Shown here: positions 1 through 64,000 of the stretch, piece by piece
How positions within the stretch are numbered: position 1 is the first letter of the stretch
How the letters are laid out: the number at the start of each line of letters is the position of its first letter
Origin: Perkinsus chesapeaki ATCC PRA-425
Lineage: Eukaryota > Protista > Perkinsozoa
Direction of reading: 5' to 3'
Assembly: GCA_013115145.1 (NCBI GenBank)
Contig: JAAPAO010000021.1
Span: forward strand, 68,291-132,290
Length of the DNA stretch: 64,000 nt
The notes under the pieces: model-generated
The model's input: only the letters and a program-made list of their open reading frames with translations
Told to the model about the DNA's origin: nothing
Databases searched by the model: none
Program-made: the position numbers and the translations under genes

Positions 1-32
1 GGGAGTCTTGGCGCAATCCACGGCTCAATAGC

Positions 33-1736
33 ATGGATATTCCACTCGGTCATTTTTGGCGACTACATCTCACATTTGTCATACGTGAACACAACGATGT
101 CCCCTTTCAGCATGCATGCTTTATACATGACATGAAGATGCTAAATAAATCCCTACTGTGCTTGCTGCCTTCGGTAGTCCTCTTCGCCGTGGCCCACGAG
201 CACACACTGTGCAATTCCAGCGATCCTGCAATTTTGGCTCTCCAAAATCTGGAGGTCTTGGTCTCACCTATGGCCGACCTGTGGCACTCGGTCAAGCCTT
301 TCTCAGTAGATCTGGCAGCCTATCATGACTGTCCAGTTGCTCCCTTTATCATTGAGATGATAGCCTTGCTGGCCCAGCTCTACAATAAGGGTGATCACAT
401 ACCAGCCATCCGTCAGCTCGCGGTGGCCTACCCCCGCTCGGTTGCGTTCATGGTCGCCTATCCTCCCTCGGTGGTCTGGCAAGATCAGGCGTGGCGTAAG
501 GTTGTCGTCGAGCTCTGGGCTGCTGTATCGGCCCGGTTACGCCCACACTTGGGCACCAGGCAGGATGTGGTATTTGAATGTGCTGTAGTTCATCGGCACC
601 GCGCCACTGCCACTGCGGTTGCTGACCATCACACTGGCGAGCTGCGCTTTCCGGTGCCGAAGCAGCTCGGCAGTTCACTCATCCCTCTTGGATATACATT
701 CCGTGATTTGACAATAAGCTCGCGGCACTGCCCTCCCGAGACGGCCACAGCCATAGTGTCTGCTGCTCGAGGATGGCTACAGCTAGGTGGCCCCGGCGTA
801 GGTGTGGCTAAGTTCCTCGAAGTTGCCGAGGGATGGCTGGCTAGGGAGAATCCCTTCCGCCTGCTCAGCATGAGCAGCCCCTACTTTGAGTTCGTCCATG
901 CAGCCCTCGTTGCCGATCACCCTCAAGCTTCCCCTCTAGCAAGAATGTTGCAGCCGCGCCCTGGTACAGCAAAGCGGGGCCATGGTGCTGGTCAGAAGGT
1001 CATGGGCTTTGAATGCGGTGGAGTTGCAGAATCTCGCCGTATTCAAATTGAGTTCCTCGAGGCGATGGTGAGGAACGTCCCTCCGACTTGGTCTCAGACC
1101 GGTCGCGGCTGCGAGGTTGCCTCAGTGATTTCGAAATTGGCTAGCCTGCCGCCACAGGAGGTGCCACAGGTCGACAGGACCCACCTTTCTTCGTGGTATT
1201 TCCTGCAGAGTGTGAACTCGCAATGGTGGCGACCTTTGAAATCTGGCTGGGGTCTGCTGCTGTCTCATACCTTTGCCCAGCTCCACGGGGAATCCCTTCG
1301 GTTGGGTTTCAAGCCTCGACGATTACCGAAGCACTGCAAAGGAAGTCCGGCGATCAACAGGCTGCAGCAGTTATCCGCCGCTTCATTGGCCGGCGATCTG
1401 CTTGAAGATTACAATAGCTTGCCCGAGGCGATGAGTTTAGTGGCGAGCATTCATCCTGATTGCAGTGTGGCCATTGCGACCGCTCTCCAGCTTGCACTTA
1501 ACTGTTACGTTCATCGACTGTTGGAGTATGGCCGTCCGCTGAAGGCTGCAAATGCCACACATCCGCTGGCCGCCGAGGTTCTCACTGAGGACGCCAGTGG
1601 CGTTGTTGAAGTTATCTGGCAGACCATTGCCGGAGAGAAGCTCGCCGACATTCTGTCCAATGAACTGCCTTTGTTCGAGCTTATGCGGCTACAATGGAAG
1701 ATGCTCTTCAGTAGACCGCTTCCTACTATAGAGTAG
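33..1736 (+). CDS. Hypothetical protein, intronless ORF of 567 aa (true start may be a downstream Met)
   Basis: Long uninterrupted ORF; no family motif recognised. Confidence 0.55.
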   Translation: MDIPLGHFWRLHLTFVIREHNDVPFQHACFIHDMKMLNKSLLCLLPSVVLFAVAHEHTLCNSSDPAILALQNLEVLVSPMADLWHSVKPFSVDLAAYHDCPVAPFIIEMIALLAQLYNKGDHIPAIRQLAVAYPRSVAFMVAYPPSVVWQDQAWRKVVVELWAAVSARLRPHLGTRQDVVFECAVVHRHRATATAVADHHTGELRFPVPKQLGSSLIPLGYTFRDLTISSRHCPPETATAIVSAARGWLQLGGPGVGVAKFLEVAEGWLARENPFRLLSMSSPYFEFVHAALVADHPQASPLARMLQPRPGTAKRGHGAGQKVMGFECGGVAESRRIQIEFLEAMVRNVPPTWSQTGRGCEVASVISKLASLPPQEVPQVDRTHLSSWYFLQSVNSQWWRPLKSGWGLLLSHTFAQLHGESLRLGFKPRRLPKHCKGSPAINRLQQLSAASLAGDLLEDYNSLPEAMSLVASIHPDCSVAIATALQLALNCYVHRLLEYGRPLKAANATHPLAAEVLTEDASGVVEVIWQTIAGEKLADILSNELPLFELMRLQWKMLFSRPLPTIE

Positions 1737-1816
1737 AGGCATGTATAATTAGAGTCTGTTGTGTGAATTCCTTGTTGTGTTGTAGTTAAGTGAGCTCACA
1801 GCTATAATATCAGTCT

Positions 1817-4450
1817 ATGACTGCGCTCTTCGAGGAGCCCACAGTCCTAAAGCCCACATGCGATATCTCACGGTCAGAAGCAGCGACCTCTTGGCCCCCT
1901 AGCCCGGCTTCTGGCCATGACTGGCTCTCTGTCACTGAGGACAATCCTCTGGCCCCCGCAAGCTGGGACGCTCTGCATGGTCGAATCCAACGTCAACGAG
2001 GGGTCGTAAGAGGCCTCCCTGTCCAAGCTCTTGGGGGAGATGAGATTGATCGAATAACGAAGTCTGCCAAGTTTGCTGTACAAGGCGTGGTCTCGGACCT
2101 GTTTCCGCGTCGCAGTGCTGAGGACAAAAGTCTCACGTGCCGCTGTGGTCTACACGAGTGTTGTCTGTGTTGGGCGCCGAAAGCGGGTAACCTTGTTAAA
2201 GGCTTGAACAGTCTAAGACTACCGATGGAGGTCCGAGAAGAGCTGGATGCTCTGGTGGCCGAGGAGTTGTTGAAGTTTGACGGCGAATCTTTCGCAGGAG
2301 TTGTCAGCCTCACGAAAAGGGGACAACAATTGTGTCGGACTTTCCAACTTCTATATGATATCTTCAACACTGCTGATGAGGAAGCGTCCGCCGATGCAGC
2401 TCGGCTGAGGCGTCTCTTGCACACTCTTGCGCAACATGAGCATGGCAGAGGCGCTGTGCTGCGTGATCGGCTGCTGACGTTTGTGGATGCATATTGCCGT
2501 GAGCCTCGTAGAAGGTGGCAAGATGCAGTGAGAGAGCGTACGGTCGACCTTGGAAATGGAGAGTGGATTTTCATGCCACAGAGTTACTGTGACCAGAGTT
2601 ATTCGATTAGATGTCTTCTGCAAGGTGCTCATCAACTTCAATTAGGTCCCTCGGACCCGCTGTATGAATATGTATGCAGAGCCTCAGAGCCCATCGGTCG
2701 GCTACTGTCTCGTGTCGAGCGAGCCTTAGACCATCCATCAAGCGTCAGTCAGGTAAGGGCAAGTGATCGACGCGGTATGCCTCACCGTTGTGGGTCTGGC
2801 CCTCTGGGTCAGGTATCACAGCAACGCCCTTCTGCGGCATCATCGATTGCCATCAGCTCCAGCCAGCTGCCTAACATAGCGTACACATCCGAGTATACTA
2901 GTCACTATGAGAGGCATTGTGAAGAGGAGAAGGCCGCCATCGCTCAGCTGCTGTAATTTATCTACCGCTCTTTGCCTTGCAAGAGTTTATCTGGCTCAGA
3001 TTGAAAAAAGAAAAACAAGAGAAGTTCCAACGAGACTTGCAAGCCCAGGTCGCAGAGAAACGCGAGGCCGTCAGGAGGGCTGTCGCAGAGGAGCAGATGG
3101 CAGATCAAGGAGAACTACTCAGACGCACACAGGTCGGCGGGCGCGAGCCACTTCCGTCACATACATTTTCTTGTCAAGACCCGCAGCGAAGTCATCAGTG
3201 AGGAGAAGAAGCGACTTCTGGACATCGCCTTACAAAGTGAAAGAGCAGGGAGAGCCATTGAAGAGATGCACCAGTGGAGGCTTCAACGGTCGAGATTCGA
3301 TCGAAGTCTGTATTTTTCTATATTCATCGATCTGCAGGATGTGCAACCCCAAGAGCTTGTACAAGGCACTCTACCACGACGACATGGAGGTCCAAATTGA
3401 ACAGCTCAATCGTCGAGCCCATCGCCAATTCGTCCAAGTACCATTGGCACATCGAACTGGGGAGGTTTCCTACACCTTTTGTAAGGTTGGCTTTGGTGCC
3501 CCTGTTGATCCACTTGTTGCCCGAGCGAAGATCGTGCAACGAGAATTTTTCTTCCCACCGGAGTTGCGGAAGAATCTTAAAGGGAAGCAAGGTCGGGTGT
3601 GCTGAGCAGCAGTTACTCTGGTTTAAACGACACAGTGTTCTCAGATGCTGAGGATACGACCGTTGAAAGGGATCGATCCAAAGCATTCATAAGAGTTTGG
3701 GGACCGGGGGGCAATCGCAAGCCTCTGCCAGACCATTCAGACGGAGAAGTGGCCGCTGTTGTACTTGGCACTATTTACGCTTCACTCGAGACGCCAGAAG
3801 CAGCCAATGATGGGGAGGACATTGCCAAGGTCCACAAGGCTGGGGATGGCGTGAAGGCTGCAATGGATTACTCGTGGCTCACGGCTGAGCCCGACGAGAA
3901 TCGATCGCCGGCCGTTTACGCTGATTTGCCATCGAAGCCACTGGATAAGCAGAAAGTGATGAGACGGAGTAAAAAGGTTGTGAAGGAGCTTATAGCGGGA
4001 ATGTATCCAGTGGAGCTGAACACCGGCTGCTGCTCTAGCCCACAGAAAGAGAAGCCATCAGAAGAGGTAATTCAAGATACCCAGTATACGCTGTCATAGA
4101 ACTGTCTCCGCAGAGTCATGATCGGCGGAGCTACTTCGTTGATCACTGGCCAGACAGAGGGAGCGACGCCCCGCCAGAAGAATCCACGAGTGGGGCTAAG
4201 CTCAGCGATGCCGCTAGCATTGGAACGATGAGTAGGCATACTACTAGGGGACAGGTAAATGAAGTGCGTAGCATACACACTGATGGTGTTTGGTTACAGC
4301 AGAGGCTTACCAAGCAAGAGGAAGAACGACGGAAGATATTGAAAAGATTCGATGAGGTTAATTCAAGATAACATGTTTCACAATCTACGAGTGTTGTGTC
4401 ACGAGTTACCCACTCCGAACTCAGAAAGGTGTTCAAATGGAAAACTTAGA
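1817..4450 (+). CDS. Multi-exon hypothetical protein with coiled-coil segments (3' end approximate)
   Basis: The 379-aa first ORF is followed by ORF pieces (2977, 2907/3274, 3599) separated by plausible GT..AG introns. Charged helical segments include EKQEKFQRDLQAQVAEKREAVRR and QRLTKQEEERRKILKRFDE. Confidence 0.5.
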
Positions 4451-5660
4451 CTTGACTGGTGCCACCATTGTCCCCCTCAATGGTAGAGTAAGAAATAGTG
4501 GGGGAATGGCGCCTTGCATACCACTTATGGATCACAACACCTAATCCCATACCCAGCATAAATATTGTAAGAATAATAACAATAGAGACCTCTGGCAAAG
4601 CTCCGAGGCCTTTTTGCTGTCCTGTAGCGGTGTCAGCCACCTGCGTGTAGACAGCCAACTGTGGATCTTTATGAGTGATAGAAGATACGTCAGAACCAAG
4701 GACAAGAGTGCGACTGCTGAACTTATAGTTGGCAGGAATCGATGCCATGTTCATGAAATCCGTGTTACGATATAGCAAGTCCAGCACCTTCTTGGGCTTA
4801 TTGGGGACCTTAATATCGGCGGAAAGAGTGAATGCCGTCTGAGTTGACTTCTGCGCAGGCAAGAAGTCGTCGAGAGCATTGCAAATGGTGCCTTTTCGAC
4901 ATACCCTCGGTTTGGCGATACTGTCTTCACACTTACACTCGAATTCAGTGCCTTTATACTCAGGCTCATCCGGGTGCATAATCCATATATCAGTATGACA
5001 GGTCTTCCCATTTGGATGAGGTCCTCGCACCATAAGCTCATTAGTGTTACACGCATCAAAAGAATCTTCAGGAAGTGAGCTACCGACACCTTGCAATCGA
5101 GCTCCTACGTAGAAATCGCCCCCGAGAGTCTCTCGTAGCAAACCAATCATGTTCTTGTGCTTGCCGGCGCCTTTGGCCTCGAACGCAGCATTGCATTTGT
5201 CTTGGTGCATACCGAGATCTCCATCAACATCCCATGGGATAACGCCTTGATGATGTCTATACCAACCAAGTAGAGAACCCGACATTAAATACGCATCAAC
5301 GCCAAGCTTCTCGAGGGCGGCAATAGTTTGGCCTTCTATCCACACTATACAGTCCAACACATCTTTCTGGTTGTCTTCTGCCAAGAACTCATCGTAATCT
5401 TCGCACTGTGATACATTAAGAAAGGCGTCTTTGCCATTCTTCCAGTCAGACATAGCACCCTCAGGGATGACCTCGGGAGGACAAACGAAGATATCATCGT
5501 TGCTGACGTCGGTGTAGTACTTCTCGGGTAGAACCTTTACTACGTCGGCCGCACTGACCAGGGACAAAAAAATTGAGAAGAGAAGAGTAACCCCTACTGT
5601 GGACGACAACATGCAAGAAAATGGAATCTGAGCAACAGGAAGGATCAAGAATGAGGGCAA
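4446..5660 (-). CDS. LicD/fukutin-family nucleotidyltransferase-fold phosphotransferase with N-terminal signal and C-terminal TM
   Basis: Motif YLMSGSLLGWYRHHQGVIPWDVDGDLG matches the LicD signature (GxLLGxxRHxGxIPWDxDxD). Hydrophobic N-terminus (VTLLFSIFLSLVSA) and C-terminal TM (VSIVIILTIFMLGMGLGVVI). Confidence 0.9.
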   Translation of the reverse strand: MPSFLILPVAQIPFSCMLSSTVGVTLLFSIFLSLVSAADVVKVLPEKYYTDVSNDDIFVCPPEVIPEGAMSDWKNGKDAFLNVSQCEDYDEFLAEDNQKDVLDCIVWIEGQTIAALEKLGVDAYLMSGSLLGWYRHHQGVIPWDVDGDLGMHQDKCNAAFEAKGAGKHKNMIGLLRETLGGDFYVGARLQGVGSSLPEDSFDACNTNELMVRGPHPNGKTCHTDIWIMHPDEPEYKGTEFECKCEDSIAKPRVCRKGTICNALDDFLPAQKSTQTAFTLSADIKVPNKPKKVLDLLYRNTDFMNMASIPANYKFSSRTLVLGSDVSSITHKDPQLAVYTQVADTATGQQKGLGALPEVSIVIILTIFMLGMGLGVVIHKWYARRHSPTISYSTIEGDNGGTSQV

Positions 5661-7222
5661 GGAATATCACAAAAAGACCTTTACATGGATTCTGTTTAAC
5701 TCAAGTGGTGTTTGCGGCATCTTGAGTGGAGATAGATCATTCTACACCTTGGCGGGAAGACAAGACAGAATCCCTCTACCAGGAATACCGCAGAGTCACT
5801 TCCAGGACGATGTTCTATGGTTTCTATGTAGCACAGATTATAAAATGTAGGCTAGTATTGTGCGCGACGTCTTTGAAATACCGTCAGTAGGAGAATAGCA
5901 GCACCTCAACCTTGATTGCGTCGAGCAGGCTAGAGGTCCAGGGGTGAATATGATAATGACATCGCGCCAGAGTCGGGAGTCGAAACACAAACCTTGACGT
6001 CATGTAATTCCTGCACACTTACTTGTACAACTGACTCTTACTATGAGCCATAAGAACTACGGACTGAAGGGCGTTGAACGAACCATAATCGGATATTCAG
6101 TCGTCACCAGGGAGCCTGTGGTGCTCAAAGATGTTGAGCCGCACAGCACGTTTTCAGGTGGTTCAAGAAATGATCTCCGAAAGTCACAACAGGTTATAAA
6201 ACGGGGTTTTGGGTAACTCTCGCTCACATAGCTCGTAGGCTAGCTCGTACAAGGACCAGTTTTGCCAGAGTTTGTTAACAACTCCTTGTTCCTGTTTCCC
6301 GCGCGCCTCGAAATTATATGCGCAGGCGGAGGGTCATTATTTCCATTTCGAGTTGCACTCGCGCTGCTTGAGGATGCCCATTCCATAGGCGTCTTGAATT
6401 AATGAAATCACTTGACTATGATGCAACAGGAGGATAAATGGCATTTACTGTGGGCCTGTCCCAATGTTAGGACATGAGGGCCTTTAGGCTCGCCGATGGA
6501 CGGCGTCCTTGTCTATCTGCTCCTTACGAACACTGATGAGAGAGATCCTTTTCATTTCTATGGCCTACCATCCCGAGACGTTTATGTGGTGATGTGTAAG
6601 CTCCGCTGTGAGCAAGTCTAGATACCACCTTGTTGGCTTTCTAAACCCGCTAGGCTAGTTCTCGATATCACACCTTTCGTGTGGGTGCCATTATGCAATC
6701 CTGATGCGGGTTTGTGGGTTTCGCTGTATGAGCCATGTAAACTATATAGCTCCATAATTACTATCCCTGGCTCTCGATCTGGCGACATCTGCGATCAATG
6801 GCGGGCCTCTGCCGGGATGAAAAGGTTATCATTAATGGACTAAGCAATTGTTGCCATGGTAATAGTGTTGGGATATCCTTAGCCGACGTCCGATGCTGGC
6901 AATAGGATCACATAAAGTCGTAAATGCTCCGTTAACGGCGGTCCCGTTCGGGGTAGACTATTAGTGGGTTGATCCTAGACTATAATTCCTAGTAGTGTAA
7001 ATTTCCTGTGGGTAAAAATTAATTGTCGTTAAAAATATGGAATTCTAGAAATGCTAATTGTTGCGGAATGGGTCACACTGGGGGGGTCCTCGGCGGATAT
7101 GATGCTAGAAAGTCCTGTCTCGTGCGTTTCGCGTACGATTGATTCGAGTACCACTTTGGGGACGTGGAATCTATAGCATCGAATCCAATGCGTCTTCCTG
7201 AGGCTCAGTTCTTTTCGCCATA

Positions 7223-8056
7223 ATGCTGACCAACAAAGTGTTTCTTATCTATCTCGCCGCACTGGAAGGATTGTTCGCCGTGCGAGTTTCTAAGAGCAGG
7301 AAAAGGATCAATAGAGGAAATGACAGCAATGGCGGTCCTATCAATAAGCGCGCCAGACGCGATGATAAATGGTCTACTGGCAATAGTGATGATAGCGATA
7401 ATAATGTGGACATGATTTCTGATGACTCTAATGATTCCTTGACCGGGGCGGCTTCATCTGGCAAGGTGAGCGTCTTGTTACAAGCGGCTTGTTAATATTT
7501 CGTTTCATGTGGGAATGTGGAAGCTGAAGCTGGTGCCTTAAAGGATATGGTGGATCCTCTTGTAGCGAGGAGGATATTGGCAATACGCCCTGAGAACGAT
7601 GAGGGATGCGAAGCAATCGCGAATAGTGTTAGGAACCTGTTAACGCCATCGAATGCTCATAACATCATAACCACTCAATTCGCGCAGCTCCTTTGTTCGA
7701 TTAACCGAGGAAGCATCTACGACAGCATCGAGATGTTCAATCCTGCGGGCTGGGACAATATAGAGTTTATATTATAGACGTCAGCATATAGCTTAAATGA
7801 TCATGATGTGCCCGTGATGATGATGTTGTTGTTTGAAGGGTGGCATAGTGGTGGTGGTGTTGTTAATGATGATACGATGGAGTATGTTTTGGATAGCAAC
7901 TGCCGGGGACTGTAAGACGGGTTAAGTGTTGTATATCGTTGGACAGGGAGAAATCCGCATGGAGGTATTTTGGACTCGATAACAAATCTCTTCTTCAAGT
8001 CAACCCAGGATGGAGGTTTTACCAAAGGAGCCGGCGGCTCCGAGCCGCTTCAGTGA
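7223..8056 (+). pseudogene. Putative secreted protein with NLS, paralog A (possibly disrupted)
   Basis: MLTNKVFLIYLAALEGLFA...RKR...KRARR; donor gtgag at about 7466; downstream frame DPLVARRILAIRPENDEGCEAIANSVRNLL is homologous to paralog B. In-frame TAG at 7775 and TAA at 7913. Confidence 0.5.
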
Positions 8057-8521
8057 ACTGTACAGCTTCAACCATGCAACCTACGCTCTAGAGGCGCCGC
8101 CTGCCGCCATCTCTTGTTAAAGTCCGGTCCGCGAATGATCCAGGATGGGAAAGGTACTGCGAAGAGACCTACCCATATTGGTTTCCCACTGATCGCACTG
8201 GTGATAACGGTTATGTTGGTAATGTTGTTGCCGATATGTGTTGCTAGTGGCGTTGTCGGATGCCTGACTTGAGTAATATTCTAAGGCTTGCACTAAACGT
8301 CCATTCTAAGCTGGCTTTGTTAATAAATTATGGATGGCTTCAATGTTCTATGAATGGTCCGAGTAGGGTAGAATTTCATCGCCAGAGATCATATGGGACT
8401 CCATGAATGCTGATAGTCGCCTTCGGAATTGGTCATAGTAGCTGCAAGCAGAAAGTCATGGAAAATCATTAGGGTCGCTGGATTCAGCCACTTGGGACCT
8501 AGCTTTTTCGCCTTGATCATA

Positions 8522-9648
8522 ATGCTCACTAACAAAGTGCTTCTCATCTGTCTCGTTGCACTGGAAGGACTGTTCGGCATGCATCTTTCAAGGAGCAGGA
8601 AAAGGCTGAATGGCTGGAGTGACGATAATAACGATCATACCAATAAGCGTGCCAAACGCGATGATACAAAAGAAGTTAATAATGCATTCACATCGAGGAG
8701 GGAAGTTAACGTGAATAATGTAGACATGATTTCCGATGACTCCAATGATGCATGGTCCGACGACAGTGATTCGTCCACCTCGGGTGCTGCTGGTGCTACT
8801 GTTGGAGGTGGTGGTGACGGCAATATACTTGTCATGTTTGCCTTTCTATGCAGCAACTCGGTGTAACTCTCAAAGCAGACGGACAATGCCTGCTCGAGCA
8901 GGATGAGTTCAAATGGGTGTATTACATCACCCCCCGCGGCTTCGTGGCTACCACTAGTCTAACTTGCCGCGATAAAGACCTATATTATTTCGCATTGTGA
9001 GTATGCTACTCTGCCGACAGCCGGTGTAGTTGGGTGTATTTTATTATTCTTCATTTCAGCAACAGGATCGACTACAGTACTGAAGCTGTGATGCGTGGTA
9101 GTACGATCGCTACGACTGGTTCCTTGGAAAGTACGAGGGACCCTCTTGTAGATCTGAGGATATCGGAGCCACCCCCTAAAAACGGTATGGAATGTCAGAA
9201 AGTCGCAGATGGTGTTAAGCAACACCTTATGTCGAGGGATGGCTCGGTTGATATTACCTATCTCGAGTTCGCACGTTAGCTCTGTTCAGTCTATCAAGGA
9301 AACATCTTTGCTAGGATAAGTCGCTCCGATCTCGTTGACCTGCCGAATTTGGATATTACTACAAAGCTTAATTGATGATGTTCTTCTATAGTTGTTGTCG
9401 TTGTTGTTGTTGTTAGCCTTGAAGGGTGATATTGTGTTGTTAATGAATACGTTACAATGGCCGCCGGACAGACCAGTCCGGAGGCAGTATTGCTGCCTCT
9501 CTTGGCCAGCACTTCTCTAGATGTTCTCCTTTTCGGTGGTGGAAGTATAGTAATATGTGTCGAATGTGAAGCAAATTATCCAACCGACAGGAGCTACCTT
9601 CGGTGGTGTCCTTGTATGAGACTCGTAGAAGCTCCTTGGCTGCAATAA
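8522..9648 (+). pseudogene. Putative secreted protein with NLS, paralog B (possibly disrupted)
   Basis: MLTNKVLLICLVALEGLFG...RKR...KRAKR; DPLVDLRISEPPPKNGMECQKVADGVKQHL; EFAR*LCSVYQGNIF aligns with QFAQLLCSINRGSIY of paralog A. Confidence 0.5.
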
Positions 9649-9726
9649 CTGCAGCTCCACGTATCACTTCCGCATTTAGAATGATCTACTCAGTCACTAC
9701 AAATCTATTATCCCTCCGACCCAACC

Positions 9727-12700
9727 ATGTCAGGATCTGTAGGCGACGGCAGTTCACGGGCATCCGAGCCCTTATCAAGTGAGCCTCCAGCAAGCCCACG
9801 GCCATCGTTGAGTGAGGTGGTGCCGTCGAGGTCGATGCCCTACAGAAGTAGTGAGAGTTGTATTACTTTTAACTCCAAAGAGTCTAGTAGGGTTGTCGAC
9901 GCTACATCGAATGGACAGGATGGAGGAGGATACCTTCGCCAGGAGATTGGACCATACTATAACTCGGCGGTGGGCAACATCAGCAGCCTACCGTGGCCTT
10001 GTCGGCTAACTAATGGTTGTAGGCTGAGCGCAGCATGTATTCCCACCAATGATGGCAATCTGAGTCCAAGGTCCATGGCACAGCTTTCCTTCAAGATACG
10101 CACTATGAATAGTACTCCCATGCTAGGATCGGGGTAGGACGACGGGAGGTGCCTTCACGGTTCATGCCAAACGTTACGAGTCTGTTTGTAGTGAGCGCCG
10201 TCTGGAGGCCTTATTTGGTCCCCCACCGGCACCGGTCAGTGTACATGGTAGTGATGCATTGTCCTTTGCGATATCACCGGCACCATCTGGAATTCTGATA
10301 AGCGGCCGGCCAGCTATAGGCCCTCCCTGTGTCCAAGATGAAGAGGATACTGTTAACAGACTCACCAAGAAGCACATCCCTCTGGTCGCCTTGGTAATCT
10401 ACACTACATTCAATTCTGTCATCGACCCTACTCAGTTGCTATTCCTATCCCTCGGAGTGGTAATATTCGTATCGCTGTGGGAGCCTCACCATCCGAGGTC
10501 GGATGTCCACCGTACCAAGCTGGAGAAGTACAATATGTTTATATCATCTCCAATGTCCTCGTACTTCCCTATCGACCTCTGTATCCATCGGACAGGTATG
10601 TTGTAAGCGAAGACCAGAACGTCACATTACCATTTGAAAGAGACGCCAGAGCTGTCGACATAAAGGTTGTGGCTAGCAAAGTAGAGTGAAGGCCATGTCA
10701 CACGGTAGCTGCTTTGGGCAGGATGGGCCGCCATCCAGCGAAGTTCATGAGGGAGAGGCACCCGAGCTTTCTGGAAGGTTGTTGAGATGGCAACTGTGGT
10801 ATGACCCGGCACTTAGAGACGTCATTGCGGATAGTCACAAGAGGCAGCTCGCTGGTAGTTCAGCGGCGATCTTGCCGTGTGCACCGTGCAGCTGGTTAGG
10901 TGCGGAGGCAGAGAAGATGCTTTACGATAATTCTCTGCAACTGCATACCAATTTCGAGGCTGAGCTCTTCGAGAATGTGGACCTAGTAACTGACCTGTTA
11001 GCCCTATGTGGGAATGCAAAGCTAGGTGCCAATATTCAATGAGGAAAGTATATCCACTGGCGATGGTCGAGTGCCTTTAAAGCTACTCATTTGGGTTGAT
11101 CGTGATGGACCTCCAATATCGTTCCTCTTCGAGCCGCTCTTACTTGGCAATGTCGCTCGATATAGGGTTGTTATCGCGGGTGAGTTTTGGAGCGGGGATG
11201 GTTTGTCGATAATATTGACGGTTCTCATATGCTTGGACGAAGCGTTCTGGAGTTGAACCTCTTGCGGATGTTTCCCTAGCCGTGGATGTCAGGCATTCTT
11301 TTCCTTGCCACCTTCATCCTTATTATCACCGAGAAGATCCACAGAGTGTAGGTGGGAGTCCCGAGTAGGCGCTAAGCTGCATGTGGCTAGATACGCCACT
11401 TTCATTGGTTCTATGTTGGGATTATTTTTAATAGCTTTATTACATGAAGTGCCAGAATTAATGGATATAATGGCAATGGTGGATTTTGGTACACTTATGT
11501 TGTTATTTAGTATGATGGTTAATGTAATCTATTAATAACAATAATAACAACAACTCAATACATAATTATTATAATGACTATAGGTACACCTGTTGGCCTT
11601 AACTGGATTCTTCCAATATATAGCAGCTCGTATGGTTATTCTTGCCAAGGGACGGATATCCTTACTCTTCTTTCTCCTCACCATTTCAACTGGTGTAATC
11701 ATTATCCGTGCGTCCACTTTACATATCCTTGCAATAAATAAAGAAACAAGATATCTGTCCTCTTTTCTGAGGAGTCCGTCTTGCTTCCTTGAATCCTAGT
11801 CTTGTCGGTCTTTTGCTCTGTATGTACATCCCTTGCATAGGTCCTTTCAGCCTTCCTAGATAACGTCACAACAGTTATGCTGGTGGGGCCTGTAACTATA
11901 TCCCTCTGCAAGGAGATAAAGAGAAGTCCAGTACCATTCTATCTTTCGGAGACGCTTCTCGGTGCGTCCGAGCTTTCATGGCTTCTCTTGCACACTTTCG
12001 CGTATTCTCGGACGCTCCATAGGGTACGCTTCAAGCTAAGATGTTCTGTTCCTCAGCTACCATCGGTGGTACAGCGACCTTGATTGGAGATCCTCCTAAC
12101 GTTGTCATTGGTTCCAAGCTTGGCATCTCCTTCACCGACTTCATCATGTGAGTATCCAGCACTATCACGGTTGGCCCTGCTCCATTTTGCCCCTAGCCAG
12201 TTACAACGGTCCTCTGGTTGTATTGCTCCTGCCGTCGGCGGCTGGGCTGCTCTACTTGCGGTTTAAATCTGAAGTCTCTGGCAAGGCGGTACTCGACGAA
12301 GAACGAATAAAGAAGGAGAATATCATTCACGATAAAGTATTTCTTCCTCAGCAATTCTTCGTGGTGCGATAGCGTATCTTTTAGGTCGCGTTTGCCCAGA
12401 TCGGATCTTTATTCATTGCCATTATCCTAGCACTATTCCTCTCACCAGTAGCCCGTCTTCTGCTTACTCCTATCCTTCCTGACTCTAAGGTACACGGCTA
12501 TGAAGCTGCATGGTTTACCCTCCTTGGAATGTATGTGGGATGTATCGTCCTATCACCTCATGACATTCATCGAGTTCTTGAAGCTGTCGAGTGGGACACC
12601 CTTATTTTCTTTGCTAGTCTCTTCGTTCTCGTAGAAGCAGTAAATGAGCTCGGTCTTATACGGTGAGCTTGGCCCGCTATGTACAGTAAGTGCTTCAATT

Positions 12701-13605
12701 TCTGCTGTTTATTAGAGCACTAGGGGACCTCATCACCGATATTATTACGTCTGTTCCAATCTCTCATCGACTCTGGGTGTCACAATTGCTCATCCTGTGG
12801 GTCTCTGCCATGGGCAGTGCCTTCCTAGAGAGCCTTCCGTAAGTTGGCGTCTCTCGGTGCTGTCACACTGTGGCTAGATACACCACCACAGTAGCCTACA
12901 TCCTCATTAATATTCAAGGGAAGTCAGATTTGGGTATACCAGTCGCTCCACTAGCGTACGCCCTGTCCGGTACAAGAGACTGATGTGCTCCTGATGCAAA
13001 AGGTGTCATTTTTAGTTGGTGCCTGTGTCGGTGGAATCGGCTCTATTATGGGAAGCAGCGCTAACCTTGTATGTATGGCTATATCTCAGAGGTGAAGCTC
13101 CAAGATTGCCTTCGTACTCCGATAGACTAGCTCGTGGAAGATACTCTACCGTAGACAACAACGACGATAAGAACTCCCCCGAGAAGGAAACGACTAAACT
13201 GGAAGCGGTTGATGAAAACAGGCCGGCCTATTCCTCAACGGGCGGCGTCGACGTCAATGAGATTCACCATATAGAGATAAACCGGACACTATTCGGCCAT
13301 GGTCGGGCCGTTGCACTCTGACACCTCTCGACAGTATTTTCAGACGAAGTTGCGCCTGCTATAGTGGGAGCATCGCCCAGCCAAGAAGAGCTTGGTGTCC
13401 CGGCAAAGCGACACCCAATAACTGAGTGCAACAATGTGGAGGCTAAGTGACGGCGAATGCTCCATCCCCGAGGGAATGCTCCCATCTCAGGCACTTCCTT
13501 CAATATGGTTTCCCTCTCCTTTTATGTCTTATGCTTATCTGTAGTGTGTATCAAGTCATAGTCTTCGAGGTCATCGGTGCCGCCAATGATATGCCCGACC
13601 ACTAA
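9727..13605 (+). CDS. P-protein (OCA2-like) / ArsB-NhaD ion-transporter superfamily permease, copy 1, multi-exon
   Basis: Spliced motifs LALTGFFQYIAARMV, AFLDNVTTVMLVGPVT, GGTATLIGDPPN, AVEWDTLIFFASLF and GIGSIMGSSANLV; ends ...VIGAANDMPDH*. Confidence 0.85.
11388..11639 (+). repeat. 252-bp AT-rich tract identical to 15486-15737 (includes a 60-nt intron, 11524-11583)
   Basis: Base-by-base manual comparison found no mismatch; 11401-11580 is 46/180 GC. Confidence 0.95.
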
Positions 13606-13870
13606 CTCACCGGCTCCCTACTAGCCTAATAGAGACATTATCTCTCTGCTGTGCGTTTAGATTTGGGACTGTTAAGTACATGCTTCCGCTGGAAGGGGCA
13701 GTGAATGAAGCCAAAAGCAGCAGTAGCGCAACTGAACCATTATTCACAGTGAGAAATGTTACGCCTCGCATCATCCAACTGCTCCCGCTGGCGCCACGAT
13801 CGTATCTTGAGTATTAGCTGATTGCGTTGCCAACTATCCCACAGCAGATGAAGGTGTTCAGTGACCGGCG

Positions 13871-16800
13871 ATGGCAGACTCCACCATCGGCGCGAGAGAG
13901 GGAAGGCGACACACCCCGGAACGCAGGGGATCGCTGGTGATGCCTTCGCAGCAGAATCTCCTTCAAAGGAGTAAATGCTTCATAGCGCCTTCTACTGTCA
14001 TTACCTCGTCTGTAGGGCTATCAACTTTACACAGAATGGATAGGATGGATGAGAATACCTTCTCAAGGAGACTAGACCATACCATAGCTCGAAGGTCGAA
14101 GGAAAGCCCTACCTCGGGCTACTGAAAACAATTCTCTGATTGAGCAGATTGAGCGCCAGCAACCTGCTGGACACAGCAGGGTCAGGACCACACATCGTTA
14201 CAAGTCCCCACTTTTCCCTTGGATCTCAGTACACAGGAAGGAACTACAACGAGTGATGTGGACGGGCTTGAGATAACAAATGAAGACTCTATCAATAGGC
14301 TCACCAAAAAGCACATACCTGGCGTGGCGCTGGTAAACCTGCTTATTACAACCTGCGTCTTATTCGCCGTCTTGAAGCAACTCATCCCACTGCCGCTTAG
14401 CCGCCATGACGATATATTACCGTGTATTTCTCCTTTATTGTAGCTACTTATTATGGCGATGGCTGTGGTGGTGTTTGTAACGCTATGGAATCCCAACTAT
14501 GCTAGGGAGGATGTACACAGAACTAAGCTTAAGAAATACAACATGCACATCTCCTCCCTGATGTGAAGGGCATTCTCCCTTTCATCCATTCAACTCCAGC
14601 CAGGTTCGTTGTTAGTAAAGATTCCAATCTCACTTTGCCGGTTCACAAGAATCCGCGAGCACTGGATGTGAAGGTCGTCACTAGCAAGGTGGATGCCCTC
14701 ATTGCCACGGTATAGTGACTTGTGAACCGTGCTGTAAGCTAGGATACGAATACGTTATGGAGCCACCTTGAAGAAGCCACTCTAATCGACGAGCTCCCTG
14801 AGGAGTCTGGTAGAACCCTCAACTGGCAGTTGTGGTATGACCCGGCGCTGGAGCTTCCTGCCTCCAACAAAAGGGCCTTGCTAGAAGGTGCTGTTAGATT
14901 TCCTGCTCTATGATGTTAGCTTAGGACCGACAACAGAGACGCTGCTTTATAGCAACTCGTTGGCCTTGGCTACCAATGTCGAGGCGGAGTTCTATCAAAA
15001 TGTTGATCTGGTAAGGCCGTGCCACACAGTTTGCCCACTAGCCAACGGCACGCTGGAACACTTCAACATGGTCTCTGTAATTCGTGGCTCAGTTTATTGC
15101 TATGCAAGGCTTATTACCCCAGCGTGCTCGGGCTTACCCACTCGAATAGGTGCCCATCTACAAAGATTATGGCATACCCACAGACCAAGACACTATACCG
15201 CTTAAATTCGTCATTTGGCTGGAGGGCGATGGCCTGCCTATATCGTTCTTCTTTGAAGCCCTTCCTCTCGGTAACGTTGCTCGGTACCGGGTATTGATCG
15301 CAGGTAGGAGAGGCATTGTGCTCGGGTCTGCAGTAGAAAGGATGTTGCAGGTATTCTTTTTGTGTGCACTTTCGCCCTTATTATCACCGAAAAGATGCAC
15401 AGAGTGTAAGGGGAAATCCAGAACTACGAGTTCAGCCTTCTTTCATTACCCTCAGTTAGTGGCACTTGAGCGAGCTCGCGTTTTGTAGATACGCCACTTT
15501 CATTGGTTCTATGTTGGGATTATTTTTAATAGCTTTATTACATGAAGTGCCAGAATTAATGGATATAATGGCAATGGTGGATTTTGGTACACTTATGTTG
15601 TTATTTAGTATGATGGTTAATGTAATCTATTAATAACAATAATAACAACAACTCAATACATAATTATTATAATGACTATAGGTACACCTGTTGGCCTTAA
15701 CTGGATTCTTCCAATATATAGCAGCTCGTATGGTTATCTATGCCAAGGGGAGGGTCTCTTTGCTCTTCTTCCTCCTTACAATATCATCTGGGGTACCAAC
15801 ACATCACCCGAACCATTCAATTGTGCTTGCTCTTGTGCAGCTCCTATCAGGATTTCTAGACAACGTCACAACCGTGATGTTAATAGGACCGGTTACTATA
15901 TCCCTCTGCAAGGAGATAAAGAAGAGCCCAGTGGCATTTTACCTGGCTGAGACCTTCCTCGGTAACACACATTGAGCGTTATCAACTGTACAGTAGAGCC
16001 AATCAGCTACTATGGGCGGAGCAACAACACTGATTGGTGATCCCTCCAACATCATCATAGGATCCAAACTAGGTATCTCTTTCACAGACTTCCTCGTGTA
16101 AGTTCACGAGGATGAGCTACTCGTTCGTAGCTCAAATCTCGAGCCCGACTTTGCAGATACAATGCTCCTTTGGTACTGATACTTCTGCCCATTGCAGCTT
16201 TCATTCTATATACACGTTTTAAGTCGGAAGTATCGGGTATGGTGGAGTTGGATATTGAGAAAATGAAAAGGGAAAACATCATCCATGATAAAGTAACGCT
16301 TAGCAGTTCTCACTTGGGCTTACGCCGTTGCATTGTTGTTCAGGTAGCCTTCGCCCATGTAGCCTCCCTGTTTGCAGCGATTGTGCTCGCTCTATGCCTG
16401 TCCCCAGTGAGCAACCTGTCCATGGTCTACATTCAGTATTTCCTATCAGGTGCATGGCTTCGAGCCAGCCTGGTTCACCCTCATGAGTATGTACATCGGA
16501 TGTATGATCACATCCCCCCATGATTTCCATAAAGTCTTGGAAGCTGTCGAATGGGACACCCTAATTTTCTTCGCCAGCCTCTTTGTCTTTGTCGAAAGCA
16601 TCAACGAATTGGGCCTTATTAGGTCCGTCATCAGCGCACCTACCACGGTCCTACATTCCTCTGGTCAGGGCTATTGGAGACGTCCTCACCAATATCATAA
16701 CTTCTGTTCCCATTGAGCACAGGCTCTGGGTGGCGCAGCTGCTGATTCTGTGGGTCTCAGCCATTGGCAGTGCCTTCCTTGAAAGCTTACCGTAAGCCAT

Positions 16801-17610
16801 ACACAATAAGCGCAACAGCTTCTGCTCGTTGACACCGATAACTTTACTTCATCAAGGCAGTATAATATCAGATACACCACTACAGTTACGTACATTCTGG
16901 TGAACCTAAGAGGACAGAGTGATCTCGGCATACCCATAAAACCTCTGGCATTTGCTCTATCGGGTGAGGCAATCCTGGTCAGTTATGCTGTATCATACAC
17001 CCTCAGTTGCGGCATGTACGGGAGGAATCGGCTCGATCATGGGCAGTAGCGCGAATCTCGTCTGCATGGCGATTTCTCAGAGGCAAGTGAAGTGCCTCCA
17101 GTTGTGTAAATATCACGGAAGGGAAGGTATGCTGATGCCGATGAGGATGAAGCTAAGGCGGAGGCGGATAAGGCAGAAGACGATGAGAAATCTGTTCACT
17201 CCGTCACTCGTGGGGATGGTGTACAGCTTGTTCACCATAGCGCAATCAATCGTAGCCTTTTTGGCGAAGGTAAGCGTGGGCTCTGTAGAGGCACTGCCGC
17301 CATTGGAGACCGCGCTTTTTGTGAGATTCCTTCTTTTTGACCGTAGCCCCTTCAGATGACAATCTGATGCCAGTGAGCCCTGGCGGCGATGAAGAGCACC
17401 CTCCCCAGCCTGCCGTAAAAAGGCACCCTATCGCTGAAGCTAGAGCTGTCGAGGCCAAGTACGCCTTGTTGTGGTTATGCTGCGTAATCTGTAAACAGGC
17501 ACTTCCTTCAGTATGGTTTTCCCCTTCTAATGTGCCTTATGGTCATCTGTAGTTTATATCAAGTCATACTGTTCGAGTTCATCGGCGCCGCCAATGATAT
17601 GCCGGCTTAA
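13871..17610 (+). CDS. P-protein (OCA2-like) / ArsB-NhaD permease, copy 2, multi-exon
   Basis: Same motif order as copy 1 (VGLSTLHRMDRM, GFLDNVTTVMLIGPVT, GGATTLIGDPSN, AVEWDTLIFFASLF, GIGSIMGSSANLV); ends ...FIGAANDMPA*. Offset from copy 1 is about 4.1 kb. Confidence 0.85.
15486..15737 (+). repeat. 252-bp AT-rich tract identical to 11388-11639 (intron 15622-15681)
   Basis: Direct sequence comparison. Confidence 0.95.
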
Positions 17611-17825
17611 TGCAGCCAAATGAAGGAAGACGGTTATCCGCCGCGCAATGAAGATGCTCCCTTCTATTACCTTGTTAGCTGAGAACCTCGTAGCCCAGAC
17701 ATGAGCATGTTGCATGACCGTGACCACATATGAGTATATTTCTCACGCTAATCGCAGCTTGTATTCGTCAATGAAGGGTGACGGCGCTCAAATTGACACC
17801 GGCAATTTCTACCTTTCGCTTAGCC

Positions 17826-20020
17826 ATGTCCGACCCGATGAGTCCACGGCAGAGGGAGTCGCTGTCTGGTGTAGAGGAAATGTCATCAATCGAGGTTGAT
17901 GTGCACTCGGATGGCGATGAGGTTAGCTTTACTGTCTAACGCGTAGACTTGATGCTCAGGACTCGGCAAGTGCCGCGGAAAGCCCGGGATTCGTCCTCTC
18001 TCGGCAGGGCTCATTTTACGTCATCGCCCGACTTATCGAGACCAACAGAAGCAGCAAGATTGCATACCATTTTCTAGTTTTCGTGTTGAGGGTAAGTTAC
18101 TTTTTACTTGGTGAAGCGGCAGCTGATACGTTTCAGATGCTCCTCGCTGTAATGTGCGGTGTTCTGGCCTATGCCCAGTTCGTCCTACCCAGCTCTCCAT
18201 CTGAACGTGAACTTTTCCACACCAACAAAGACGTATTGAATGTATCTTACCACATCACCATCAGCGTCACTGCTTGGGCCGTATGTAGAGCTTCTATTTT
18301 CGTAATCGTCGGAGTTATCTCCATAGTCGACGCTTGCGTGACGATCGTCAAGATCAGTCGAGGGACCTTTGAATTCGCCCAACTGAGGGGAACCATTCCG
18401 AAATTGCCCAAGAATGGTAACGGGAACTTACATAGCGGTTTCCGGTTGGGGACAGTATTGCACAATCCAGAGAAGACTAGAGACAGCATTCCGGATGAGA
18501 ACCTCCGTGATGTTATTGCTGAACCGTCGGTCGAGCGCCGAGAGGGAGCGACTTGTTGCTCGAGGATTGTCGCGGAGGTTAGAAAACGCACTTGCGAATT
18601 GGTGGCACTATACAACCGAACGAAGATTATTGGAGATAAATTCTGGTATTATTACTTCCTTATGCAACTAGTGGAACTTGTTCTTCAATTGATCCGTCTA
18701 GCGGAGTACGGAGGTCATTCCTTCATTAGACCGGTGCAGCCTATCCAGACGAGAGAAGTGATCGAGGCTCAGGCAATCATCATGGCTTTTGACCTACTTC
18801 TATCTCCTTTCGTGGCGTACATCGCCAATAGGGCTATGGCTATGATACTGCAGTTGTTCTTACAGTTCAGCTACGTTATGGGCTATATGCTCATCACAGA
18901 GGACCTGTCTACTCCCCGCAGCTGGCACACCATTCGCTTCGAGACCGTTTTCGCCTTTGCGGCTACCGCATTGCCATGTATTCTAGCAATAAGACATTTG
19001 GTGTGGATTGAGCGGTACCTCATTCTGGCAGCTAGTAGCCCTAAAGACCCCTCCCTCTGCCACAAGAGACGCTTGCCTCATGTCGTTCTCTCATCCATAG
19101 CCCTTCTCAGTGGTGCGTCAGCATTGACTGTTGTAATCTACACTTTCTATCGTCAGCACGCATTCGAATGCTCACGCCAGATTCCCCATTTCGATAGGGA
19201 ATGTTTGTCTCCACGGTTCTCGCTGTTTGGTGACCCGGCATGCGACTGCGCTGTACTGCGTATACGTCTACATGATGAATGCTATCAGTCTGATCTCGAA
19301 AGGCTTAAACAGTACGAGCGAGTGGAGCACCTTAGGGTGGTTAGATACAATGTGGGATCTGCCCAGTGCAGCTCAGATGAGTCCATAGAGCTGCAAAGTA
19401 TCGTTACGAAACTTGTATTACTGCGTCACCTATTCTTGGACGGAGTAGCATTAACTAACTGGTCGATTGGGAAGCTTGAAAAGTTGGAAGTCCTCAGCCT
19501 CTTTGCGAATCCTTTAACGACAGCGGCAGCACATCTAGAGAACTATGATCGACTTACTAGCATCAATCTCGTTGCCACAGAGGCAACGATCTTCCCGAGC
19601 GTCGAATCGATGAAGTCAGAGCTTGAGACTGTTACTCTTGCCGGGACGCCGGCATGCGTGGCAGAGAATGCCTCTTTGAGCAGCGCCTCCCTCACATTGG
19701 ACTGTGAGTTCCCAAATGCCGAAGTTGAGACCTGCGATCCTATGAGTCGCCGATGGGCTATCATGGGTATGGCTTGCCATAGATGGCTGTGGGAGAGAAG
19801 CTCGAAGTGTACGAACCGCTGCTTGGAAGCTGCCACCAATATTACCAATCTTGATGATGCGTTTCGGGTAATTGGTGAAACTAACTCCTTCATTAACGCG
19901 TTGGAAGAGAGTTGTATCGAAGGAGCATGTACAGCATTACAAGGTGACAGTCGAGCTGTTATGGGCATGGTAAGACACGTTAGTGCTGCGTTACGGCTTC
20001 AACTATTGATCACTCACTAA
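17826..20020 (+). CDS. Multi-pass membrane protein with Cys-rich linker and C-terminal leucine-rich repeats
   Basis: 645-aa ORF 18083-20020 with several hydrophobic helices, CxxxxxxxxxxCxxxxFxxFxxxxCxC, then LRR-like LRHLFLDGVAL / LEKLEVLSLFANPL / LTSINLVAT / LETVTLAGTP. A likely upstream exon starts at ATG 17826 (start approximate). Confidence 0.7.
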
Positions 20021-20026
20021 GTATAG

Positions 20027-20098
20027 GCCACTTTAGCTTAGTGGTAGAGCGTCTGCTTCGTAAGCAGAAGGTCGTCAGTTCAATCCTGGCAAGTGGCT
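20027..20098 (+). tRNA. tRNA-Thr (anticodon CGT)
   Basis: Cloverleaf: acceptor GCCACTT/AAGTGGC, D-arm GCTT-AGTGGTA-GAGC, anticodon arm TCTGC-TTCGTAA-GCAGA, T-arm GTCAG-TTCAATC-CTGGC; 72 nt. Confidence 0.95.
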
Positions 20099-21149
20099 TA
20101 TATTATGTTCATGTCAGGTTGTCACATTGGGGGAATCCTCCTGCACGAAGTGCTTCTAGCATATACCATTACCGTTTGTTTTACCATTCCCACGTCTTGT
20201 CGTGCTTACACTGTTCCCTATAGACTCGAGTTTATCCAATGGTTCACTATCCACCTACGAGCCTCTCCTGCGAGGAGATATGAATCCTACCCGTGTCGAA
20301 AACAAGCTTGATCAGTTGTTGAATAAATGCTGTACAGTCCCGAGCAGTTGAAAGAGAGTATACGGAAATCCAATGTGAAAATCGGTGGCAACGAGGAGCC
20401 AACGTGAGGACTCGGTCTACCTAGTCTTGCATTTAATCGGCAACAGATACGTGACAGTAGCCGCGGAATCCTACATACCACATGAAATCCACCCGGCAGA
20501 CTTCAGTGTACACAAACAGAATGCTGCGTGAGAGTTCACGAAGACTCAGCGAACATGTGCAATGATGTGCTCTCAGCGTCCTTCGAAGGTCGAATATCCA
20601 TATGGCGCAGAACCCCAAGTTCGATCCATATTTACGAGACCGCCAAACCAGCACTAGCAAGGCTTCATACACGATGGGAGCCATCACGATACCGAGGCCC
20701 GGAGACGTGAAGTAAGATAGCGTATTGTATATACGAGAAGTAAAAACATCATTAAGCTTCGGTAAAGGGCCTTCGGGGAGGAACGCAGACGAGCAGAAGA
20801 AAGACCTAGAGAGCACACATTTTGCCTTTGGCTACCATCCGCCAACGTAAGAGTATCCTGGAACTCTCATAGCTGAGGGTGCTACTTTCTTTAGACCTAG
20901 AATGTACCAATCTGTTACCAAGGGAGATCAAGAAGCAACGTCAAAGGCATTGTTGGGTGATAAGACCAGTAAGACGTTCATTAGCGTCACTTAGCCTCCG
21001 CCTTCACAGGTGTAGGTGGAGGAACCAAAGAAGGACGCGAGAACTTAGCGAAGCAGCTTCGTGCACAGTCCATATGCTTTGGCTCGGACGCTCCCACGTG
21101 ATGCTCCATAGGGTGGTGTTCTCGTCATCACATTATCGCGGTATCTAGG

Positions 21150-23100
21150 TATAAATCAACATCAGCCGCTGCTCTGGTGGACCACACAGCAGGAGGTGCC
21201 AAGACCGGCTCTGACCCTCGGGCGGCAAGGTGAGATTTTGACGTACAGTAATTCGCCCAAGCTGCATGGCTTCGAATGTTCCTCAGACAATGTGCCGCGA
21301 AGCTTCGTGTTAGCAACTTCCGTATCGGAGGATACTCCAACCGTGCTCCTGAGTATATCACAACAACCGGCACAGCTCATAACGCAGAAGTATCCTAGGG
21401 CTGTCTGGAAGGGCTTTCATAAGTCATTTCAGATACATCGGATAAATGCTATGCAACGGAGCAAGGGGCTCTCATCAGATGAGGCTGATGTGAAACGTCG
21501 GAACTATAAGGCGAGCTTCCATCTCGGAAGCGATCGACCGATGTAAGTTCTAAGAGCGGTCGGCAGGGTTGCACACTGATTTCACGCGAAGGTGAAAGAT
21601 GAGTTCATGTTCAACAGGTACACTTCAGAAACAGTAGATCGGTACTCCGCCAACTATGAGGCGTTCTTAGAAGCTTGCAAGCACCCACAGGGCGTCAGCC
21701 AGGCAGAGAAGGATGACCTCCGACGACAACATTTTGTACAGAGAAACGTTTGCCCAATCGTACCGTTCTGCATAGGTGTTTGGCATGAGCACGTGTGATG
21801 ATGATGCTCGTAAAGATAGGATGGAGAGCATATCGGCCAGCGCGTAAGGCGATTGGCATGCTATTGGTCACAGTCTAGTACATAGATACAAAGACCACTC
21901 GAATGCAATGGTTGCTGACAATACCAGAGAGGAGATGCTCAAAGTGAGCAGCAGACCGTCGTTTGATTGGAGGCTATCACTATCAGTACAACACGACATG
22001 CTTTCAGTTAAAGGCAGACCTGAGAAAGCCTCACTTCTCCTTCGCCAGTCTATCTCAGAGCTCGGCTGGCGTGGGAATCCCCGTCAGTGTAGCAAAAGCA
22101 ACGTGAGTCAGAGGAGGCAGTTCGCCTCCTAGGGAGTGACTGGTGACTTGTGCGCACAGATATACCCTACCGCCAGTCTCCGCTTATCTTGAGGGAGCTG
22201 ACTCCAACATTAGACAGGAACGGAAGATTGACTTGGAGTCAGCGTAGGTCACTATTCGGCCTGTGATCTCTGGTCTACCATTTTTCGATGCAGTTGAAAC
22301 AGCCAAGAGGCTGCAGCATATCAAACTTGTTCAGGCATTTCGTGTTTGGCGTTGGTAAAGAGGAGGAGCTGCGCGATTTGCGGTCAACATCAGTGGCCAA
22401 AAACTCCTATAAGAGCATACCTGCTCAGGCGTAAGGTCTACCTTGTTCCCCTTGCTTTGTTATATTCATCATAGCCTACTTCAGTTACCGAGATCGTGGA
22501 TTAGATCCTCGTCTTAAAGCTGATCTTCGTTCCCACCATTTCGAGCTTGGAGTCGCTGGTGGAGGGCTGGCATCGAGAGGTTTGCCAGTGACGACATCGC
22601 AGGATGCATATAAGTAATTACACAACTTGAGAGGATCCCTGCTGGTTCGCCGTACAACAAGAACGGGGCCTTTCACCTATAATTTCCTGAGGATTCTACT
22701 TAGTCGATTTCAGAAGCCATCCAGAGGGCAAACCCGCGAGCATGCCAGAAGAAGTCCGGAAGGATCTGCGACAGTCCCACTTTAATATCGGCAGAGGGGC
22801 TTCCAACCCAGACCAATGGATAACAACTCAGGTAGGCTTCTTCTCGTTCATTGCATTATCCCCACCGCGCTCCTCAGGCTAGGGCTATGGTAGCCCATCC
22901 CACTCAATCGAGCGAGCTCGACAAGAGCCTTAAGGCGGACTTGAGAGCTGCACATTTCACCATTGGAGCGCCGGGCAAATTCGACCAAGTCAGGCTCTAG
23001 GAAAAAGCTGGAGGCGGGTCAGTTTTGCATTCAGGCTCGGACGATATCCCAGACCGACTACATATGGCCTGACTTGGCTCTCGGCACTGCATCAGCAGTT
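21150..23100 (+). CDS. Multi-exon protein with repeated DLRxxHFxxG motifs (possible ciliary microtubule-inner protein); boundaries approximate
   Basis: DDLRRQHF (21712), KADLRSHHFELG (22516), KDLRQSHFNIG (22760) and KADLRAAHFTIG (22932) sit in separate exon-like segments. Confidence 0.45.
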
Positions 23101-23231
23101 AAAGGAATATAATGTGAGGCGCCGCTCTCTCCATGAGAAGCATGCTGATGTTATTCAACCCTCGTGCTTTGAGTTATACTATCCAGCAACTTATTACCCC
23201 TACAGGATGGCCTCATTACTGTCGACGAACA

Positions 23232-25951
23232 ATGTCCCACACCGCTGATTCACCAGCCGCTAACGGGGCCACATTCCTCACAGATGTCCCGGAGAGCTCT
23301 CATCATTTGCACAAGGCGACCACTAGTGGGGCACTGTCCGTGTTAGCTCTAAATAACACTCCCCCGTGCTCCCTGGACGGGCACGACATGAAGTTCCTGG
23401 AGAAGGTCCACTACGCCCCTCCCCTTGCTGACTACTACGAGTCGTTTCCGATGAAACCAGGCGTAGACTACTTCGGGTCCCTGGTGCGGTTTAGGGAAGT
23501 CGAGCGAATGCAGATGATGCTGGGCAACCTTCGAGTACGGTGGCCTAGGACTTGGTGCTTCTGTGGGCTCGACACATACATCTTCAGCAACTCCGACAAG
23601 AAGGGGATAACAGTCGAGTAAGGTTCCACAGTAGCAAGCCCTGTGTCTTTCAACGGCGTTCTGTCAGGTACGACTTTGTACGGGAAAGAGAAGCCCAAAG
23701 GCTCTCCAAGCTCGGGGGGCACTCTGAAAAGGACGTCCCGGTGGTGGTGTACAAGCAACGTGCTTACGGCCCTAATAAGCACCTTCACCGGACTACGACA
23801 ACTGCACTGAATGTGCCCAACGCGCTTGTGAGGCTGCAGCAGGCCGGCGGTGGCCATACGACTCAAGTTCTCCAGCGATTCATTAAGGGGCCCGGTGAGC
23901 ATGCGTGCATCACAAGAGTGTGCTATAGGACGAAGCATCCGAGGAAGCCCGTGGGGTACTCTATCGCCAACGGCTACAGCCCATCAGACCTGGAAGACCT
24001 CAGGAATGAGCGTCATGATTTGACACAGCAGTACTGTGCCTCCACCGAGACCTCGGTGCCCGGTGGGCTAGTGGTCTTCAAGAGATCTAGCGGGAGGGCA
24101 TTAGAGGAAGCTGCTGACATCGCCGAGCGGATGCTGATATTTTCCGAGAATTATTTTTTGCTCAAACTGGATTGGATCGTTGTAGATGTTTTATCCGACA
24201 GGAAAGGGAGGCTGTGGTGTCTGCAAGTGAGCTTCCTCCTCTTCCCATCACTGGGGAGTCTTTCGCAGGTAAAATCCTTCAGAGTGTCCACGATCTGCCG
24301 GCCGCCCAGACGGAGCTTGTCTCGCCCCAAGCCAGTTGCTGAGGGAAGTCCGAGTAGCAAGCTACAGCTTGCACTGATGAGGCAAGGCACCGAAAGCGCC
24401 ATGGCCGAGGGGTCCACCGCTACTGCAGCCGAGTTGGAAGAGAGCAGAGCCAAGGCCTTTGGTGCAAGCGTGAAGTACAAGCGGACGTGCTCTTTATGCC
24501 GATGTACGATGACTAGCGAGCAACACCGTGCCATGACGGGGAGGATGCTCTTATGGGTGTGGCACTCGCTCCGGGCTCGAGAGGTCCACGTCTTCCCACC
24601 CCTCCAGAGCAGCCTTCTGGCATCGACAAGTCACGTTGCTAACCGTAACAAAGTGTGCCAACTGTGTTGGTCGGTGTTTCTAGCAGAGAAGGAGCTTTGG
24701 CGGACGCACAGAGCAATAGCGAATATAGTCACTGGCCACAGGCCACCGAGCAAAGAGAAGGATGACTTTGACTTCACCGGCATTCTAGAGAACCTTCCCT
24801 TTGTTGAGAATATTAGGACTCATCGAAAGGGTTCATCTCAGCAGCCCAAACGGAACACACCATGCTCGCAGGGGCAGCTACTTGCTATCGCGGACGCGAC
24901 GCCGACCGCACCAATAGGCGACCGGGGTCCTGCCGGAGGCGCTGTTCGAGCCATCCAAGCAACCGAGGAGGGTTTACAGTCCCCACGCCCGGAATACATG
25001 CACCAATGGCGATTGATGATCCTATTGTGGTCTGTGGAGGGACTGCCGCACTCGACCGCATCCAATGGATCAATCCAATACCAAGTGCTCGGTATGCAAA
25101 GAAAGTTTGCTCTACCAGACAGAAACCGCCGCAACGCTGCCATTGGAAAAATCGGCGTTCACTATGTTTTCTCCGAAACACCTCGGCCGTGCCTCTCAAA
25201 CGGCTACATAGAGTTCCGGCTGCTGGGAGTAGGCTCCGGATATCGAGGGCGCTATTCGATAGATAGCATAGCGGGGCTTGGCAAGCACACTGTCCATGTG
25301 CTGATGTCTGCGAAGGATGGTGGAAGGCCAACTATGTTAAAGGTCACGCTTGGAATGGTTCGAGATGGTACACTGTGTCGGGACTACTGCGACATACAGA
25401 AAGCGCTCGATGGGGTTTACATAGTAAATCCGAAGACGATGTACAGCAGTCACCATCCTTTACCGACCGAATGGATAGAAACCTTCCAAGAATGCCGAAA
25501 GACATGTGGACTGGAAGGCACCACAACAAACACAACAAGCTCGGCCACTGAGAGTCAGAGTGAGGCAGAAGTCTCTAGTAGTTCGGTTCCCGTCACGTCA
25601 AAGGAGCCTGAACCAAATGCTCCCAATTCGCGGCCGACGACAGCTGGCCATAGCACACGGCCCCCTTCGGCTGCCCAGCTCCTCGAGAAGGACAGAAAAA
25701 CTGTTGCCAGTGTCTTGCCACGTGGTCGGGTGCTGTCCAGGCAATCAGACTCTCTGGGATTCCTGGCGAGGCCTAGTAGTGCATATCCGAGACTTGCCCA
25801 TTCCTCTACAGAAAGGCGTGTGACGCTAGAAGCACCAAAGCTGAATGAAGCGGAGGCAGCACGAGTCAGCGAACACTTGGAGAAGCTTAGACAGAAAATA
25901 GGTGGTCGCACTGCACTAGGGGTGAGGTCAATCCAAGTAAACACTTTTTAA
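23232..25951 (+). CDS. Conserved-looking hypothetical protein of about 900 aa with CxxC pairs
   Basis: ORF 23133-23621 joins the 799-aa ORF via a likely intron at about 23535-23587 (gtacgg...cttcag). Contains QRFIKGPG..ITRVCYR, CSLC and CQLC. Confidence 0.7.
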
Positions 25952-26692
25952 CGATCATTCTCAGGAACCACTCCAGAAGGCTCCGGCGGACAGGACCATC
26001 AGGGAAAGCCGGTCCAATTTGCGCAGCAGGGAAGATAGTTCATTGTATAGTGCCGCGCAAGGCAGCGTTCCAGCGGTTTCACATGTATGGCCTAGGATAC
26101 TGCTCTGCATTGCGCTATCCCCTCTCAGATTTTCCGCCTGGTACCCACCAACGGTTCGTTGAGTATGCCGAGGATACCCATAGCGGTGTGGGAGCAGCGT
26201 CCAAGCGCTGAACAGCAGGCCCAAAACGTACGCGTGTGGCATTGCCCTCGCTCAAGGTTGGTCACCTCAGGCACATGATGGTTCACAGCAACGCAGCTTC
26301 GATCAAGTTTATAGCTCCCCAAATAGGCCGCACAGACGGCCGGCGTCGGCTTTTGATATTAACCGGCGACAGATCCGCTAAGTCACTGCCTTCACGTGCC
26401 TCATGCGTACGATAATGCTGCTTCCACAATGGTGTACAATTCACACGAAAGCAAGACCGTTTTTTGTCGAGTTACGAGTGGAGTGAAGAGCATTCAACCG
26501 TTACCGTGCTCGGCAAAAGCCTCCCAAGGGATGCATGATATAATTATCCTTGGCAAGGTTATTTACCAATCGTTTGTGCATTATTGGGCTTCGTTGCATT
26601 AATATTTCTATTACCATGGCATTCACATTTTCATTATACGTATGTAGTAACGGTCGATAATACTGGATAACACAATACGATGTATGAGAAAC

Positions 26693-28576
26693 TTAGTCCT
26701 CTTCGTCGAGTTCTTGTAAAGTCTTCCCTATGTCGCTTCCCTGTGGCATGTCGGGCCATCCCAGCCTTGAAGGCATTGGGGATTGGGCTTGGCCTTCTAT
26801 CAATGCTATCGAGGTGATGCCCATCGCTCGTGCCTTCGGGGCTCGATACTCTCGAAGAGGTCTATCCAAGCCACCCTAAGTCGACAACTCAAGCATCAAC
26901 CTGCAAACCGCACCTTTACCCTCATTTGCTGCTGACCCGAATTGCTCAAATCCCAAAGCCGCACAACTCCGTCACTGCAAGCCGTGTAAAACGACCGCCT
27001 GTCGGCACCAAAAGCGCAGTCCCATACCCACCGTGGATGCCCATTAAAGCCGCATTGCCGCGCAAAACCGTCACTAGAAAGATCCGATGATCTTTAAACT
27101 AACACAGAAGTCCAACCTATGAGCTTGCCAGATTTGAGCTGTCCCATCGCTGCTGCACGTTGCCAAAAGCTTTGCTGGGCCCGGGGCGAACCGAACCTAA
27201 CAGGGGGAAGTCACCTCGAAACCTGGTACGAAAATACCACAGTACTTTCAGTATGTACGCATCGTGCGCATCCAACACATTCAACGGCACCCAACTGCTA
27301 GACTCAACATCGTCTTCGAAAGATTCCCCAAACTCAGACAGCCGATCCTGAACCAACGCCGCAAGCGTAAAGCAAATCCAGCGCCGTTAAAGGGATGACT
27401 TACGATAGTGGGCGTATCTTGGGGGCTAATCGACCCAGATTCCCCGCCAGCCGTACCCTCTGATGCGCTGCTCGTGGCCGGCGGTGTCGCTAACATTTAT
27501 CGATTCCATCGGCGTTACCAGACGAGATACTCACCAGAATCAAGCCCTTTGAAACTCGCCAACGACTGCAATTCGGGAGTACGTGGTGGAGTGGCACTGC
27601 ACTGCTCGCCGGATACTCGCCAAGGAAAACAGAAACCTTTGTGATTGGCGGCCACAACAGTGACATCGTCGTTGGAAGGGTCTGCGTATCTGCCTTCCCA
27701 CATCCCCTCGGCCATGAAGGATTTGTTTTTACGTTGGGGCCACAGCAATGGACTTAATTGGGGAACCTCCGGAATCCGGAACCTCCGTCCACACCTACAC
27801 GCACAAGCACACTATTATCTCACCAAGCCTCCAAGGTGTCTACCTGGTTGGCTGTCAGGTCCCATACGACAACCTGGCCACTGGCGTCACCACAAATGAC
27901 TTCAGCTTGATTAGGATGTAGCACCGCACAGTGGATCGCCCCACCGCCGCCGCCCTCCGCTTGTTGGTTTTTGAAACACCTGCGGTACTTCAGCCGTCCG
28001 AGCTTGGAGGCATGGCCGTACATTTGGAAGCTTTTCTCGTCCTCAGTTGGAGCTCGCCTATCCCAAATCTTGGCCGTGCCGTCCTCAGATGACGTAACAA
28101 ACCACCTATCGTACCAGAGCTGCCCGCTGTCGCTGCCACAGCCTACTTGGCGTCCTCCTCAAAGCTCACACTCGTAACATTATCCCTATGTCCTCCCTCA
28201 TAGCTCGTGTACGGTGCTGATGTATACTCGCAGTCGAAGATGCGAACCCACGGGTTGCCGGCTGCCGCAACGAAGCGGCTATCAGGAGTGAGCTCGAGGC
28301 AGTTGACATGTCCGTCGATAACATTGCCGTACTGAGCAGCACCTGGTCACCAAACCGACCTGCGTGATCACCATTTTCACGGCTGTCCCTACCCATAGGC
28401 AAGCCGACACCTTCAACCCCAGGGATCCTCGAGCCTGGTCCACCTATCGTCTTTATCATCTCTCCACTGAGAACATCGTAGAGCTTAATATCTTCACTGT
28501 AGCCCGCAGTAAGTAGCACTGATCCTCCTCCCCCTGACCCACTATAGCTGATGCCACCGACACCTATACTAGACAT
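26693..28576 (-). CDS. LST8: Target of rapamycin complex subunit LST8 (WD40), multi-exon
   Basis: LLTAGYSEDIKLYD, LHPNQAEVICGDASGQVVVWDL, AHDAYILKV/RFAPGPAKLLATCSSDGTAQIW and GHPRWVWDCAFGAD..YTACSDGVVRLWD match LST8 signatures in order; stop after ...QELDEED. Confidence 0.9.
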
Positions 28577-29011
28577 TTCTGGGGAACATCACCAAACTGG
28601 TACAGCAGGAGGAGCTCAGGATCCTCAGACCCACACGACGTACTCGGTTCCTGCCGGATAGATCGAGATTTAACGTTGTAAGGCGGAGGTTTCTTGGACA
28701 GCGACTTTGTTTTATCATCGGGCTCTACTATTGGAGGATTTGGGAAGCTGATGGCTGGAACCAAATCGATGTTTATCGTTATTTACGCACTACGAACTCA
28801 AGCACGTAGGACATGGTGGATGTCCAAAATGGTAACCATTATTGGTAGTAGTAGAACGTGGTAAAGGGGTGATAAGAAACAACATACGTTACAGAGGAGT
28901 GGCCAGACTAGTGTGTTAGATACATTAAACGTTAGGCCATCCAACCCAATGCTACCTGGGTTACCTGGGATCAAATCGGTCATGACATCATCAGCCTAAA
29001 GTGCCGTCGAC

Positions 29012-32000
29012 TTACTTCCGCCTCCTCTTCTGTGGACCAACCTGCTTCTTCAGCGTGCGTACATGAGCCTGAAGATTCTTAAGCTTGTCCGATGCCCTCA
29101 TTTGTCTGCGGTTCTTGATGCCTGAACAACACATCCGTCACAGCAGCGGGCCGCCGCGGGCGTCATGCAGCAGCCTACGTTCGCTATTCATTCCCATCAT
29201 CATCGGCTTATTCCTTCGTTTTTCCTTATTAGTAGTGCCTCCTCTACGATCCCTATTCTTGTAGTGATCCTTACTGTCCCTTCCCTCCTTCACAGCTAAC
29301 AGCTTCTCTTGCTTCTTCGTCATCTTATTCTGACCATGGACCTTCTTCGCCCCCACCAGGCTCTCCGGATTGACAAGCCAATCGGCAGCGTCCCCTCTCG
29401 CCTCCTGACACGATACAGCCGTCAAGTAAACGTGTGGCAGCAGCCCTGAACTATACCTCATCATCAGACTCGCTAGAGCTTCCCTCATCATCACTAGAGT
29501 ACAGGTTACCAGCCTCCTCCTCATACCTACCACAGCACACTGCCTGTGAATGGGCTAATATCGCCTCCTTACTCCTTCCTAGCAGCCTGATCACCAAGCT
29601 GGAGCTGCATGGCCTGTCGAAGCCTTAGTTTGCGCAACTTCTTAAAGTCATCATCACCAAGTACGACCTGGTCATAGTGGGTATAACAGCCCACTTGAAT
29701 ACTAGACTACCTCAGCCGCTATCTTGGCTCGCTTGGCTGGCCGCTCCTCCTCCTCTTCATCCTCCTCCTCCTCTTCATCCTCCCCCTCAGCAGGATCTGA
29801 GTATTAAAAACAGTCGAATAGTCCAGGCTACACTGTGTCCTAATTATTGCCCTTACCTTCCTCGTTCTCCCCTTCTTCTTCTTCTTCATCATCATCGCTT
29901 GCCTCCTCCATGTCATCTAACAATGCCATGCTGTAGACTCCACCGGCTAGCTGCCCTTACCAGAATCTATCTCTAGCTCATCCTCTTCTTCCTCCTCATT
30001 ATCACTCTCACCCTCTTCTTTTTCTTCATCCATCAAATCATCACGGTTAAGCAAAGCGGCACCGTAGACATCATCAGCCACTTCTTCCCTGAGCAAACAA
30101 ATTTATGGTAGCATACCACCGTGGCAGAGCCGGCAATACTTTCCACTGGTCTGCGGGAACACCAGACTAAACCCTTTCTGCTCCCCCTTTCCCTACTACC
30201 TTCCATAAACAGGACGAGAGTCAACTCCCTTAGAGATAGCCTCACTCGCCTCCTTGCCTCTTAATGACCTTTGTAGCATAGAAGGATACCTACCAGCCAC
30301 AAGGGTAATCATAACCGACACTTCAAGACCTACACTTCTCTGTAGAGGTTCATCAGGGCCTTGCCGGCAATGGCCACTGATTTGGACTGACGGTACTTCC
30401 TGTACTCGATGAGATCAGCTAGCTGGTCAGCATCCAATGCCTACGAGGCACATGACCATCAGCAGGGATGATACCGACTTACCAATGGGGCGCGTGAACA
30501 AATCTCACGGACGGCATTGAGGCCGACGGCCATCACCTCTGGAGGGCAGCTTTCCGAAATGAAGTTGTTAATAACGTGTCGGACCACCGGCTGCAGCTCT
30601 GTTGGAGGGACCTAAAGGACACTATCCTCCACGGCGGCACACATGGAGGGTTACCTGGGGATGGCAGGCAGTGGCCAGACAGGCGAGGGTCTTGGTGACA
30701 TCTCTGTTGCTTGGCTTAAGCTGTCTCTGCAAGAACGGGTACCTGCAGCCACAGTCTAAGTGAATCAACCGTTAGCTCTTACAGGTTTAGCAAGATAAGC
30801 TCGTGCCTTCCAACAAGGCGACAGCAAAGAGATAACAGCAAAGAGCGATTGGTAAAGGTAATCTAAAAGGTTACGAAGATGCCAGCGAAACTCGCGCTCT
30901 TCTCATACCGTTTCAGTGCCTTGGGCAGCACAACGCTGCAACAGACGTTCGGCGAAGTTCTGGGGATCATGTAGCAAATCGATAGCGGTGAAGTCGGTAG
31001 CTGGGGACAGTCGTCCACGTTGGCAAGTGACGGGTGCTTACTTCCAACGTCCCCTTTCCCTTCTATCTCCTTCCTCTTCTTTTCAGCTGCCTTCTTTGCC
31101 CTCTCAAGCCTCTTAGTCTTCCCCTTAGTCTTCTTACCAGCACCAGTCATCTCCTGTGCAACCCTATCAACCTCCTTCTGAGCTGCCTCGGCCTCCTCCG
31201 CCTCCGAGTCATGCCCATCTCCAGATGCCGTCATCTTCGCCAGGAAGTTGTTACCAAGGAACAGATGGACTGCCGCAGTGCTGACTTTATTGGCAGCCTC
31301 GGAGCCCGACAACAGGCAGACTTCAGCAAGGGCGTTAACCTGAGGGCCACCCTGCACTCTGCCCCCTCCGGAGCCATAGGCACTCACCGCCGAGCTGTCC
31401 CTCCATGCCCGCTTCATGTAGAGCCCAATCATGAGGCCTGCTGCTCCCCTAAGGAGAGCTTCATTGCTCGCCGAGGTGGCCCCTAACCGAGACAGCTACT
31501 CTGAATTTGACTACAACAGATTCGCACCCTTGCCAGAGTTCTTGATGATTTGCTGGACCAAGAAGTTCTGAACGTCTTTGCGTAACACTCCCGGTGCAGG
31601 ATCCAAATACTTCGACTTGTGCTCCTCCGTGCTTGCCTCCGCGGCGGCATCTAACACCCCCCACCATAAGCCCTATTAATGCCCCCGAATGCCCAGCACT
31701 ACCATTCCCTTTATTGAGGCGACGCTTCCTCTTCTTTCCAACTGCCTTGCCCGACGTTGCCGTGGAATTTGCAATATCACTCAGTAGGGATTCTGCAAGG
31801 CAACTGAACCTCTGTGGTTACCCGGTCTCCCTACTGTGAAGCGTCCGACGAAGCTCCTTATCGTCACAGGCAAATAACCGGAACAAAGTGGGAAGAATCT
31901 TCATCAAAGGGATCATGCCACGAGAACGGATCAACAGCAGAGCGCTGACCATCGACCCTGAAACCGTCAAGCTACGGTTTTGAAGAGAGGAACGCTTTAC

Positions 32001-32506
32001 TTCTGGCTTCGGGATGAAGCTGCTGTGGATCCTTGCTGAGATAACGGAGGAGCATCTCTGGGAAGTTAAGCTCTTCACGAAGGTTAGGATAGCAGTGGTA
32101 CCTATGAGGGCACCCTAGGCCTGCTGGACACCAACGATGCTTACACATGGGCGATAAACATAGTAAGCTCATTAAAGCTCTTTTGTGGACGGCCCGGTCT
32201 CAGCTGCAGAGTCTCAGCAGTCGAACGGAAATGCTCGAACCTGGCAGGATCACCGTTATAGCAGTAACTGCCAACAGTAACCCCCCTACTGTCTGCGATA
32301 GTCTTCTATGTAGGCCTCGGGATCTCTCCTGATGAAGTTCTGCAGCTGTGGGAGGGACAGGCCTACGATAACACAAAGAGATGTTAGCCTTCTTCCTCCA
32401 TCTCTAAAGGGTTTCAGATCTCATTGTTACTGTTTTCATCCTGATCCTCATCACCACTCTTCCGGGCCGCTTTGGCCTTGATAGGCTTATGATGCTTAGG
32501 AGGCAT
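29012..32506 (-). CDS. SDA1: SDA1 (60S ribosome biogenesis), multi-exon
   Basis: N-terminal LSLPQLQNFIRRDPEAYIEDY, central acidic low-complexity region, C-terminal GGTTNKEKRRNKPMMM and ...KKQVGPQKRRRK*. Confidence 0.9.
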
Positions 32507-32873
32507 ATAGTGAGAGAAGAAAGACTCAACACTAGACCTGACCAAATACTTACTACTCAAACGCCCTAAGACTCTTAGGCTAAGAGGTAACAAGTACGTG
32601 TCCAGTACAAGCCATGCATGGCAAGCATTTCTCAATTCAATGACAGTTGGGACGCGCGCGACGGAAAAACGCGGGGCGAAGCGCTGAGACGCATCTCGAC
32701 TTGGGGTTGAGGGTTGAATTGAACCGCTCTTTTCTAAGGATGCGGCGGCCGGTGGTCATTTGGTTCCTTGATGCCTCTGGGCCTTCATCCTTTACCATGT
32801 CTTCGACATATTGCATCTTAGACCAGCTGCTGCTTAATTTATTTCTCTTAAAGGAACCCTTTTACCATTTATA

Positions 32874-34355
32874 ATGCCAGTGCATTCCTCCCGTCCAGTG
32901 GCCCATCCTGTTATCTTCACCTACGATGAGCTCAAAGATCCTCAATCAGACCTCACAGACCGTATACTGCAGGTAACCTCTACGCCTAGAGTCCATACCG
33001 TATTTCCTCTTCATCAGGCCTTCGGTAGGGACTCTCTCGGCCTTTGCTGTGTCAGTGGCGTCCCCGCTTATCAGGAACGTCGACAGGCTTTGTTACCGAA
33101 GATCCACAGCCTCGGTAAATTGCCTCCGTCGACGCTGCAGAAGTAAGTCCACCATTCGTACGGTAGTTCGTATTGCACTACCCAGATACGCCCTACCAGA
33201 GGCCTTCTATAACGTTGGTTGGTCCCATGGTATCGAGAAGCTTGGCGGTGGTAGACCTGACTTGGGCAAAGGATCCTTCTATGCCAACCCACTATTTGAG
33301 GATCCAGGCGAATTGGTGAGCTCATAGTGACCGGTACGAATCTCTTCTTGCGCTAGAATCGACTTGATGTAATGAAAACACTGTCGCATGGACGCCTTCG
33401 GAACCTTGTCTGCTCCTCCCTCGTGCCACTATGAGAGGGTGAACCATCAGGTTGAAGTCGGGGTGCTCCTCTCTAGTCTTTAATAAAGAATGTATCGCCA
33501 CGCTATTGCTTATTAATTTAGGACCCTACCGCTCGAGAGCGTCATCCAGCATGTGCTACTCCAAACGTATGGCCCGAGGAGGTATCGGGCTTTCGTGAGG
33601 CATTCATTGACTCTGGGGAGCTACTTGCTGAAGTTGGCGTCATGCTAGCCGGACATATGGACAAGGCCTGCCAGGCTCATGGAATTAAGGGCTGCAGTCT
33701 AGTCGAAGGTAGACCGATAGTTCCGCTCCACTTTAATATTGTACATCCCTCAGCGACGTTCAAGAACTCTCGTCTTTGTTGTGGCCGAGCCCTACACTAC
33801 TATCCTCTCAAAAAGGAAGACCTCACTCATGCCTCGGAGGACTCCTGGTGTGGTTGGCATAATGACAACTCTGTTATCACCGGCCTTTTCTCGCCTATGA
33901 TTCTGGATGACGCTACGGGAATGCCGAGTACCAAGGCGGAGGACCCAGCGGCCGGCCTCTATGCCCAGAATCGACGGGGAGAGGTTCTCAAGATCCAGCT
34001 GCCTCCCGATTGCATCGCCTTCCAACTGGGCGAGGCTGCTCAGATTATGACTGGTGGTCACTTGGTGGCCACTCCCCACATGGTCAAGGGTTCCTCTGTC
34101 ACCGATGTATCTCGGGAGCAGCTGGCTGTGTTCTTTGAGCCTGACTGGGATAGGGTCATGGGCCTACCAGATGGTATCGCTATGGATGACATGGTCAATG
34201 CTGGAGCTAACATACCGGAGGTGCCACATCTGTCTAAACGTTATCATGGTCCTTCGGTAACGTTTGGTCAGTTCTTGGAGGACTCTTTCCGTGAATATTA
34301 TAACATGAAACTGTCTACGGGCGTCGAAGGCGATAAAACCGTTGAGGCTATGTAG
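32874..34355 (+). CDS. 2-oxoglutarate/Fe(II)-dependent dioxygenase (isopenicillin-N-synthase-like), multi-exon
   Basis: AFGRDSLG..VSGVP, GWSHGIEKL..PDLGKGSFYANP, RALHYYP, WCGWHND (HxD) and QLGEAAQIMTGGHLVATPHMV (distal His). Confidence 0.9.
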
Positions 34356-35078
34356 CCCCACACCTACTCAACCATGCTACTTTATCCAACAAGTTGCCTT
34401 TGAATGTTAAAAGCCGATGGGTTTTCCGAACACTTCTGGGCCTCGCTTCACAGAGTGTTCTTGACGGACGGACCAGTACTGTTTTGTTTAGTTAAGGCTG
34501 ACACTAGCAATAAACAGGCGCATGCTTGAAGACCGCCCAGCTCGACATCAAACTTGGGTTTTCGGGTTTCGAAAAGCTGCGAGGGAAATTGCCTCCTTGC
34601 TCGTTTTCCTTTTCAATTTCCATTGAGCACGATTGCTATTGTTTTACTATCGTGACAATAACAGTGTCCAGAACAATGACGTATCCTGTGGATCATGGAC
34701 CAAGTCTATTAGACATTCTTACCACCATGAGAGTGACTCTACCTATTATCGATAGGAACGATTGCATATAGGTGAAGTACGAGGAGATTGATACTGAATG
34801 ATGATGCCACTTGACAATCAACATCGATCATACAGATAACACAAAGAATGATGTGGTGTGGATTTGGGAATAGTCACATGTGGCCATCTTCAACGAACGA
34901 AAGGAATTTACTCTGCAATAGTCAGTTGGCCGCGCATTGGCCAAGTCACTACCATGACAGTGTGTACTCAATTCAACGTAACAGTAGAGCTGAAATGATA
35001 CTCAATCCAACTCAATTAAGGCATTCATATTGAAACGGAAATAACATCATGTTTAAAAAGTATTCTGTAGCATTCAAC

Positions 35079-36771
35079 TTACAATTGATCCAAACTATCC
35101 TTTAAACTACGGATGAGATCATCGGCATCCTAAAACAAAATAATTACACAACCGAGTCAATGACGAGTATCTTACCTCGACCCCTACAGAGACTCGAATG
35201 AAACCATCAACGATGCCAAGTCTTTGTCTGTCCTCGGGAAGCATGTTAGCATGTGTCATAACAGCACAGGCTGTAATGATAGACTCGGTGGCACCAAGAT
35301 TCTCACACAGAGACCATGGACGCTGAAGGGCCAATGAAGAGATGGCGAGGAAGAGGAGCATCTACCTGGATGGAGTTCATAAGCTTAGTACCGGCATCGG
35401 AGCCTCCAACGACATCAAACCAGAGCATGCCACCGTGAAGGTTATTCCTGAATAGCAGAGCTGACCTTAAATGGTGAATTGCGGGAGCATCGGTGATACC
35501 TGTGGAGCTTCTTGGCGAGCTCGTGCTGAGGGTGCGACTCGAGACCAGGATAGATGACGCGAGAGCATTTAGGATGGCCTTCGAGGAACTTGCAGATCTT
35601 CATGGCAGTTTCCGATTGGCGCTGAATCCTGACGGAAGGAATGGACGACCGGTCTACAGACAGCCGCGGCTCCTCACCGCAGTTCCATCGTTTTGACGGT
35701 CTGCATCTGAATAAAGGCCACAAACGGTGACATGATATTGCCGTGCATGTTCTGGACAAACTTCATGCGCTGGCAAAGCTCCTTGGTACGGCAGGCCAGA
35801 GCACCACCTACCAAATATGCTCGAGCTGTAGGACGAAAGCAACCCGGTCTGACCTGTGGTGATGTTGTGGCCGTCATAGTACTTGGTCGTAGACTGCAAA
35901 GTGACATCGGCACCGAAGTCCATCGGGCGGCAGATGACAGGAGTGGCAAACGTGCTGTCACAAACATGAACGATGCCCTTCTCCCGGCAAAGGGCCGATA
36001 CTGCCTCGAGGTCGACCAGCCTTAATAGAGGGTTGGTCGGGGTCTCCGAGAATACCTACAAAAGTTTCGATGTACACATCAGACGGTACAGATTTTCCGT
36101 TACCATTTTGGTATTGGGTTTGATGGCCTTCTTGATGTTTTCAATATCAGTCATATCAACAAAGGAGAACTCCATTCCCAATGGGATGAACTGTTCTCGC
36201 ATAATCCTACACACCGAAAACAACGGTCAGCTGTCGACAGCCACGGCTTCAAAGGCCTCCAATATCTACCTGTTGGTGCCACCGTAGCTGCACTCGGTAA
36301 CAACAGCGTGATCACCGGTCTTCATCAAGGCACACACTACAGTAGTGGTAGCAGCCATACCTGTACTGAAGATTACCAACTAGGTAATACGAGCTCTTAC
36401 CGGTTCCGAAAGCAGCGGCGCCACCGGGAGCCTTCTCGAGCTCGGCGATCTTGGCCTCGTAGGCACTAACAGTTGGGTTGGAACTACGAGTGTAGCTGAA
36501 GCCCTGAAAGAAAGCAATGGCTTAAGAGTAAGGTAAGATTCTCGATGACCAACCTTGGCGAGGTACTTATCGACCGACTCTTGGACAAAAGTGGTAGATA
36601 GGAAAACTGGGGTGAGGATTGCTCCGGTTTCATTGTCAGGAGAGACAGCTGAGTGAACCTATTGAAGGATACCAGTCGAGGTCTATGTTGCAAGATTCCT
36701 ACGAGCTCAGTTCCCATACCAAGGGGACCGGGGATCCACTCGCCAGCGACGGTCTTCTTATCAGAGGACAT
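35079..36771 (-). CDS. Cys/Met metabolism PLP-dependent enzyme (cystathionine gamma-lyase/synthase family), multi-exon
   Basis: [33 protein letters not shown] (PLP lysine), [13 protein letters not shown] and [16 protein letters not shown]. Confidence 0.9.
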
Positions 36772-36941
36772 CTGTCTCGATGAAAAAATGAGCCAACTGT
36801 AAAAGAACAGTTGATCTGTACACTAATCGCCTTCAATTAATCGATACGTTTGAAGCGGCGTTCATGTCCCCGTTGGATCATAGTTCAATCGAGCTAGCGC
36901 GCGCCCTAGTGATCGATTTTTTGATAGACTATCGAAGGCAG

Positions 36942-38595
36942 ATGTACTCTCCGATGGAGGCCATCAGGTAGGCTCCGATCGGCTTCAAACTCCATCTGCT
37001 ATCCGCGCTCTCCCTATGGGAAATGTCTTCACTAGGATTGGTCGGTATTCTCCTCTATCGACGGTTCATTTATATACGGTATTATTGGGATTTGTGTAGG
37101 GATGTGTCAACAGCCTATGTTGGTCTGATGATGGTCAATTCCTCCTTACCGGTAGCGATGACAGACGTCTAGCTCTATGGAGGTTTGACAATCACGATTT
37201 CGACAGTGCTTCGGCTAAGCGACCAGTTCGCCTATTGGAGACCGGTGGGTCCAGCGGGGTGTCAGCAGCCTTCTCAAGTGGCCGGTCTCAGGGCACAGTC
37301 TCAATATCTTTCACGGTCGGTTCTTCCCGGGCAGCACATCGCTGATTGCCAGCTGCAGCCTTGACGCCTCCGTACGAGTTCACGACATCACCACTTCTAC
37401 CAACATAGTGTGTAGCACCGCTCATCGGGAGAGGGTTAAAAAACTAGTAAGACTGCGTTCCGTACCCCACAGATCTCCACCATACCAAAGGTGCTGCCAT
37501 GGGACTGCCCTTCCCTGGTGATATCCTGCAGCCACGATGGAACTATAAGGCAGATGGACATCAGAGATCCAGCATCATGCAAGAGCCCTGATGTAGGCGC
37601 CCCTGTGGGACGGTGGGCTACACTGCGAGCTTCAGATACTGGCCAGTTGGAGCGAAGGCATCAATGGTATCAGCGGTGGGTGGAATCTTCGACCATATTC
37701 CTTACTAGCCGGTGGGGAGCGGCCGACACTTAGTGTGTATGATCGGCGGCGAATGCATGCGTTGCAGTGTGGTGACAGCACGGCCTCGCCGTGCGTGGTT
37801 GCCGAACTCCAAGGGCCCGACCCTGCTATATCCGATGCTGATTTGAAGGAGCTATGTGTTAGTGGTGTATGTTTATCCCAAAGTGGTAGAGTAGGTATTG
37901 GTTCATGGATGAATGGTGAAGGTATATATGCATTTGATATTGATAATCCTAATAAACCTATTGGTCCACCATTTAAAGGACATGCTAACTCACGTACAGT
38001 TAAAGAAGTATCATTTATTGGATTAAATCAAGAATATATTGCCAGTGGTAGCGATGATGGTAACTGGTTTGCATGGCGACTACATGGGCCTTCTCACTGT
38101 GAGCAAGCGGACTCAGGGTCTCCGCCATCTCCTGTGGACTCACGGCTTGTCCATGTTGGTCTTGAGGCCGATCTCGAAGTGGTGAACTGTGTCCAGCAGC
38201 ATCCCTCTCAGTGCTGTGTGGTCACCTCTGGCATCGAAGATGACATTAAAGTGTGGCGTCCTGAACGAGCTGTCACATTTCATCATCGCCGGCAGTCGGT
38301 GCGTGATGATCCGAGACTGCGGCAGATAGTGACGGAGAATCTCAGCAGGACGGCTGACACTCAGGGGCTAAGTAACTTTATCCTTACCATTCTTCGTCGA
38401 AGATTCCCTCAAGCTCGCAACATCCAAAGGTTTGGCTCCACTGTAGTGTTTACGAGGTCACCGTCCTCATCGTCAGAGAGCAGTGACCCAGCTGTTGAGT
38501 CCAGCGATGCCAGCTTCACAGAGGCCATTTCCTTGGAGGTTCAATCGGCTCTCACTTCTACGGACCAGGAATCCCTCGATGATGATGACGACTGA
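36942..38595 (+). CDS. DCAF8/DCAF6/WDTC1-like WD40 protein, copy A (start approximate)
   Basis: GCVNSLCWSDDGQFLLTGSDD, FKGHANSRTVKEVSFIG..EYIASGSDDGNWF, ADLEVVNCVQQHP and TSGIEDDIKVW. Confidence 0.85.
37861..38082 (+). repeat. 222-bp AT-rich coding tract, 218/222 identical to 39703-39924
   Basis: Manual comparison found four mismatches, all transitions; 37861-38040 is 58/180 GC. Confidence 0.95.
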
Positions 38596-38720
38596 CGGCA
38601 TGTATGATGATCGGCCCAGTATGGAAGGAGTCATCACAGTGGGCGTGTAATTATTGCCTAGTTTCACAACGGACATACCTACGCAGTGTTCGTGCCCTTG
38701 GCTTATTGCATCTCAGCTCC

Positions 38721-40573
38721 ATGTCATTTTATGACCGGCATCAGTGCCGCCCCCGCCGCTACAACTGCCTCCCTGGGGGCTACCATCTTCTGGGGGCTCG
38801 AAGCCTCTCGGCGAACTGGCGCATGTATCCAGCCAGATTGAAACGAAGTGAGGTTGATCTCGACGCTCACGCAGTAAGTCCCGGTAGGGTTGGCGCCCCC
38901 TATCTCCCTTGGTCGATTGTTGACTCCCTTCAGGGCTGTGTCAACACCTTATGTTGGTCTGAGGATGGCCAGCTGCTGCTATCGGGCAGCGATGACACAC
39001 ATCTGATGCTATGGCGATATAGCGATATTACGGCTCGAGAGGGACTAGGGGGAACATGTCGGCCGGCGGAGATCATTCACACAGGTCGGATAGGCATGGT
39101 TGGTAGTGGAGCTGGAGCAGCTTTGGGGAGCAGGTCATAGCAGCAACATATTTCACAGCCGGTTCTTCCCGGACCGATCATTCCTTGTGGCCAGCTGTAG
39201 CCTGGACGGCAGTGTGAAGGTCATTGACATCGAGAACGGTATAGTGCTGGAGACCAGCAGTGCCCACAAGGATATGGTCACCAAACTGGTACGCCCTCGC
39301 CTCGGCTTGATCGACTTGTGCTTATCAGGTGATACCATGGGACAGTCCTCAGTTGGTCATATCGTGTAGTGCTGACTCTACCATACGGCAGTTTGACCTC
39401 AGAGCAGGACCGTCATCGTCGGAAATCCTCTCCCGGTGGGCAGACTGGCGAGGCGGCATCAATGCTATCAGCGGTGGATGGGCCATGCGACCCTACTCGG
39501 TGAGATTACTACCATTGCTTCCTTTAAAGAGAGTGCATTCTACCAGATCCTAGCTGGTGGAGATTGGCCTGTAGTGCAGCTGTATGATAGAAGGCGGATG
39601 GGGTTGGACGGTCGAGCTAGCCACTCAGCACCAGGGCCTCAGCCAGTGGTCAGCCTTCGGGGACCTGCTATGAGCAATAGTCGAACTGAAAGGCTAACAG
39701 TCAGTGGTGTATGCCTATCCCAAAGTGGTAGAGTAGGTATTGGTTCATGGATGAATGGTGAAGGTATATATGCATTTGATATTGATAATCCTAATAAACC
39801 TATTGGTCCACCATTTAAAGGACATGCCAACTCACGTACAGTTAAAGAAGTATCATTTATTGGATTAAATCAAGAATATGTTGCCAGTGGTAGCGATGAT
39901 GGTAACTGGTTTGCATGGCGACTAAGGCAGGGACATTCCAGCATCGTCCAGGAGATGGCGTCCTGCGATGACCCCGACTCTGGGACGGTCGGCTTCCCTA
40001 TCGACCCTCGACTTTGCCATGTCGGTCTCAACGCGGATTCCGAGGTCGTCAACTGTGTACAGCAGCACCCCACTGACTTCTGCGTGGCCACCGCTGGCAT
40101 CGACAACGACATCAAAATTTGGCGCCCTTCTGGGGATCGCTCCGTCCGACCAAGTGTCACTGATATCCGACGGATCTGCCGTGAGAACTCCCTCTTGGAG
40201 TTCGGCCGCAGCAGCAACAGCATAGCTTCAATGAGCGCAATGCTCCGTTTACTAGGTGAACAGCTTAGACGGAGCGAAGTTGATGATAGCAGTGAGGATG
40301 AGGCGGAGCTCGAAGCTCGGAGGCGACTCAGGGAACTGGTAATACTGGCAGTAGGGTTAGCAGCAGCAGTGGGGGGGTCTAATGCGTGTATTGATTCAGT
40401 TGACAAGTATGGCGGGGGAACAATCCGACTCGGACGATGACATGGAAGATGAACTTCTGAGTGATGACGATGATGACGAGGATAACGAGCGACCGAATGA
40501 TAGCGATGATGAAGACTCACCGCCAGATCCGGCCAGGCGGCGACCACGTATGATCAGATGCCTCCAGCAGTGA
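38721..40573 (+). CDS. DCAF8/DCAF6/WDTC1-like WD40 protein, copy B, predicted C-terminal CaaX (CLQQ)
   Basis: GCVNTLCWSEDGQLLLSGSDD, GHSSNIFHSRF, FKGHANSRTVKEV and ADSEVVNCVQQHP; the acidic tail ends ...MIRCLQQ* after a presumed intron at about 40376-40397. Confidence 0.85.
39703..39924 (+). repeat. 222-bp AT-rich coding tract matching 37861-38082
   Basis: Direct sequence comparison. Confidence 0.95.
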
Positions 40574-40751
40574 GTGCTGATGTCACATTTTTAAACAGTT
40601 GTTGTTGTATATGTTGTTGTTTGTTTGCTCCCATTTCTGGACTGCTCCTGCTTCATGATGCTCACCGTTTCCTTCTCATGGTGTTGACTGGATGGGCTGC
40701 TGCTGCAGACGACAGTTGTAGTTCATTTTATTGTTGGTTCGACTGGTGTGA

Positions 40752-42500
40752 ATGCAGATCGACCGACTTAAACAGCTCCAAGACGCTGCCCGAGATAGAG
40801 GCGTCGTCGTCAAGGTACTACTCCCTTCCTCAAAGTCACCATATGGACTTCCTAATAGGTCAACTTGCTCGGTCTGGCAGCGGCCACCGCGGCTACTGCT
40901 GCTGGTGCGGCGGCGGTGGCCACTTCCGCGGCGACAACTGCTGGTGGTGTAGCCGGGAAGCCCAGCCCGGTATTCGATGACTCTGCCATGCCAACCGATA
41001 CTAGCGCACCAGGCACTCCTCAGGATGGAAAAATCGGCACTGGTAGTGGCCGATGCGACGAGTGGGTATGGCGACGAGGCTGCTCTGTTGTCAGGAACCG
41101 AAGTGGCTGCTTTCCTTGGTGTGTCTTGGAAGGCATCGGAGGCAAAAGCGGAGGCGGAGAAGAGGCAGGCCATGGATGAGTTCTACACCCAAGCAGGTCG
41201 GTGAAGGGCGGCACTTGTTTACATTCCCTATGTGCTGTTGGTGATCAGGCGATGTCCAAAGGAACCTCGGCCAGATTAATAAGAACTTGGATCAGTTAGA
41301 CCAGAAGCGGATAGATGTTATTAATGCCACCAGCCAGCAACAGGAGCAAGGTGAGCTGGCAGAGGAGCTCGAAAGCCGTCGACGCACTGTGTCACATTTG
41401 CAGCCATCCGAGACGATGTCGATGAGATCGTCGGCGATGTCAACAGGGATATGGTGGGAACCAAGAAGAAGGTAGCAAGGTCGAATTTCGGGGCGCAGTG
41501 AAACTATTGTATGTCAGATTGAGGCCATGGGTGAATCTACCAAAGCCTTCGAGGATAAGTTTGCGTCCAAGTGTCACATTGCATCGGAGCTTCGTATCCG
41601 TAACGGTATGGAGCAGGCCGGCCTAAGACGGCTGAATGAATATGTAAGTTGAGGAGTAAAAGAGGATGAGGAGGGCAGAACACTCGATCTGTTTCAGCTT
41701 AAACGTTTCCAAAAATTACAAACAGACTTTAATAGTGACATCCGAGAGAAGGCTCTTCGACAGTTGGCCATCGCTGTGCCGGCGGCCACAGAGGAGGAGG
41801 TAAGGCGCTAGTATCTGCTAGTAGCTCATTTCTATCTTTAGAGGGAGGCTATGGTGGACCAGGGTGTCCAACCGCAAGAGCAGTACTTCCGGTCGAAGCA
41901 GGACAGGATTACCAAGCTGCAGGGCCTCAGGGACAGGTCAGCTCTCCTCCAAGCTGCTCAACGGGGGGATGTGGCGAGTGTGTAGGTATGAATCAATTCA
42001 ACGACTGGAGCAGTCAATACAGGAAGTGAATCAAATGATGATTGAGCTAGCGGTGAGCTTCCATGGAGTCTCTAAGATGGTGGCGTTGATGGAGTCGTTG
42101 TGGCAGTTGCTTGTGGAACAGCAAGGAGAGATGCTGGACTCAATCGAGTTCAATGTTGTTAATACCAAGAACAATGCAGGTAGGAGATTGGCTACGGTTG
42201 AGGAGGTGATGTGATGATGTTGTGTGGCAGCCCGTACCGAGCGAGCGTTGATTAAAGGCCGTAAGAAGCAGAAAAGGAATCTTTGGTTCAAGTTTTGCAT
42301 ATGTGTCTGCTGTGTCGTATGCATCCTTGCCTTGGTAAGTCTAAGCCATATCGCAGTGGTGGCGGACCTGCTGCTGCTGCTGCTCCTCAACTTTTCATAA
42401 AAGTTATTTTCATGCGACTTCTTCATTACATTTATATATTCCCTAGCCTCGCCCATATTTCCTTTTTCCCAGGTACTCGGTCTCCTATCCTACTTCAAGG
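40752..42500 (+). CDS. Syntaxin (Qa-SNARE, syntaxin-1-like), multi-exon; 3' end approximate
   Basis: MQIDRLKQLQ, Habc-like RIRNGMEQAGL/KRFQKLQTDF, SNARE motif RYESIQRLEQSIQEVNQMMIELA/LVEQQGEMLDSIEFNV and C-terminal RKKQKRNLWFKFCICVCCVVCILAL. Confidence 0.85.
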
Positions 42501-43345
42501 TATTGTTCCCTCAACAGAGCAGGTAACCATTATTCATCATTCGTACCATTCCTCCTTTGTAAATTGTTTTTACCACCCCCTTAACCATTGCCTCTAGAGT
42601 GCGGTAGTCTTATCATAATACTCGCTGCTGCTACTGATGCTGCTGATGCTGCTGATGCTGCCATAACTGTTCTTCTAATTGTCATCATTGTAAATGTATC
42701 CGACTGTTGCTATCACCACTTCGACTGACTTAAGCCGCCACCGATGTTGTCGCCGCTGGTCATTCCACCACCAGGGTCTTCAAGTTGCTCTCTTTGGAGA
42801 TTTCAGTACTATATATTATCCATCCCTGACTCCCGCAGGGCAATTCGATCCCCCAGCAAGTGTTGTGTTCGTGCCTGTGATATGCCTCGACTTAGCGTTT
42901 AGCTTCCTCCCTATATCTGCATCTAATGCTGTTCGCTCGTTTCGGCGCCAGAGCTACCAGGGCCTTCTCTACCTACAAGTCTGCCCACCAGGAGACGCCG
43001 CTCACCTACTACCGTGCCACTCAGCACGCCACATCATCCATTAATCATCGTTTGGCTTATGTCAATGCGTAAGCCTCAGCCAGCTGCCTTGTAGTGGTTA
43101 TCATATCTTTCAGGGTGTTCGTTTTCTGGGTATGCGACTCGCTGAACGCTATGGTGGATTGGTAGGCCTCCAATGGAGGTTGTGGAAGATGATGAGCAGC
43201 AGCGATGGTTAACAAACATGATAGTATCAGTTTTCAGTATTTTTGATTGGTTCGGTTTGTGTTGAGGCTTAAGGAGTAGGAGGAGGCCTCCACTTGCTTC
43301 TTTCAGAGTTTGTTTACTCATTATTATTACTACTTAACTATAACT

Positions 43346-44170
43346 ATGTCTGGTGCTGGTTCTATGATCGCTTTGGGCCCCTTCTTTGCAATCTGCCAAG
43401 GGTGCGGTGTGTCAATGCAGAAGGGCCTTCTATCACTCTTAAAACAAGTCGGTATCACCTACGGTCTCAATATCCTGGTCCGTTACAGCGTCAACGGTCT
43501 ACTTCCCGAAGGCTTCTATGATTCCCTTCCGTGGGGCCCAGCTCTGGAGCTGATGCTTTATTGTTTAGATCTCCTGGGTATGGTGCAAATCATATTCTAC
43601 TCTGACTGCCTTAAGAAAGGCTTTGAAGATGATGCTCGTCGAGCCCTAGCAGTTGGTGTCACATGGGCCACGGCCGAAGTAATCCGTTATAACTACAACT
43701 TCGGTCTCACCCTCGAGATGCACCAGTCAAGGCTGGCCGTCTTTACCCCCTCCACCCTCATGAGCAATGTTGTCCTTGCCAGCGATGTGTGCTTGGCCAC
43801 CGGCGTCTGGCTGGTGTACAAGTTCGGTCAGCGTCTGCTCCCCCTTCTGGTGGTGTTCCTGTCGGCCTTCTTCCTTCCTGGCCTGGCTATCGATCTTCGC
43901 AGTATCTATGGTATGAACCACTGGGATAACGAGTTCCTTGGTATTATGCTGGCGGCCGCCGCTGCGACATCTGTCTTCACCTACTGGGTGTGGGGCAAGT
44001 ACTATCCAGAAGGCTCAGCTAAACAGGCTGAACTGGACGAGATAGCCGATGAGAAGCAAGAGAAGGAGGATGCTGCCAAGAAGGCTGAGAAGGACAAGTC
44101 CGGAAACATGGTCCCCGAGCGTCGTGGTAAAAAGGCCCGTGCTGCTGCCAGGAAGGCCAAGCACGACTAA
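43346..44170 (+). CDS. TMEM147: TMEM147-like multi-pass ER membrane protein
   Basis: DLLGM..., ALAVGVTWATAEVI and SNVVLASDVCLATGVW resemble TMEM147 (VAALGWATAELI; SNISLV..VW); lysine-rich tail. Confidence 0.75.
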   Translation: MSGAGSMIALGPFFAICQGCGVSMQKGLLSLLKQVGITYGLNILVRYSVNGLLPEGFYDSLPWGPALELMLYCLDLLGMVQIIFYSDCLKKGFEDDARRALAVGVTWATAEVIRYNYNFGLTLEMHQSRLAVFTPSTLMSNVVLASDVCLATGVWLVYKFGQRLLPLLVVFLSAFFLPGLAIDLRSIYGMNHWDNEFLGIMLAAAAATSVFTYWVWGKYYPEGSAKQAELDEIADEKQEKEDAAKKAEKDKSGNMVPERRGKKARAAARKAKHD

Positions 44171-44488
44171 GACCACAGTTACTGGAATAGAGCGAAGTTT
44201 ATGTTTCATTCCGTTTATCCAACGAATACTGTACAGTAGACGCAACGGCGAATTTGCGTTAATAGTAACAGTAGGGCGAGCTGCTCTGGATCATAGATTA
44301 CGAATTACTACGCAAGGCCCCGAGTAGTAGAGAACCATCTAGCGAGGATAGTACTTGAACATGAAAGCTGCTTCGTAGTCCCCGACAACACCAGCCTGGC
44401 CTAGTCTGGATTGTTTGCGGGCTCCTCTGCCCCTGTTCGCATTGTTGTAGAGGGTTCCTACCTGTCCTCATTGGCGGAAGAGTAATAA

Positions 44489-45704
44489 ATGTCATCGATA
44501 GCATCCGATGCGACAGGCTTCTTGGAAGCGAAAGTCGAAGCCCTCACCATGCGGGTGACAAATTTGGAGAGTCTCTATCTGCCCAAGTTGCCGACAGGCG
44601 CACTTCCCAGCCCGATGGTTCTCCTGAGTGAGACTATCGCAAGCCGTGGGCAGGCTAAGATGGAAGCTTTGAGCTCAGGCACGATGAACAGGTCTCTTTC
44701 GGAGTGCTTAGAGTTGATAGAAAAAACTGAATGCGAATTGCGCGACGAAATAAACCGAGTGCAGAACGAGTTGGCATCCTTGCTAAATTCCAAAACGAAG
44801 GTTACCCGTTGAACGGTTAGGAGGCGAATAGGTCACCCGCTCAGGAGAGCCACTTGGCCGTCAGTGACGTATTGGCCAGAACAGACTCGCTTGAAGTAGC
44901 GCGGTCTGAGGATGCTAACAGGCTCGAGCGGGTCATTAAGGAAATGAACAGCATCAAGCGACATGCACGTCAAGAAACACAGGTGAGCAAATACCTGGTC
45001 ATTGGTTATCACAAACCTGAAGGCATGCCGAGTCCCGGTTATCAGTTTCTTAATAAAACGGAGAGCTTGGGCAAGCAGATAAACGATCTCCGTGATCAAA
45101 CCGATAAGCTTGGCGACGAAGTAAGAAACTTGTCCCAATCAGTAGGCTATCGGGCTTATAGGTGAAATCCCTGTCTAAGAAGTGCACGGAAACAGATGTG
45201 CGCTCCTGTGAAAACCACGTACTGTTGACGAAGGTCCAAGAAAGAGCTCGCGTCTATGAGAAGGCCGCCAGTCGAGTAGATCTGATGGACAAAAATATCG
45301 ACGCGGCAGGAGCCAAACTAGCAGCATATCGGCACTTGTGTTCGTTCTAGGTTCAGGAAGAGCTATTCCGCTTAGCAGCAGCGTCAACGAAGAGTGGACA
45401 GTCGATTAATGATAAGGTCGAATCTATCCGGACGGCGCTGAGCGCCTTGGAAGCTTCGCTCGCACCAAGATTGACTTCTTTCGAAGCTAGGATAGAAAAA
45501 TTAGAGAATGTCAGGCATCTCGAAATCTGCGCCTTCGCGGAGTGTGTCACTCAGGTACCAGTGGAACCCTTGTCAATGAAGTCGTTCCCCGATAGCTACG
45601 ATCAGGCGGTCCCCACAGTGCCAGGCGTGGCGAGCTTGCAGAAAATAAGCTTGGAAGTGAAGAACATCGCCCGCGGTGGGCGAGATAGAGCTCCTCATGC
45701 TTGA
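44489..45704 (+). CDS. Hypothetical coiled-coil protein, multi-exon
   Basis: Successive heptad-rich ORF pieces (44489, 44854, 45162, 45447) separated by GT..AG-like gaps. Confidence 0.55.
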
Positions 45705-45882
45705 GTGTGGAGTCGATCCAGACGTTCTCGTATTCAAGCGTTGGGTTACTTTTTCAACACGACACTTCCAATGGAGAATATACGTAGCTCAAAAAGTATT
45801 CGACTATTGTGCAACAATCCCTATGAGGGCTTGATTAAAGGACAGATAATATAACAAGCAATTAGTGATATTGGTCTATGCT

Positions 45883-47139
45883 TCAGCAGTTACCTCCGAA
45901 GCATTTCCTATAGTCCACTGTCAGCCATGTGAATGGCATCAAACTGAGTGTATAGAAGCCTAGACGAGTTCCATCGCTTCCAGCCTTGGACTTTAGATCC
46001 TTCATCAGTTCAATAGCTGCCATAGGCGACCAAGAGCCCAGTTCATTAGCACCCAGAGTGTCCGTACAAGCACGGTTGTTGAGAGGGTACATGCAACCAG
46101 GCGAACCGAAATGCCTCGGTGACCACAACAGCACAGTGTCGTCGGCGTATCGCTGCGTATCGGTCTTAGGAATAGGAGATTCTCCGCTGATGCTAGAGAG
46201 AAGGAAGTTGGCCATGTCCTGGGCTTGATCCTTCCTAGTAGCAAACTCTGACCCCGCTCCCCGATAGGCTTCAGGACTAGGGACCCAAAAGTCCAGCAGG
46301 AATGAAAAATAAACATCTATTGAAGTAGTGTATCGGTTCTTGGCGCCGTTCAAGACACCTAGCCCAACGGTCAGCCCTAGCCTCAAGCTGCCTTTGGCTG
46401 CGGCACCCTGGTTAACGAGATCTGGCAGGACTGAACTGCTGATGTTGATGCCATCGATCACGATACCGACGATCATTCTGGCGCCAACATGGCTGTTCCA
46501 CGTCGAAGCGAATGTAAAGAGGCACTCCATGATGCTGGGCCGACCGTTACATACAGTGGACCAGCTGTTGTCGTTGGGAACGGCATTAAGCCAAAGGCTT
46601 CCTCCGACGTCTTCGAGCCGTCGAAGAAGCGACTGAAAATCCTGGCCACCACCAACGCTGGTACTTTGGCTCACACGTGTCACGTCACCATCGATCCAAT
46701 TTTTGAGAGTGTTCCCGGTTACTGAAAGAACCAGATCGCCAACACGTACATTGAGGCAATTTACACCAGAAGCAAAAGTGGGCAGATGGTCAGTTAGAAA
46801 AGCTCGAGGACCAGCAGCCGACATGCTCGGCCAGTCGGAAAAGAGAACGACGTCGGAAGTGACGTCAGTCGGCCTGCCGTCTGGGCATACGTTGGGCGGC
46901 GGGGTTGTTGTGGGCCCGGTGGGGGTCGGGGGCTGAGTAGGCTCGATGGTGGGACCACCTGGTGTAGTGGTACTGCTGAAGCCTGGAGGTGGTCTTATGC
47001 TGGGTGTTGCTCGTGATGAACAACCAACAGCGAAGAGAGCAGTGAGACTAAGTGTCCAGAGGATGACCAGGTCTCTCCAGCAGTTGTACGAGGGCATTTG
47101 AGATGTTACAGTACTAACTGGAATCCTGTGAACCAACAA
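45883..47139 (-). CDS. Putative secreted protein with Pro/Thr-rich stalk and an unassigned alpha/beta domain
   Basis: 418-aa intronless ORF; hydrophobic LVILWTLSLTALFAVGC, then PPPGFSSTTTPGGPTIEPTQPPTPTGPTTTPPPNVC; several Cys. Confidence 0.75.
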   Translation of the reverse strand: MLVHRIPVSTVTSQMPSYNCWRDLVILWTLSLTALFAVGCSSRATPSIRPPPGFSSTTTPGGPTIEPTQPPTPTGPTTTPPPNVCPDGRPTDVTSDVVLFSDWPSMSAAGPRAFLTDHLPTFASGVNCLNVRVGDLVLSVTGNTLKNWIDGDVTRVSQSTSVGGGQDFQSLLRRLEDVGGSLWLNAVPNDNSWSTVCNGRPSIMECLFTFASTWNSHVGARMIVGIVIDGINISSSVLPDLVNQGAAAKGSLRLGLTVGLGVLNGAKNRYTTSIDVYFSFLLDFWVPSPEAYRGAGSEFATRKDQAQDMANFLLSSISGESPIPKTDTQRYADDTVLLWSPRHFGSPGCMYPLNNRACTDTLGANELGSWSPMAAIELMKDLKSKAGSDGTRLGFYTLSLMPFTWLTVDYRKCFGGNC

Positions 47140-47187
47140 GAGCGTACCAACCCACAGGCGCGCAACAAAAGTAGTCCGGAGACTGCC

Positions 47188-50100
47188 TTATGACGACGAT
47201 GAGGAGGACGTGAGGCAGAACCCACCGCCGGTATATCGTGGCATGCCGGAATTTACTTTCGCCTTCACCTTCCCTTGCCCGCTCGTTGACTTGCTCTTCG
47301 CCTTGGCATTCTGACTCGCTTGCTGCTGCTGTTTTTTCTCTTGATAATACTTCTGCATAACTTCTTGTTTCTCCTTCTTCAACCGCCGTACTTCTGCTTG
47401 GTACCTGCCAGTAGGCAGGGTGCTGCCACCCCACCAACAAAACTCTCCACTGCGCGTCTTACTCATCAATTATCCGCCGGTAATCAGCCAACTCCGCGTT
47501 CATAGCAGCCAACTGGTCATTTCTCTCCTTAAGATTCTCCCCATGGATGGCAAGCTGCTCCCGCAACTCCGGCCCTGAGAGCGACCGATAGTCTCACCTC
47601 ACTTTGTCACTTACCGGGAATCCTTGCTAGTTTGCGCTCCAGCTCCTTGATCTCTTGATCAGCCCTCTTAACAGCTTCCTTCTTCTTCACCGCCTCATCC
47701 ACACCTGCAATGCAGCCAGCCCTGGTAACCACAAAGGGCGGCGCCCTTAGGGCGCTGGACTTACTCGCAATGAGCCTCCGTTGCAAGTTACGCATCTTCT
47801 CGAGCATATGTAGGGTCTCCGGATCAGAGCCTTCCAACAGTCGCCATCTGTGTATCTGCCCCGTAGCCCTGTGGAAGAGCTTGCCCGGATCGGTGCCAAG
47901 CCCACATTCATTGGGTTTTCCAGCTCCTCCCCGAGAGCCTTCACCTTGGCTTGTTCGGCCAGCAATTGCTGGTGTAATTGGTAGGCTTCGTGCTTGTATC
48001 TTTCGCCACAGTATTGAGAACTGTTGGCGGTGGCGAATGGATGCTACTCGTCCATGTTTCCGACTCGAGCTTGGAGACCGGCGAGCTCCACCTCAAGCTT
48101 CCGTAGTTGGCTCTCCTTCTCCTTCATGTTGTCTGTCAGTTCACGGTAGCGCGCTTCTCCCTTGCGCAGGGTGGACTGAAATTGACGTCTACCAAGCTGG
48201 AGAAGGCGACAAGCTCAAACCTCGCAGAGGCGGATCTTCGCGTGGACTTCTGCCTGTTCTTCCTTTTTCTTCACCAGTCTTGTACTAAGGAGCTCCTTCT
48301 CACTAGCCACTTTGTTACACTCCTTCTCCTGCATGTCCCTATCCTCCTCGGTTTCTTTCAGCGCCTTCTCCAGCTTGCTGATCTCCTTCCGATAAACCTA
48401 TTCCAAGCCTGTGAAGTCCAGCCCAAAGATTTCTGCTTGCTCCACCTCAGCAACGCTGCCTAGATTCCTGAGTCGCTTCGTGGCCTTCTCCTTTGAGCTC
48501 TTCAGCTGCTCTAAAGTCTTGGCCATCTCTTGAGTGGCAAAGTGTCTCCGAACGAGCTCTTGGTCTTTGTCCTCAATTTCTCCTCGAAGCTGTTTGATAC
48601 GATGCTCGAGACCTTTGAGGAAGATATGAATTAGTCGGTATTAGCCGATGGATCCTACTCGCAAACTTTCTCTTGATCTCGGAAATCTCCGACTGGGACT
48701 CTAGCATGTTCTTGGCGTATCTGCAAGCTTCAAGCTAAGATCCCCTCAAACCCCAGCAAGGAACCCCTCACAGATTCCTATCAGCCTTCACAGTCTCACA
48801 GAGATTCTTTTGCTGAATAAACTCCGCTTGTAGTGCCGCTATCTGCTCTTTCATGCCAGCCAGCCGAGTGTCCTTCTCCCTGATCTTCTGTAGCGTTGCG
48901 ACGTACCTGCCGTGGACTTTGCCGTATCCTCAAGCTCCCCCACCTTACCGATCGTTAGCCTCCTTCAACTGCTGCATAAACCTGTCTCTTTCCATGACCA
49001 GGTCCTGTAGTCTGCCGACAAGCAGCGTCCTTGACGAGGAATCCGTAGGCACTTTACTGTTCATCGCTCTGGGCCTTGGCCTGCCTCCACTTCACGAGCT
49101 CCCGGAACAGGTTATTCGACTTCTGCTCCTGTTCTTTAACCTTACACCAGGAGACCAGTTCCCTCTTAGCAACCACCACATCGCCATAATAGGATCACAC
49201 ACTACACTCCCATAGAACATTGCCCCACACCAACAGAAAGAGCCCCAAATCCATCTGTTTAAACTCATAGTAGATGATCCATGCTGCTAGCGTGAGAGAT
49301 GGTCAAACGGTGAAGCAAAGTTTAGCTCTAGCATTGACCGATAAATCCATCGCATTCTCTGGGACCGGGATGTGATTGAAAAGATAACGGATGTTGATGT
49401 CCGCTCACCAATGCAATTTCAATATCCTTGCGGTCAGTCGCTTTCTGTAAGGCTTTATAAAGGAGCTCTCGTTCGTGTGACAGGTCCGACAGCATCTACA
49501 AGAGGTAGTAATGAGCCACAACAACTTGAAACTGAGGCGTAATTTAGCGTCCATCTCCTGTCGTTTGCTAATCTTCTCGACTCTCTCAGTTAGCTCCTTA
49601 ACTCTCTTGGATGCATTCTTCTTCTCCTCCAGCAGCGCAGCACGCTCTCTCTCTGCCTCCTACACCCCATCAACTCAACCTACCTACTCAGAAACCACGA
49701 ACCTCTTTATCAGCACCCAGCTGCTCATAGGTGGCCTCTGCCTGATCCTTCGCCTTCGTCGCCTTCGCCAATTCCTTCCTGTGCTTCTCCGCCTCTTCCT
49801 AATAACACAAACTGTCCCGAAGTCAAAGAGTTCTGTCTCCGGTCACTTGAAGCGCCTTTATATCCTTCTTCAGTTTCTGCGTCTTTCGGCTCTCCAACGC
49901 GCTCTGTTGCTTTATGCGGCTTATCTCCTCTTGAAGGCTGCCCTGACCAAGCTGCTTTTACCATCCTTAAAACCTCTGGGCAAACACCTGTATAGTAGTT
50001 TGGTGCTCCACATCCTTAGTGGCCGCCTTTAGCTCCCGAAGTGCCTGTCTGTGCCTGAGCGCATAACCTCACCACCAGCATCAGCAGCACCCAGTTTATA

Positions 50101-51522
50101 TTCACTCTTCCTGAGCCTCGGCTATCTGATCCAGCGTATCGACTGAGTCTGAGGTGGAAGAGGCACTGCAATCTCCACTGGAATACCTTCCAAAGTGCGG
50201 CGCTGTCACCTTTGCTGATATTTTCCAATGTCTCCCTCTTCTGCTTCATTTCAGCATCAAGCTTCTCTCTCTTACTCACAGTGTCCGTCAGCTTCGTTGT
50301 GAGATCCTCCAGGAATGCTGACAGCCACTATGCAGTTATCAGAGCTGGTGCTGCTGCAGGTGTTGCTACCCTCGGCGCGAGCTAGGTCCTGGGTACTCTT
50401 TTCAAAGTCGGCCGTCAGGGTTTCCCGGGTCTGAAAGAAAACATTAGACGCGGTGAGGGGGGTATCTTAGTCCATGAAGATGAACGTAACCATTTGAATA
50501 CCAACACAGAATCTGCCCTACCATCAACGCACCACAGATCATTTTCGCCTTCCGAAATGCACGAGGCGACCTCCGGATACCCTTATCGCATGAAAGACAG
50601 ATAACGCTGTCGATGCAGTGCTAGGTCGGAGGCTCACTTTCTCCAGCTCTTGAGACTGTGCCTGCAGCTGATCTTGTTGAGCTGCTAGGAGGTCCCTGTG
50701 CTTGGTGAGATCTATCTGCTTCTGTGTAAGGATCTTCACTTGAGTCTCCTGCTGGGTAGCCATTTCGGCACTCTGCTCGACCAGCTTTGATAGACGGGCC
50801 ACTTCAGCCTGAGGAGATGTCTTAGGCTGCGGGCCCTATCTAGTCTGCTCATTAGATACGGCATTCTTAATTACTAGAATAACACATAGGGCTTTCAAGT
50901 CCGCTTTCTATCGATTATTACACACCGCATCACATTTTCAACAGCACCTTTACGGACGACCGCATCTCAGAAGGGTAAGTGAAGAGTATTGATTATTGCA
51001 GCACCCTCATGTCCTCAACAGTGGCCCTCAACGTCTGCTCCTTGTCATGGCTTCCTTCCACAATCTTCCACGCCTTGTCTATCTCCTTCTTCAGTGCTGT
51101 TATGGTAGTCTGGTCCTCTTGCGACTGCTTCAATGCTCTTTGGACCTGCAGAATGGCTGCCACCAAATACTTAACCGCAGACGCCCAACCTTATAGGCAT
51201 TCTCGACAATCTCAGCATTGAGCTCTCGACATTTACCTATGAGCATTTTCTCTGTGTCGTGCGACTGTCTCAGAGCGTCATGGAGCCTTTCGTACCTGAG
51301 GGAATCTAAGCTCGACCCATGCATCATACGGCAAAACACTCACTGCTTCCTGAATTCCTGCAGGGACTCATCATCAAGTAGTTCAGCCAGGACTTCTTGG
51401 AAGTCCCTCTCAAGAGCTTCGAATGCCGAGGCCTCGAAGGCTTCAAGATTCTCGAGCTCATTGGATTGCTTTCGCTGTTCTTCTGCTGCTTCCTTCGAAC
51501 CGGCCGATGCTGCTGCCGTCAT
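47188..51522 (-). CDS. CFAP58: Cilia- and flagella-associated protein 58, multi-exon
   Basis: AFEALERDFQEVLAEL..SLQEFRKQ/YERLHDALRQSH..EKMLIGKCRELNAEIVEN, long coiled coil, C-terminal PRYTGGGFCL. Confidence 0.9.
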
Positions 51523-51735
51523 CGAAACAAACAGCAGGTATGCTGGGAAGCCATTCGAGCCTCCATCCGTCGAGTTTCCTAGCAACCGTAGTCGATCGCT
51601 GATGTATCTCCCAATCACCCTTTGGCATTAAGTATGCTAACTAACCCAAAGCACTGGCTACAGATAACGTAAGTAAGATGCTACGGTTGAGAACACAGTA
51701 GGAGCAGTAAAACGGTGACGGTATTATTATGACCA

Positions 51736-53538
<1,803 letters not shown>

Positions 53539-53790
53539 GATAAGGGGAAAGTATGGTACAAAAGGAACAACTGTGAATGTGCTGCAATACAGGAAGCGGT
53601 TGGATGCTTAGATTTAAGATTAAGACAAGCCATAGCGCGCGGGTAAGCACCACCCTGCTCTTTAAATGCTGCCCCAACTATACAATACAGCACGGCTGTA
53701 CGATGACCTATACGGTTGTTGTTGTAACGTAAGAGCTCTGATATAGAAAGAATGGCCGACGAAAAGGGCATGGCGTCATGCGAGCAGCAT

Positions 53791-56700
53791 TCATTGCTTT
53801 GTATCACATCGACGGTCTTTGAGTTCCTTAACCCTACCAAGGGATCTGAATGCATGCTGCGATCGACGGGACTGTACCGCTGTAAGATGCTCTTGCGGTG
53901 ACTCTTCGTCTCGACAGGATCTCCTTCTGTAATCGACTTTACCTTGAATAAATGAAAATACCAGCAGGCCGAAACTTCTTCGTACTCTCTTTATCAGTGC
54001 CTCAATTTGCCTGTCCTTTCCTCGGCTGCTATTAACACTCACTTCTAGCGGCGGAGCGTAGCTCCGCCGAGGGGACTTCGAAGGAGCGGTGTTCTCAACA
54101 GGATTGATCTGCGCGAATCAAAGGCCATCCACTCTAGCACTCGCCTTTACCACTCGTATCATCAGACCGTCCCAGGACCAAATCTTGCAGCCCTCACCGA
54201 CCCCTACTGTAATCACCACGCGGGGATCTACAACTACCTGAAGGCAGAGCGTCTGGTGGTAGCACCCGGCGCTGCTCCTCAACCTGCACCGACGATATTG
54301 CCTCCTCATGAGCCCTCCATGTTCGTTCCATCGTTACCAAGCGCCTGCCCTGGAGAAGCTGAAGGACGGGGTTGAAGATGCCAGCTAGAGCCAAGCTTAC
54401 AGTAGGCATCCTGTGGCCCAGCTTGCTAACTTTCCTCCCGCTTAGGTCGGCCATTTCTGCCCCATCGCATGTACCCCTCCAGTGAGGGTTCCTCGATCGA
54501 TAGGCTGTACTGTCAGATGGCGGATGCAGTCCTGGAATATTTCGAGCTTGTCTTGCCGCCAAGCCCCCCCTAGCATACCACATTCCAGGAGCTCTGGAGA
54601 CTGTATAAACTGAGTGCAGTTCCAGCATTTTATACATCCCTCCTCATCACCAGTCACCACTGTTAACGATAAAGGGTAGCCACAGCCGCGGCTGGTCTCT
54701 GGCGGCTGAGTGCCTATAACGCTACAGTCGCATTACACCCTTCTCTACAGCTTACTGAAGAACCTTCTATCCTCTTCCAGGTCCTCAAGCGTTTCCTTAT
54801 CAAAGCCTCCGGTCTGAGAAATAAGAGGCAGAATGGCAATTGTTCATCTAGATTTTTTGTCTAGCAAACGCACCACCGATCTAGTATAGGGAGCTCTGGT
54901 ACATCGACCATCTCGCGGAGTCACCGTCAGCATTGGCGCCTCCGCCTGCCATACTTCGCAGGGCGTCGAAGCTGTGAAGACTCTAAAGAGCATAGTCCAC
55001 GGAATTACCGAGGTTCGATGCCCACCTTGAGGAGCTACACACTCCAGTGAGAGTGAAGTCTATAGCGGACACAGGTATGGTCTTGGCCAAGGAACGTATG
55101 TTCATAAAACGGTACAGACATTTAAATTGAAGCTCTAGTGGTGACGGCGGCAAGCCCCATATAGCAATCTGATTCAGGAATGGAGTAAAGCTTGTACACT
55201 AACACCCCCTGCGTAACGGTTGTTATCCCATTTTCTATAGAGCTGCAGCTACAAACAGTGTGAACGGTAAGACCGAAGCACCCTCTAATAGGCCCACCGA
55301 GGCATAAGTGTTTCGAGCCGCTAGGAGCGTAGGACCTACATTTCCATGGAGATCAGCACTGGCAAGTAAAGCAAGAGGATCGAGGAAGCACAGGGCAGTG
55401 ATCTCCGAGCGATGACCAATACAGTGTCTAAGCGGCAGCATGACATAATAATACTGAGGCACCACCACCGACCCCATAAATGCAAGCTGCTCGAAGGATC
55501 TGACGCTGATCACCGCATCGATGCTGCCAAATGCAACAAGCTCTCCACACAGGGAGAACGCTATAGCCGTTAGTGGCTGAAGATGAAGGTTGTGGGCCGT
55601 GCCTGTATCGAGGCAGGCTCATTGGGATGGAAACGCTGGGACTCCAGCCCCACGTAAAACGGTTGCCTCCGCTCCACGACCAATCTCGTCCATCTCTGGA
55701 TCACTCTCAGTACTAGGAATGGACTTCAGCACCGACAGCTCATCATGCACTTTAATGCGGTTGTCAGAAGAGGCAGAAAAGAGGATATGATCGCCACTAG
55801 GACCATAGCTGGACAAAACGTGGCCAAACCTCACGGCAGGAGCCCTACTGTATATCAATAACGGGGCTAGAGTGAGGTGAATATTCGTGAAGTCGAGCGC
55901 CTGTGTAGTGGTTGTAGCTGAAATGAAGGCGCCAGCGTGTATGTGGAAACCAAGGGGCGGCTACGCAGCAATGCCCCCATGATAGTCACCGACGAAGACT
56001 TTTAGGCCACGGTCGCCAAGACAGAAGCAGGAGACCTGAACGCCGCCGTAGATTGGTACAGCTGGGTGCTGGATGGTACCTCTGATGTGTGCTTGATGAC
56101 ACTTGCTAGAGACATGGACATATTGTGGGAAATGCTCCACGAACGGACCACGTTCCCAGACGCTGTTAATAGAATGTTGTATGCCTGATTGGTGACTACT
56201 AAAAGCCAAACTCTAATGGAAAATGATATACATAGGATGGTAAAAGGTGCGTGGCTAAGGCAGGGTAAATTCTTAGAAAGCGGAAGAGCGCAGAGGCGGC
56301 CGGTAGTGCGATTATACCCTGGTCCTACACCGCTCTAGGTACGAGCAGCAGGTGAGGAACGGTAAGAAGCACTGGTCGTTATCAATTTGATACCCCCTAC
56401 TGACGGTATATATCCGAGCACAGGTAACAGGTCCTGGATTGGTATCCCCAACACACGCCACGAGGCCTTCAGTGGCATCCGGATCTACATGCATGGGACA
56501 GCAAGTTGTGGGGAGAGGGAGCTTAGATAGTGAATGGAGTTAGTGAATAGATGGTGAAATAGAGTGAAGAGGAGGTGCCAGATCTGGCTCACTGTGATCT
56601 AGTTCAGCTGAGGAGAGATCGAACACTCGAAATTGTCTCGCACAGGCTACGGCGCGGACCAGAAGGCCACCACCATTGAATCTCGAGGAGGCACTCTGGA

Positions 56701-59680
56701 TCTAAACAAGACCTTTTCTGTTCAACCTTTTTCTTATAAGGGGCACTATACAAGGGCGAAGTCATTTAGTAGAGATATGTCCGGTATGGGCAGAGACTGC
56801 AGCTGTTGGCCTGTGCCTATGTCATGCACTTTAATACATGCTATAGAGTCGATTGATACAACTCGGTGAATATCTGAACAACGGAATCTGCGGTCTTCAG
56901 CCGGGCTCGTACGGACCGTCAAGACCCGGCACATCCGGCAGGACCTCCACTGCCTGTATTGGTGCTTGGTGGGACTTGATTGAGCTCAACGGTTCAGAGT
57001 AATACGGGTTCCATACCTACTTCAGGTAGGTGCGAGCCAAGCTTACGGGAACAAACTAACCAGGATGGAATAGTCGAAGCCGCCACTTAGGAGGCACACG
57101 TTCGTGGGGTTATTATTGCTGCTACTGAAGGTCATACAAGTGACTGCTCTCGTGTGGCCCATCAGCACCTAGAGCGGTGGTAGTAAAGGGCATGAGCAAG
57201 CACTGCCACGCTACACGCTTTCGGCAGCCTGAATAGGCATCCCAGAGCACTATTAAATTATTAAGACCGCAGCTGGCCAGGAGGCCGATGGCTGGCAGCT
57301 CCATCAAGCACGTCACCTGAGATCGATAAGAATGAAAGCCGTGAAGGCCTTATAGAAGCAACACAGGCTTCTCGCTGGGGTCCACAGATTGCCTAGGGAT
57401 AAGGCGGGCCATGCGGGGGGTTAAACTGACAGGGTAAGTAGTGATAGCAAAGGCTGTAATGTAGTCTTACCCACGGTACTCTGGCCTTGGCGAAGTACTC
57501 CTGCTCCTCGCCGCTGCTGTGTAGTGCTTCAATGGCGATCCTTTCCGTAGCATCCACTGAATAGAAGCACATCTCAGTGGTGCAGTGGCGCACAAAAGAG
57601 GATCGCTGGCGTCGTCTTGGTTACTTGCCTGCGTCAGGAAGGCCCTGTGCCGGTCAGAATCGGACATTTGATCCCCCACGTTGGCTCGGGGCACACTCAG
57701 AGTTATGATTGATGGTCCCTCTAACAGAGATGGTGTCAATTAAAGACGAATGTGAAAGCCGAGGAGGCGCACCTCTGCCGGAATCATCGACACCGTTAGC
57801 CTCCCTCATCTTAGGGCGCCGAAGTGCCATGGTCCCTAAGAGCCTCAATGACCACTTGGTAGAAGTGTAGCTCAATACCTCCACTGGAGGGGCCTAGGAT
57901 TGCTTCTACATCCCAAGCATAGATACATCCGTCATTATCAGCTGTAAAGAGTGTCTGTGAGGACATGGACCAACACATACACTGAAAGTAGGCATCTTTG
58001 ATGATGCTGTACATAGCAGCAAACCTACACGCTGGGCGGAGGGGACCTTCACCTTACGCGAAAGTCTAAACTTCGGACGGTTTAGTAAACCACCTGCATC
58101 CAACAAAGGGATAATGGACCATAAGTAAGCTGGGGAACGAGGACGTTTAACGAAGGACGGTGACGAGAGCAATACGAGGTTAGTAGCGCCCGGCGAGATC
58201 TATGCATCCTGAATCAGCCAGATCTGCAGGACTTGGAATTCATGAGGAGATTGGAAGACAAAATATGGCTACTCGGTAAGAAGGAGTAGATCCATCAAAA
58301 TGATACGACACATTATCTGTCATATCATTTTGATGTCATCATTGGCTATGTGTGACACATAGTGAGATGATGACATGGGCCAAGTATTGGAAAAGTCCTA
58401 ACTGAGTAGCCTGAGCAAACATTGCAGCATGGCAGTGCCAAACTTACCGAGAGACGAACGAGTGAGATCACGGCAGTCGTAGAAGCGTAGGGACATATCG
58501 GAGCCGCTGATCACTATATTACTCCAATCAGGGAGATACCTACCACACCATACCAACAACAGGGCATCAATAGTCGGAAGCTGAGTGCGGCGGCCAGACT
58601 CTAAGGACTTCACTCAGCAACCAGATACGCGCCCGAAGCAGTATCAAGCAAGGCATCAGAGATGCCGAGACCGAGTCGAAAACCGGATTTACATGAAGTA
58701 GAGTATAGTGCAGGGCTCCTCCCCATCAGTCTCAGTGTCCAGCGATGCACGGGGTGCTAGATCGACCGTGGCGATCTCCAGAGCCTGAGGCCGGGCTTCG
58801 GGAGAAAGAGGATGACCAAAGTTCCCTACAGTAGAGCCTTGGTGGTAGTAGGCCACCTTATCCATCTTCGGACCTTCTAGATGCTTTACCAGCATAATGG
58901 ATGAAGTATGCAAACCGGTGTCGGTACAACTCTTAGATGGGACGAAACGGCTGAGCGTCAGCCTGTACACGACAACAGGCTGGATTTGGTGTAAAAGGCA
59001 AAGGTAATATACTCCTTGATAGCTCCCTTGTTAATGCCTTTACCCATCACTAAAGTGGCTATGCCCTCCCAGCCCAGGGAGCCACTACCGTCTACATCAA
59101 GCTCATCGTACCTTAAAAAGGATATCACCTATATACTGGATACTGGAGGTAGTACGCGGTACTACTCAGAGCCGGCAGATGCCAAGCTAAGAATTCAATC
59201 TTCAAATGCGCCCACTACTTTGGTGGCCAATGTTACATAACGTTTATCTTTCTGCTTAAAGCCGCATATCTACACTACTTCGCCTAGCGCTGATCCAGAT
59301 GGGCTCGAGACTATCACTTGGGCTGTTGACCAACATATGCGAACAATCCATTATTAACAGAGTCGAGAATTCCTTCTATTTCAACATAGGAGGCCAGCCG
59401 TGCTCAACTGACCATCGTAGCAGCTCCTCCACGACCCTAAGCTCTTGCTCCTCTGTCAACTGCTCCGGTAATGCATCCCCATCCTCATCCATCATCATAC
59501 CCTTTAACATAACATATATAAACTGCTCCCTCGATAGGGCACCACCAAGCCTGCTGACCAATAGTGTCCACCAAGACCAAAGGACATGCACTCCTACTTC
59601 GCCACACGGTCCTTCAGCCGAGCTATTCCCCTCCTCCCAACCCTAGAGAACAGCGACTTAGCCGTCACCTCAGCCGTCAT
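53791..59680 (-). CDS. EF-hand plus WD40 repeat protein (WDR49/EFCAB8-like), many exons; ends approximate
   Basis: EF-loop YDELDVDGSGSLGWEG near 59070; WD repeats VISGSDMSLRFYD, LFTADNDGCIYAWD, LLASCGLNNLIVLWD, LFSASSDNRIKVHD and VTGDEEGCIKCW. Confidence 0.75.
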
Positions 59681-60105
59681 TGCATTTAGGGCCAAGCCGG
59701 CCTATCCGTATACTGAACGCAGAGCCTCCAACAAGGTGGATTAAATAGCAATAATCATACATAGCAAAAATTCTACTACTGAAAAATACGCAGTTTAACC
59801 ATGCAAAACGGACAAGTACAGCAGCGGCTTTAAAATGGCCGACACCAGCCGTTCTCAGCGAGCACGTATAGCGCCTTGTGGGGCACCGACAGCCGTCATG
59901 CTGCCATGGCTGGACGCAGATGTCTGCGTATCTGAGGTCGAACCTTGCAACACAGCCATTACACCGAGGCTTACTGGATTCCCCACCGACTCGGCTGATG
60001 CACTGATGAGACCTAAATGTCGATTGCGAGGGCCCGGTTATCCCACCCCGTATGGTGGACCAACTGAAAGAGCAGCTGACAGGCACCCTATAGCCTCTCC
60101 CCCTA

Positions 60106-61068
60106 TTACCTGCCATCCCCTCCATCCATCCTAGTGCCCCACAGTAGCCTGGGGTCCTCCGAGAACTTCAAGGGGACAATTCCTGTGTACAGAGTTTGAA
60201 GCCTGACCTCGGACGACACGCCACAGCCCGACTCGATATCGGCAAGCAGGGAATGCCGAGCGCTTTCGTTGGTCAACCGCACTCGGCCGGCATCAGGCGA
60301 CACCGGCGGGGCGCTCGGAGCCGCGCCTCTAACGAAGGCGTCGAACTCCCAGAACATAAGAAAGTGCGAATTAAGGACCACCGCTGGGATGGTGAGGGCG
60401 TAGTGGTAGAGAAGCCAGACGATACTGGTCACGCCAACACCGTAGATGACATCAATAGTATAATGAAAATGGGTACATATAATGACGAGTAGGGAGAAAA
60501 CACCAAAGCCGATGCCGAACAGCTTCTCCCTCCACGTCCGAGAGTAAGTGGACCAAACCATTATGGATAAGGTAATCGGGATGGAGTGTCCAGAATAGAA
60601 CACATCAGCACAGGTATGAGACAGTCCAAACGGCATTAACATCACCGACCAGAAGGGGCTACCGTCGACAAGCCGAGGCATGCACATAGGGTCTGGATTC
60701 GGCAACATGGTCACTGGGACACAGAGAGCTCGGCCTAAGTATGATGCCGAGCTCAGCAACAACGCTCGCTTTATTATAATAGACGCTCGACTTGGTTTAA
60801 ACGCGAAAAAAAGGCGGCCGATTGCTAGTACCATGCAGAGCAACATGCAGGTGTCGGGGAGGCTGAAACCGAGCCCGTCACTGGAGTACTGTGGGAGTAG
60901 CTCAAATCCCAAGTCTGGCAAAACCGTCGGGTTAATGACCAGACCTGTCTGAGGATCTCTCGGCCAGTAATAATCTGCCCTGTACTGTGCCCATACGTTT
61001 ACTACTGAATTGATCATCATGCCGAGGGCCCATGCACCCACTGCTGGCAGTAGCCGACTGGAAACCAT
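60106..61068 (-). CDS. Sphingomyelin/IPC synthase-family (PAP2-like) sphingolipid synthase, copy 1
   Basis: LPDLGF, HTCADVFYSGHS and THFHYTIDV (SMS catalytic motifs); about 6 TM; intronless. Confidence 0.9.
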   Translation of the reverse strand: MVSSRLLPAVGAWALGMMINSVVNVWAQYRADYYWPRDPQTGLVINPTVLPDLGFELLPQYSSDGLGFSLPDTCMLLCMVLAIGRLFFAFKPSRASIIIKRALLLSSASYLGRALCVPVTMLPNPDPMCMPRLVDGSPFWSVMLMPFGLSHTCADVFYSGHSIPITLSIMVWSTYSRTWREKLFGIGFGVFSLLVIICTHFHYTIDVIYGVGVTSIVWLLYHYALTIPAVVLNSHFLMFWEFDAFVRGAAPSAPPVSPDAGRVRLTNESARHSLLADIESGCGVSSEVRLQTLYTGIVPLKFSEDPRLLWGTRMDGGDGR

Positions 61069-61346
61069 TCAAAAATGGGCTGCGAAAAGCCATGTGGTAA
61101 TTTGACAAGGCAACATAGGGAAAGCGGGCGAAACGGTATTTAAAACGGACAAGTAGCAAATGCCCTTTAGGGCCACGAGGATCCAAAATGAATACACAAA
61201 GGAAGTACACCGAATACAATGATACACAATTAGTAAATAACTTGATGATAAACTGGATGACGGCCTGCCACTGTGGGCCACGTCCGTGCAGAGGAGGTCA
61301 TAGACTGGCATTAAGCCGAGTAAATAGCAGATGCCAGCAGAGTTGG

Positions 61347-62348
61347 TCAGCTGGATAAGCTGCTATATCGGCGCCCGCCGTCAATGTCCTCTGGCACCCG
61401 AAGCCCCCATAGGACTCGTGGGTCATCGGAGAAGTCCAAGTGGACTACACCTAAGAAGGGATCATTGCCCACGTTACCGCATTCGGCAGAGAGAAGGCTG
61501 TCTTCAATGGTGGACTGGGTGGACATGGGCCCAGTGGGGGCAAGTCGAATACGCAGGTCCGACCGTGGGCTCGGGAGAGTCGCCTGGTGGACAGCCTTGA
61601 TTAACACAGGGAAGGCATCAGCCTCCCAGTACATAAGGAACCGGGAATTGAGCATAACCGCTGGGACCTTCATTGCGTGGTGATAAACACGCCAGGCAGT
61701 GAAGGTCACCGCTACGCCATAGACAACGTCAATTGTGTAGTGGAAATGAGTACCGATTATGATCACTAACGTCAGAAGGCCCCACAGAAGACCAAATAGC
61801 CGCCAACCGAAAGATGACGCATAGTCGACCCAAACCATGGTGGCCAGGGTCACAGAGATTGAATGGCCCGAATAAAAAACGTCCGCACACGTATGGGCAA
61901 GGCCGAAGGGGACCAGGAAGACCGATACGATAGGATGGTCCCAGTCCATGACCGCCTTGCAGCTGACGTCCGGATTAGGGAGCTGGGTAAGAGGGACGCT
62001 GATGGCCCTCCCCGTGTAGCCAATCGCGCCGAGAATCAATGTACGTTTGAGGACGATAGTGGCCTTATCAAAGTCGAATTTAATAAATACCATAGCAAGC
62101 GCCCCTAGCACGCACACGGTCATGCAAACGTCTGGGATGCGAACGCCGCGAAAATCACTGGAAATATACGGCAAAGACTCGAAGCCTAGATCTGGTAAAG
62201 GAGATGAGGAGTCGGCTAATAAGCCTGTGCCATGGTCCCGAGGCCAGTACCTTTCCGCCCTGTATTGAGCCCAGACATCCGCAACACAGTTGAGCATAAG
62301 GGCTGCCCCACAGAAGACAAGGGCTGGCAGCAGACGAGATAATACCAT
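61347..62348 (-). CDS. Sphingolipid synthase-family protein, copy 2
   Basis: LPDLGF, HTCADVFYSGHS and THFHYTIDV. Confidence 0.9.
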   Translation of the reverse strand: MVLSRLLPALVFCGAALMLNCVADVWAQYRAERYWPRDHGTGLLADSSSPLPDLGFESLPYISSDFRGVRIPDVCMTVCVLGALAMVFIKFDFDKATIVLKRTLILGAIGYTGRAISVPLTQLPNPDVSCKAVMDWDHPIVSVFLVPFGLAHTCADVFYSGHSISVTLATMVWVDYASSFGWRLFGLLWGLLTLVIIIGTHFHYTIDVVYGVAVTFTAWRVYHHAMKVPAVMLNSRFLMYWEADAFPVLIKAVHQATLPSPRSDLRIRLAPTGPMSTQSTIEDSLLSAECGNVGNDPFLGVVHLDFSDDPRVLWGLRVPEDIDGGRRYSSLSS

Positions 62349-62576
62349 GCAAAGGGCGCGAGGGGCAGAACAAACTGGAGGGAGGATGGGAGAGGGGGTA
62401 CTAACTCAACAATGCAGGTTATAAAATAACTACTGGACCAAAGATTCTCAAATATAGCAAGGTGATGTCCTGATTTGACGGAAGAGCGGTAGAGGACATG
62501 CAGCCGACCCATGCGGTAGTCGCTAGAACAAAAGGACTTACTTCATGTGTTCCACGTAGTCTTTGCAGCCAATCTC

Positions 62577-63596
62577 TTAGAGAGCCTTATAACCGTGTTG
62601 GTCCTCTTCAATCGGCTCTATCCTGGCCCAAGGTATCCTAGGATCCTCCGACAGGTCCCATGGTACGACCCCACCCGGCACGACCATCTGCAGCCGAGGC
62701 ATTGCCCTTGAGACAGGCCTAGTGCCACACTCAACGTCCTCGAGTAACGGAGGGACATGGACGTTTCTAGTGCTGACAGTACTGGACTCTGAGGTGGCAT
62801 TATCGTCCTCGGACTCGGGGAAGGCATCGGCCTCCCAGAACAGATAAAATCTAGAATTGAGAACCACCGCTGGTACCGTGAGACCGAAGTGGTAAAGACG
62901 CCATATTATAACAGTAAGGCCAACGCCGTAGAGGACGTCTAAGGTATAGTGGAAATGGGTACAGATGATAACAAGCATTGCAGCAACACTTAGAGCACAG
63001 CCGAAGGCACGCTCTTGAAGAGTTGGGGCATAATCTATCCAGAACATCATACTCAATGTTATAGGGATGGAGTGGCCAGAATAGAACACATCAGCACAGG
63101 TGTGAGAGATACCGAACGGCATTAACATGACCGACCAGAAGGGGCTACCTTCAATAAGGCGAGGGATGCACCTCATGTCTGGGCTGGGCAACATCGTTAT
63201 AGGCACCGATATGGCTCGGCCAAGATATGCCACGGAGCTTAGAAGGAGTACTCGTTTCAATACTATGTACGGGTGGCCTGGCCTGGGACCGATGAAGGCT
63301 CTTATGACCGCTAGTAACATGACAATGTTCATAGATACATCTGCCAGACTGAAACCGAACATGTCGTTAGGAAAATAAGGTAGAAGTTGGAATCCCAGGT
63401 CAGGCAGGACTACTGGGTCCTTTACGAAGCCTGTGGAGGGGTCACGAGGCCACACCCTGCCGGCTCGGTATTCGGCCCAGACGTTCACTACAGAATTCAA
63501 CATCATACCAGCCACCCATACCGCGATAGCGGGGTAAATCCGATGGGTAGGAGAAGAAGGCAACTTTAAGAGGTTGGATACTAAAAACTGAAGCAT
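62577..63596 (-). CDS. Sphingolipid synthase-family protein, copy 3
   Basis: LPDLGF, HTCADVFYSGHS and THFHYTLDV. Confidence 0.9.
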   Translation of the reverse strand: MLQFLVSNLLKLPSSPTHRIYPAIAVWVAGMMLNSVVNVWAEYRAGRVWPRDPSTGFVKDPVVLPDLGFQLLPYFPNDMFGFSLADVSMNIVMLLAVIRAFIGPRPGHPYIVLKRVLLLSSVAYLGRAISVPITMLPSPDMRCIPRLIEGSPFWSVMLMPFGISHTCADVFYSGHSIPITLSMMFWIDYAPTLQERAFGCALSVAAMLVIICTHFHYTLDVLYGVGLTVIIWRLYHFGLTVPAVVLNSRFYLFWEADAFPESEDDNATSESSTVSTRNVHVPPLLEDVECGTRPVSRAMPRLQMVVPGGVVPWDLSEDPRIPWARIEPIEEDQHGYKAL

Positions 63597-63660
63597 TATT
63601 GTATGTGCTGGGAATGAAAGTTCAAGTGGAAGCGCACTAGGAATGATATCTATAGGTTAC

Positions 63661-63726
63661 GGCCACTCAAATTTCAGACGGCCAAGCGGAGCAGTCCCGG
63701 GTTCGAACCGCGGTTAAGGCATTTTT
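63661..63726 (+). other. tRNA-like 3' half with B-box and oligo-T
   Basis: CCGGG-TTCGAAC-CGCGG (4/5 bp T-stem), then TTAAGGC-A-TTTTT; no matching 5' acceptor or D-arm seen upstream. Confidence 0.3.
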
Positions 63727-63760
63727 CGTTTCGGGCACCCTTCTGGGGCACAAACAGGCG

Positions 63761-63970
63761 CTGTCACTATAATTCCATGGAAATGTCACTAAATAAGAGG
63801 GGATAACCAGACCCTGTCACTATTTTGCACGCGCGCCCGACTAATCGATTCCCTTGCATAATGCAAGGTAAAGTTTACCCGAAATGCAAGTTGCATTTCC
63901 CACACACCTACCGTTGGTGCTCGTCCTAAGCACTTCGTTTGAATCTAAGGGTATGCCATACCCGGTATGG
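63761..63970. other. Non-coding module of direct repeats (TGTCACTA x3) and five perfect odd-length palindromes
   Basis: Palindromes at 63852-63868, 63867-63879, 63881-63899, 63949-63963 and 63956-63970; TGTCACTA at 63762, 63784 and 63815. Confidence 0.8.
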
Positions 63971-64000
63971 AGTTATGCCGTCCACTAATATAGTATCCTT

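Follow-up and report, generated by a model that had tools for sequence, protein, structure and literature searches.

How a short coding stretch can remain almost identical in two neighbouring genes, and become strongly AT-rich in both, while its surroundings diverge is the question raised by a tandem pair of WD40 genes on the forward strand of a 64,000-nucleotide stretch of DNA (the window) from the clam parasite Perkinsus chesapeaki. Gene A (36864-38595), assigned by tblastn and a structural match to DCAF8, corresponds to FOL47_003543, whose 483-residue protein matches the window's open frame at 100% identity and was placed by tblastn at 36864-38577. The best match of this protein among solved structures (PDB) was human DCAF8 chain 9u7t_B (E = 2.5e-25, residues 36-448), accompanied by a Pfam WD40 match (E = 1e-17), and gene A is thus a predicted DCAF8-like WD40 substrate receptor with a beta-propeller closest to that of DCAF8 over most of its length. 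Gene B, its tandem paralogue (38739-40575, both the 5' and 3' limits being approximate), was delimited from the tblastn placement of a P. olseni B-type protein (38739-40341), an open frame at 40382-40573, and an RNA contig from which a 49-nt GT..AG intron had been removed (39081 joined to 39131), and which demonstrates transcription and splicing of gene B; for gene A, none of the RNA runs was listed as containing its sequence. A syntenic tandem pair with a copy number of two was found in each of the species compared (P. chesapeaki, P. marinus and P. olseni). The duplication is older than their divergence.

A repeat search aligned 37851-38082 in copy A with 39693-39924 in copy B as 232 nt at 97% identity, both tracts lying inside the last exon of their respective genes, whereas all of the remaining paralogous blocks of genes A and B were 74-77% identical. 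The in-frame parts, 37861-38082 (74 codons, GC3 0.12) and 39703-39924 (GC3 0.15), differ at four of 222 sites, as an earlier sequence-only reading had stated; the same codon occurs at 71 of the 74 positions, and three of the four differences are synonymous. Its description of all four mismatches as transitions (T, T, T and A in copy A; C, C, C and G in copy B) was likewise accurate, as was that of a GC3 near zero: only four of the 60 codons in 37861-38040 end in G or C (TCC, TGG, ATG and AAC), against nine of 20 in the flank at 38101. The equivalent count for the copy B counterpart was 6/60, giving a 60-codon GC3 of 0.07-0.10 for the two copies, and that for the downstream remainder of gene A was 90/170; flanking GC3 values at this locus were 0.44-0.68.

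When the window was compared with itself by blastn, the only near-identical (at least 95%) paralogous tracts were that of the WD40 pair and one other, located in a pair of CitMHS-family transporter genes, and overall GC separated these two tracts (0.33-0.36) from all blocks of 69-85% identity (0.42-0.57). The window's other open frames of at least 200 codons had a mean 60-codon GC3 of 0.55 (sd 0.10), the lowest such value outside the two tracts being 0.28.

Logan contigs from two independent samples (X1 and X2) were used to check copy number. The flanks were reproduced exactly in both samples, a 1693-nt contig (38053-39745) runs from the last part of tract A into the beginning of tract B, and the depth of the collapsed tract was about twice that of its flanks (161 versus 75-82 in X1; 200 versus 91-106 in X2). 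Two copies are thereby verified, and an assembly artefact or a single collapsed copy is ruled out. Because variant bubbles are popped in such contigs, the four A/B differences are not all confirmable from them; the A/G site at 38038/39880 was the only one seen in both states (sample S2).

Comparison of the three species established that the homogenisation of this tract is a recurrent event. Over about 230 nt, copies A and B are 98-99% identical in each species, against about 50-75% in the flanks (47-50% in the upstream flank; the downstream flank contains indels), and in the 222-nt part they differ at 4, 2 and 5 sites in P. chesapeaki, P. marinus and P. olseni, respectively, compared with 29-47 sites between species. 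In the tract tree the copies cluster by species (support 100/100, 90/90 and 99/97), whereas the flank tree is divided between paralogues A and B (100/99), with P. chesapeaki sister to P. marinus plus P. olseni within each half. In each lineage, interlocus gene conversion limited to this tract has thus acted on the WD40 pair over a long time: the stretch evolves in concert while its surroundings diverge because it has been repeatedly copied between the genes by non-crossover conversion. Its edges coincide with the collapse of A/B homology, beyond which conversion therefore cannot spread, and that two copies have been stably retained speaks against unequal crossing-over as well as re-duplication. 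The initial argument against protein constraint was also upheld, given identical synonymous sites, a wholly identical intron in the second pair and a tract tree that follows species.

That second pair, referred to in the sequence-only reading as P-protein genes, comprises CitMHS copy A (10445-13600, forward strand; located by tblastn with the copy B protein; Pfam PF03600, E = 7e-59) and copy B (14453-17610, forward strand, 643 aa; tblastn). The homogenised, AT-shifted tracts occupy 11388-11687 and 15486-15785, also on the forward strand, and have an exon-intron-exon structure; 252 aligned columns of the core are identical between the P. chesapeaki copies, including the 60-nt intron (11524-11583 in copy A; GC 0.18). 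The claimed recurrence of the AT shift in an unrelated family, 26 kb from the WD40 pair, was accordingly confirmed, and it is on these two families that the analysis of the shift rests. The P. marinus CitMHS copies are also near-identical.

Gene conversion is routinely diagnosed from raised GC, and a bias of conversion towards GC is regarded as a near-general rule in eukaryotes. The corresponding signature, tract GC3 and intron GC above those of the flanks, was not found in P. chesapeaki, where the WD40 tract GC3 was 0.12-0.15 and the CitMHS intron GC 0.18. The homogenised tracts of P. marinus and P. olseni had GC contents of 0.41-0.53, near their locus means, with WD40 tract GC3 values of 0.41 (no different from the flanks) and 0.50 (slightly below flanks of 0.62-0.75), respectively. 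The AT shift is therefore confined, among the three species, to P. chesapeaki, and is present there in both pairs. Directional counts, taken at sites with one shared state in P. marinus and P. olseni and another in P. chesapeaki, with the two tracts pooled, gave 40 G/C-to-A/T changes versus two in reverse, as opposed to 36 versus 35 in the flanks (Fisher p = 3e-7); at third positions, 1/25 A/T sites in the tract had become G/C compared with 19/42 in the flank (p = 0.0003). Affected by the shift are not only synonymous sites and an intron but also some amino acids (those gained being Ile, Lys, Asn and Phe).

The polarity of these changes is unproven: with P. chesapeaki as the sister of P. marinus plus P. 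olseni, parsimony is unable to settle it. Human DCAF8, when aligned to the tract, provided just two informative positions and, at its distance, gives no polarity for the amino-acid changes, and a full-length search for distant homologues gave mostly plant WDTC1/DCAF6-type proteins with partial-query matches. The suggestion that copy A is the further eroded copy is accordingly borne out in part: it fits 37872 and 38038, is ambiguous at 37873, and fails at 37986/39828, where both outgroup species have T and the C of copy B looks derived.

Our preferred explanation, to which we assign a probability of roughly one half, is that the shift results from an AT-ward bias in the conversion process itself, the mechanism, like the polarity, being unproven. 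At a site that distinguishes the copies, both would more often finish with the A/T state, possibly through heteroduplex mismatch repair directed towards A/T, or alternatively if G/C positions were more often damaged and the broken recipient then overwritten; over many rounds of conversion, a fixation advantage of about nine-fold would suffice to lower GC3 from about 0.5 to about 0.12. Since the copies are still 98-100% identical, there can have been little mutation between rounds, and a fixation bias fits this better than does heavy mutagenesis.

Mutagenesis linked to recombination or homology, in which exposure of single-stranded DNA, error-prone synthesis or a RIP-like cytosine-to-thymine system adds G/C-to-A/T changes that conversion then spreads to both copies, is a less likely alternative. 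Transitions account for 33 of the 40 AT-ward changes and for all four current A/B mismatches, the observed/expected CpG ratio is reduced in the tracts (0.36-0.44, versus 0.75-0.78 for the window and for gene A outside the tract), and the shift ends at the tract edges, as would be expected of a homology-triggered process. However, the share of transitions is the same as in the flanks (p = 0.41), the other seven changes are C>A-type transversions, and no neighbour of the mutated C is preferred (CpG 4, CpA 12, CpT 14, CpC 10), the earlier reading having proposed a test of the CpG, CpA and TpC contexts. The (CpA+TpG)/(ApC+GpT) index of 1.21-1.31 is not RIP-like, the copies, unlike RIP products, are 98-100% identical with their reading frames kept, and the mismatch at 37986/39828 looks like a T-to-C gain. 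The proposal that a process restricted to C-to-T and G-to-A changes had been caught still accumulating is on these grounds not supported, four transitions out of four not being distinctive; of the suggestion that one process acts in both pairs, the strongly directional AT shift survives, but not that specific chemistry. At equilibrium, a biased outcome of conversion and AT-ward mutation that is quickly re-homogenised generate the same pattern.

The sister position of P. chesapeaki in the paralogue-rooted flank trees, on which the P. marinus plus P. olseni stem is about as long as the P. chesapeaki branch, also admits a reversed history, in which the AT-rich tract was present in the common ancestor, P. 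chesapeaki retains the old state, and normal composition was regained on the stem of the other two, the 40 changes then being G/C gains; the somewhat low GC3 of the P. olseni tract is in keeping with this. We regard it as improbable: an AT-ward force would still be needed in the ancestor and have to persist in P. chesapeaki, without which a GC3 of 0.12 should drift back towards the flank level; the CitMHS introns of P. marinus and P. olseni are short with ordinary GC, leaving that of P. chesapeaki as the odd one out; and a far larger part of the CitMHS pair has been converted in P. marinus, yet without any AT shift. Nucleotide-level selection for an AT-rich stretch, identical in both mRNAs and serving as an unstructured or slowly translated region or a shared small-RNA target, would be consistent with a synonymous divergence between species of 0.30-0.47 in the tract, below the 0.45-0.62 of the flanks, but is made very improbable by the same shift in an unrelated transporter pair and its intron, and by the ordinary GC3 with which P. 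marinus and P. olseni encode the same protein tract. A structured or known RNA in the tracts was ruled out, since they gave no match in Rfam and shuffled sequence folded at least as well (z = +1.4 and +0.6). Although tract composition is a strong outlier for the genome, it is scarcely credible that a tract from some AT-rich source, be it a third copy, a homeologue or a different organism, was pasted into both genes, or that the assembly is at fault: the approximately two-fold depth excludes a third identical copy, the tract and its junctions were reproduced without differences in contigs from both samples, and a foreign tract is rejected by positional orthology with the P. marinus and P. olseni tracts, which have identical edges and 79-80% identity to it, exceeding the 69-71% of the whole genes.

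If AT-biased conversion or a related process is indeed responsible, it may, more tentatively, operate throughout the P. chesapeaki genome, pushing paralogue-identical DNA towards A/T either as true AT-biased nuclear conversion or through a non-fungal homology-triggered mutator; such a process would have appeared, or grown stronger, once P. chesapeaki had separated from P. marinus and P. olseni, and AT-rich islands would then mark every active tract. A literature search for AT-biased gene conversion returned mainly plastid and yeast mitochondrial genomes rather than nuclear paralogues, with little nuclear precedent, and a search on Perkinsus yielded no paper on gene conversion or composition. 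Tracts that are orthologous and share their edges, yet are strongly AT-shifted in P. chesapeaki and compositionally neutral in its two relatives, constitute a natural contrast, and the direction and cause of conversion bias are therefore directly comparable among culturable close relatives. The shift may also provide a practical marker of active conversion tracts in the P. chesapeaki genome, and calls for caution in gene trees and lateral-transfer screens, in which such tracts seem foreign in composition and cluster by species.

Mosaic, long-lasting concerted evolution by interlocus gene conversion has been described for the mammalian BMP8A/B, DDX19A/B and TUBG1/2 pairs, the converted regions of which have raised GC3 and intron GC, taken as a hallmark of GC-biased conversion (PMC2720389). 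The Perkinsus pairs resemble them in having two stable copies with one sub-region more alike within species while the rest follows the orthologue tree, in boundaries conserved across species, and in the homogenisation of introns and synonymous sites; they differ in that their tracts, rather than having raised GC, are compositionally neutral in P. marinus and P. olseni and strongly enriched in A/T in P. chesapeaki. As with gBGC, the compositional drive is limited to recombining or converted DNA, affects coding as well as non-coding sequence and acts strongly enough to alter amino acids, but in P. chesapeaki its direction is the opposite. Fungal RIP shares an AT enrichment that is found only in duplicated DNA, is bounded by homology and consists mostly of G/C-to-A/T transitions; the P. 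chesapeaki tracts, however, have no dinucleotide context, a normal CpA/TpG index and some transversions, and their copies are intact and 98-100% identical instead of diverging or being inactivated. A RIP signature was accordingly rejected on both indices and contexts, and we know of no report of RIP in alveolates. What sets the P. chesapeaki conversion tracts apart from the usual case is that their enrichment is AT-ward and not G/C-ward.

A repeat search of the window aligned 37851-38082 with 39693-39924 at 97% identity over 232 nt, and placed all of the remaining paralogous blocks of the DCAF8-like WD40 tandem pair (gene A, 36864-38595; gene B, about 38739-40575) at 74-77%. Alignment bore out the sequence-only reading that 37861-38082 (tract A) and 39703-39924 (tract B) mismatch at only four of 222 in-frame sites, all of them transitions, with T, T, T and A in copy A facing C, C, C and G in copy B. 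The claim of near-zero GC at third codon positions (GC3) was likewise reproduced on recounting: of 60 codons over 37861-38040, four have G or C in third position (TCC, TGG, ATG and AAC), as against 9/20 in the flank at 38101 and 90/170 in the downstream remainder of gene A. GC3 over 60-codon spans averaged 0.55 (sd 0.10) across all open frames of 200 or more codons in the window; in the tracts it fell to 0.07-0.10, and in other frames never below 0.28. The tract observation is real and robust. The open frame holding tract A is 100% identical to the P. chesapeaki protein FOL47_003543, and the DCAF8-like label holds, human DCAF8 being the top solved-structure relative of the pair (E = 2.5e-25, residues 36-448). 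A 49-nt GT..AG intron of gene B was removed in one RNA contig; no RNA run was listed as carrying gene A.

That both copies exist was examined with Logan contigs of two samples, the likely source (run X1) and an independent one (runs X2 and X3). The tract flanks showed zero differences from the contigs of all three runs, in each of which a 1693-nt contig (38053-39745) links the end of tract A to the start of tract B. Depth over the collapsed tract was roughly double that of the flanks (161 against 75-82 in X1; 200 against 91-106 in X2), a ratio that cannot accommodate a third identical copy, and this read evidence from two samples contradicts an assembly artefact. At site 39880, the double-depth collapsed contig of X1 has A and assembled copy B has G, while the independent sample is mixed, one X2 contig reading A and an X3 contig G; bubbles are popped in these contigs, which gives no firm assignment of allele to copy.

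P. marinus (locus L001) and P. olseni (locus L002) have the tandem pair too, and the surroundings agree: a gene for a Cys/Met-metabolism enzyme lies upstream of the pair, and downstream of it a syntaxin gene. The public models there look wrong: at L001:7703-11043 each WD40 gene is broken into two short products (63+321 and 117+242 aa), and at L002:9034-13618 copy B is joined to the downstream syntaxin gene (980 aa). When the six tracts were aligned over 222 sites, copies A and B differed at four sites in P. chesapeaki, two in P. marinus and five in P. olseni, against 29-47 between species. The tract edges coincide within about 10 nt across all three species, and just upstream A/B identity within a species is 47-50%, with orthologues at 62-74%. 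The maximum-likelihood tract tree clusters by species (support 100/100, 90/90 and 99/97), whereas the flank tree separates an A clade from a B clade (100/99), within each of which P. marinus plus P. olseni form the sister group of P. chesapeaki. The duplication therefore predates the three species, the tract having been homogenised separately in each lineage, and these comparisons firmly support interlocus gene conversion, with concerted evolution limited to the tract. Unequal crossing-over is an ill fit, because copy number has stayed at two and the flanks remain orthologous.

Third-position synonymous divergence between species was lower in the tract (37861-38082 and its L001 and L002 orthologues; 0.30-0.47) than in the flanks (0.45-0.62), also between P. 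marinus and P. olseni, both without an AT shift; neutral concerted evolution would not lead one to expect such slower substitution. Downstream, the block at 38131-38262 and 39997-40128 has ordinary GC; the two P. chesapeaki copies agree there at 75%, above the orthologue identities of 62-70%, which hints at an older, since-decayed conversion in that lineage. Three tandem paralogous segments at 60334-63242 (70-72% identity, ordinary GC, without a homogenised tract) serve as a useful negative control inside the window.

Tract GC3 in the WD40 pair was 0.12-0.15 in P. chesapeaki (flanks 0.44-0.68), 0.41 in P. marinus (0.37-0.52) and 0.49-0.51 in P. olseni (0.62-0.75). The overall GC of homogenised tracts in the latter two species (0.41-0.53) is close to the mean of each locus, whereas in the two tracts of P. 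chesapeaki it is 0.33 and 0.36; among the three species, the AT shift is specific to P. chesapeaki. The second such tract confirmed the recurrence already noted in an unrelated family, a CitMHS-type ("P-protein") transporter pair (Pfam PF03600) whose copies at 11388-11687 and 15486-15785 show no difference in 252 aligned columns, including a 60-nt intron with a GC of 0.18. Since homogenisation and low GC go together in a second, unrelated family and also in non-coding DNA, codon or protein constraint is ruled out as its cause. The P. marinus copies are near-identical over the tract and far beyond it within the gene, with numerous blocks at 84-98%; their GC is ordinary, as is that of the shorter tract intron, and a P. 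olseni fragment (L004) is also of ordinary GC. The extent of conversion differs greatly between species, the P. marinus pair (L003:600-9200, contig GG673921.1) being homogenised over most of the gene against some 250-300 nt in P. chesapeaki, yet P. marinus GC is ordinary. The pair's second most similar block, 13488-13595 and 17496-17603 (85%, GC somewhat low at 0.44), has a P. marinus counterpart that is 98% identical with a GC of 0.41, and may be another conversion tract, old or shared.

Direction of change was counted only at sites with one base shared by P. marinus and P. olseni and a different one in P. chesapeaki. G/C-to-A/T against A/T-to-G/C differences numbered 19 and 2 in the WD40 tract and 21 and 0 in the CitMHS tract, as opposed to 36 and 35 in the WD40 flanks (Fisher's test, tracts versus flanks, p = 3e-7). 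At third positions, ancestral A/T had become G/C at 1/25 tract sites against 19/42 in the flank (p = 0.0003), and the amino-acid replacements in the tract likewise favoured codons rich in A/T (Val to Ile, Glu to Lys, Ala/Ser to Asn, Leu to Ile/Phe). A lineage-specific AT-ward drive bound to converted tracts is well supported. The proposed C-to-T/G-to-A signature was not supported: seven of the 40 AT-ward changes are transversions (33 transitions), a transition share not different from that of the flanks (p = 0.41), and mutated C showed no 3' neighbour preference (CpG 4, CpA 12, CpT 14, CpC 10). The CpA/TpG index of the tracts (1.21-1.31) is unlike that of repeat-induced point mutation; CpG observed/expected (0.36-0.44 against 0.75-0.78) indicated some depletion on small counts.

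Within the six-tract alignment, the suggestion that copy A is further eroded stood at 37872 (T against C, outgroups all C) and 38038/39880 (A against G, outgroups all G; Val to Ile), where the state of copy A is derived, but failed at 37986/39828, where both outgroups have T and the C of copy B looks like a T-to-C gain; 37873 (T against C) is ambiguous, P. marinus having C and P. olseni T. The suggestion is thus true only in part and overall was not supported, and that all four mismatches are transitions carries little weight. As P. chesapeaki is sister to both other species, whose stem roughly equals the P. chesapeaki branch in length, parsimony cannot polarise the 40 changes, nor choose between G/C losses in P. 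chesapeaki and G/C gains on that stem. Against such gains, P. chesapeaki tract composition lies far from that of its own genome and the atypical intron is its own, two points favouring a P. chesapeaki state that is derived, or at least actively maintained. For polarising the amino-acid changes human DCAF8 proved too distant, and a wider homologue search returned mainly plant WDTC1/DCAF6-type proteins matching the query in part only. Orthology with the P. marinus and P. olseni tracts contradicts a foreign origin of the AT-rich tract.

Conversion itself having been demonstrated, we infer that the favoured cause of the AT shift would be an outcome of conversion biased toward A/T, possibly through mismatch repair directed toward A/T, or through preferential breakage of the G/C-bearing copy, which would thereby become the recipient. 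The copies being 98-100% identical, little mutation builds up between conversion rounds, and suppression of A/T-to-G/C change in the tracts stands out no less than the excess of G/C-to-A/T. The main rival, AT-ward mutagenesis associated with recombination or with homology and followed by re-homogenisation, predicts the same equilibrium pattern as biased conversion. Nucleotide-level selection on the tracts found no support from an Rfam search or from folding, and is hard to reconcile with the CitMHS intron and the second family.

A literature search on gene conversion or composition in Perkinsus gave no match, and in the literature searched "AT-biased gene conversion" mainly concerned plastid and yeast mitochondrial genomes. 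The mammalian pairs BMP8A/B, DDX19A/B and TUBG1/2 exhibit mosaic concerted evolution with conserved boundaries, their converted regions having raised GC3 and intron GC, read as GC-biased conversion (PMC2720389). The Perkinsus WD40 pair shares that mosaic architecture with conserved tract boundaries; unlike in the mammalian pairs, however, the sign is reversed (AT-ward) in P. chesapeaki and neutral in P. marinus and P. olseni.
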